A model generated the notes under the pieces. It was given only the letters and a program-made list of their open reading frames with translations, was not told the DNA's origin and made no database searches. Below, one piece after another: positions 1 to 32,000 of a stretch of 32,000 bases of DNA. Within the stretch, counting starts at the first letter, position 1; each line of letters begins with the position of its first letter. The position numbers were made by a program, and so were the translations under genes. The DNA is from Trichlorobacter lovleyi SZ (lineage in GTDB: Bacteria; Desulfobacterota; Desulfuromonadia; Geobacterales; Pseudopelobacteraceae), in the NCBI RefSeq assembly GCF_000020385.1, contig NC_010814.1, positions 2,370,001 through 2,402,000 of the forward strand. The letters run 5' to 3'.

Positions 1-442
1 CATTGGAACCGACCAGCTTCAGTTTGGCAATAATGTCGCGGTCATTATTTTCCTCTTCAATCTGTTCGGTCACAAACCACTGCAGAAAGATCTGAGAGGC
101 ATGATCTTTTTCCTTAACCGCCAGCTCTGACAGGTCATTGATCCGGCTGGTAACGATCTGTTCATGGGCCAGGGTTTTTTCAAACATCTCCTGCAGGGAC
201 TTATACTTGTTCGGCACAGCCTTGCTGGCAGTCAAGGTGATGTTGATCCCCTGATCAACCAGATAGTTAAAGAATTTCATAAAGTGGACCATCTCTTCCT
301 GATACTGCACCATAAACCAGGTTGCCGCCCCTTTCAGCCCCATCTCATTGGCCGCAGACGACATGGAAAGGTAGATATTTGCGGAATACAGCTCGAAGTT
401 CATGTGGGTGTTCAGGGCCTCTGCCATAGATTTACTGATCAT
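1..442 (-). CDS. ftn: Non-haem ferritin (Ftn-type). Only the N-terminal ~147 codons are present; the 3' end lies beyond the window start
   Basis: Absent from the ORF track because it runs off the edge. Reverse-strand ATG at 442 is preceded by GGAGG. Translation MISKSMAEALNTHMNFELYSANIYLSMSSAANEMGLKGAATWFMVQYQEEMVHFMKFFNYLVDQG carries the ferritin ferroxidase ligands (ELY, EEMxH) and resembles E. coli FtnA by eye. Confidence 0.85.
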   Translation of the reverse strand, partial: MISKSMAEALNTHMNFELYSANIYLSMSSAANEMGLKGAATWFMVQYQEEMVHFMKFFNYLVDQGINITLTASKAVPNKYKSLQEMFEKTLAHEQIVTSRINDLSELAVKEKDHASQIFLQWFVTEQIEEENNDRDIIAKLKLVGSN

Positions 443-474
443 TGCAACAACCTCCTTTATTCACATTTTTGGCG

Positions 475-502
475 AGTATACTGCAATACTGCTGAATTTC
501 AA
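475..502 (-). promoter_or_regulatory. Candidate sigma-70 promoter for ferritin (TTGAAA-16 nt-TATACT on the minus strand)
   Basis: The reverse complement of 497-502 is TTGAAA and of 475-480 is TATACT, with a 16 nt spacer. It lies ~33 nt upstream of the ftn ATG. Confidence 0.4.
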
Positions 503-578
503 GCAACCAGATGCTGGCAGGTTGGTCAAAGTGGTGTATAGTTAGCGCTACCTGCATTATCTGGAAGGGAGGGCAGCC

Positions 579-3500
579 ATGAGCCTGCACAAACCGATTG
601 AGTGGCTGAAGCAGCACCGTAAACGCCTGATTGTCTGGGGGGGCAGTATCTTCCTGTTTATGGTGCTGTTTTCCACGCTGGTTCTGCCGGTCATCATCAA
701 GTCCCAAGCAGAAAAAGGGATCACCCGGGCAATCGGTCGCTCTGCCAGGATCGAAGCGGTACGCTTCAACCCGTTCGGCATGACCCTGACCGTGAAGGGA
801 TTCAGTCTGTTTGAACCGGATGCCAGGTCTCCGTTTATACAGTTCAACAGTCTGCGCGTATCCCTCTCCAGCGCCAGTCTTTTCAGGTTTGCACCGGTGG
901 CGGATGAGCTGAGCCTGGACAGATTGCAGGTCAAACTGATCCGTACCGCTGCCAACCGCTATAATTTTTCCGACATCATTGACCGGCTGGCAGCACAACC
1001 CAAGCAAGAAAAGAGCACAACGCCCCGCTTTTCAATCAACAACATCTCATTGCAGGGCAGCAGCATTGACTTTGAGGATCGTGCCGTCAACGGCGGCAAA
1101 AAGCATACGATCCGGGAGCTGACGTTTACCATCCCGTTTATCAGTACCATCCCCTATCTGGCAGAACAGTACACAGACCCCAGGTTTTCTGCAATTATCA
1201 ATGGTGCCCGTTTCAGCTTCAGCGGCAAGACGAGACCGCTCCACAACTCCATGGAGACCAACCTTAATCTGAAACTGGCTGAACTTGATCTGCCCTACTA
1301 TCTGGCCTATCTCCCTGCCCAGATGCCAATAAAACTGGACAGCGGCAAGCTAGGTCTTGATCTGGCCCTCACCTACCGCATACACCAGAATAAAAAACCG
1401 GAATTGATGATTAAAGGATTGACCCGTCTTGATGAGATCAGCGTCAAGGAGAAAAACAATGCCTCACTGGCCTCATTCAAACGGCTTGATGTTGTGTCAA
1501 AAGAAGTGGAGCTGTTTAGCCGCAAGGTGGTGCTGCAACAGCTAGCCCTTGATGGCCTGACCCTGCAGGTTGAGCGTGACAGTGCAGGTAAACTTAATTT
1601 CCAGCGGCTACTGCCAGCAGAGCCGGCAGCACCCAAGACCGGTAAAAAGACCGTAAAAAAGGAAAACTCTCCTCCCTTGCAGCTGATGGTTGAAAACCTG
1701 GCGTTGACAGATGGGGCGGTTTCATTTCATGACAGGCAACCAGCCGGTGGCTTCAAAAGCCGGCTCCAGGCGATCAATGTCAAACTCAGCAACCTCTCAA
1801 CAACCGCCAATACACAAAGTGCCTATGAAATTTCTTTTAATGGCGATAGTGCTGAGACGTTTGCTGCTTCAGGCACTGCCTCGCTTTCACCAATCAGTGC
1901 AACCAGCCGGTTTAATCTGAGCGGCATCAAGTTGCAGCGGGGCTGGCCCTATCTGCAAAACCTGTTGACCGCACCGGTGAATGGCAACCTGTCACTGGCA
2001 GGCAAGGCAACCTTTAGCGCGCAAGATGGCGTTGCCGTACAGGATCTGGCTGTTCACCTGCAGGATATCGCGGCCAAGTATGGCGACAAAGACAGCACCA
2101 GGCTCACCAGCCTTGATCTGACCGGCATCTCCTTTAGCCAGAAAGAAAATCAGGCCGCCGTTGACGAGATCAAACTGGCAGGGGGCAACATAAAGCTCTC
2201 CCGCGAGGCTGATGGTAGCATTTCGGCTCTTGCACTCCTGAAGCGACCCGCCCCAAGCGCTACCAAACCGGTCAAACCTGAACCGGCGCCTGTTAAGGCA
2301 GTAGCCAAGGCCGATCTAAAACCGCTCTCCTGGCAGGTCAAAAAAATCAATGTAACCGGGCTTTCCACTACTTTTGCGGATAAGCAGTTCAGCGAACCAC
2401 CTGTTTTTACGCTTTCTAACATCCGCCTCAGCACCGGAAACCTGACCGGACCGACCTTCTCAGCCATGCCGCTGCAGTTCAGCAGTGTTTTTAACAAAAA
2501 TGCACCGATCAAGGTTTCCGGCACGGTTACCCCATTGCCGTTCAGGTTTAACGGCACCACCAGCTTTGCCAAACTGCCGATCCAGGATTTTGAAAGTTAC
2601 ATCCCGGAGAACGTCAACGTCTTTGTGCTGGGTGGCACCCTGGACAGCAGCATGAAGGTGAATGTTGCACTGGATAAGGATAACAAACCGGTCGGCAGTT
2701 TCAGCGGTAGCGCCGGGGTGCGCGGCTTTCATACCGTTGATTCGGTACAGGAGGAAGATCTGCTGAAGTGGGAAAGCCTGCAGCTTGACCAGATCAGCGG
2801 AAACCTGGCCCCCTTCTCACTGGCCATCCGCCAGATTGCGTTGAATGGCGTCTATTCAAAGATTGCTGTCCGTAAAGATGGCACCCTGAATCTCCAGAAT
2901 CTGATAACACAAGAAAAGGGTCAAGGGGCAGGGGTCAAGGGGCAGGACCACAAAATTTCTGATCAACCGGAAACAGTAACTGCATCTGCGCCGCCAACAC
3001 AGCAGATAGCAGCAGCGCCCAAAGGCCAGATAAAGATTGATACCCTGACGGTGCAGGATGGCACCATTGCCTTCAGCGATGTTCACCTGCCACAACAGTT
3101 CCGCAGTACTTTCCATAACCTCGGCGGGATGGTCAGCGGCCTGTCTTCAGACATGAACACCAGAGCAGAAGTGGATCTGCGCGGTAATCTGGAAAATCAT
3201 TCGCCTCTGCAAATCACCGGTACGGTCAACCCGTTACGTGATGACCTGTTTGTGGATCTGACCATCTCATTCAAAGATATTGAGCTATCCCCTGCCACCC
3301 CGTATTCCGGCACCTACCTGGGCTATGAAATCGACAAGGGCAAGCTGTTCCTTGACTTGAAGTATCATATTGAAAACAAGCAATTGCAGGCATCCAACAA
3401 GGTATTCGTTGATCAGTTTACCTTTGGCAAGTCAGTTGACAGTACCAAGGCAACCAAACTGCCGGTACGCCTCGGTATCGCCTTGCTGAAGGATCGGAAT

Positions 3501-4229
3501 GGCCAGATCAACCTGGATCTGCCGGTTAGCGGCAGGACCGATGATCCCAAGTTCAGCATTTGGGGCGTGGTCTGGCAGGTGGTGGTGAATCTGTTCGTCA
3601 AGGCTGCCACCTCTCCTTTTGCCCTGCTTTCTTCCATGATGGGCTCCAGTGAAGACCTGAGCAGCGTCAGCTTTGCACCTGGCTCCGCGATGCTGGCACC
3701 TTCTGAAGAAAAGAAACTGACCACCCTGGCCGCTGCCCTCAGCCAGCGACCGGGCCTGAAGGTTGAGCTGTCCGGTTATATTGACAAACAGCACGACCCT
3801 GAAGGATACCGTGCTGAGCTGCTGCTCTACAAAATGCGTCAGGAAAAGTATCTTGACCTGGCAAAAAACCAGCAAACCAAAGAAGGAGATGATGCAGAGA
3901 AGATGGTCATACAACCAGTTGAATATTCCCGCTATCTGAAAGCGGTCTATCTGAAGGAAAAATTTCCCAAGCCCCGCAACCTGATCGGGATGGTAAAGGA
4001 TCTGCCTGACACCGAGATGAAGAAACTGATCATTGCCAACACCACGGTGGGCGATCAGGAATTGCAGCAACTGGCTGCACGACGGGCTGCTGTGGTCAAG
4101 CAGTACCTGATCACCAAAGGCAAGCTGGAGTCACAGCGGATCTTCCAGAAACAGGACGATATTCAGAAGCGGCCCAAGCAGGAAAACAGTCCTGCCAGCC
4201 GGGTTGAGTTGAATCCGCTCGCCCTATGA
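579..4229 (+). CDS. Large DUF748/AsmA-like envelope protein (1216 aa) with an N-terminal TM anchor and an OmpA-like C-terminal segment
   Basis: ATG at 579 follows GGAGGG. There is one N-terminal hydrophobic helix (LIVWGGSIFLFMVLFSTLVLPVII), then a long beta-rich, low-cysteine repeat body typical of DUF748/AsmA-family proteins. The C-terminus (FAPGSAMLAPSEEKKLTTLAAALSQRPGLKVELSGY ... AARRAAVVKQYLITKG) resembles OmpA-C-like motifs. Confidence 0.6.
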   Translation: MSLHKPIEWLKQHRKRLIVWGGSIFLFMVLFSTLVLPVIIKSQAEKGITRAIGRSARIEAVRFNPFGMTLTVKGFSLFEPDARSPFIQFNSLRVSLSSASLFRFAPVADELSLDRLQVKLIRTAANRYNFSDIIDRLAAQPKQEKSTTPRFSINNISLQGSSIDFEDRAVNGGKKHTIRELTFTIPFISTIPYLAEQYTDPRFSAIINGARFSFSGKTRPLHNSMETNLNLKLAELDLPYYLAYLPAQMPIKLDSGKLGLDLALTYRIHQNKKPELMIKGLTRLDEISVKEKNNASLASFKRLDVVSKEVELFSRKVVLQQLALDGLTLQVERDSAGKLNFQRLLPAEPAAPKTGKKTVKKENSPPLQLMVENLALTDGAVSFHDRQPAGGFKSRLQAINVKLSNLSTTANTQSAYEISFNGDSAETFAASGTASLSPISATSRFNLSGIKLQRGWPYLQNLLTAPVNGNLSLAGKATFSAQDGVAVQDLAVHLQDIAAKYGDKDSTRLTSLDLTGISFSQKENQAAVDEIKLAGGNIKLSREADGSISALALLKRPAPSATKPVKPEPAPVKAVAKADLKPLSWQVKKINVTGLSTTFADKQFSEPPVFTLSNIRLSTGNLTGPTFSAMPLQFSSVFNKNAPIKVSGTVTPLPFRFNGTTSFAKLPIQDFESYIPENVNVFVLGGTLDSSMKVNVALDKDNKPVGSFSGSAGVRGFHTVDSVQEEDLLKWESLQLDQISGNLAPFSLAIRQIALNGVYSKIAVRKDGTLNLQNLITQEKGQGAGVKGQDHKISDQPETVTASAPPTQQIAAAPKGQIKIDTLTVQDGTIAFSDVHLPQQFRSTFHNLGGMVSGLSSDMNTRAEVDLRGNLENHSPLQITGTVNPLRDDLFVDLTISFKDIELSPATPYSGTYLGYEIDKGKLFLDLKYHIENKQLQASNKVFVDQFTFGKSVDSTKATKLPVRLGIALLKDRNGQINLDLPVSGRTDDPKFSIWGVVWQVVVNLFVKAATSPFALLSSMMGSSEDLSSVSFAPGSAMLAPSEEKKLTTLAAALSQRPGLKVELSGYIDKQHDPEGYRAELLLYKMRQEKYLDLAKNQQTKEGDDAEKMVIQPVEYSRYLKAVYLKEKFPKPRNLIGMVKDLPDTEMKKLIIANTTVGDQELQQLAARRAAVVKQYLITKGKLESQRIFQKQDDIQKRPKQENSPASRVELNPLAL

Positions 4230-5554
4230 ACAGACACGAACCACTGACAGGCAAGCGATTTGCCGTAGCTACACTGGGCTGCAAGGTAAACCAGTTTGAA
4301 ACCGCGGACATGATCGAACAGATGCAGACAGCTGGATGGCAGCAGGTAAAATTCAGTGAGGTTGCCGACCTGTACCTGATCAACAGCTGTACGGTTACCG
4401 CACGCAGTGACGCAGAATCCCGGCGTCTGATCCGGCGTGCCCGACGGACCAACCCCCATGCCAAGATTGTTGCCACCGGCTGTTACGCCCAGGTTGCACC
4501 GGCTGACTTGCTCAACCTGCCTGATCTGCAACCGGATCTGGTGCTGGGCAATCAGGAAAAACATGATCTGGTACAGCATATCAAGCAGGGCAGGCACCAG
4601 ATCACCGACCTGACCAGCCTGAAAGCAAGCGGTCCACTGCGGCTCACCAGCTTTGCCGAGCATACCCGTGCCTTTCTGCAGATTCAGAACGGATGCGAGA
4701 CCGGCTGCAGCTACTGCATTGTGCCGATAGCCCGTGGACCGAGCCGCTCCGTCCCCCCCCCTGAAGTATTGGAGGCCGTTAGCCGCCTGGTTGCTTCAGG
4801 CTATCAGGAGGTGGTCCTGACCGGCATCCATATGGGCGCCTACGGCCTTGACCTTTCCCCTCCCGGCTCCCTGACAGCTCTGGTGCAACAGCTGGAGGAC
4901 CAGAATGTCGTACCGCGCTTGCGCCTTGGCTCGATTGAGCCAAATGAGCTGACGGATGAACTGCTGACCCTGTTTAAAAAATCGTCGCGGCTCTGTCATC
5001 ACCTGCATATACCGCTGCAAAGCGGTTCTGACAGCGTACTGCAACGAATGGGGCGCGGCTACAACACCAGCTTTTATGCCAACCGGATTGTAACTGCGGC
5101 GCAGTTGCTACCTGATGCCTTTATCGCAGCAGACCTGATTGCCGGTTTTCCTGGTGAAACAGAACAGGAGTTTAGCGAGACCTGCAACTTTGTTACATCA
5201 CTGCCACTGGCTGATCTGCATGTCTTCCCCTACTCCACCCGCCCAGGCACCAAGGCAGCTGCCATGTCAGGCCATCTCAAACCAGCCATCATCAAAGAGC
5301 GGGCTGAGCACTTACGTGGCATAGCTGCAGATAAACGGGCAGCATTTCAGCACCGTTTTATCGGCAGTGTGCTTCAGATCCTTGGACAGCGTTACAGTGT
5401 AAAGACAGGCGTGCTAACCGGACTCTCACGCAACTACCTTGAGGTCAGTTATCAAGGATCAACGCAGCTACTCAATCAGGAAGTTATGGTGGAGATACAG
5501 GCACTGCAGAATGGCCTGTTAACCGGCAGACTGATCACACCACCCCTACGGTAA
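4226..5554 (+). CDS. mtaB: tRNA (t6A37) methylthiotransferase MtaB (MiaB-like radical SAM)
   Basis: N-terminal UPF0004 cysteines (GCKVNQFE, NSCTVT, TGC). Radical SAM CxxxCxxC motif (NGCETGCSYCIVP). C-terminal TRAM-like tail. The ATGA start/stop overlaps the upstream gene. Confidence 0.85.
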   Translation: MNRHEPLTGKRFAVATLGCKVNQFETADMIEQMQTAGWQQVKFSEVADLYLINSCTVTARSDAESRRLIRRARRTNPHAKIVATGCYAQVAPADLLNLPDLQPDLVLGNQEKHDLVQHIKQGRHQITDLTSLKASGPLRLTSFAEHTRAFLQIQNGCETGCSYCIVPIARGPSRSVPPPEVLEAVSRLVASGYQEVVLTGIHMGAYGLDLSPPGSLTALVQQLEDQNVVPRLRLGSIEPNELTDELLTLFKKSSRLCHHLHIPLQSGSDSVLQRMGRGYNTSFYANRIVTAAQLLPDAFIAADLIAGFPGETEQEFSETCNFVTSLPLADLHVFPYSTRPGTKAAAMSGHLKPAIIKERAEHLRGIAADKRAAFQHRFIGSVLQILGQRYSVKTGVLTGLSRNYLEVSYQGSTQLLNQEVMVEIQALQNGLLTGRLITPPLR

Positions 5555-5564
5555 GGAGCATGGC

Positions 5565-6521
5565 ATGGCGGCGACAACAGCCCTTGATGAAGCCCTGAAA
5601 CGGACCAATCTCTCCCGCTCAAACCAGATGGAAATGTTGACCTTCCGCTTAAGCGACGGGCAACTTTACGGCATCAACGTCTTCAAGATTATCGAGATTC
5701 TGGAAAGTCCCCGCCGTTTTGACCGGATGCCCCACGCCGATCAGGCAGTCAAGGGGGCGGTTGACTTCAGGGGCAAGCCGATTGTTGCCATTGACCTTTC
5801 TGAGGCTCTGGGCATGGAACCGGTGCCGTTTGACCAGCAACTGGCCTACCTGATTATCTGCGAATACAGCCAACAACTGAACGCCTTTATTGTGGCCTCA
5901 CCGGAGACCCTGATTACCCGTGGTTGGGATGAAATCCATAAGCCGGATGGTATTCAGGCCCGTTCGCTGGTGGCTATTGCCTACAGTGACACCGGTGAAA
6001 CCATTCTGCTGTTGGATATAGAGGGAATTCTTGCTGAAGTGGTGGGATACACATCGGAAGTGACCGATGAGCTTGCCAGCCGTGGTGCTGCGCTGAAAAA
6101 TTTACAGATTCTGTTGGTGGATGATTCCCGGACCGCCCTGGCCATGATGCAGCAGACCCTGAATCATCTGGGGATGACACATACCTCTCAGCCTTCTGCG
6201 GTACATGCTCTTGCCTGGCTTGAAGAACGGGATCAGCGGGGAGAACCGGCCTTTGACCTGATTATTTCTGATATTGAGATGCCGGGGATGGATGGCTTTA
6301 CCTTTACCCGCAACCTGAGGAGCATGCCAGCCTATGAGAAGACCAAGATTATACTGCACAGCTCCATGAGCAACCCCACCAACCGGTTAAAGGCGGAAGA
6401 GGCAGGGGCTGACGACTTTGTTGCCAAGTTTGCCCCAAATGAGCTGGCAGAACACATTTTCACTGTCTTAGAGCTGGAACAGTCAGACGATGATTTCTTT
6501 ATTACCCCAGGCGAAACATGA
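5565..6521 (+). CDS. cheV: Chemotaxis coupling protein CheV (CheW domain + receiver domain)
   Basis: AAGGAG lies 6 nt upstream. The N-terminal half is CheW-like (MLTFRLSDGQLYGINVFKIIEI). The C-terminal half is a REC domain (ILLVDDS...DLIISDIEMPGMDG...K). Confidence 0.85.
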   Translation: MAATTALDEALKRTNLSRSNQMEMLTFRLSDGQLYGINVFKIIEILESPRRFDRMPHADQAVKGAVDFRGKPIVAIDLSEALGMEPVPFDQQLAYLIICEYSQQLNAFIVASPETLITRGWDEIHKPDGIQARSLVAIAYSDTGETILLLDIEGILAEVVGYTSEVTDELASRGAALKNLQILLVDDSRTALAMMQQTLNHLGMTHTSQPSAVHALAWLEERDQRGEPAFDLIISDIEMPGMDGFTFTRNLRSMPAYEKTKIILHSSMSNPTNRLKAEEAGADDFVAKFAPNELAEHIFTVLELEQSDDDFFITPGET

Positions 6522-6897
6522 TCACCTCTGCCTCAGCCACTACTTTGCCATCCAGTTCTGCCCTGCCCTTTGCATCCACCAGCCGGCGACGTTCACCAAC
6601 CACCTCACCGATCACCCTGATGGTTGAGCCGGTGGGAACCGGAGCTCGGTAGCGCAGCTTCAGTTCACTGGTCACCACCTGCATGCCGGTCCCCATACAA
6701 GCCTGAGCACAAATCTCATCCAGCAAGGCAGAGATGATCCCGCCATGGGTAATCCCCTGCCAGCCCTGAAAATGCTCAGGGATCTGCACCGTGGTTTCAG
6801 CCCTCCGCTGTTCAGGATCTATGATAAACTGTGCCTTCAGCCCGATCGGGTTGTCTTTGCCGCAGATAAAACAGTGGCCATCGTCAACAACGTCCAT
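6502..6897 (-). CDS. PaaI/hotdog-fold thioesterase with an N-terminal CxxC knuckle
   Basis: 131 aa. CFICGKDNPIGL followed by the hotdog signature GITHGGIISALLDE. Confidence 0.7.
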   Translation of the reverse strand: MDVVDDGHCFICGKDNPIGLKAQFIIDPEQRRAETTVQIPEHFQGWQGITHGGIISALLDEICAQACMGTGMQVVTSELKLRYRAPVPTGSTIRVIGEVVGERRRLVDAKGRAELDGKVVAEAEVIMFRLG

Positions 6898-6960
6898 AAT
6901 GATAAATTCCTTCTTAAAACAAAGTCTGCGTTCTGAGACATCATTGACATGTACACCAAA

Positions 6961-7046
6961 CCCCTCCCGACCTCCCCTTGTCAGGGGAGGAGCTAAAATA
7001 GAACCTCCCCCTTGACTCCGGTCTATACAGGGGGGACTGAGGGGGG
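6961..7046. repeat. Cluster of C-rich and G-rich blocks forming alternative hairpins in the intergenic spacer
   Basis: CCTCCCC (6971-6977) / GGGGAGG (6984-6990) form a perfect 7 bp stem with a 6 nt loop. Further blocks: CCCCTCCC (6961-6968), CCTCCCCC (7004-7011), GGGGGG (7030-7035), GGGGGG (7041-7046). Confidence 0.5.
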
Positions 7047-7071
7047 TTGCCTTTAGGCCTCCGCAGCAGTT

Positions 7072-8346
7072 TTACCCAAACCGATAAATCAGCTTGCCAT
7101 CCTGGTACAGCTCAATCGGCCCATCCTGCGACACCTTGATCACCTTACCGAAGAACGAGGCGGCAATGGCCGCCGTGGTCCGTCCACCGCCGGTCACCAT
7201 TTCACGGGCATGGGAGGTATCAATGATAAAGCCGGTTTCCAGCAGTTTGCCCTTGTTATCCAGCACCGTCAGACCATCTGAAGAAAGAATGCGCAGCAGG
7301 ATGCCTGATTGCTTCAACTGGGCAATGGTCTGGCCCTTGACCTGACTGATCAGCAGCCTGCCGATCGGATCATCACCGCCCACCGAGCCTTTTTTCAGGG
7401 TTGCCAGGTGGCGCGCTGTTCCGGCGTGAATCAGGATAACCGTACCATGGCGTTGTTTTGATACCGCATACAGCGTCCAGAGCAGGTCATCCACCGCCTC
7501 GTTATCAATACTGTCGGCCAGAAAAGATCGGAAGATATCCGGGTCAAAGATAACCCAGGCACCTTTGCGCCGGATCAGCAGCTTGGCCGGACTGATCAGC
7601 ACCTCAATCTCAGAAACCTCGTTGACGGTAATGGCAAAGGCGCCGCTGCCGCTGCGCCGGACCAGCGAAAACAGTTCGCGCTGGGTCAGACGCTCAATAT
7701 CGGTCTGTCCGCAGACACCGGCTGTCCGCAACACGCCAACCACCTGCATCTGGATCGTGGCAACAAAGAAGAGATTGTTGCCGTCAATAAAGCGGTAGGC
7801 CAGGGGATTATCCAGAAAGGTAGGGGTTACACTCTGATGAGGCTGCAGCGGGATCAGGGTATGACTGCGATCCTTGATGGTCTTACGCAGGGCCGGTTCT
7901 GTTGTCCTATGCACCAGAAAACCGGTGGTGGCCGGCTTGCCCTCATAACGCTGATAGGAGAGATTTTTCAAGAGCTGAATCAACTGCTGGATCGGCCAGA
8001 AGCCCTTGCTGCGGTCACCCCGCAGAAAACGGGCAACCGTAATATCCATGATGGATGCCAGCAGCGCAGTACGGAAGTGGGCTGCATACCCTTCCAGCTT
8101 AAACCCGCTATACAGACCGGAAAAAGCGGTCAGCAGCTCACGGCAGAACTGGATCTCTGTCTTGGTAAAAGGCAGCCCCTGTCTGACAGCAGAAAAGCTG
8201 TAAGACTTGCCTTCAATGGCCACCGGTTGCAGCAGCCTGCCCTCCCCTGTCTTTGTCTCATCCTCACCAGCACGTAGATCAACGCTAGCACCACCCAAAA
8301 GGGTGCTGATGGTGGGTCTGATGGCATCAAAGACATTCAGCGGCAT
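7072..8346 (-). CDS. Uncharacterised 424 aa protein with a C-terminal DisA_N / diadenylate-cyclase-like domain whose catalytic motifs are degenerate
   Basis: The C-terminal ~125 aa align by eye to the DAC fold: SKQRHGTVILIH ~ SKRKIGALIVI; SSDGLTVLD in place of HDGAVII; GGGRTTAAIAAS in place of GTRHRAA. The N-terminal ~290 aa are unrecognised. Confidence 0.5.
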   Translation of the reverse strand: MPLNVFDAIRPTISTLLGGASVDLRAGEDETKTGEGRLLQPVAIEGKSYSFSAVRQGLPFTKTEIQFCRELLTAFSGLYSGFKLEGYAAHFRTALLASIMDITVARFLRGDRSKGFWPIQQLIQLLKNLSYQRYEGKPATTGFLVHRTTEPALRKTIKDRSHTLIPLQPHQSVTPTFLDNPLAYRFIDGNNLFFVATIQMQVVGVLRTAGVCGQTDIERLTQRELFSLVRRSGSGAFAITVNEVSEIEVLISPAKLLIRRKGAWVIFDPDIFRSFLADSIDNEAVDDLLWTLYAVSKQRHGTVILIHAGTARHLATLKKGSVGGDDPIGRLLISQVKGQTIAQLKQSGILLRILSSDGLTVLDNKGKLLETGFIIDTSHAREMVTGGGRTTAAIAASFFGKVIKVSQDGPIELYQDGKLIYRFG

Positions 8347-8349
8347 ACG

Positions 8350-9171
8350 TTATTTCCCCCAGTCACGGGAATAGCGGAAATCCCGGTCAATGGTACGGCC
8401 GGACACCTTGGCGATTACCGGCAGACGGCGTTTAAAGTGCGAGTTCTGCACCTTGCTGTAGATACTGCTGACAAACTCCTGCTTGAATCCGGCAGCAACC
8501 AGTTCAGCTGTATCTGCCCGTTGATCCACCATCCGGTAGAGCAGTTCATCCACCTCGCGGTAGGTAAAGCCCAGCTCTTCCTCATCAGTCTGGCCTGCCC
8601 AGAGATCAGCCGATGGCTTTTTCTCAATCACCGGCTTGGGCACACCAACCTCTTCTGAAAGCTGCCAGACCTGGGTCTTGTACAGATCTCCAATCGGATT
8701 CAGGGCGCTGGCCATGTCACCGTAAAGGGTGCCGTAGCCCAGCAGCAGTTCGGTCTTGTTGCTGGTCCCCAGCACCAGCCCGCCATACAGGGCTGAATGA
8801 TCAAACAGAACCGTCATCCGTTCACGGGCCATCTTGTTACCCCGCCGCATGTTATTGGCATCAGGAAACTGATCAAAGTAGGCATCCACCATCGGCGTAA
8901 TTCCCACCACACTGAACTGTACGCCGCTGGCTTCAGCCACCAGCCGGGCATGGGCCTCGGATTCAGGGTTGCTGGTCCTGTACGGCATGCAGATGGCATG
9001 GACATTCTCAGGCCCCAGCGCCTCGGCAGCCAGATGACAGACCAGGGCAGAGTCAATGCCGCCCGACAGTCCCAGCACCGCCTTTTTTGCACCAACCTTC
9101 CAGATCTCATCCTGCAGAAAACCAACCAGCATCCGACGTACCAGCTTGGTGTTGATGTTCAGACGGGACAT
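8350..9171 (-). CDS. nadE: NAD+ synthetase, synthetase (PP-loop ATP pyrophosphatase) subunit
   Basis: 273 aa with the SGGIDS PP-loop ([11 protein letters not shown]) and NadE-like sequence throughout. Confidence 0.9.
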
Positions 9172-10019
9172 CAGCAGCTCCTTTCCTGATCAATCCTGCT
9201 CAGTTCCCGCAGGGTGATACAGAGGTTTTCATCACGTACCAGGGGAGAGCTGATCCGCTCACGCCGCAGTTCGGCATCAGTAAGCGAAACCTGCAGAATG
9301 GCTGGTTCAAACTCAGGTGCAGCAGCAACCACCTCACCTGATGGAGCCACCAGATGTGAGCCCCCCCAGAAACCGACCCCGTCTTCATACCCCACCCGGT
9401 TGACATACACGACCCGGCAGGTCAGAAAACGGGCTGTTGAGGTGGTCAGATTGCGCCAGGCAGTTGCCGTACCCAGCGTCTGCTCATCCACGCCACGGCC
9501 AGGGCTGCTGGAGAGACAGACCAGGGTAGTTGCACCGTCCATGGCCAACAGGTAGGGGGCAGAGAGGTGCCACATATCCTCACAAACCAGCAGACCTACC
9601 CGTCCGAACTTGGTGTCAAAGGCACGGAAGCGGTCACCACGTCCAAGGTAGCGCTGTTCATCAAACAGGCCATAGGTGGGCAGGTAGACCTTGCGGTGCA
9701 GGTGCTTCAGCTCACCATCCTCAAACCAGGCAGCGCTGTTGTAAAATTGAAAATCAGCGGTCACCTCTACAAAACCAACCGCAATACTGATTCTTTGGGA
9801 TAGCTCCTTGAGGATGGCTATCTCCGGGCTATCCAGGGGCAGGGCAACCTCCGGCACCAGATCTTTCAGAAAATAGCCGGTCAGGGCCAGTTCCGGCAGC
9901 ACGGCCAGATCGGCCTTCTGGGCAATGGCCTGTTCCACCTGTTCCTGAATCAGGGCCAGGTTGTCAGCCACCCGGCCAAGTTTGGGTTTTATCTGCAGTA
10001 GAGCAACACTGAAATCCAT
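9171..10019 (-). CDS. Carbon-nitrogen hydrolase (nitrilase superfamily), likely the glutaminase partner of NadE
   Basis: 282 aa. Putative C-N hydrolase catalytic triad context: PELALTGY (Glu), HRKVYLP (Lys), GLLVCEDMW (Cys). Its stop overlaps the nadE start by 1 nt (TGATG). Confidence 0.8.
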
Positions 10020-10030
10020 CTCATACTCCT

Positions 10031-10414
10031 CTAATAGGCAAGGTCAAAGGCATTGGGTATATGCTCAATGGTCGGCTCGCTGCCATCTTGCAGCAAAACA
10101 GCGATCACGTCAAACCGTGCCGTGCATTCGTGCAGTCTGTTTTTTGAAATCCATGCAAGCGCACCTTTACTGATCTGATGCTGTTTGCGTTGGGTAACCG
10201 CCAACTGGGGCAGGCCATAGGCCAGACTGCGGCGGGTCTTGACCTCTACAAAGGCGATGCAGCCCTGTCGGTCTTTGGCCACGATGTCCACCTCACCGCC
10301 CCGACTGCGGAAGTTGCGTTCAAGAATGCGATAGCCCTGTTTGACAAGGTAATCAGCTGCGGTCTGTTCGCCCAGGTCTCCAACAGCCTGATTACCCTTG
10401 CCGATCAAAGGCAT
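10031..10414 (-). CDS. yraN: YraN family (UPF0102) endonuclease-like protein
   Basis: 127 aa. GEQTAADYLVKQGYRILERNFRSRGGEVDIVAKD...FVEVKTR is the canonical YraN signature. Confidence 0.85.
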   Translation of the reverse strand: MPLIGKGNQAVGDLGEQTAADYLVKQGYRILERNFRSRGGEVDIVAKDRQGCIAFVEVKTRRSLAYGLPQLAVTQRKQHQISKGALAWISKNRLHECTARFDVIAVLLQDGSEPTIEHIPNAFDLAY

Positions 10415-11967
10415 TGTGCTGCCCTGATACGGTGATACGCTGCCAGTTCCTGTTCAAAACGTTGCTGATCAAGAGGCTTCAGGCCATTGGCAGATTCAGT
10501 AAAGAACTGCTGCGGCAGGCTATCGTCAGCAGCAGTAAAACCGCACTGCTGGTTAAACAGCCGTTCCTTCTGGACAGTCCGGCGACCGATCCTGATCAGA
10601 TCAGCAGGGCTGTACCCCTGACCAATAACCGCTGACAGCAGAGCTGCCAACTCTTCCAGCTCAACCGCTGCAGAGGCAAACCGGCAGAGTGACAGGCAAT
10701 CTACAGCAGCATTGGCATCCTCAAACATGGCAATCACTCTAGCCTTGCCGTCAAAGGAGAAACGATCCGTGGGAACCGGTTTACGCAGGATTTCCGAGGC
10801 GATCGGCCAGGCAGGCAGATGGCTGCCACCATGAGGTGAAGTAGCATAGGCCAGGGCCAGACCGGTGGAGGCGCGAGGGTCATAAGGAGGCAGATCAAGC
10901 CCCTTGACAGTCATGGCCGTTTCTCCTGCTCCCGCTGTTTTTTCAGAGGCATAGGAGACCGGATCAACGCCCTGATCACGGCACCAGCTGCATAACTCAA
11001 TGATCTGCTCCAGATCATCCAGACCACACAGGCCGCCAAAGGCCGCCAACTGGTCATACTCCGGCAGCAGCGTTCCATCTGATACAATCCGTTTGCAAGC
11101 CACCGTACAGTCATAACAGCCACCCGGCTGCGGATGAAACCGTTGCCGCAGGGCATGGGCATTCCAACGGGTCTCGTCGCCGGTGAATGAGGCAAAATGT
11201 CTGCCCGGCAGCATGCCGCGCTGTTTCAGCAGATCCACCAAGGCAGAAGTACCATATTCGCGGATACCTAGTGGCCCCAGCAGAAACGGCGAGGCACGAA
11301 AGAGCCGCATCAGGTCTTCCAGGGCCTTGCCCAAACCGGCTTGATCAGCAATTGCCGCTGTTGCCGGACCGGTTTTCAGCACAATTCCTTTCAGCCTTTT
11401 ACTGCCCATCACCGCACCAAGCCCGCCACGACTGAACGGTTCACCGGATGCTGTTTCAACAGAGGCGTACCGTACCTGCTGCTCTCCAGCAGGGCCGATA
11501 ACAGCAGCAGCGCCAAACTGACCCAACTGCTGCAAGGCTGCCCCACAGCCTAGCCCCCAGAGCTGGTCAGCAGGAATCAGACGTTCACCTGTCGGCCCGA
11601 TCTCCAGCAGACAGGGGCTGGCTGCCGTACCCTGCACCAGAACCGCTGTCAGACCGGCACCCAGCAGACACGGCCCCAGAGGACCGCCACTGGTACTACT
11701 GAAGATGGTGTTGGTAAGCGGAGACCGACCGGTCAGCACACAACGGGAAGACATCGGTACCGGCGTACCGCACAGCGGGCCGATGGTCAATACCAGCGGC
11801 ATCTCAGGGCTGAGCGGATCAAGGCCGGCATACTCCTGCAACAAGGCAGTGCCCAGGCCTCGCCCACCCAGACAATCCTGCAGCAGCGAGGCTGCAAGCA
11901 GCTCCCGCTGACAGCTGCCGGTTGTCAGATCAACCCGCAGCAGATATCCGGCTGAAGCAGGTGCCAC
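10405..11967 (-). CDS. Aldehyde:ferredoxin oxidoreductase family protein (tungsto/molybdopterin), short 520 aa form
   Basis: GTG start with AGGAG 11 nt upstream. AFOR N-domain opening (LLRVDLTTG). [4Fe-4S] motif CYDCTVAC (CxxCxxxC) plus a distal CLSLC. Confidence 0.75.
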   Translation of the reverse strand: MAPASAGYLLRVDLTTGSCQRELLAASLLQDCLGGRGLGTALLQEYAGLDPLSPEMPLVLTIGPLCGTPVPMSSRCVLTGRSPLTNTIFSSTSGGPLGPCLLGAGLTAVLVQGTAASPCLLEIGPTGERLIPADQLWGLGCGAALQQLGQFGAAAVIGPAGEQQVRYASVETASGEPFSRGGLGAVMGSKRLKGIVLKTGPATAAIADQAGLGKALEDLMRLFRASPFLLGPLGIREYGTSALVDLLKQRGMLPGRHFASFTGDETRWNAHALRQRFHPQPGGCYDCTVACKRIVSDGTLLPEYDQLAAFGGLCGLDDLEQIIELCSWCRDQGVDPVSYASEKTAGAGETAMTVKGLDLPPYDPRASTGLALAYATSPHGGSHLPAWPIASEILRKPVPTDRFSFDGKARVIAMFEDANAAVDCLSLCRFASAAVELEELAALLSAVIGQGYSPADLIRIGRRTVQKERLFNQQCGFTAADDSLPQQFFTESANGLKPLDQQRFEQELAAYHRIRAAQCL

Positions 11968-11975
11968 GAATCAGC

Positions 11976-12275
11976 CTACTCCTGACCGGTTGGCAGTACA
12001 ATCACCGGCTTCACTGCGGCACGGTACAGCAGGAAGGTCTTGCCCAGCACCTGGGCAACATCTGAACCGGTGGCTTCCGACAGCGCCTCTGCAGCCTCGT
12101 GACGATCAAGCATGCAGTTCTCCAGCACCTTTACCTTGATCAATTCATGACAGGCCAGGGCAGCCTCGGTTTCAGCAATCAAGGCCTCATCCAGCTCTTT
12201 TTTACCGATCAGAATGACCGGTTTCAGACTGTGTCCCAATCCGCGCAGATGACGTTTTTGTTTTCCCGTTAACAT
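11976..12275 (-). CDS. yhbY: YhbY/CRS1-type RNA-binding ribosome-assembly protein
   Basis: The conserved sequence starts at internal Met MLTGKQKRHLRGLGHSLKPVILIGKKEL (ATG at 12275). The 35-codon upstream extension in the ORF track has no homology-like content. Confidence 0.8.
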   Translation of the reverse strand: MLTGKQKRHLRGLGHSLKPVILIGKKELDEALIAETEAALACHELIKVKVLENCMLDRHEAAEALSEATGSDVAQVLGKTFLLYRAAVKPVIVLPTGQE

Positions 12276-12487
12276 AATAAGCTCAATCCTTTCACGCTGA
12301 AACATCAAGGAATACGATATAGCACACCCCACAAGCCAGGCACCAGCAGAATCCTGCACAATCCAACGGACTTTCAGCAAAGAGTGTGTACATTTTTTTA
12401 CTATTGTGCTACAAAAACTCTGTTTATCGTCATCATGGGCTGCATATTCAGCAGCACATATCTGCCTTAAGGAGAAGCATCAACCCT

Positions 12488-14542
12488 ATGAAGTCAAGAA
12501 AATACCCGATTTCCCACGCTCTGACATCGTTTAATCATACCACGGTAGCACCAGTGGAAGCTCCGGCCCCTATCAGTGTCAAGAGCCCCGCAAAAGTCCA
12601 CCGTCTGCCCTCTTCGATCTGGAAGAAGATGGAGGGCAGCGCAGGCAATCCTTTGGATAAGGCCGTTGAACTGACCCGCGACTTCTTTTTCCGGGAGCAA
12701 TTGCCGGATGGTTACTGGTGGGCAGAGCTTGAATCAAACGTCACCATTACGGCAGAGTACATCATGCTGTTCCACTTCCTTGGCATGGTTGACAAGGACA
12801 AAGAGCGCAAGATGGCCAACTATCTGCTGCGCCAGCAGACTGAAGAAGGCTACTGGACGGTCTGGCACAACGGACCGGGTGACCTTTCCACCACCATTGA
12901 AGCCTACTTCGCCCTGAAGCTGGCCGGCTATCATGCTGATCACATTGCCCTGCGTAAAGCCCGCGACTTTATCCTGGCCAATGGCGGCATCCTGAAGTCA
13001 CGGGTTTTCACCAAAACGTTTCTGGCCATGTTCGGTGAGTTCTCCTGGCTGGGGGTTCCCTCCATGCCGATCGAGCTGATGCTGTTGCCTGACTGGGCCT
13101 ACCTGAATGTCTATGAATTCTCCAGCTGGGCCCGTGCCACCATCATCCCGATGTCTGTGTTAATGGCCAATCGTCCGGTCTATAAACTACCGCCCCATGC
13201 ACGGGTGCAGGAGCTGTACGTGCGTCCGCCCCGGCCCACCGATTACACCTTTACCAAGGAAGACGGCATCTTCTCCCTGAAGAACTTCTTTATCGGTGTA
13301 GATCACCTGCTCAAGATCTACGAATCAAGCCCGATCCGCCCTTTCAAGAAGCGGGCAACCGAAAAGGTGGAACAATGGATACTTGAACACCAGGAGAAAA
13401 CCGGTGACTGGGGCGGCATCCAGCCCGCCATGCTGAACGCCATCCTGGCGCTGCACTGCCTGGGCTATGCCAATGACCATCCGGCCGTGGCAAAAGGCTT
13501 GGAGGCCCTGGCCAATTTTACGATTGAAGACAGTGACTCCTTGGTGCTGCAATCATGCATCTCACCGGTCTGGGATACGGCACTGGTGCTGCAAGCCATG
13601 CAGGAGGCCAGTGTTCCTTTGGATCACCCGTCTCTGATCAAGGCGTCCCAGTGGCTGCTCGATCGTGAGGTACGGATCAAGGGCGACTGGAAGATTAAAT
13701 CACCTGATCTGGAACCTGGCGGCTGGGCCTTTGAATTTCAGAACGACTGGTACCCCGACGTGGACGACTCGACAGCCGTGATGATCGCTATCAAGGATAT
13801 CAAAGTCAAGAACACCAAAGCCCGTCAGGATGCCATCCGGCGCGGCATTGACTGGTGTCTGGGGATGCAGAGCGAAAACGGCGGCTGGGCAGCCTTTGAC
13901 AAAGACAACACCAAGCATATGCTGAACAAGATCCCGTTTGCTGATCTGGAGGCATTGATCGACCCCCCTACTGCTGATCTGACCGGGAGGATGCTGGAGC
14001 TGATGGGCAATTTTGGCTACACCAAAGACCATCCCCAGGCAGTCAGCGCCCTGGAGTTTCTAAAAAACGAACAGGAGCCGGAGGGCCCCTGGTTCGGCAG
14101 ATGGGGCGTCAACTACATTTACGGCACGTGGTATGTGTTGATCGGGCTGGAGGCGATCGGCGAGGACATGAACAGCCCCTATATCAAGAAGTCGGTCAAC
14201 TGGATCAAGTCCCGGCAGAACCTGGATGGAGGTTGGGGTGAAGTCTGTGATTCCTACTGGGACCGCACCCTGATGGGCTGCGGCCCCAGCACCGCCTCCC
14301 AGACATCCTGGGCCCTGATGGCCCTGATGGCCGCCGGTGAGGTCGGCTGCCAGGCGGTTGAGCGGGGGATTCAGTATCTACTGGCCACCCAGAACAGTGA
14401 CGGCACCTGGGATGAAGAGGCATTTACCGGCACCGGTTTCCCCAAGTATTTCATGATCAAGTACCATATTTATCGCAACTGCTTCCCGCTGACCGCCTTG
14501 GGCAGATATCGCCGGCTGACGGCGGGGACGCACGCACAGTAA
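12488..14542 (+). CDS. shc: Squalene-hopene cyclase
   Basis: Multiple QW repeats, the DVDDS(T)A catalytic aspartate motif and GGWGE repeats. Start chosen at ATG 12488, which follows AAGGAG. The track ORF begins at 12386. Confidence 0.9.
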   Translation: MKSRKYPISHALTSFNHTTVAPVEAPAPISVKSPAKVHRLPSSIWKKMEGSAGNPLDKAVELTRDFFFREQLPDGYWWAELESNVTITAEYIMLFHFLGMVDKDKERKMANYLLRQQTEEGYWTVWHNGPGDLSTTIEAYFALKLAGYHADHIALRKARDFILANGGILKSRVFTKTFLAMFGEFSWLGVPSMPIELMLLPDWAYLNVYEFSSWARATIIPMSVLMANRPVYKLPPHARVQELYVRPPRPTDYTFTKEDGIFSLKNFFIGVDHLLKIYESSPIRPFKKRATEKVEQWILEHQEKTGDWGGIQPAMLNAILALHCLGYANDHPAVAKGLEALANFTIEDSDSLVLQSCISPVWDTALVLQAMQEASVPLDHPSLIKASQWLLDREVRIKGDWKIKSPDLEPGGWAFEFQNDWYPDVDDSTAVMIAIKDIKVKNTKARQDAIRRGIDWCLGMQSENGGWAAFDKDNTKHMLNKIPFADLEALIDPPTADLTGRMLELMGNFGYTKDHPQAVSALEFLKNEQEPEGPWFGRWGVNYIYGTWYVLIGLEAIGEDMNSPYIKKSVNWIKSRQNLDGGWGEVCDSYWDRTLMGCGPSTASQTSWALMALMAAGEVGCQAVERGIQYLLATQNSDGTWDEEAFTGTGFPKYFMIKYHIYRNCFPLTALGRYRRLTAGTHAQ

Positions 14543-14571
14543 CAACCAGCCGCAGTAACAGCCACGTACGG

Positions 14572-14604
14572 GAAGCCCCGCTGTTGCAAGACGGGGCTTT
14601 TCCC
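14572..14604 (+). terminator. Weak terminator/attenuator-like hairpin between shc and hpnA
   Basis: GAAGCCCCG (14572-14580) / CGGGGCTTT (14592-14600), followed by only a short T tract (TTTTCCC). Confidence 0.35.
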
Positions 14605-14627
14605 ATTCTGGAGAGACGAGACAGACC

Positions 14628-15617
14628 ATGAAGGCTTTTGTCACCGGCGCCACCGGCTTTATCGGCGCCAGTATAGTGCGGGAACTGTTGAAGGATGGCC
14701 ACAGAGTTGCGGCACTGGTCAGGAACGGATCTGATACCGCCAACCTTCAGGGGCTTGACGTCACCATCCTGCGGGGTGATCTGCATGACCAACAGCAGCT
14801 TGAGCAGGGCATGGCCGGCTGCGATTGGGCCTTTCATGCTGCTGCCGATTACCGGCTCTGGTGTCCTGAACCACAAGCCATGTACCATGCCAATGTGGAT
14901 GGCACCCGTACCCTGTTGGCTGCAGCACTTGCTAGCGGTGTGACACGGGTGGTGTACACCAGCAGTGTCGGCACCCTGGGCAACCCCGGCAATGGCACGC
15001 CAGGCACGGAAGAGACACCGGTCAGCCTGACCGACATGGTGGGAGACTATAAAAAGAGTAAGTTTCTGGCAGAGCGGGAAGCGGAAAAATTCGTTGACAA
15101 GGGTCTTGGCCTGATTATAGTCAACCCTTCCACCCCGGTGGGGCCGTTTGACATCAAACCAACCCCTACCGGCAAGATCATTGTGGATTTTTTGAACCGC
15201 AAGATGCCGGCCTACCTTGATACCGGCCTGAATCTGATCGCCGTGGAAGACTGCGCCCGAGGCCATATCCTGGCAGCGGAAAAAGGACGGATCGGCCAGA
15301 AATACATCCTTGGCAACCGGGATCTCACCCTGCGGGATATCTTCGGCATGCTTGAGCAGCTGACCGGCCTTGCAGCCCCCAGGGTGCGTCTGCCCTACAC
15401 GCCGATCCTGCTGGCTGCCTATGTAAACGAGGCAGTTTCACGGCTGACCGGCAGAGAACCGCTGATTCCGTTGGCCGGTGTCCAGATGGCAAAGAAATTC
15501 ATGTTTTTCGATGCATCCAAGGCAGTGCATGAACTGGGGCTTCCCCAGACTCCGGTAGAAGAGGCACTTAAGCGGGCTGTTGACTGGTTCCGTTTCAATG
15601 GCTATGCCTCTGCATAA
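14628..15617 (+). CDS. hpnA: Hopanoid-associated NAD-dependent sugar epimerase HpnA
   Basis: Rossmann motif [20 protein letters not shown] extended-family layout, and position between shc and hpnH. Confidence 0.8.
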
Positions 15618-15627
15618 GGAAACCGTT

Positions 15628-17496
15628 ATGTTACTTGAAACCATACAGAACCCTGCTGACCTGAAAAAGCTGACACCGGAACAACTCCCGGATTTGGCTG
15701 AAGAAATCCGCTCTTTTCTGCTCTCAACCGTATCGGAAACCGGTGGACACCTGGGGTCAAACCTTGGTGCGGTCGAGCTGTCCCTGGCCCTGCATTACTG
15801 TTTTAGCACCCCGCAGGACAAGATTGTCTGGGATGTTGGTCACCAGGCATACACCCACAAGCTGTTGACCGGACGCCGGGATCGCTTTGCCACCCAACGC
15901 CAGTACAAAGGGATATCCGGCTTCCCCAAACGGTGCGAATCAGAACATGATGCCTTTGGCGTGGGGCACGCATCCACCTCCATCTCCGCTGCCCTGGGCA
16001 TGGCGGTTGCCGACAACCTGGATCAGAAGAAGAATAATGTGATTGCCGTGATCGGCGACGGTTCCCTGACCGGCGGCATCGCCTTTGAAGGCCTGAACCA
16101 GGCCGGCCACCTCAAGAAAAATCTGATTGTGGTGCTGAACGACAACGAGATGTCCATCTCCAAGAACGTCGGTGCCTTTTCCGCCTTTGTCTCCCGTAAG
16201 ATGACCACCCGTCATTTCCGTGAATTGAAAAAGGAGATGAAGGAACTGCTGACCAGCATCCCGGCCTTTGGCAAGGATATCCTTAAGTTTGCCCGTCGCG
16301 CTGAAAACTCTCTCAAAGGTTTTTTGACCCCTGGCGCGCTGTTTGAGGCCCTGGGGTTTGACTACATCGGTCCGATTGACGGCCATGACCTGCCCGGCCT
16401 GATTGAAGTCTTCAATAATGCCCGTGAGTTTGACGGCCCGCTGCTGCTGCATGTCATGACCACCAAGGGCAAGGGCTACCGTCCGGCTGAAGAGACACCG
16501 GACAAATTCCACGGTGTAGGTGCCTTTGATCTCTCCACCGGCAAAGCACCGGCCAAGTCATCCACGATTTCCTACACTGAAGTCTTTGGACGCACCCTGG
16601 TTGATCTGGCCAAGGAAGATCCAAAAGTTGTCGCCATCACCGCTGCCATGCCGGACGGTACCGGTCTGAACTTCTTTAGCGATGCCCTGCCGGACCGTTT
16701 CTTTGATGTGGGTATTGCAGAGCAGCACGGCATCTGTTTTGCCGCTGGACTGGCTGCTGACGGCTTCAAGCCGGTGGCAGCGATCTACTCATCCTTCATG
16801 CAGCGGGCCTATGACCAGGTCTTCCATGATGTCTGCCTGCAGAACCTGCCGGTGGTAATCGCCATGGATCGCGCTGGACTGGTGGGTGATGATGGCCCCA
16901 CCCACCACGGCGTGTTTGACCTCTCATTCATGCGCCACCTGCCGGGCCTTACTTTTATGGCCCCCAAGGATGAAAATGAACTACGCCACATGCTCAAAAC
17001 CGCACTGGAACTGAAGGCCCCGGTGGCCCTGCGCTACCCCCGTGGAGCAGGCTATGGCGTGCCCCTGGATAAAAAAATGGAATGCCTGCCTATCGGCAAA
17101 GGTGAGCTGCTGCGGGAAGGCACTGACCTGACCATTGTTGCCATTGGTTCAACAGTCATGCCTGCGGTCAAGGCAGCTGAACAGCTTGCAGAGCAGGGAA
17201 TCAGCGCCGGTGTCGTAAATGCCCGTTTCATCAAGCCGCTGGATGCCGATCTGATCCTTGGTCAGGCCAGGGCAACCGGCAGGATTGTAACGGTTGAAGA
17301 AAACGTCCTGCAGGGCGGCTTTGGCAGTGCCGTGCTTGAACTGCTGCAGGATAACGCTATGTCACAGGTCAAGGTCAAACGGCTTGGCATACCGGATCAG
17401 TACATTGAACAGGGAACCCAGGCACAACTCCGTAAGGATGTGGGGATTGATGCTGATGGTATAGCAGCTGCAGTACAGGCGTTTCTGAAGAATTGA
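15628..17496 (+). CDS. dxs: 1-deoxy-D-xylulose-5-phosphate synthase
   Basis: Dxs sequence from [15 protein letters not shown], including [12 protein letters not shown], the ThDP motif GDGSLTGG...NDN and a transketolase-like C-terminus. ATG 15628 follows AAGGA, just after the hpnA stop. Confidence 0.92.
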
Positions 17497-17509
17497 AAGG
17501 ATTGATTAC

Positions 17510-18511
17510 ATGCGTTTCCCCTGGCGTTTGAACTATGATTTGACCAAGTACATCATCAAAAACAACCTCAACAAGGTTGAGAAGTACCCGCTGGTATTGA
17601 TGCTGGAACCGACCCACCTCTGTAACCTGACCTGCTCCGGCTGTGGTCGTATCCGCGAGTATGCCAACACCATCAACGACATGATGTCGCTGGACGACTG
17701 CCTGAAGTCGGTTGATGAATGTCCGGCACCGGTGGTTACCATTACCGGTGGGGAGCCGTTTCTGTACCCCCATATTTATGAGTTGGTACAGGGGATACTG
17801 GACCGTGGCCGTCACATCATGTTTTGTACCAATGCCGTACTGATGGAAGAATCCATCAAAAAGATGCAGCCCCACCCCAACCTGACCTTTAACGTCCATA
17901 TGGATGGCCTGGAGCAGACCCACGACCGTATTCTGGAGCGCAAAGGCTGCTTCAAGACCGGTATGGCAGCGATCAAGGCAGCCAAGGCAAAGGGGTTCAG
18001 GGTCTGCACCAACACCACCATCTTCACCGACACCGATCTGGTGGAGATTGAGATGCTGTTCCAGCAGCTGGAAGAACTGGGAGTTGACGGTATCCTGGTG
18101 GCACCCGGCTTCAGCTATGAAGCGGTTGAAGAGGAAAAACAGTTCCTGGTCCGCCTGGAGATTGAAAAGAAGTTCCGTCAGGTCTATGAGATGAGCAAGA
18201 AGCACCGCTTCTGGTCCACCCCGATGTACCTGCGGTTCCTGAAGGGTGAGAAAAAACTGCAATGCACCCCCTGGGGCAACCCGACCCGCAACCCCCAGGG
18301 CTGGAAGGCCCCTTGCTACCTGATCACCGACGGTCACTACCCCACCTTCAAAGAGATGATGGAGCAGGTCAACTGGGATAGCTACGGCGTGGGCAAAGAC
18401 CCCCGTTGTGCCCAGTGCATGATGCACTGCGGCTTTGAACCGACGGTTGTGACTGAAGTAGGCAAAAGCCCCAAAGACATTCTTGAAATGATGCTCTGGA
18501 ACCTGTCATAA
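17510..18511 (+). CDS. hpnH: Adenosylhopane synthase HpnH (hopanoid-associated radical SAM)
   Basis: YPLVLMLEPTHLCNLTCSGCGRIREY is the HpnH-type CxxxCxxC context. 333 aa, in a hopanoid gene neighbourhood. Confidence 0.85.
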   Translation: MRFPWRLNYDLTKYIIKNNLNKVEKYPLVLMLEPTHLCNLTCSGCGRIREYANTINDMMSLDDCLKSVDECPAPVVTITGGEPFLYPHIYELVQGILDRGRHIMFCTNAVLMEESIKKMQPHPNLTFNVHMDGLEQTHDRILERKGCFKTGMAAIKAAKAKGFRVCTNTTIFTDTDLVEIEMLFQQLEELGVDGILVAPGFSYEAVEEEKQFLVRLEIEKKFRQVYEMSKKHRFWSTPMYLRFLKGEKKLQCTPWGNPTRNPQGWKAPCYLITDGHYPTFKEMMEQVNWDSYGVGKDPRCAQCMMHCGFEPTVVTEVGKSPKDILEMMLWNLS

Positions 18512-18538
18512 AAACACGATCTCGTGACGTAACCCACC

Positions 18539-18919
18539 ATGAAAAACCTCCTTCTGTATCTTCTGTTCATACTGGCCATGACCGCTTTCTGCCCCCATCA
18601 GGCAGAGGCGGTCCAGCCTCGTACCCCTCAGTTGCTCTACCCTTCAAGTAAACGGATTGTCATCTTTGTAGCTGATGGCTGAGGCTACTGTACCAAGGCG
18701 GAAAGTTATTTCGCCACACGCAATATCCCGTTTGAATCAAGAGACATTCAAAAGAGCCACCAGTTCTACCGTGAATGGCATGACCATTTTAACGGCGATA
18801 TTGTACCGCTGATCGTGTTTGATAACGGCAGGCAGGTGGTTGACAGCTTTGACCCACGGGCCATCAAACGGGCACTGAAGGTCATCGGTATTACCTCCAG
18901 AAACGGGAAGAAACCATAA
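18539..18919 (+). CDS. Secreted glutaredoxin/NrdH-fold protein with in-frame UGA (putative selenocysteine, U48) in a U-G-Y-C redox motif
   Basis: Manual translation: MKNLLLYLLFILAMTAFCPHQAEA|VQPRTPQLLYPSSKRIVIFVADG-U-GYCTKAESYFATRNIPFESRDIQKSHQFYREWHDHFNGDIVPLIVFDNGRQVVDSFDPRAIKRALKVIGITSRNGKKP*. The TGA at 18680-18682 sits where Grx has the first Cys of CxxC. The frame stays open for 78 further codons, with the cis-Pro (VP) and the beta-strand pattern of the Grx fold. Confidence 0.75.
18697..18715 (+). promoter_or_regulatory. SECIS-like hairpin downstream of the in-frame UGA
   Basis: GGCG-G-AAA / GUUA loop / UUUCGCC gives a 7 bp stem with one bulged G. The apical loop starts with GU. The stem begins 14 nt after the UGA and the loop 22 nt after it. 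Confidence 0.55.
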
Positions 18920-18920
18920 C

Positions 18921-20294
18921 ATGCCAACCATTATTGATACCCACTGCCATATTTACTACGATGATTTCAAGCTCGACTGGGATCAGATGCTTGAACGGGC
19001 CGAAACAGCCGGTGTCAAAGGAATGATTGTGGTTGGCGCTGATGCAGTATCCAGCCAACAGGCAGTTGAGATAGCTGCCAGTCACCCCACCATCTTCTGC
19101 ACCGTGGGTATCCATCCCCATGATGCCCAAGGGGTTGATGAAGCCACTATCACAGCACTGGAGGAGTTGGCACGGACCACTCCAAAGTGTGTGGCCATTG
19201 GCGAGATCGGCCTGGACTTTTTCAAAAACCGTTCTCCCCGTGAAGATCAGGAACGGGTCTTCAAGCGCTTTCTGCAGATGGCAAAAAAACTGGATAAGCC
19301 GGTGGTGATCCATGACCGGGATGCCCATGCAGAAACCCTGGCCATGATCAAGGAGGCCGGTGTTACCAAGGGTGTGATGCACTGCTTTTCCGGTGATCTG
19401 GCCTTTGCCCGGCAATGCCTTGAGCAGGGCCTGTACCTCTCCATACCCGGCACCGTCACCTACCCTTCCAATCAGCAGTTGCGGGAGGTGGTCCGTAACG
19501 TACCGCTGGAGCGCCTGTTGCTAGAGACTGATTGCCCTTATCTCTCGCCGGTGCCTCACCGTGGCAAGCGTAATGAACCGGCCTACACCCGTATTACTGC
19601 AGAAAAGGTGGCGGAACTGCGCGGGCTGACCGTTGAGGATGTGGGACGGATCACCACCATGAACGCCGGTCGCCTGTTTGGTATCCCGCTCTGGGATGAA
19701 TCAACCAAGATCGCCTACCGGATCCGCAACTCGCTCTATCTGAACATCACCAACCGCTGTTCAAACCACTGTACCTTTTGTGCCAAATTTGACGAGTTTA
19801 CCGTTAAAGGGCATAATCTGCTGCTGGACCATGAACCGGGCTTTGAAGAGGTGATGGCAGCCATTGGTCAGCCAAAAGATATTGATGAGGTGGTATTCTG
19901 CGGCTTTGGGGAATCACTGCTGCGGCTGGATTTGGTTAAGCAGGTGGCGCAGGCACTGAAACAGCGGGGCTACCCGATCAGGATCAACAGTGATGGTCAG
20001 GCCAACCTGGCCCACGGACGCAACATCCTGCCTGAACTGGCCGGACTGGTTGACAGCATCTCCATCAGTCTTAATGCAGCTGATGCAGTAACCTACGGCA
20101 AGCTCTGCAACACACCCTTTGGTGAAGCAGGCTGGCAAGGGGTCTGCGACTTCCTGCGGGAAGCGCCCCGCTATATCCCGGATGTAACCGCTACTGCGGT
20201 CACGGTCCCCGGCATTGATATTGAGGCCTGCCGCAGAGTAGCTGAGGAGCTGGGGGTGAAGTTCAGGGTGCGGGAGTACGCTGAAGTAGGGTAG
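18921..20294 (+). CDS. Fusion protein: TatD-family metal-dependent hydrolase (N) + TatD-associated radical SAM domain (C)
   Basis: N-terminus: IIDTHCHIYYDD...GIHPHDA...IGEIGLDF...HDRDAH...HCFSG...ETDCPYL (TatD). C-terminus: LNITNRCSNHCTFCAKF (CxxxCxxC at 19758-19781), with a short rSAM core of the kind normally encoded next to tatD. Confidence 0.8.
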   Translation: MPTIIDTHCHIYYDDFKLDWDQMLERAETAGVKGMIVVGADAVSSQQAVEIAASHPTIFCTVGIHPHDAQGVDEATITALEELARTTPKCVAIGEIGLDFFKNRSPREDQERVFKRFLQMAKKLDKPVVIHDRDAHAETLAMIKEAGVTKGVMHCFSGDLAFARQCLEQGLYLSIPGTVTYPSNQQLREVVRNVPLERLLLETDCPYLSPVPHRGKRNEPAYTRITAEKVAELRGLTVEDVGRITTMNAGRLFGIPLWDESTKIAYRIRNSLYLNITNRCSNHCTFCAKFDEFTVKGHNLLLDHEPGFEEVMAAIGQPKDIDEVVFCGFGESLLRLDLVKQVAQALKQRGYPIRINSDGQANLAHGRNILPELAGLVDSISISLNAADAVTYGKLCNTPFGEAGWQGVCDFLREAPRYIPDVTATAVTVPGIDIEACRRVAEELGVKFRVREYAEVG

Positions 20295-20296
20295 CG

Positions 20297-20749
20297 TTAC
20301 TCCCTGTCTGCCTGATGTTCCTCATAGATCCGCTTCAGATAGGTGTGTGAAACGGTTTTCTTAAACTCTTTCTTGAAGTGATCCGACAACTGCCGCCAGG
20401 ACAGTTTTTCCTCTTCCCGCAACCTGACCAGTTCATCCAGATAGTTTTTCTCCAAGGCTGCCCGCAGCCGCTTTTTGTACGGTTTATGTTCCCGGACCGG
20501 CTGCGTCACCTGCGGTGCCTGCTCTATCCAGATCTGTTTCAAAACCGCCAGGAAGGCAGCATAGCCGGCCTCTCCCCCCCGGCTGGGGGCAACCCTGCCC
20601 AGGGCAAGCCACTCCTTGAACAGCTCCCGTTGCCGGCGATGTACCTCCACCCTCAGCTCTTCATCAAGCCGGGCATACAGTTCACCCAGCGCGACACGTT
20701 GTTCAGCGGTCAGACCGGTCAGTATTTCTATGGAGCGATGATCGGTCAT
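20297..20749 (-). CDS. Hypothetical 150 aa protein, helical and charged, with a possible C-terminal HTH
   Basis: The ORF lies 5 nt downstream of the DUF350 gene on the same strand. No motif recognised apart from an HTH-like tail (LSWRQLSDHFKKEFKKTVSHTYLKRIY). Confidence 0.55.
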   Translation of the reverse strand: MTDHRSIEILTGLTAEQRVALGELYARLDEELRVEVHRRQRELFKEWLALGRVAPSRGGEAGYAAFLAVLKQIWIEQAPQVTQPVREHKPYKKRLRAALEKNYLDELVRLREEEKLSWRQLSDHFKKEFKKTVSHTYLKRIYEEHQADRE

Positions 20750-20754
20750 GGGGG

Positions 20755-21168
20755 CTAGTAGGTCATGCTGGCTGCATTCAACAGGCCGATGGCCACCGAG
20801 AAGAAGGCCAGCAGTGTGGCAGAAGCAACCTGATTATCTTCAATCTGCTTAACCAGATCCTTGAAAATGCCCCGAACAGCAGAGAATACAAGGATCTGCA
20901 CCACCATGGCCACCAGGGCCCAGGTCAGCATGTCCAGAAAACCGACACTGTGGGTGATGGCACTGTGCAGCGGCAGTACAAAGCCGATAAAGGCACCACC
21001 AAAACTGATGGCAGGGGCGGTTTTGCCTTCCCGTACCAGTTTCAGCTCATCATAGGGGGTAACTTTGCAGTAGATAGCGCAGAACACCAGCAGAAAGCCC
21101 AGCGCTGCCACAAAATACTTGGCAAAATCAATCAATCCTTGAAAAGAGTCCAGTTGCAGTCCGTTCAT
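20755..21168 (-). CDS. DUF350 (YjfL-like) integral membrane protein
   Basis: 137 aa with four hydrophobic helices and the DUF350-type segment VTPYDELKLVREGKTAPAISFGGAFIGFVLPL. Confidence 0.75.
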   Translation of the reverse strand: MNGLQLDSFQGLIDFAKYFVAALGFLLVFCAIYCKVTPYDELKLVREGKTAPAISFGGAFIGFVLPLHSAITHSVGFLDMLTWALVAMVVQILVFSAVRGIFKDLVKQIEDNQVASATLLAFFSVAIGLLNAASMTY

Positions 21169-21201
21169 GAGTAGCCTCCGTTAAGTCTGATACTGAATAA
21201 A

Positions 21202-22323
21202 TCAGGTAAAGTAATGGGGTAAAAACCGGCTGGCATTGGTGGTGACCAGTTGTCGATCCTCACGGATGCCGATACCTGCTGATTCGCCTGCCACAATCCA
21301 GGAACCGATCACTGGATAGTTACCGTCAAAGCAGGGAATGGCTGCCAGCTGCTGATAGACCAGTGCCTTACCGCCGTAGCTGCCTTCAACCTCATGCACC
21401 TGACCGTTGCGATGCACGGTCACGTTTTCACCTTCACGGGAAAGCAGCGGCTTGGTGACATAGTTGTCTCTGAACGGGCCTGCTTCAAAACCGGCCCGCA
21501 GCAGATTGTCGTGCCCTTCGAACAGCTCCCACATAATTGCCAGCAACCCCTTGTTGGAGAGCAGCATCTTCCAGGCCGGCTCAATCAACCGCATCCGGGC
21601 AGTTGCCAGTTTACGGCCAAAATACTCATTCACCAGCCACTCCCAGGGATACAGCTTGAACATGAGGTCAATCGGGCGGTCATCCAGATCAACATAGCGG
21701 CCTTCCACTTCTTCAAAACCGATATCGTTCATAAACAGCTGGGACGTAGTCAATCCGGCCTGGATGGCGGTATCCCGTAGATATTCAAGGTTGCCGAAAT
21801 CCTCCGGGGCATCAGCCACACAGGAAAAATGGACCGTTGACGTAATCCCCATCCCTTTCCATGCCTCAATCAGCCGTTCGTGGATCGAGTTAAACTGGTC
21901 GGCATCAGGGTAGAGATCCTTCAGCCAGAACCATTGGATCACGCTGGCTTCCAGCAGGGAGGTGGGAGTATCGGCATTGTATTCCAGCAGCTTGGGCGGC
22001 GTATGGCCATCGTAGGCCAGATCAAAACGGCCATACAGGGAAGGCTCATCCTTTTCCCAGGCATCAACGATCAGCGGAACTGCATGGGGCGGGATCTGCA
22101 GTTTGTCGAACAGGTCTTTGTCGATGACATGCTGGGCTGCCTCAATACAACGCTCCTGCAGCTCATTGGTGGCATCTTCCAGCAGATCAATCTCGGCGCT
22201 GTCAAACTGGTAACAGGCCGTCTCGTCCCAATACGGTTCATCATCAATGGTGTGGTACACCATCCCCTGGGACTCAACGGTCTGTTGCCAGTTTATACGG
22301 GGTGGACGACTGATCCGTTGCAT
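21202..22323 (-). CDS. Glutathionylspermidine synthase-like ATP-grasp protein (YjfC/YgiC family)
   Basis: 373 aa. YGRFDLAYDG...KLLEYNADTPTSLLE and the C-terminal GSWIVAGESAGIGIRED are typical of the GspS pre-ATP-grasp family. Confidence 0.8.
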   Translation of the reverse strand: MQRISRPPRINWQQTVESQGMVYHTIDDEPYWDETACYQFDSAEIDLLEDATNELQERCIEAAQHVIDKDLFDKLQIPPHAVPLIVDAWEKDEPSLYGRFDLAYDGHTPPKLLEYNADTPTSLLEASVIQWFWLKDLYPDADQFNSIHERLIEAWKGMGITSTVHFSCVADAPEDFGNLEYLRDTAIQAGLTTSQLFMNDIGFEEVEGRYVDLDDRPIDLMFKLYPWEWLVNEYFGRKLATARMRLIEPAWKMLLSNKGLLAIMWELFEGHDNLLRAGFEAGPFRDNYVTKPLLSREGENVTVHRNGQVHEVEGSYGGKALVYQQLAAIPCFDGNYPVIGSWIVAGESAGIGIREDRQLVTTNASRFLPHYFT

Positions 22324-22327
22324 CAGG

Positions 22328-22645
22328 CTAGCCCCCGAAAGAGGAATGGAAGGAAGAAAGGCTGCCGAAACCGCCCCGGGAGACCGACACCGTCCGGATG
22401 GAACGGCTGCCCTGGCCCGGGTAGGTGCGCCCCATGATAAAACGGGGGCCGTAGAAATAGCCGTGACTGTAGTTACGATCCCCCTGCTTCATCTCTTCAC
22501 AGTTTTTGGGATCATTGCCCCAGTCATCCAGGCAGTCCTGTTTGTTTTTATAGACATGCCGATCCTCCTTTTTACCGCAACCACCAAGGGCCAGCATGCC
22601 GCCAATCAGGACCAGCGATATCTGCAGGGTGCTTCGTCTGCGCAT
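22328..22645 (-). CDS. DUF1190 (YjfM-like) lipoprotein
   Basis: Lipobox LALGGC after MRRRSTLQISLVLIGGM. The C-terminal VSRGGFGSLSS...SSFGG tail resembles YjfM. ATG at 22645 has GGAG 7 nt upstream. The track ORF starts at TTG 22657. Confidence 0.7.
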   Translation of the reverse strand: MRRRSTLQISLVLIGGMLALGGCGKKEDRHVYKNKQDCLDDWGNDPKNCEEMKQGDRNYSHGYFYGPRFIMGRTYPGQGSRSIRTVSVSRGGFGSLSSFHSSFGG

Positions 22646-22749
22646 AGGTCGCTCCAACAGATGTACTTGTCAACCGGTTTGCATTCAGCTGACTATCGGG
22701 TATAGATATACCAGTAAACAGTATTCTCGCAAGCACTGGGAGTATTTTT

Positions 22750-23763
22750 ATGGAAAAAGCACTCTGTTTTGAAAAACTGGAACGCAATAGTGTTCAGTGT
22801 CACCTCTGCCGGCACCGTTGCATGATTACCGATGGCGGTCGCGGCATCTGCCGGGTTCGTGAAAACCGGGGCGGACAGCTGTACTCACTGGTTTCGGGAC
22901 TGATTGTGGCAGAGCATAGCGACCCGGTTGAGAAAAAACCGCTTTTCCATTTCCTGCCCGGTTCACACTGCTATTCTGTTGCTTCTGTGGGTTGCAATTT
23001 CCGCTGCCTGCATTGTCAGAATGCCGATATAGCCCAGTATGATGACCAGGGAACCGGACAGATGCCGGGCCGCCCGCTTCCGCCGGCTGAACTGGTTCGT
23101 CGTGCAGTGGCCAGCGGATGCCGTTCGATTGCCTACACTTATACTGAACCGACGGTCTGGTTCGAATACGCCCTGGCAACCGCGCGGCTGGCAGCGGAGG
23201 CAGGCCTCTACAACCTCTTTGTCACCAATGGCTACATCAGCACAGAGGCCCTGGGAATGATCGCGCCGGTGCTGCATGCCGCCAATATCGACCTGAAGGG
23301 GTTCAGCAGCGGCTTTTACCGCCGTGTCTGCGGTGCACGGCTGAGCGAGGTACTGGACTGCATCAGGGACTACCGCAGACGCGGTATCTGGATTGAGATC
23401 ACCACGTTGGTGATACCGGGAGAAAATGATGACACGGAACAACTGAACGGCATTGCACGTTTTATTGCCGATGAGCTTGGGCCGGACACTCCCTGGCATG
23501 TTTCACGCTTTTTCCCGTGTTATCAGATGCTGGATCATCCCCCTACCCCGCTCGGTTCACTGGAACGGGCAGTTGAAGCCGGTGAACGGGCCGGTCTGAA
23601 GTATATCTACGAAGGGAACGTAGACAATGGCCGAGACCAAACGGTCTGTCCCGGCTGTGGTTCGGTGGTGATTGGACGCAGAGGTTACACCGTTACACAG
23701 ATTAACCTGAAAGACGGTGCCTGCGCCGGCTGCGGCAAACCGATGGCCGGGATCTGGGGGTAG
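22750..23763 (+). CDS. AmmeMemoRadiSam-system radical SAM enzyme
   Basis: N-terminal Cys cluster (VQCHLCRHRCMITDGGRGICRVR), rSAM motif GCNFRCLHCQN and a C-terminal CPGCG...CAGCG zinc-ribbon-like pair. Confidence 0.8.
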   Translation: MEKALCFEKLERNSVQCHLCRHRCMITDGGRGICRVRENRGGQLYSLVSGLIVAEHSDPVEKKPLFHFLPGSHCYSVASVGCNFRCLHCQNADIAQYDDQGTGQMPGRPLPPAELVRRAVASGCRSIAYTYTEPTVWFEYALATARLAAEAGLYNLFVTNGYISTEALGMIAPVLHAANIDLKGFSSGFYRRVCGARLSEVLDCIRDYRRRGIWIEITTLVIPGENDDTEQLNGIARFIADELGPDTPWHVSRFFPCYQMLDHPPTPLGSLERAVEAGERAGLKYIYEGNVDNGRDQTVCPGCGSVVIGRRGYTVTQINLKDGACAGCGKPMAGIWG

Positions 23764-23802
23764 AAAAACAAGAGTGAAGAGTGAAAGGATTGAGGAGTCA
23801 TC

Positions 23803-24264
23803 ATGTTTGAAAACATATATGATCTTCCGGTTAAGCAGGATGAAGAGCTGCCGTTTCAATTGCCGGAATGGATCGCCACTGCGCCATTTGAGGAATTTCT
23901 GGGTATGACCGTCCACGAGGCGAAAAACGGCAAGGCGGTGTTGAGCATGCCGTTCAAGGCAGCGCTCTGCCAGGGCAAGGGGCTGATGCATGGCGGGGCG
24001 GTGGCCGCGCTGGCAGACACCGCCCTGGCCATGGCAATCAAGAGCCTGTTGCCGGAGGGGACGGATTTTGTGACCATCAAGCTGGGACTGGAGTTTCATG
24101 CCCCGGTGCGTTGGGGGCTTGTGCGGGCCGAGGCCAGGGTGACGGATCAGGAAGACCGGAATATTGAGGGGGTGACGGAGATCATGACCGAGGAAGGGAT
24201 CAAGGCAGCCACCTTCAAGGCCACCTTCAGGATCAGGGGGCAGCGTTCCTCAGCAAATTCCTAA
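23803..24264 (+). CDS. PaaI-family hotdog thioesterase
   Basis: 153 aa. LMHGGAVAALADTALAMAI signature; GAGGAG RBS. Confidence 0.75.
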   Translation: MFENIYDLPVKQDEELPFQLPEWIATAPFEEFLGMTVHEAKNGKAVLSMPFKAALCQGKGLMHGGAVAALADTALAMAIKSLLPEGTDFVTIKLGLEFHAPVRWGLVRAEARVTDQEDRNIEGVTEIMTEEGIKAATFKATFRIRGQRSSANS

Positions 24265-25632
24265 CCGTCTCATCTTTTCAACCAGGGTTGTACGGTTCAG
24301 CCCCAGCAGGGCAGCGGCCCTGGCCTTTACCCCATTGGACATCTGCAGCGCCTTGGCAATCATCTTGCGTTCAAGCTCTTCAATGGCTGCCGGCATATCA
24401 ATCCCTTCCGGCGACAGATCAAGACAGACCCCTTTGGGGCGTTCAGAGGCCTCGGTAATCTCAACCGGCAGATCATCAGGCCCGATACTATCCTGCTCGG
24501 TCAATGCCACCAGCCGTTCCACCACGTTCTCAAGCTCACGCACGTTACCGGGCCAACGGTAGCGTTCCAGTGCATCAAGGGCCGGCTTGTTGAGGCTCAT
24601 CAAAGGCCGCCCCATCAGGTGGCAGAATTTGTCCAGAAAATGGCTGACCAGCGGCAGCAGATCTTCACGCCGTTCACGCAGAGGCGGCAACTGCAGCGGA
24701 ATGACATTCAGGCGGTAAAAAAGATCCTCCCGGAAACTGCCCTGGCGGACCTGTTCTTCTAGATCGGCGTTGGTGGCGGAGATCACCCGCACATCCAGCT
24801 TGATCGGTTTGGTAGAGCCGACCCGCTCCACTTCCTGTTCCTGCAGCACCCGTAACAGCTTCGACTGCAGATGCATCGGCATGGTACCGATCTCATCCAG
24901 AAAGATGGTGCCATGGTTGGCCGCCTCAAACTTACCGATCTTGTCCCGTACCGCTCCGGTAAAAGCCCCCTTGGCATGGCCGAACAGCTCGCTTTCCAGC
25001 AGGCTTTCCGGGATGGCACCGCAGTTGACCGCGACAAAGGCATGTCCCTTGCGACGGCCATTATGATGTAACGCCTTGGCAACCAGTTCTTTACCGGTGC
25101 CGGACTCACCGAATATCAGCACCGTTGAATCAGTCTTGACGATCCGCTGCATCCGCTCGAACAGACGCTGCATGGCAGCCGAGCCGCCAATGATACTGCT
25201 GAATTGAAAACGCTCCTGCAACTGTTTACGCAGGTAGACGTTTTCCGACAGCAGGCGCTGTTTTTCACAGGCCTTGGCAATCACGATCTTCAGCTCTTCA
25301 AAATTGACCGGCTTGGTTATGTAATCAAAGGCCCCTTCCTTCATGGCCTGCACTGCCGTCTCTGCGGAGGCATGACCGGTAATCACCACCACCTCCAGCT
25401 CCGGAGCGACCTGCCGGATTTCCCTCAAAATCTCAATGCCGTTTTTATCAGGCAGAAACAGATCGACCAGCACCAGATCGGCCCGGCCCTCATGTACCAG
25501 CGCAACCCCCTGCGCACCGTTCTCGGCGGAAAGCGGCGCAAATCCGGCCTTCTTCAGCAGCAGTTCCATCACCTGCCGTCCAGGCTCATCATCATCAATG
25601 ATAAGAATTCGTGTCAGTTCACTCATACTCAT
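24250..25632 (-). CDS. Sigma-54-dependent response regulator (NtrC family: REC + AAA+ + Fis-type HTH)
   Basis: ILIIDDDE...DLVLVDLFLPD (REC); GESGTGKE, GAFTGA, RWPGNVRELEN (sigma-54 activator); LGLNRTTLVEKMRRLGI (HTH). The start is uncertain between 25632, 25626 and 25674. Confidence 0.88.
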   Translation of the reverse strand: MSMSELTRILIIDDDEPGRQVMELLLKKAGFAPLSAENGAQGVALVHEGRADLVLVDLFLPDKNGIEILREIRQVAPELEVVVITGHASAETAVQAMKEGAFDYITKPVNFEELKIVIAKACEKQRLLSENVYLRKQLQERFQFSSIIGGSAAMQRLFERMQRIVKTDSTVLIFGESGTGKELVAKALHHNGRRKGHAFVAVNCGAIPESLLESELFGHAKGAFTGAVRDKIGKFEAANHGTIFLDEIGTMPMHLQSKLLRVLQEQEVERVGSTKPIKLDVRVISATNADLEEQVRQGSFREDLFYRLNVIPLQLPPLRERREDLLPLVSHFLDKFCHLMGRPLMSLNKPALDALERYRWPGNVRELENVVERLVALTEQDSIGPDDLPVEITEASERPKGVCLDLSPEGIDMPAAIEELERKMIAKALQMSNGVKARAAALLGLNRTTLVEKMRRLGIC

Positions 25633-25754
25633 GGATTCCGCCTGCATCTGGTTAGTGCCCGTACTATGGCACACTCATCCAACCAGCTGCAATGATTTCA
25701 TACTTTACCCGCGGGTAATTTATGCTAAGCTGAAACTGATTACAGGGAGCAGCC

Positions 25755-27317
25755 ATGAGCGACCAGTCTACCCAGACACAGGAAAGCAAGCCGGACGGAC
25801 AACGTTTTTACCACGCCCAGACCGGCTACCAACTGATCCTGAGCCTCTCTCAGGATGAAATGGAGTGCCGCGCTCACCTTGAGGTCAAGGCTGACGGTTC
25901 TACGCCAGGCGTGGAGGAGTTGACGGGCTATCTGGCTGCAAACGGTATCACCACCGGTATTGACGACGAAGCCGTACACCTGCTGCTGAGTGAGGCGCGT
26001 CCCGGTACAAGCACCAACGGATTACTGGCAGCCGGCATCCAGCCGCAGCGCGGGGAAGACGGCACACTTGCCTTCAGCTTTGCCCCCGCTGATCAGCCAC
26101 CCGCCGAGTCCGCGGCAGATGACGACCCTGAAAAACGTCAGATCGACTTCAGGGCGGTGCAGCAGTTCATTAACGTGGATCCTGACCAGGAAATCGGACG
26201 GATACTGCCCCCCACCAACGGCATCCCCGGCAGAACCGTGCGTGGCAAACCGGTCCCGGCCGAAGCAGGCAAGACGCTGGTGCTCAAACTGGGCCAGAAC
26301 GTCCGTTCAGGCGGCGAGCATAACGATATCCTGATTGCCGAAATTCACGGACGGGTCAAGTTGGAAGGCGAGACCGTCCATGTAGTTGAAGAATATGTGG
26401 TGGATGGCGATGTTGACTTCAGCATCGGCAACATCCGTTTTAACGGTTTTGTCGAGGTGCGCGGCGATGTGCTGGACGGTTTCCAGGTCAGCGCCAGTAA
26501 GGGTCTGAAGATCACCGGCAATGTGGGAGCCTGCCGCCTGATATCCCACGGCAACATTGAATTTTGCGGCATGGATGGTCAGGGTAAGGGCAGCATCCTC
26601 TGCGGCGGCACCATTACCGCCCACTTTATCCACGACAGCGCCGTTGAATGCTGGGGCAACATGCTGGTCGATGTTGAACTGCGCAACTGCAGTGTCCATT
26701 GCCGCGGCAGCCTGATCACCGGCCTGCTGGCAGGCGGTGACTGCGTCACCCTGGCGGGTCTTGAGGCCAAGAAGCTGGGAGCCCCCTCCGCGGTCAAGAC
26801 CGTCATCCATAGTGGCGTTGACTACCACGACCTTGACCGGATGCACATCCTGCTCGAACAGCTTGAGGCCCTGCAGCAGCAGATCGCCAAAACCAAAGAC
26901 CTGCAGGAGCAGAGTTCCCTGACAGAAAAGAAGCAGCAGCTTGCCCGGGTCATCCTTGATGTCCGTTCCCACCGTCCAGCCGGATCAAACCCGAAGATCA
27001 ATATCAAAGACCGGGTGCATGAAGGAGTTACCATCTATCTGGGGGATGCGGTTGAAGAGTTTGTGGCCGAACTGTCCGGCCCGATCAGCCTGATCGAGAA
27101 CAGCCGTGAAGGAGGATTGCGCAGGCTCAGCCTCAGCAGCCTCGAAATCCCGGCCGGCGAGCTTGAAAAGGCCTGGCTAGAAAAGGACGAACTGGAGCGT
27201 CAGGAACGCCTCAGGCAGGAGGCGGCTGAACGGGAGGCCGCAGAGACAGAGGCAGCCAAAGCCCCTGATGAAGCGGAACAGGAAGGGCCTGCTGCTGAAC
27301 CACCAGCTCAGGACTAA
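25755..27317 (+). CDS. FapA/DUF342 family protein
   Basis: 520 aa. Central beta-helix-like repeats (GNIRFNGFVEVRGDVLDGFQVSASKGLKITGNVGA...GNIEFCG), a coiled-coil and an acidic C-terminal tail, as in DUF342 proteins. Confidence 0.7.
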   Translation: MSDQSTQTQESKPDGQRFYHAQTGYQLILSLSQDEMECRAHLEVKADGSTPGVEELTGYLAANGITTGIDDEAVHLLLSEARPGTSTNGLLAAGIQPQRGEDGTLAFSFAPADQPPAESAADDDPEKRQIDFRAVQQFINVDPDQEIGRILPPTNGIPGRTVRGKPVPAEAGKTLVLKLGQNVRSGGEHNDILIAEIHGRVKLEGETVHVVEEYVVDGDVDFSIGNIRFNGFVEVRGDVLDGFQVSASKGLKITGNVGACRLISHGNIEFCGMDGQGKGSILCGGTITAHFIHDSAVECWGNMLVDVELRNCSVHCRGSLITGLLAGGDCVTLAGLEAKKLGAPSAVKTVIHSGVDYHDLDRMHILLEQLEALQQQIAKTKDLQEQSSLTEKKQQLARVILDVRSHRPAGSNPKINIKDRVHEGVTIYLGDAVEEFVAELSGPISLIENSREGGLRRLSLSSLEIPAGELEKAWLEKDELERQERLRQEAAEREAAETEAAKAPDEAEQEGPAAEPPAQD

Positions 27318-28681
27318 TCCGTCACCACCCTGATCGCCTTATTCAGCCCTTCCATCAGAAATGCCAACTCATCTTCTGTAATGGCCAGCGGCGGGAACAC
27401 CACCACCGTATTGCCCAGCGGACGGGAAAAGACCCCGTGCCTGCGGGCCTCCTGACAGACCCTCACACCACGTTTTTCCTCCCAGGGGTACGCTGCCTTC
27501 GTCGCCTTGTCCTGCACCAGCTCAATTCCGGCTGCCAGGCCGCACTGACGCAGATTACCCACATGGGGATGATCCTCCAGCTGCTGCAGCAAAGCCGTCA
27601 ACTGTTTACTGCGTTGCCCGACCGACTCCAGCAGACCGGTTTCCTCAAACAGCTCCAGACTGCGTAATGCAACAGCGCAGGCCAGCGGATTGCCGGTAAA
27701 GGTATGGCCGTGAAAGAAGGTCTTCAGCTCAGCATAATTCCCCAGAAATGCCTGGTAGATCTCCTCAGTTGCCAGAGTGGCAGCCAGCGGCAGGTAGCCC
27801 GCACAGAGCCCTTTTGAGATTGCCATGATATCCGGTGTCACCCCCTCCTGCTGACAGGCAAACATACTGCCGGTACGCCCGAAGCCGGTGGCCACCTCAT
27901 CGGTGATCAGCAGCACGCCGTAACGGTCGCACAGCTGACGCACCCCTTTAAGATACCCGGCGGGATGCACCAGCATCCCGCCCGCCCCCTGCAGCAGCGG
28001 CTCCATCAGCATCCCGGCCAGATATTCCCTGTGCTCACACATCAACTGCTCCAGCGCTTCCAGGCAGGCCATGCCACAGGCTGCCGGATCGCTCTGTCCC
28101 ATGGGACAACGGTAGCAATAGGGCGCCGGGGCCTCAATGGTTGAAAACAGCAATGGCTTGAAGGTATCGTGATAGATAGAGATCCCGCCCACACTCATGG
28201 AGCCGATGGTATCGCCATGGTAGGCATGCTGCAGCCGCAGGAACCTGCTGCGTTGCGGTTCACCTTTATGGCAGTGGTACTGATAGGCCATCTTCAGCCC
28301 CACCTCCACCGCCGTGGAACCGTTGTCGGAATAAAAGACCTTGCGTAATCCGGCCGGTGCGATCTCAATCAACTGCTTTGCCAGCAGGATTGACTGTTCG
28401 CCCGCCAGCCCCAGCAGGGTTGAATGCTCCAACCGGGCAGCCTGATCAGCCAGCGCCTTGTTCAAGGCAGGATGACTATGACCATGCACATTGGTCCACA
28501 TCGAGGCCACACCATCCAGGTAACGGCTACCGTCCGAATCGATCAGCCAGCTTCCTTCCCCCCTCACGATCACCAGCGGTTCTTCCGCCAGCCAATCCTG
28601 CATTTGGGTAAAGGGGTGCCAAACATACTGCTTGTCCCAGCTCTGAAGCTGGGCCGTAGGCATATTTTCAGTAGCATGCAT
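27314..28681 (-). CDS. bioA: Adenosylmethionine-8-amino-7-oxononanoate aminotransferase
   Basis: 455 aa class-III aminotransferase. YVWHPFTQM opening, DEVATGFGRTG, PLP-lysine context AISKGL. Confidence 0.85.
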   Translation of the reverse strand: MHATENMPTAQLQSWDKQYVWHPFTQMQDWLAEEPLVIVRGEGSWLIDSDGSRYLDGVASMWTNVHGHSHPALNKALADQAARLEHSTLLGLAGEQSILLAKQLIEIAPAGLRKVFYSDNGSTAVEVGLKMAYQYHCHKGEPQRSRFLRLQHAYHGDTIGSMSVGGISIYHDTFKPLLFSTIEAPAPYCYRCPMGQSDPAACGMACLEALEQLMCEHREYLAGMLMEPLLQGAGGMLVHPAGYLKGVRQLCDRYGVLLITDEVATGFGRTGSMFACQQEGVTPDIMAISKGLCAGYLPLAATLATEEIYQAFLGNYAELKTFFHGHTFTGNPLACAVALRSLELFEETGLLESVGQRSKQLTALLQQLEDHPHVGNLRQCGLAAGIELVQDKATKAAYPWEEKRGVRVCQEARRHGVFSRPLGNTVVVFPPLAITEDELAFLMEGLNKAIRVVTD

Positions 28682-28959
28682 ATATTTTGACCTCTCCTGC
28701 AGTTGCGAATATACATAAATATGCTATAAGCGGTACATGTAAGACCCGCTTAGTCCTCTACAACAACCACTTTCGTTTGATATACTAAAAATGCTCGCCG
28801 GGCAACACCCGGCAGCTCCGGATCAACAACTGCAGCAGATTTCTGCAAGGCCTATCATGCAGACAAGGAACCGACACGGACCAGCGGCGCCCCACGACTG
28901 CTGCCGGACCTGTGCTGCAGAGCAGAGCCTCGCTACACATTTATCCTGGAGAAGAGATC

Positions 28960-29508
28960 ATGCCCCAGAAAGAAAACGACAACATCGCCCATGACAAGTT
29001 AAAAGCCATGATGGAAATGGCGGCCCTGGTCAACTCATCACACGAACGTTCCGTCATCATGGACCACGCCGTAAAATCCGTCTGCCGCCTGACCGGCGCA
29101 GAAGCCGGCAGTCTGCTGTTGCTCGACGAATTTACCGGACACCTTGATTTTGAAGTAGTCACCGGCGGCAGAGAAGAACTTTTGCCGTTCTTCCGTGTCC
29201 CCAAAGGCCAGGGAATTGCCGGGTGGGTTGCCCAGAATGACCTGCCGATCATAGTACAGGATGTCCAGTCCGATGAACGTTTCTTCAAGTTTACCGATCA
29301 GGAACTGGGCTTTACCACCCGTGACATGATTGCCGTACCACTGCGAGTCAACGGAACGGTCATCGGGGTCTTGCAGGCGATCAACAAAAACTCCGGCTCC
29401 TTCAACCATGATGACCTGAAACTGGCCATGGCATTTGCCAATCAGATCGCCTCAATCATCAACAAGACAGATAAGGAACAGCCACACTGCTCAACCTCCA
29501 GTGCATAA
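28960..29508 (+). CDS. Stand-alone GAF domain protein
   Basis: ATG 28960 follows GGAG. GAF-like core (AEAGSLLLLDE...LDFEVVTGG...GQGIAGWVAQN...PLRVNGTVIGVLQAINK). Confidence 0.75.
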   Translation: MPQKENDNIAHDKLKAMMEMAALVNSSHERSVIMDHAVKSVCRLTGAEAGSLLLLDEFTGHLDFEVVTGGREELLPFFRVPKGQGIAGWVAQNDLPIIVQDVQSDERFFKFTDQELGFTTRDMIAVPLRVNGTVIGVLQAINKNSGSFNHDDLKLAMAFANQIASIINKTDKEQPHCSTSSA

Positions 29509-29658
29509 AGGGCTTTAAAAACGTCATGAGGAAGGCTGGATACAAGGCGCACCAGCGCATCGACCAAGACATAACGGAATAGTCAGGCGAGGAAGAGAGC
29601 ACCGCGCAACGCCGTAGACAGACTCCGCAGCAGTTTTTCAAAGACCTGATAAAGCCTC

Positions 29659-29688
29659 TTGACTCTCAGCGGGCTGATTAGGTATAGT
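29659..29688 (+). promoter_or_regulatory. Sigma-70 promoter for tRNA-Leu (TTGACT-18 nt-TATAGT)
   Basis: TTGACT at 29659-29664 and TATAGT at 29683-29688. The tRNA 5' end is 12 nt downstream. Confidence 0.6.
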
Positions 29689-29699
29689 CGCAAAACTTT

Positions 29700-29785
29700 G
29701 CCAGAGTGGTGAAATGGTAGACACAGCAGACTCAAAATCTGCCGAGGGCAACCTCATGCCGGTTCGAGTCCGGCCTCTGGTACCA
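29700..29785 (+). tRNA. tRNA-Leu (anticodon CAA), class II with a long variable arm and encoded CCA
   Basis: Acceptor GCCAGAG/CTCTGGT. Anticodon stem GCAGA/TCTGC with loop CU-CAA-AA. Long variable arm. T-arm GGTTCGAGTCC. Terminal ACCA. Confidence 0.93.
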
Positions 29786-29816
29786 CAGCACAATCCAGCA
29801 TCATCCGATGCAGACT

Positions 29817-29850
29817 AAAAGCCCTTGAGCATTCAAGGGCTTTTTTGTTT
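29817..29850. terminator. Rho-independent terminator after tRNA-Leu, possibly bidirectional towards intI
   Basis: AAAA-GCCCTTGA-GCAT-TCAAGGGC-TTTTTTG: a perfect 8 bp stem flanked by an A tract and a T tract. Confidence 0.8.
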
Positions 29851-29903
29851 CTCTGGCAGGCCAGTCCGGTTGAGGCCAGTCAGACGGAAAGCACCAATAC
29901 CTG

Positions 29904-30881
29904 CTAGGCAAGCCGGTCCAGCGGCGACATCACCCCCATCCCGCCCTTGTTCAGCACATGGGTATAAATCATCGTGGTCTGCACATCCTTGTGTCCCAGC
30001 AACTCCTGCACGGTACGGATATCATACCCCGCCTGCAGCAGATGGGTCGCAAAAGAATGCCGCAGGGTATGGGGCGTCACATTCTTGGTCAACCCCGCAT
30101 CAACCGCAGCCTGCTTGATCGCCCGCTGCAGCCCCTTTTCATCCAGATGATGCCGTCTGGTCACACCGGAACGGGGATCAACCGATAACCGCGCAGACGG
30201 AAAGACATACTGCCAGACCCACTCCCGCCCGGCATTGGGATACTTGCGGGCAACACTCTCAGACAGCCAGACCTCACCGTACCCCTTTAAAAGATCCTGC
30301 TCATGCGCCTGCTTTACCTGTTTCAGATGTTCCTGCAACGGCTTGAGCAATGACTGTGGCAGCATGGTCACCCGGTCTTTACCCCCCTTACCCTCCCGAA
30401 TCAGCAGCTCGGCTCTTTCAAAATCAAGATCCTGCACACGCAGCCGCAACCCCTCCAGCAAACGCATACCGGTACCGTACATCAGACGGGCCAACAAAGC
30501 ATAGGCCTGTGGCACATGGGCCAGCAGAGAATGCACCTCTTTCTCGGTCAGCACCACCGGCAACCGCTTCGGCTTTTTGGCCTGTTCCACCTCATCCAGC
30601 CAGGGCAACTGAATTTCAAGCACCTCTTTATACAGAAACTGCAGAGCTGCCTTGGCCTGATTCTGGGTGGCAGCCGCCACCTGCCGCTCAGTCGCCAGGT
30701 ACGTTAAAAACCCCTCAATTTCTTTCTTGCCCATCTCTTGCGGGTGCCGTTTATTGTGATACAGTATGTAACGCTTTGCCCAGTCAAGGTACACATCCTC
30801 AGTCCGGCGGCTGTAATGTTTCAACCTGATACGATCACGCAACTGGTCCAGCAACTTCGGCTTGGCAGATTGATTTTGCAT
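29904..30881 (-). CDS. intI: Integron integrase IntI (tyrosine recombinase)
   Basis: C-terminus is nearly IntI1-like ([52 protein letters not shown]). It contains the IntI-specific insertion [27 protein letters not shown]. Start taken at ATG 30881 (AGGGGA RBS); the track ORF extends to 30929. Confidence 0.9.
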
Positions 30882-30984
30882 GACGTTTTCCCCTTTATAT
30901 TTAGGACGTTTTTTATTTGTGTTAGGCAAATAATAACAGCTAATTGAGAAAAGTCACGCTACACAAACCGACAATTTGACGTTT

Positions 30985-31021
30985 TTTACAAAAAATTTAG
31001 GACGTCTAATAAACGTTAGAG
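30985..31021 (+). promoter_or_regulatory. attI crossover region with a candidate outward promoter (TTTACA-16-TAATAA) and core site GTTAGAG
   Basis: TTTACA at 30985-30990, TAATAA at 31007-31012 and GTTAGAG at 31015-31021. The last of these is complementary to the cassette-1 inverse core CTCTAAC. Confidence 0.4.
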
Positions 31022-31043
31022 AATGTTTTGTAGGAGGTCGTAA

Positions 31044-31403
31044 GTGACCAGCCTTGTATGGATTTTACCTATTGCAATTGTATTGGTTTTTTTCGTTATG
31101 GGCAGAAGTGCTTTCATTACCTTCATCAGAGATGACATTCCAATTTTTGCAAGAGCGTGGTCGGAATCATCGCCAACACAGAAGGTTTCAATTAGGTTAT
31201 CATTATTCCTTTATGTTTTTGTCCCCTATGCAAAGTTTGTATTTACTGACCACCCCAAAACTCTCCAAGTTTTTACTGATCATGTAGCTCCATTTTTATA
31301 CGGGCTTGCTGAAGCACTATTAGCGGTCGGCTTTGTTATATTCATACTCAGAACAAATCGTAGACATGCCTTATTACGAATAATGAGAAGGCAGCGACGG
31401 TAG
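31044..31403 (+). CDS. Cassette 1 ORF: 119 aa membrane protein of unknown function (3 predicted TM helices)
   Basis: GTG start with GGAGG 6 nt upstream. Hydrophobic helices and a basic C-terminal tail (RIMRRQRR). AT-rich codon usage unlike the flanking genes. Confidence 0.6.
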   Translation: MTSLVWILPIAIVLVFFVMGRSAFITFIRDDIPIFARAWSESSPTQKVSIRLSLFLYVFVPYAKFVFTDHPKTLQVFTDHVAPFLYGLAEALLAVGFVIFILRTNRRHALLRIMRRQRR

Positions 31404-31416
31404 CCAAGCAACCATT

Positions 31417-31549
31417 CTCTAACGGCTCAATCAACTCGGACTGGCTAACTGTCCGCGCAATTTCAGCAGTTTCGCAATCGTCAGTTAGTCAGTTAGTCAA
31501 GCAGCACCGCTCCGGCGTCGCCAGCCGGTTATCTCGTACACGTTAGGCG
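31417..31549 (+). repeat. attC site of cassette 1 (R'' CTCTAAC ... R' GTTAGGC)
   Basis: Inverse core CTCTAAC at 31417-31423. AACTCGGACTGGCT pairs imperfectly with AGCCAGCCGGTT (31519-31530), leaving extrahelical bases. Core GTTAGGC at 31543-31549. Confidence 0.75.
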
Positions 31550-31553
31550 CATT

Positions 31554-31955
31554 ATGCAAGCCAGCATCAATTTTAAAATTACAAAAATTGCAGTGGCTAT
31601 TGTCAGCGGCTTACTCACAGTATTTTTTGTGCCCTGGGCTGTGTCGTTTGTGCTTGCCAGCTTTAGCTGGTTGCCTGCAACAACAGGTTTCGTACATTTT
31701 TTCATAGGGTTAGCAGCTCTGGTGGGCGTAATCGCATTTTGGTTTCGTTTTTTTAGTAGTCCACCTTTCAGTGCATTACGACGCTGGGTGCTTTCAATCA
31801 GCATTGTTTGCGGTATTTGCTCGGCATTATCGGTGCTTGTGTTGCTAACTATTCGGGCATCATGGGATTTTAACGGTATAACAGCGGCATTACTTTTCAG
31901 TGTTTTCATAGGTGTTTTGGCCATTGCATCACTATGGTTGCCTACAAACGCCTAA
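31554..31955 (+). CDS. Cassette 2 ORF: 133 aa membrane protein of unknown function (4 predicted TM helices)
   Basis: The ATG lies 5 nt after the attC core. There are four hydrophobic helices. The stop TAA is embedded in the inverse core GCCTAAC. Confidence 0.6.
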   Translation: MQASINFKITKIAVAIVSGLLTVFFVPWAVSFVLASFSWLPATTGFVHFFIGLAALVGVIAFWFRFFSSPPFSALRRWVLSISIVCGICSALSVLVLLTIRASWDFNGITAALLFSVFIGVLAIASLWLPTNA

Positions 31956-32000
31956 CGGCTCAATCAACTCGGACTGGCTTACTGTGCGCTGAATTTCACC
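31950..32000 (+). repeat. attC site of cassette 2 (5' part, truncated by the window end)
   Basis: GCCTAACGGCTCAATCAACTCGGACTGGCTTACTGTGCGCTGAATTTCAC is almost identical to 31417-31467. Confidence 0.75.

Follow-up and report, generated by a model that had tools for sequence, protein, structure and literature searches.

What is encoded in the 409 nt that lie between hpnH and the gene for a TatD–radical SAM fusion protein in Trichlorobacter lovleyi SZ? In the window – the whole stretch of DNA that was analysed, 32,000 nt long (GCF_000020385.1 NC_010814.1:2370001-2402000) – the mechanical ORF list divides this gap into a 47-aa ORF (18539-18682) and short fragments. An earlier note had proposed, from the sequence alone, that the ORF track misses a gene here, one frame of the gap reading as a complete protein if an internal TGA codon is decoded as selenocysteine (Sec). 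The gap does have the length given there, its ends (18511 and 18921) agreeing with the limits of the neighbouring genes, and the list does split a continuous gene. This gene very probably encodes a Sec-containing, exported protein of the glutaredoxin (Grx) fold: the earlier observation is confirmed, and the interpretation placed on it is, with the corrections set out below, essentially right.

A glutaredoxin-fold frame with one internal TGA

The following features of the gene are referred to throughout.

18539..18919, + strand: gene for the predicted exported glutaredoxin-fold selenoprotein (translation; PF00462 match over the TGA; full-length orthologues; homology to WP_010943784.1)
18539..18610, + strand: predicted N-terminal export signal, composed of MK, the hydrophobic run LLLYLLFILAMTAFC and PHQ-AEA (hydropathy; architecture of the orthologues)
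18680..18682, + strand: predicted Sec codon TGA, residue 48, the first of the U-G-Y-C motif at 18680-18691 (conserved in more than 25 distinct orthologues)
18697..18715, + strand: putative bacterial SECIS-type hairpin GGCGGAA-AGUUA-UUUCGCC, 7 bp with a 5-nt loop (comparison among orthologues)
18806..18808, + strand: codon of Pro90 in the G-D-I-V-P motif, at the thioredoxin-fold cis-proline position before strand beta3 (alignments and model)

Translation of positions 18539-18919 (+) gives 126 codons, Sec included, and a stop, with the TGA at 18680-18682 as the sole internal stop. The frame reads MKNLLLYLLFILAMTAFCPHQAEA...VIFVADG up to this codon and GYCTKAESYF...IVPLIVFDNGRQVVDSFD...KKP beyond it; written out as a whole, it is MKNLLLYLLFILAMTAFCPHQAEAVQPRTPQLLYPSSKRIVIFVADG before the TGA and GYCTKAESYF...GDIVPLIVFDNGRQVVDSFDPRAIKRALKVIGITSRNGKKP after it. 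The 78 sense codons that follow the TGA match the count made in the earlier note, as does the position of the final stop (18917-18919), 1 nt ahead of the ATG of the TatD fusion at 18921.

The product is recognised as a glutaredoxin across the TGA. In profile and database searches, for which U was replaced by C, residues 40-95 – the TGA position among them – match the Pfam Glutaredoxin family PF00462 (E 6.7e-9), with 36.3 bits against a gathering cut-off of 22.9, and the domain requires both sides of the TGA. All NCBIfam scores stay below the respective cut-offs: the best similarity is to YruB (TIGR02196, 45.4 against 88.55), while Uxx-star (NF041212) scores 38.1 against 66 and NrdH (TIGR02194) 19.8 against 85.75. 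A scan of the window for other ORF–TGA–ORF arrangements gave no convincing candidate, the hits overlapping long ORFs in other frames or on the opposite strand.

The fold is glutaredoxin/NrdH-like, as had been read from the sequence. The AlphaFold (AF2) model of P0004, a database orthologue with Cys at the TGA column, has a mean pLDDT of 75.5, with a core above 85, and shows a hydrophobic helix at the N-terminus that a disordered linker joins to a canonical glutaredoxin domain. The topology is beta-alpha-beta-alpha-beta-beta-alpha (E41-45, H50-61, E67-70, H75-84, E92-95, E100-102, H107-117), and the redox motif starts helix 1. The G-D-I-V-P motif is invariant in both alignments that cover it (A1 and A3), and strand beta3 comes next in the model. 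The closest PDB structures found by Foldseek are NrdH-redoxins (4fiw, 4hs1, 1h75) and small dithiol glutaredoxins, including clostridial cGrx1.

Conservation of the TGA and the downstream hairpin

The database search with the U-to-C protein retrieved six relatives. Three (P0001-P0003) show W at the TGA column, their DNA having TGA, and are not reproduced by translation table 11; two are C-terminal fragments with a start called just past the TGA; and one, P0004 (loci L001/L002), has Cys, encoded by TGT, in the motif C-S-Y-C. In DNA, these relatives amount to five distinct TGA-bearing orthologues (contig families) and one TGT lineage. Among representative genomes, that of the cultured Trichlorobacter thiogenes ATCC BAA-34 and a Trichlorobacter MAG also contain the gene, again with TGA, and a metagenome scan gave 24 more loci (39-99% identity), with TGA in every locus that covers the column. 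All 23 complete metagenomic orthologues have the TGA, be it as U-G-Y-C, U-S-Y-C, U-G-F-C or U-P-Y-C, and stay in frame past it without further stops, down to 39% identity.

The comparison of this column that the earlier note had called for finds TGA in more than 25 distinct sequences, 39-99% identical, and Cys in one lineage. The placement of the TGA at the first redox position of a CxxC motif is borne out by the Cys of P0004 and by the U of the Geobacter sulfurreducens protein WP_010943784.1 at the same column, and wider signal-peptide Grx relatives carry CxxC. The Cys-lineage protein is closely related to the Sec forms, with 72% identity to that of locus L011 and 66-75% to two from Trichlorobacter.

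The hairpin begins 14 nt past the TGA, where the earlier note had placed it, with the stem formed by 18697-18703 and 18709-18715 around the loop AGUUA; the bulged base also described there is not found in the conserved helix. In an ungapped alignment of 23 distinct segments, each running for 48 nt from the UGA, the helix keeps the same offset in every Sec form (positions 18-24 and 30-36 counted from the UGA), and two loop bases are invariant: a G (position 26; 18705) and a U two bases on (position 28; 18707). Helix cells are paired in 99.4% of cases; sliding the 3' partner by 1-3 columns lowers this to 38-74%. Compensatory changes occur at two pairs – C-G to U-A in five sequences and A-U to G-C in three, with G-U intermediates present – and the observed covariation score was reached in none of 500 column shuffles. 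These changes probably reflect only about 2-3 independent events, and coding constraint could lie behind part of the hairpin conservation. The earlier note had asked whether the hairpin co-varies: in the Sec forms it is kept, with compensatory changes, and in the Cys form it is degraded, the region having diverged (GGCAGAAGGCUAUUUAACA), with four of the seven pairs left by hand count; this lineage appears to be a Sec-to-Cys reversal with a decayed hairpin.

The evidence for the hairpin comes from the comparison of orthologues, since a single-sequence fold of 18680-18740 is no better than shuffles (z = -0.19). A covariance search, also suggested in the earlier note, brought nothing: no Rfam SECIS family matched 18640-18780 even at E<=10, chance matches apart, and at gathering thresholds the only Rfam match in the window is tRNA-Leu. 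We read this miss as a lack of coverage of this hairpin type in Rfam, not as the absence of a SECIS. Bacterial SECIS elements have been described as stem-loops that lie immediately downstream of the UGA and whose apical loop carries a conserved G (PMC1794560, PMC2398784), a description that the putative element at 18697-18715 fits. That more than 25 distinct sequences have the TGA, the flanking stretches and the hairpin in common goes far beyond chance.

These observations bear on three other accounts of the locus. According to RefSeq, it encodes a 47-aa hypothetical protein that ends at the TGA, the other 237 nt being non-coding or the decayed remnant of a glutaredoxin. Exact RefSeq products exist in T. 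lovleyi (WP_153304677.1, 'hypothetical protein [Trichlorobacter lovleyi]') and in T. thiogenes (WP_153304315.1, likewise a 47-aa 'hypothetical protein'), and other gene callers stop at the TGA or leave the gap empty. The first of these stubs, however, is identical to the first 47 residues of the full-length protein, residue for residue, so RefSeq cuts the gene at the TGA. The sequence downstream is under strong purifying selection, with a dN/dS of 0.04-0.33 over 65 codons past the TGA and synonymous sites near saturation, which rules out both a pseudogene – a possibility that the earlier note had raised – and a 47-aa product; moreover, it stays open in more than 25 distinct orthologues, the Pfam Grx domain takes in both halves, and the Cys-coding orthologue is continuous across the column. 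All this leaves the short product with hardly any probability. Less still can be granted to a reassigned code that gives TGA a sense meaning (Trp or Gly, tables 4 or 25), the W of P0001-P0003 notwithstanding: TGA terminates many solid genes of the window, namely those for DXS, a sigma-54 activator, nitrilase-like, AOR-like and CheV-like proteins and a 1216-aa protein, and the W entries fail re-translation under table 11. Since TGA otherwise serves these genomes as an ordinary stop, the W is most likely a product of the gene caller's translation table, apparently one with TGA as Trp.

The third account accepts that the UGA is passed and dispenses with selenium: a standard tRNA (near-cognate Trp, Cys or Arg) would read it, or low-level stochastic readthrough would occur, with the hairpin slowing termination. 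The Rfam result would suit this account, as would the searches for Sec-decoding genes. Neither selA, selB, selC nor selD was found in the window or in 41 related loci, nor tRNA-Sec in the window or in 23 related loci, and tblastn with Escherichia coli SelA, SelB and SelD and with the 'G. lovleyi' small selenoprotein gave no match in the window and related loci. Against it, the UGA occupies the nucleophilic position of CxxC and alternates with Cys, the classical Sec/Cys signature; the hairpin has the position and the apical-loop G of bacterial SECIS elements; and catalogues list the G. sulfurreducens orthologue as a selenoprotein. Readthrough by an ordinary tRNA is therefore a very improbable account, and Sec insertion is the preferred one.

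Sec use in T. lovleyi has indirect support, by analogy, from the Sec trait of Geobacter and from a selenoprotein family named 'predicted in Geobacter lovleyi' (PMC12013277). A search of the literature on 'Geobacter lovleyi' or Trichlorobacter selenoproteins found nothing useful, and a search with G. sulfurreducens SelD showed no Trichlorobacter label among the best 120 of 7,308 matches. The Geobacter-like SelD entries (P0161-P0280) are themselves mostly 300-320 aa long, spanning only 86-91% of the 345 residues of G. sulfurreducens SelD; their starts appear to lie just past the N-terminal Sec of that protein, as if Sec-containing SelD were systematically cut by gene callers.

If the gene is decoded in this way, the UGA at 18680-18682 would not be read as a stop during translation. 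The hairpin at 18697-18715 in the mRNA would act as a bacterial SECIS, recruiting SelB-GTP with Sec-tRNA(Sec) to the ribosome; Sec would be inserted at the UGA, and translation would go on for 78 codons. The N-terminal signal, of the Sec type, would then export the protein across the cytoplasmic membrane, and the mature form of approximately 11 kDa, with the active site Sec-Gly-Tyr-Cys, would serve as a periplasmic selenol/thiol-disulfide oxidoreductase.

Family membership and predicted export

Selenoproteins of this kind have been catalogued before. 'Glutaredoxin (Grx), pfam00462, UxxC, WP_010943784.1' is listed among the previously reported prokaryotic selenoprotein families (PMC12013277 Table S1; PMC9312934 family table), the sequence of WP_010943784.1 is included among the known selenoproteins of G. 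sulfurreducens PL (PMC12013277 Data S1), and a glutaredoxin forms part of the G. sulfurreducens selenoproteome (PMC1794560). BLASTP aligns the window protein with WP_010943784.1 over 112 residues (39% identity, E 2e-30), position 48 falling on U, that is, Sec on Sec. This homology runs end to end and makes the window protein a member of the catalogued family rather than of a new class; as judged from the alignment, it is the Trichlorobacter orthologue of the G. sulfurreducens 'Grx' selenoprotein. The novelty implied in the earlier note was therefore overstated, a UxxC Grx with a signal peptide being already on record.

The G. sulfurreducens protein has a signal peptide, the active-site stretch VVIFVGEG-U-PYC and REWRERYGGEIVP. 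Common to both proteins are a hydrophobic N-terminus predicted to be a signal, the UxxC motif, a core of the form REW...G(D/E)IVP and a C-terminal helix of the form D-x-x-A-I-x-R-A-L. They differ in the active site – U-P-Y-C in G. sulfurreducens, U-G-Y-C in the window protein – and their overall identity is only 39%. Two metagenomic sequences (L031 and L036) bridge the two, being 54% identical to WP_010943784.1 and 45-51% to the window protein.

The cytosolic cGrx1 of Clostridium and Alkaliphilus (PDB 7c10, 4tr0) has the same fold and UxxC chemistry (Foldseek E ~2e-4, TM 0.74 on the target), and a clostridial glutaredoxin selenoprotein has been reported (Kim et al. 2011, cited in PMC9312934). 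A clostridial-type Grx selenoprotein (PMC12013277 Data S1), which may or may not be cGrx1, is only 18% identical to the window protein, shorter (81 aa) and devoid of a signal peptide, so its location and partners presumably differ. NrdH-redoxins and YruB-type proteins (TIGR02194, TIGR02196) are structural and profile neighbours that score far under the cut-offs; they are cytoplasmic, with Cys and no export signal.

The N-terminus of the window protein has the marks of an export signal: K2, a 15-residue hydrophobic core and A-E-A ahead of V25, with a mean Kyte–Doolittle hydropathy of 2.59 for residues 4-18 and of -1.1 for residues 25-39. The signal peptide proposed in the earlier note has its counterpart in the orthologues, in which this architecture is kept while its sequence drifts, and this shared hydrophobic N-terminus leads us to infer that the protein is exported and its redox domain placed outside the cytoplasm. 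Cleavage by signal peptidase I is predicted after AEA. A lipoprotein reading of the window protein was considered and rejected, Cys18 being not conserved and not preceded by a lipobox. The most distant orthologues have lipobox-like LLGC or PAGC in place of AxA: in the Sec-type UPYC/USYC loci L031-L036 (e.g. L032 1479-1910 and L034 2815-3300), the N-termini contain LLGC, PAGC or TAGC, which suggests lipoprotein anchoring in these lineages.

That export is compatible with Sec insertion is illustrated by MccSep of Geobacter, a periplasmic selenoprotein with a signal peptide that has been experimentally confirmed (PMC13510729). The G. sulfurreducens MccSep has what is predicted here for the window protein, a signal peptide, a periplasmic destination and a UGA followed by a downstream SECIS-like stem-loop (PMC13510729); the protein itself is unrelated, being a multiheme cytochrome c polysulfide reductase, and serves as an analogy for export only.

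Genomic neighbourhood and annotation

The genes discussed in this section are the following.

12386-14542, + strand: squalene-hopene-cyclase-like ORF (DVDD motif, by eye)
14628-15617, + strand: HpnA-like NAD-dependent epimerase (hopanoid cluster)
15580-17496, + strand: DXS (hopanoid/isoprenoid cluster)
17510..18511, + strand: hpnH, adenosyl-hopene transferase (NCBIfam TIGR03470, 485 bits)
18921..20294, + strand: fusion of TatD hydrolase and TatD-associated radical SAM protein (TIGR00010, 288 bits; TIGR04038, 283 bits)
29700-29785: tRNA-Leu(CAA), ahead of a 341-aa ORF on the opposite strand

The Grx gene starts 27 nt past the end of hpnH, and the gap between hpnH and the TatD–radical SAM gene contains no promoter-like or terminator-like site. 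The short spacings and the lack of such sites are consistent with co-transcription, which on this evidence is likely for hpnH and the Grx gene and would extend to the TatD–radical SAM gene as well. No Shine–Dalgarno sequence is evident, by inspection, in the 27 nt before the ATG at 18539 (18512-18538; ...cgtgacgtaacccaccATG); coupling to hpnH or a leaderless-like mechanism of initiation are possibilities.

In the clade, it is the downstream neighbour that is constant. The TatD–radical SAM fusion lies 1-57 nt past the Grx gene in every clade locus that extends far enough, and it is by far the more conserved of the two, with 78-99.6% amino acid identity (L001-L030 against the window) compared with about 50-99% for the Grx gene. 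The upstream neighbour varies by lineage, being hpnH, dUTPase, HrpB-C or others. As it is not constant, a functional tie to hopanoid synthesis was rejected; the hopanoid/isoprenoid cluster of the window (12386-18511, +) has the selenoprotein gene at its 3' end in Trichlorobacter only. The UPYC/USYC loci L031-L036 are without the fusion gene and adjoin genes for MCP chemoreceptors or PAS histidine kinases, so the linkage of Grx and TatD–radical SAM genes is clade-specific, and common descent may account for it as much as function does. That a periplasmic redox protein and a cytoplasmic TatD–radical SAM enzyme should be linked in function is possible but unsupported. It is, in our estimate, rather unlikely that the U-G-(Y/F)-C clade represents a functionally distinct exported selenol oxidoreductase with its expression coupled to the downstream fusion; if true, this would tie a periplasmic selenoprotein to the TatD-associated radical SAM system (TIGR04038), a connection that has gone unrecognised.

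Two further stretches of the window may be mentioned in passing. On the 3' side of the fusion gene, 20297-22323 (-) encodes three proteins that form a conserved group: one of 150 aa without a family, one with similarity to glutathionylspermidine synthase (PF03738) and a DUF350 membrane protein. The DUF350 protein recurs in L003 (4501-5376) beside a small protein, giving the neighbourhood a flavour of thiol metabolism. Further on, the 341-aa ORF at 29904-30929, opposite in strand to tRNA-Leu, has the C-terminal motifs ...GH...TMIYTHV and may be tyrosine recombinase/integrase-like, possibly marking the boundary of a genomic island.

The earlier note had considered such a gene easy to miss in annotation, and the databases bear this out: beside the RefSeq stubs, other callers give fragments or nothing at all. 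Where contigs share an identical downstream gene, the gap is without any gene call, and the entries P0001-P0003, P0005-P0007, P0011-P0015, P0020 and P0022 are artefact forms of three kinds: N-terminal stubs of 47 or 48 aa, C-terminal fragments starting from a GTG or ATG inside the hairpin, and full-length proteins with W at the Sec position. Annotation pipelines may miss the gene because no NCBIfam model reaches its cut-off, and the same error probably runs systematically through Geobacteraceae genomes and metagenomes.

What is new here is local, and no new kind of system is revealed: it consists in the RefSeq stubs and in the place of the gene directly upstream of the TatD–radical SAM fusion across a Geobacteraceae-like clade. 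An annotation error is corrected, in that T. lovleyi and T. thiogenes would have a 126-residue exported selenoprotein where RefSeq has a 47-aa hypothetical protein. With more than 25 Sec forms and one apparent Sec-to-Cys reversal with a decayed hairpin, the family also offers a natural data set for the evolution of bacterial SECIS elements, and the selenoproteome of an organohalide-respiring bacterium very probably gains one more selenoprotein.

Follow-up and report, generated by a model that had tools for sequence, protein, structure and literature searches.

The superintegron of Vibrio cholerae, with its integrase VchIntIA and its VCR attC sites, comprises about 180 cassettes spread over about 126 kb. 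The locus described here resembles it in the divergent intI/attI arrangement, an array of one orientation, a long (~120–130 nt), homogeneous and lineage-specific attC family, a fixed chromosomal position and the presence of toxin-antitoxin cassettes among a mostly ORFan cargo, and the two integrases align end to end (PDB 2A3V); it is, however, smaller (16 cassettes in 12 kb), its attC sequence family is a different one, and its host is deltaproteobacterial (Geobacterales). With the mobile resistance integrons (classes 1–3) it has in common the recombination chemistry and the attI simple-site layout (inverted boxes, upstream direct repeats), but it sits on neither a transposon nor a plasmid, its attC sites are homogeneous, the array holds no resistance genes, and its integrase scores 378 bits against the class-1-type equivalog model NF011946, below the cut-off of 435. 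The integrase belongs to the same IntI lineage as those of Geobacter metallireducens, G. sulfurreducens and the 'soil/freshwater' group of Betaproteobacteria (Nitrosomonas, Dechloromonas, Azoarcus), from whose integrons the locus differs in a 132-nt attC family that is nearly confined to its own genus (20 of 24 congeneric genomes vs. 2 of 16 genomes representing the rest of the order). The intI genes of this genome were already listed by Nemergut et al. 2008 (PMC2426708), who placed one G. lovleyi and one G. metallireducens intI just outside a mainly betaproteobacterial clade, noted the betaproteobacterial kinship of these genes and suggested horizontal transfer. This kind of integron is well known and the novelty of the locus is low: it adds one more sedentary integron from the Geobacterales, a group catalogued since 2008, and alters no open question.

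The window, i.e., the whole stretch of DNA analyzed, covers 32,000 nt of the chromosome of Trichlorobacter lovleyi SZ, an organohalide-respiring relative of Geobacter, and the integron occupies its right end. The integrase gene and its flank consist of the following features (window coordinates):

29700..29785, plus strand: tRNA-Leu(CAA) gene (ARAGORN; Rfam tRNA model, 56 bits), adjacent to the integron but functionally separate from it
29817..29844, plus strand: hairpin resembling a terminator, with a 12-bp stem and a T run behind it, where the 3' end of intI faces the tRNA-Leu gene
29904..30881, minus strand: intI, integron integrase of 325 aa, read from the ATG at 30881 (open reading frame, TIGR02249, 2A3V)
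30882..31021, plus strand: attI region (sequence and comparison with relatives)
30930..30957, minus strand: sigma-70-like candidate intI promoter (GTGACT, 16-nt spacer, TG-TATTAT; from a consensus scan only)

The preliminary description, made from the raw letters, had reported an IntI with the integron-specific insertion, transcribed divergently from an AT-rich array, and this held in every part. The intI reading frame is full-length and uninterrupted, without internal stop codons, and is transcribed away from the array; its GC content is 55.6%, while that of the array is 45–47% against 54.8% for the chromosome. Its product matched all of the TIGR02249 profile (positions 1–315 of 315) with 480.3 bits (cut-off 265), and in the same profile search all Xer models stayed far under their own cut-offs; neither an inactivated gene nor a place outside IntI is indicated. 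PDB 2A3V (VchIntIA) aligned unbroken over residues 12–324 (E 4e-98), whereas Xer chains aligned in two pieces only, on either side of about residues 189–240, where the additional domain specific to IntI is present. The catalytic residues R, K, HxxR, H, and Y (RKHRHY), read off the alignment with 2A3V, are in place, and IYTHV is among the motifs that align with their VchIntIA counterparts; W157 of VchIntIA is replaced by R, as in IntI1. Outside the genus, the nearest relatives of the protein are found in Geobacter (~68–69% identity) and in Gallionellaceae, Sulfuricella, and Nitrosomonadales (~66–67%). A second intI-like gene of the genome has no clear attC array adjoining it.

Judging by its match to the consensus, the element at 30930..30957 may act as the intI promoter; it overlaps an inverted pair of GTTA boxes (GTTAGGC...TAAC, 30921–30937) within a block conserved in relatives. 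It was also the sole candidate between 30700 and 31015, where the scan returned no consensus promoter on the plus strand that could serve as Pc. No LexA box (CTGT-N8-ACAG) was seen by eye. An Rfam search of positions 27000–32000 at E ≤ 1 returned the tRNA as its sole match; the interval includes two attC sites, and no Rfam family fits either of them. An unrelated, dispersed 127-nt repeat with ~27 copies in the genome lies beside the locus at 29517–29642.

In the established integron mechanism, IntI would bind attC as a folded bottom strand, held together by pairing of its R and L boxes and marked out by two bulged bases in the R''-L'' arm. Recombination of this strand by IntI at G|TT would follow, the partner being either double-stranded attI or a further attC site; a cassette would therefore begin with TTAGnn and its own attC with nnCTAAC. 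New or re-inserted cassettes would enter at attI, where they could be expressed from an upstream promoter. The attI found here has direct repeats (ATTTAGGACGT) at 30899–30909 and 30995–31005 and a simple site of the form TCTAA-N6-TTAGA, with the core GTTAGAG at 31015–31021 and the crossover point G|TT at 31015/31016. The block TTTAGGRYGTCTAATAAACGTTAG is conserved in ~19 related loci, and across these loci the similarity stops just past the core GTTAG. In the window, attI is followed by:

31016..31542, plus strand: cassette 1, 527 bp, bounded by G|TT
31417..31548, plus strand: attC of cassette 1, 132 nt, from R'' CTCTAAC to R' GTTAGGC (covariance model R1, 139.7 bits)
31543..32000, plus strand: the part of cassette 2 inside the window (533 bp in full, to window-equivalent position 32075), beginning at G|TT
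31950..32000, plus strand: 5' portion of the cassette 2 attC, which runs on to window-equivalent position 32081 (R1, 158.2 bits on C1:2401950-2402081)

The cassette cores had been read exactly in the preliminary description, i.e., besides the attI core, CTCTAAC at 31417–31423, GTTAGGC at 31543–31549, and GCCTAAC at 31950–31956, and its expectation that the array runs past the window with more cassettes was borne out. The array extends 12 kb beyond the window end, spanning C1:2401016 to ~2413080 (window-equivalent 31016 to ~43080) with 16 attC sites and 16 promoterless cassettes over 12 kb, and the 14 attC sites past the two of the window have the same orientation as these. Fifteen of the sites were recovered by a simple pattern search and the 16th, a divergent one, by R1, which genome-wide matched the 16 array sites and one solitary site elsewhere. 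With one site truncated by an IS21 element and another without R', the 16 sites stay below the threshold of ~20 for a large array; 20 attC sites is reportedly the limit that Cury and colleagues set in 2016 for the term 'sedentary chromosomal integron'.

Exact complementarity between the core upstream of a cassette and the start of that cassette's attC had been put forward as a signature of recombination, and along the array this was borne out. In 14 of the 15 testable cassettes, R'' matches the upstream 7-nt core exactly when reverse-complemented, cassette 13 being the exception by a single base, and the attI core obeys the same rule with respect to the R'' of cassette 1. The 100,000 permutations gave 2.8 such cassettes on average and 11 at most, none reaching 14. 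This pattern weighs against a reading of the locus as REP- or MITE-like intergenic repeats lying beside an Xer-type recombinase, in whose favor the dispersed 127-nt repeat adjoining the locus could be cited. All matches to the attC family but one, however, fall in a single array of one orientation next to intI, and the integrase passes the IntI model while failing every Xer model. Array polarity, the boundary rule, the IntI profile, and the break in attI similarity together rule out a locus that is not an integron, the chance of which we regard as negligible.

The attC sites form one family of 121–132 nt, mostly 132 nt, with cores nnCTAAC...GTTAGnn in the 14 full sites, where the general form expected of attC is RYYYAAC...GTTRRRY. 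The first two sites start almost identically (44 of 51 positions, with ~27 nt identical after the variable triplet), as had been noticed beforehand. The 12 distinct full sites have a mean pairwise identity of 79% and a median of 83%, rising to 87% without two divergent sites, in line with a homogeneous set (roughly >80% within an array). Their bottom strands form two stems, R and L, the latter of 11 bp, and on one arm two bulges of one base each are conserved, which corresponds to the bulged R''-L''/L'-R' hairpin expected of attC, extrahelical bases included. Over 30 attC sites from 9 loci, 99.4% of R-stem and 100% of L-stem positions are paired, compensatory changes occur at 5 of the 11 L-stem pairs, and both bulges are retained in 30 of 30 sequences, while all register-shifted controls drop to 20–36% paired. 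The minimum free energies of whole sites are unremarkable against shuffled sequences (z-scores –2.2 to +1.0), and it is the covariation of the conserved stems that supports the fold. The R and L stems are separated by an unpaired spacer of 10 nt vs. 8 nt; the spacer of canonical attC sites is shorter.

The family had been proposed to be species-specific, a part of the preliminary description that did not stand: from its distribution among genomes, it is genus-wide in Trichlorobacter and almost restricted to this genus. Most congeners have attC matches together with an orthologous IntI (~470–490 bits), and congener G003 has 23 attC matches over several contigs. In the closest syntenic relative (G013), the left flank is common to both genomes (GAF gene, tRNA-Leu, intI, attI) and so is the right flank, which resumes 12 nt past the last, degenerate attC, but between these flanks the two genomes have only one cassette in common, at position 1 in G013 and 13 here. 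A further relative, G002, has the bioA side in common. Together with the IntI and attC matches in most congeners, these flanks indicate a fixed chromosomal locus inherited within the lineage.

The adjacency to tRNA-Leu had also been remarked upon, and it is real (118 nt separate the intI stop codon from the tRNA gene), yet it appears to be incidental. An integron carried as cargo by a genomic island inserted at this tRNA, with the whole unit mobile, would agree with that short distance, with an array that is AT-rich relative to the genome, and with the betaproteobacterial affinity of the nearest IntI outside the genus (~66% identity), for which horizontal transfer was suggested by Nemergut et al. 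2008 (PMC2426708). A second island end, however, should be marked by a partial tRNA-Leu repeat, and none exists anywhere in the genome; no empty tRNA-Leu site with joined flanks was found in a close relative, nor was the tRNA 3' end found directly repeated past the array, and the unit contains no P4-type integrase or transfer genes. The tRNA adjacency is common to the closest relative only, and other congeners carry this IntI and attC family with no such tRNA beside them; G013 keeps both flanks and varies only in the cassettes between them. We therefore consider such an island highly improbable, and rejected it for want of a tRNA-Leu fragment repeat.

Because the intact IntI, the attC array, the boundary rule, the stem covariation, the attI break, and the synteny all point the same way, the locus is almost certainly a chromosomal integron of the classical, sedentary kind, complete with intI, attI, and a 16-cassette array. 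That an integron could be recognized here from raw sequence was thus confirmed, and the locus provides a clean, fully delimited example: its 16 cassettes are bounded, its attI could be delimited against those of relatives, and covariation supports the 132-nt attC family found across the genus.

The cargo consists mostly of small ORFan proteins, including several membrane proteins, and for most cassette ORFs nothing was retrieved from Pfam, NCBIfam, or PADLOC. Cassette 1 encodes at 31044–31403 a small hydrophobic protein of 119 aa (101 aa from a later start) without any match in these three collections; its only homologues are 3 metagenomic proteins with 57–67% identity. Cassette 2 has an ORF at 31554–31955 for a hydrophobic ORFan of 133 aa, for which a search of 5.8 billion proteins returned the query itself as the sole match, and neither ORF was found in 40 relatives. 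Cassettes 2 and 3 lie in tandem and are near-duplicates (97.6% identity); a protein with no homologue among 5.8 billion sequences is yet kept in two tandem copies. HicAB toxin-antitoxin cassettes, recognized by Pfam HicA and HicB matches, lie antisense at positions 5 and 16 and probably stabilize the array.

Cassettes 1 and 6 match without a single difference from one boundary to the other (100% over 532 bp), the identity ending inside the downstream core, which suggests a recent re-insertion at attI; such a pair would be expected from one-strand excision followed by insertion there. From sequence features of this kind we infer recombination activity. A real integron that is now a frozen relic, in which recombination has ceased (e.g., through a silent intI or a missing host factor) and changes arise only via IS elements or homologous recombination, seems improbable. 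The array does hold two IS elements. One of them, an IS21 copy, interrupts attC 11, leaving it truncated, and has no target-site duplication, in contrast to the 5–6 bp of the other IS21 copies, its insertion into the attC having been followed by a deletion or rearrangement; the other, an IS256, is a simple insertion in cassette 14 with an 8-bp duplication (TGAAGCGA). A relic would also be compatible with the loss of R' from the last attC, with the lack of a Pc in the plus-strand consensus scan, and with attC sites similar enough (~87%) to duplicate cassettes by homologous recombination. The intact intI with all catalytic residues speaks against it, however, as do the copies of cassettes 1 and 6, which end exactly at G|TT crossovers and one of which abuts attI, where no attC homology is available for unequal crossing-over, and a cassette content that is almost wholly unlike that of G013, the sole common cassette being at another position.

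Compact anti-phage or stress functions have reportedly been recognized lately in cassettes of other sedentary integrons. Taken as a whole, the proposition that this integron is currently active, that cassette 1 is a very recent re-insertion of cassette 6 at attI, and that the ORFan membrane proteins are unrecognized functional modules (e.g., anti-phage or stress functions) is tentative, and we would sooner doubt it than accept it. The practical value of the locus is modest: the ORFan cassettes are candidates for functional screens, and further cassettes could be sought in Trichlorobacter metagenomes by means of R1 and the cassette table.

The whole genome (3,917,761 + 77,113 bp, with the window at C1:2370001–2402000 of the chromosome contig C1) was searched with R1, a covariance model of the 132-nt attC family that was built from 30 attC sites and run with the filters off. 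Sixteen array sites, all in one orientation, were recovered together with a solitary site at C1:61237–61373, and nothing else was found in this search. A pattern search with the attC 5' half gave 15 copies downstream and 1 elsewhere; the extra array site found by R1 is a divergent attC of 121 nt (window-equivalent 32851–32971). The preliminary description had placed a chromosomal integron at 29700–32000, adjoining tRNA-Leu; its observation was confirmed and its interpretation is supported. The array does run off the window and is AT-rich (45–47% GC; chromosome 54.8%, intI 55.6%), the four core positions are correct (GTTAGAG 31015–31021, CTCTAAC 31417–31423, GTTAGGC 31543–31549, and GCCTAAC 31950–31956), and the starts of both in-window attC sites are near-identical (44 of 51 positions). 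The features of the locus are listed below, in window numbering extended past 32000 and with the cassettes numbered from attI.

29700–29785, plus strand: tRNA-Leu(CAA)
29817–29844: terminator-like hairpin, 3' of tRNA-Leu
29904–30881, minus strand: intI ORF
30899–30909 and 30995–31005: direct repeat ATTTAGGACGT
30921–30937: inverted pair of GTTA boxes, overlapping a promoter-like site on the minus strand
attI simple site: TCTAA-N6-TTAGA, terminal core GTTAGAG
31016–31542: cassette 1
31543–32075: cassette 2
32076–32608: cassette 3, tandem copy of cassette 2 (97.6%)
32609–32965: cassette 4
32966–33772: cassette 5, hicA-hicB on the antisense strand
33773–34299: cassette 6, identical to cassette 1
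Cassettes 7–10: small ORFs
Cassette 11: BFD-like [2Fe-2S]-domain ORF; attC truncated at 36 nt by insertion of an IS21-family element (2424 bp)
Cassette 12: remnant
Cassette 13: 361 bp, cassette (+) strand without an ORF
Cassette 14: 1377-bp IS256-family element with 8-bp target duplication
Cassette 15: 163-aa ORF
Cassette 16: another hicAB pair (87% identity to cassette 5); attC has lost R'

The intI product matched the integron-integrase model TIGR02249 over the whole profile (480.3 bits, cut-off 265) and all Xer models scored far under their cut-offs; against the class-1-type equivalog NF011946 it remained below the cut-off (378 bits, cut-off 435). The sequence of the VchIntIA crystal structure (2A3V) aligned to it unbroken over residues 12–324 (E 4e-98), with the catalytic R, K, HxxR, H, and Y motifs all found, and Xer structures aligned in two pieces only, skipping approximately residues 189–240. 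The skipped stretch is the IntI-specific additional domain, in line with the integron-specific insertion described previously. As the start, the ATG at 30881 is preferred to an upstream TTG, given that residue 12 is the first to align and that this ATG has a GGGGA ribosome-binding site in front of it. The adjacency of tRNA-Leu looks incidental, as no tRNA-Leu fragment repeat was found in the genome. A dispersed, MITE- or REP-like intergenic repeat of ~127 nt without a match in Rfam lies at 29517–29642 (~27 chromosomal copies, 73–85% identity), and a copy 89–90% identical to it stands directly 3' of the intI stop codon in three relatives (loci L004, L007, and L088).

The direct repeats, the GTTA boxes and the attI simple site lie in an intergenic region of 133 nt. 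The block TTTAGGRYGTCTAATAAACGTTAG is conserved in ~19 related loci, and since their similarity ends directly after the GTTAG of the attI core and the first cassette differs per genome, the recombination point is defined by comparison. In this genome the intI start codon directly adjoins the conserved attI/promoter block; in T. thiogenes-like relatives (L004 ~1094–1436, L005 ~2516–2876, and L006), ~340–360 nt of unrelated sequence intervene.

In predicted folds of the bottom-strand DNA, CTAACG recurrently paired with CGTTAG, and AACCGGCTGGC with GCCAG-T-CCG-A-GTT. Across an alignment of 30 distinct attC sites (this array contributing 12 and eight related loci 18), the R stem was 99.4% and the 11-bp L stem 100% paired, five L-stem pairs carried both-sided changes (e.g., CG to GC at two pairs in three sequences), and the two single-base bulges of the R''-L'' arm were kept in every site. 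The sites share the predicted R''-L''/L'-R' bulged hairpin. Pairing dropped to 20–36% when partners were shifted by 1–3 columns, and the observed values were reached in 0 of 500 shuffles; whole-site MFE z-scores were unremarkable. The unpaired spacer measures 10 nt vs. 8 nt, and that of canonical attC sites is shorter.

The cassette boundaries, previously called self-verifying, proved consistent along the array: in 14 of 15 testable cassettes the attC opens with 7 nt that exactly reverse-complement the 7-nt core preceding the cassette, with a one-base departure in cassette 13 and cassette 12 untestable because of the IS21 element. With permuted R'' sequences (100,000 trials) the mean was 2.8 matches and 14 was never reached. 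This rule is the expected footprint of the G|TT crossover in a circular cassette, i.e., established integron biology and no new property. Cassettes 1 and 6 share 100% identity over 532 bp, from the G of the upstream core to inside the downstream core. Since one copy (cassette 1) abuts attI, which has no homology to attC, integrase-mediated re-insertion at attI would be the simplest explanation of the identical pair.

The IS21-family element (istA 504 aa, istB 254 aa; L001 7547–9970 of the array region, window-equivalent 36547–38970) is present on C1 in nine identical copies, in the array and at eight other sites, plus one 77% copy. Several of the other identical copies have 5–6 bp target duplications; the array copy has none and therefore underwent deletion or inter-IS recombination after insertion. 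That several copies lack duplications suggests that IS elements have often caused rearrangements in this genome.

Regarding the cargo, the sole match of the hydrophobic, 133-aa cassette-2 protein among 5.8 billion proteins was itself, the cassette-1 protein had three metagenomic homologues (57–67% identity), and neither was found in 40 relatives. PADLOC matched 0 of 10 cassette ORFs.

Among the 24 congeneric genomes searched, roughly half encode an orthologous IntI (~470–490 bits) and 20 have R1 attC matches (≤ 23 copies), compared with 2 of 16 from the order's other genera. The closest named IntI records belong to Trichlorobacter thiogenes and Trichlorobacter/Geobacter MAGs (80–92% identity), followed outside the genus by Geobacter (68–69%) and Betaproteobacteria (66–67%). 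The closest syntenic relative, G013, has in common with this genome the left flank (GAF gene, tRNA-Leu, intI, attI) and the right flank from 12 nt past the last attC; its array spans 5.25 kb vs. 12 kb here, with one common cassette at position 1 there and 13 here. In another genome (G002), the bioA side is common and the tRNA absent. These comparisons point to a sedentary locus with cassette turnover. Overall, this chromosomal integron is of the sedentary type, well formed but ordinary, and its genome has long been public, hence its low interest. Directly 3' of the array (L001 14204–20000, window-equivalent 43204–49000) are genes for a response-regulator/MshEN-domain protein, a radical SAM protein, a PfaD-like enoyl reductase, and a large ketosynthase, which together resemble a polyunsaturated-fatty-acid or polyketide-type cluster; this stretch is 86–93% identical in G013.

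A third hicA-hicB pair, this one in sense orientation, is located between genes for a 3-methyladenine glycosylase and an AbiGi-family protein, with the solitary attC (L002 5237–5373; R1 68 bits) immediately beyond its 3' end; the arrangement resembles a lone cassette integrated away from the integron. For G. lovleyi, Nemergut et al. 2008 (PMC2426708) report two intI genes or more, of which one falls just outside a clade of mainly Betaproteobacteria and the other within a deltaproteobacterial clade; the pair of TIGR02249-positive genes in this genome agrees with that. Integrons of G. metallireducens and G. sulfurreducens are likewise present in the integron literature. The second integron-integrase-like gene (C1:2764512–2765873, minus strand; L093 6512–7873; TIGR02249 353 bits, cut-off 265) is probably the 'clade 15' intI of Nemergut and colleagues. 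No R1-family attC was found near it; a 70-nt palindrome at L093 14052–14121 (ACTAAC...GTTGGT), 6 kb from the gene, is the one attC candidate. Its 453-aa product has a ~139-aa N-terminal extension, and many genomes of the order likewise have long frames of this type (~420–540 aa).
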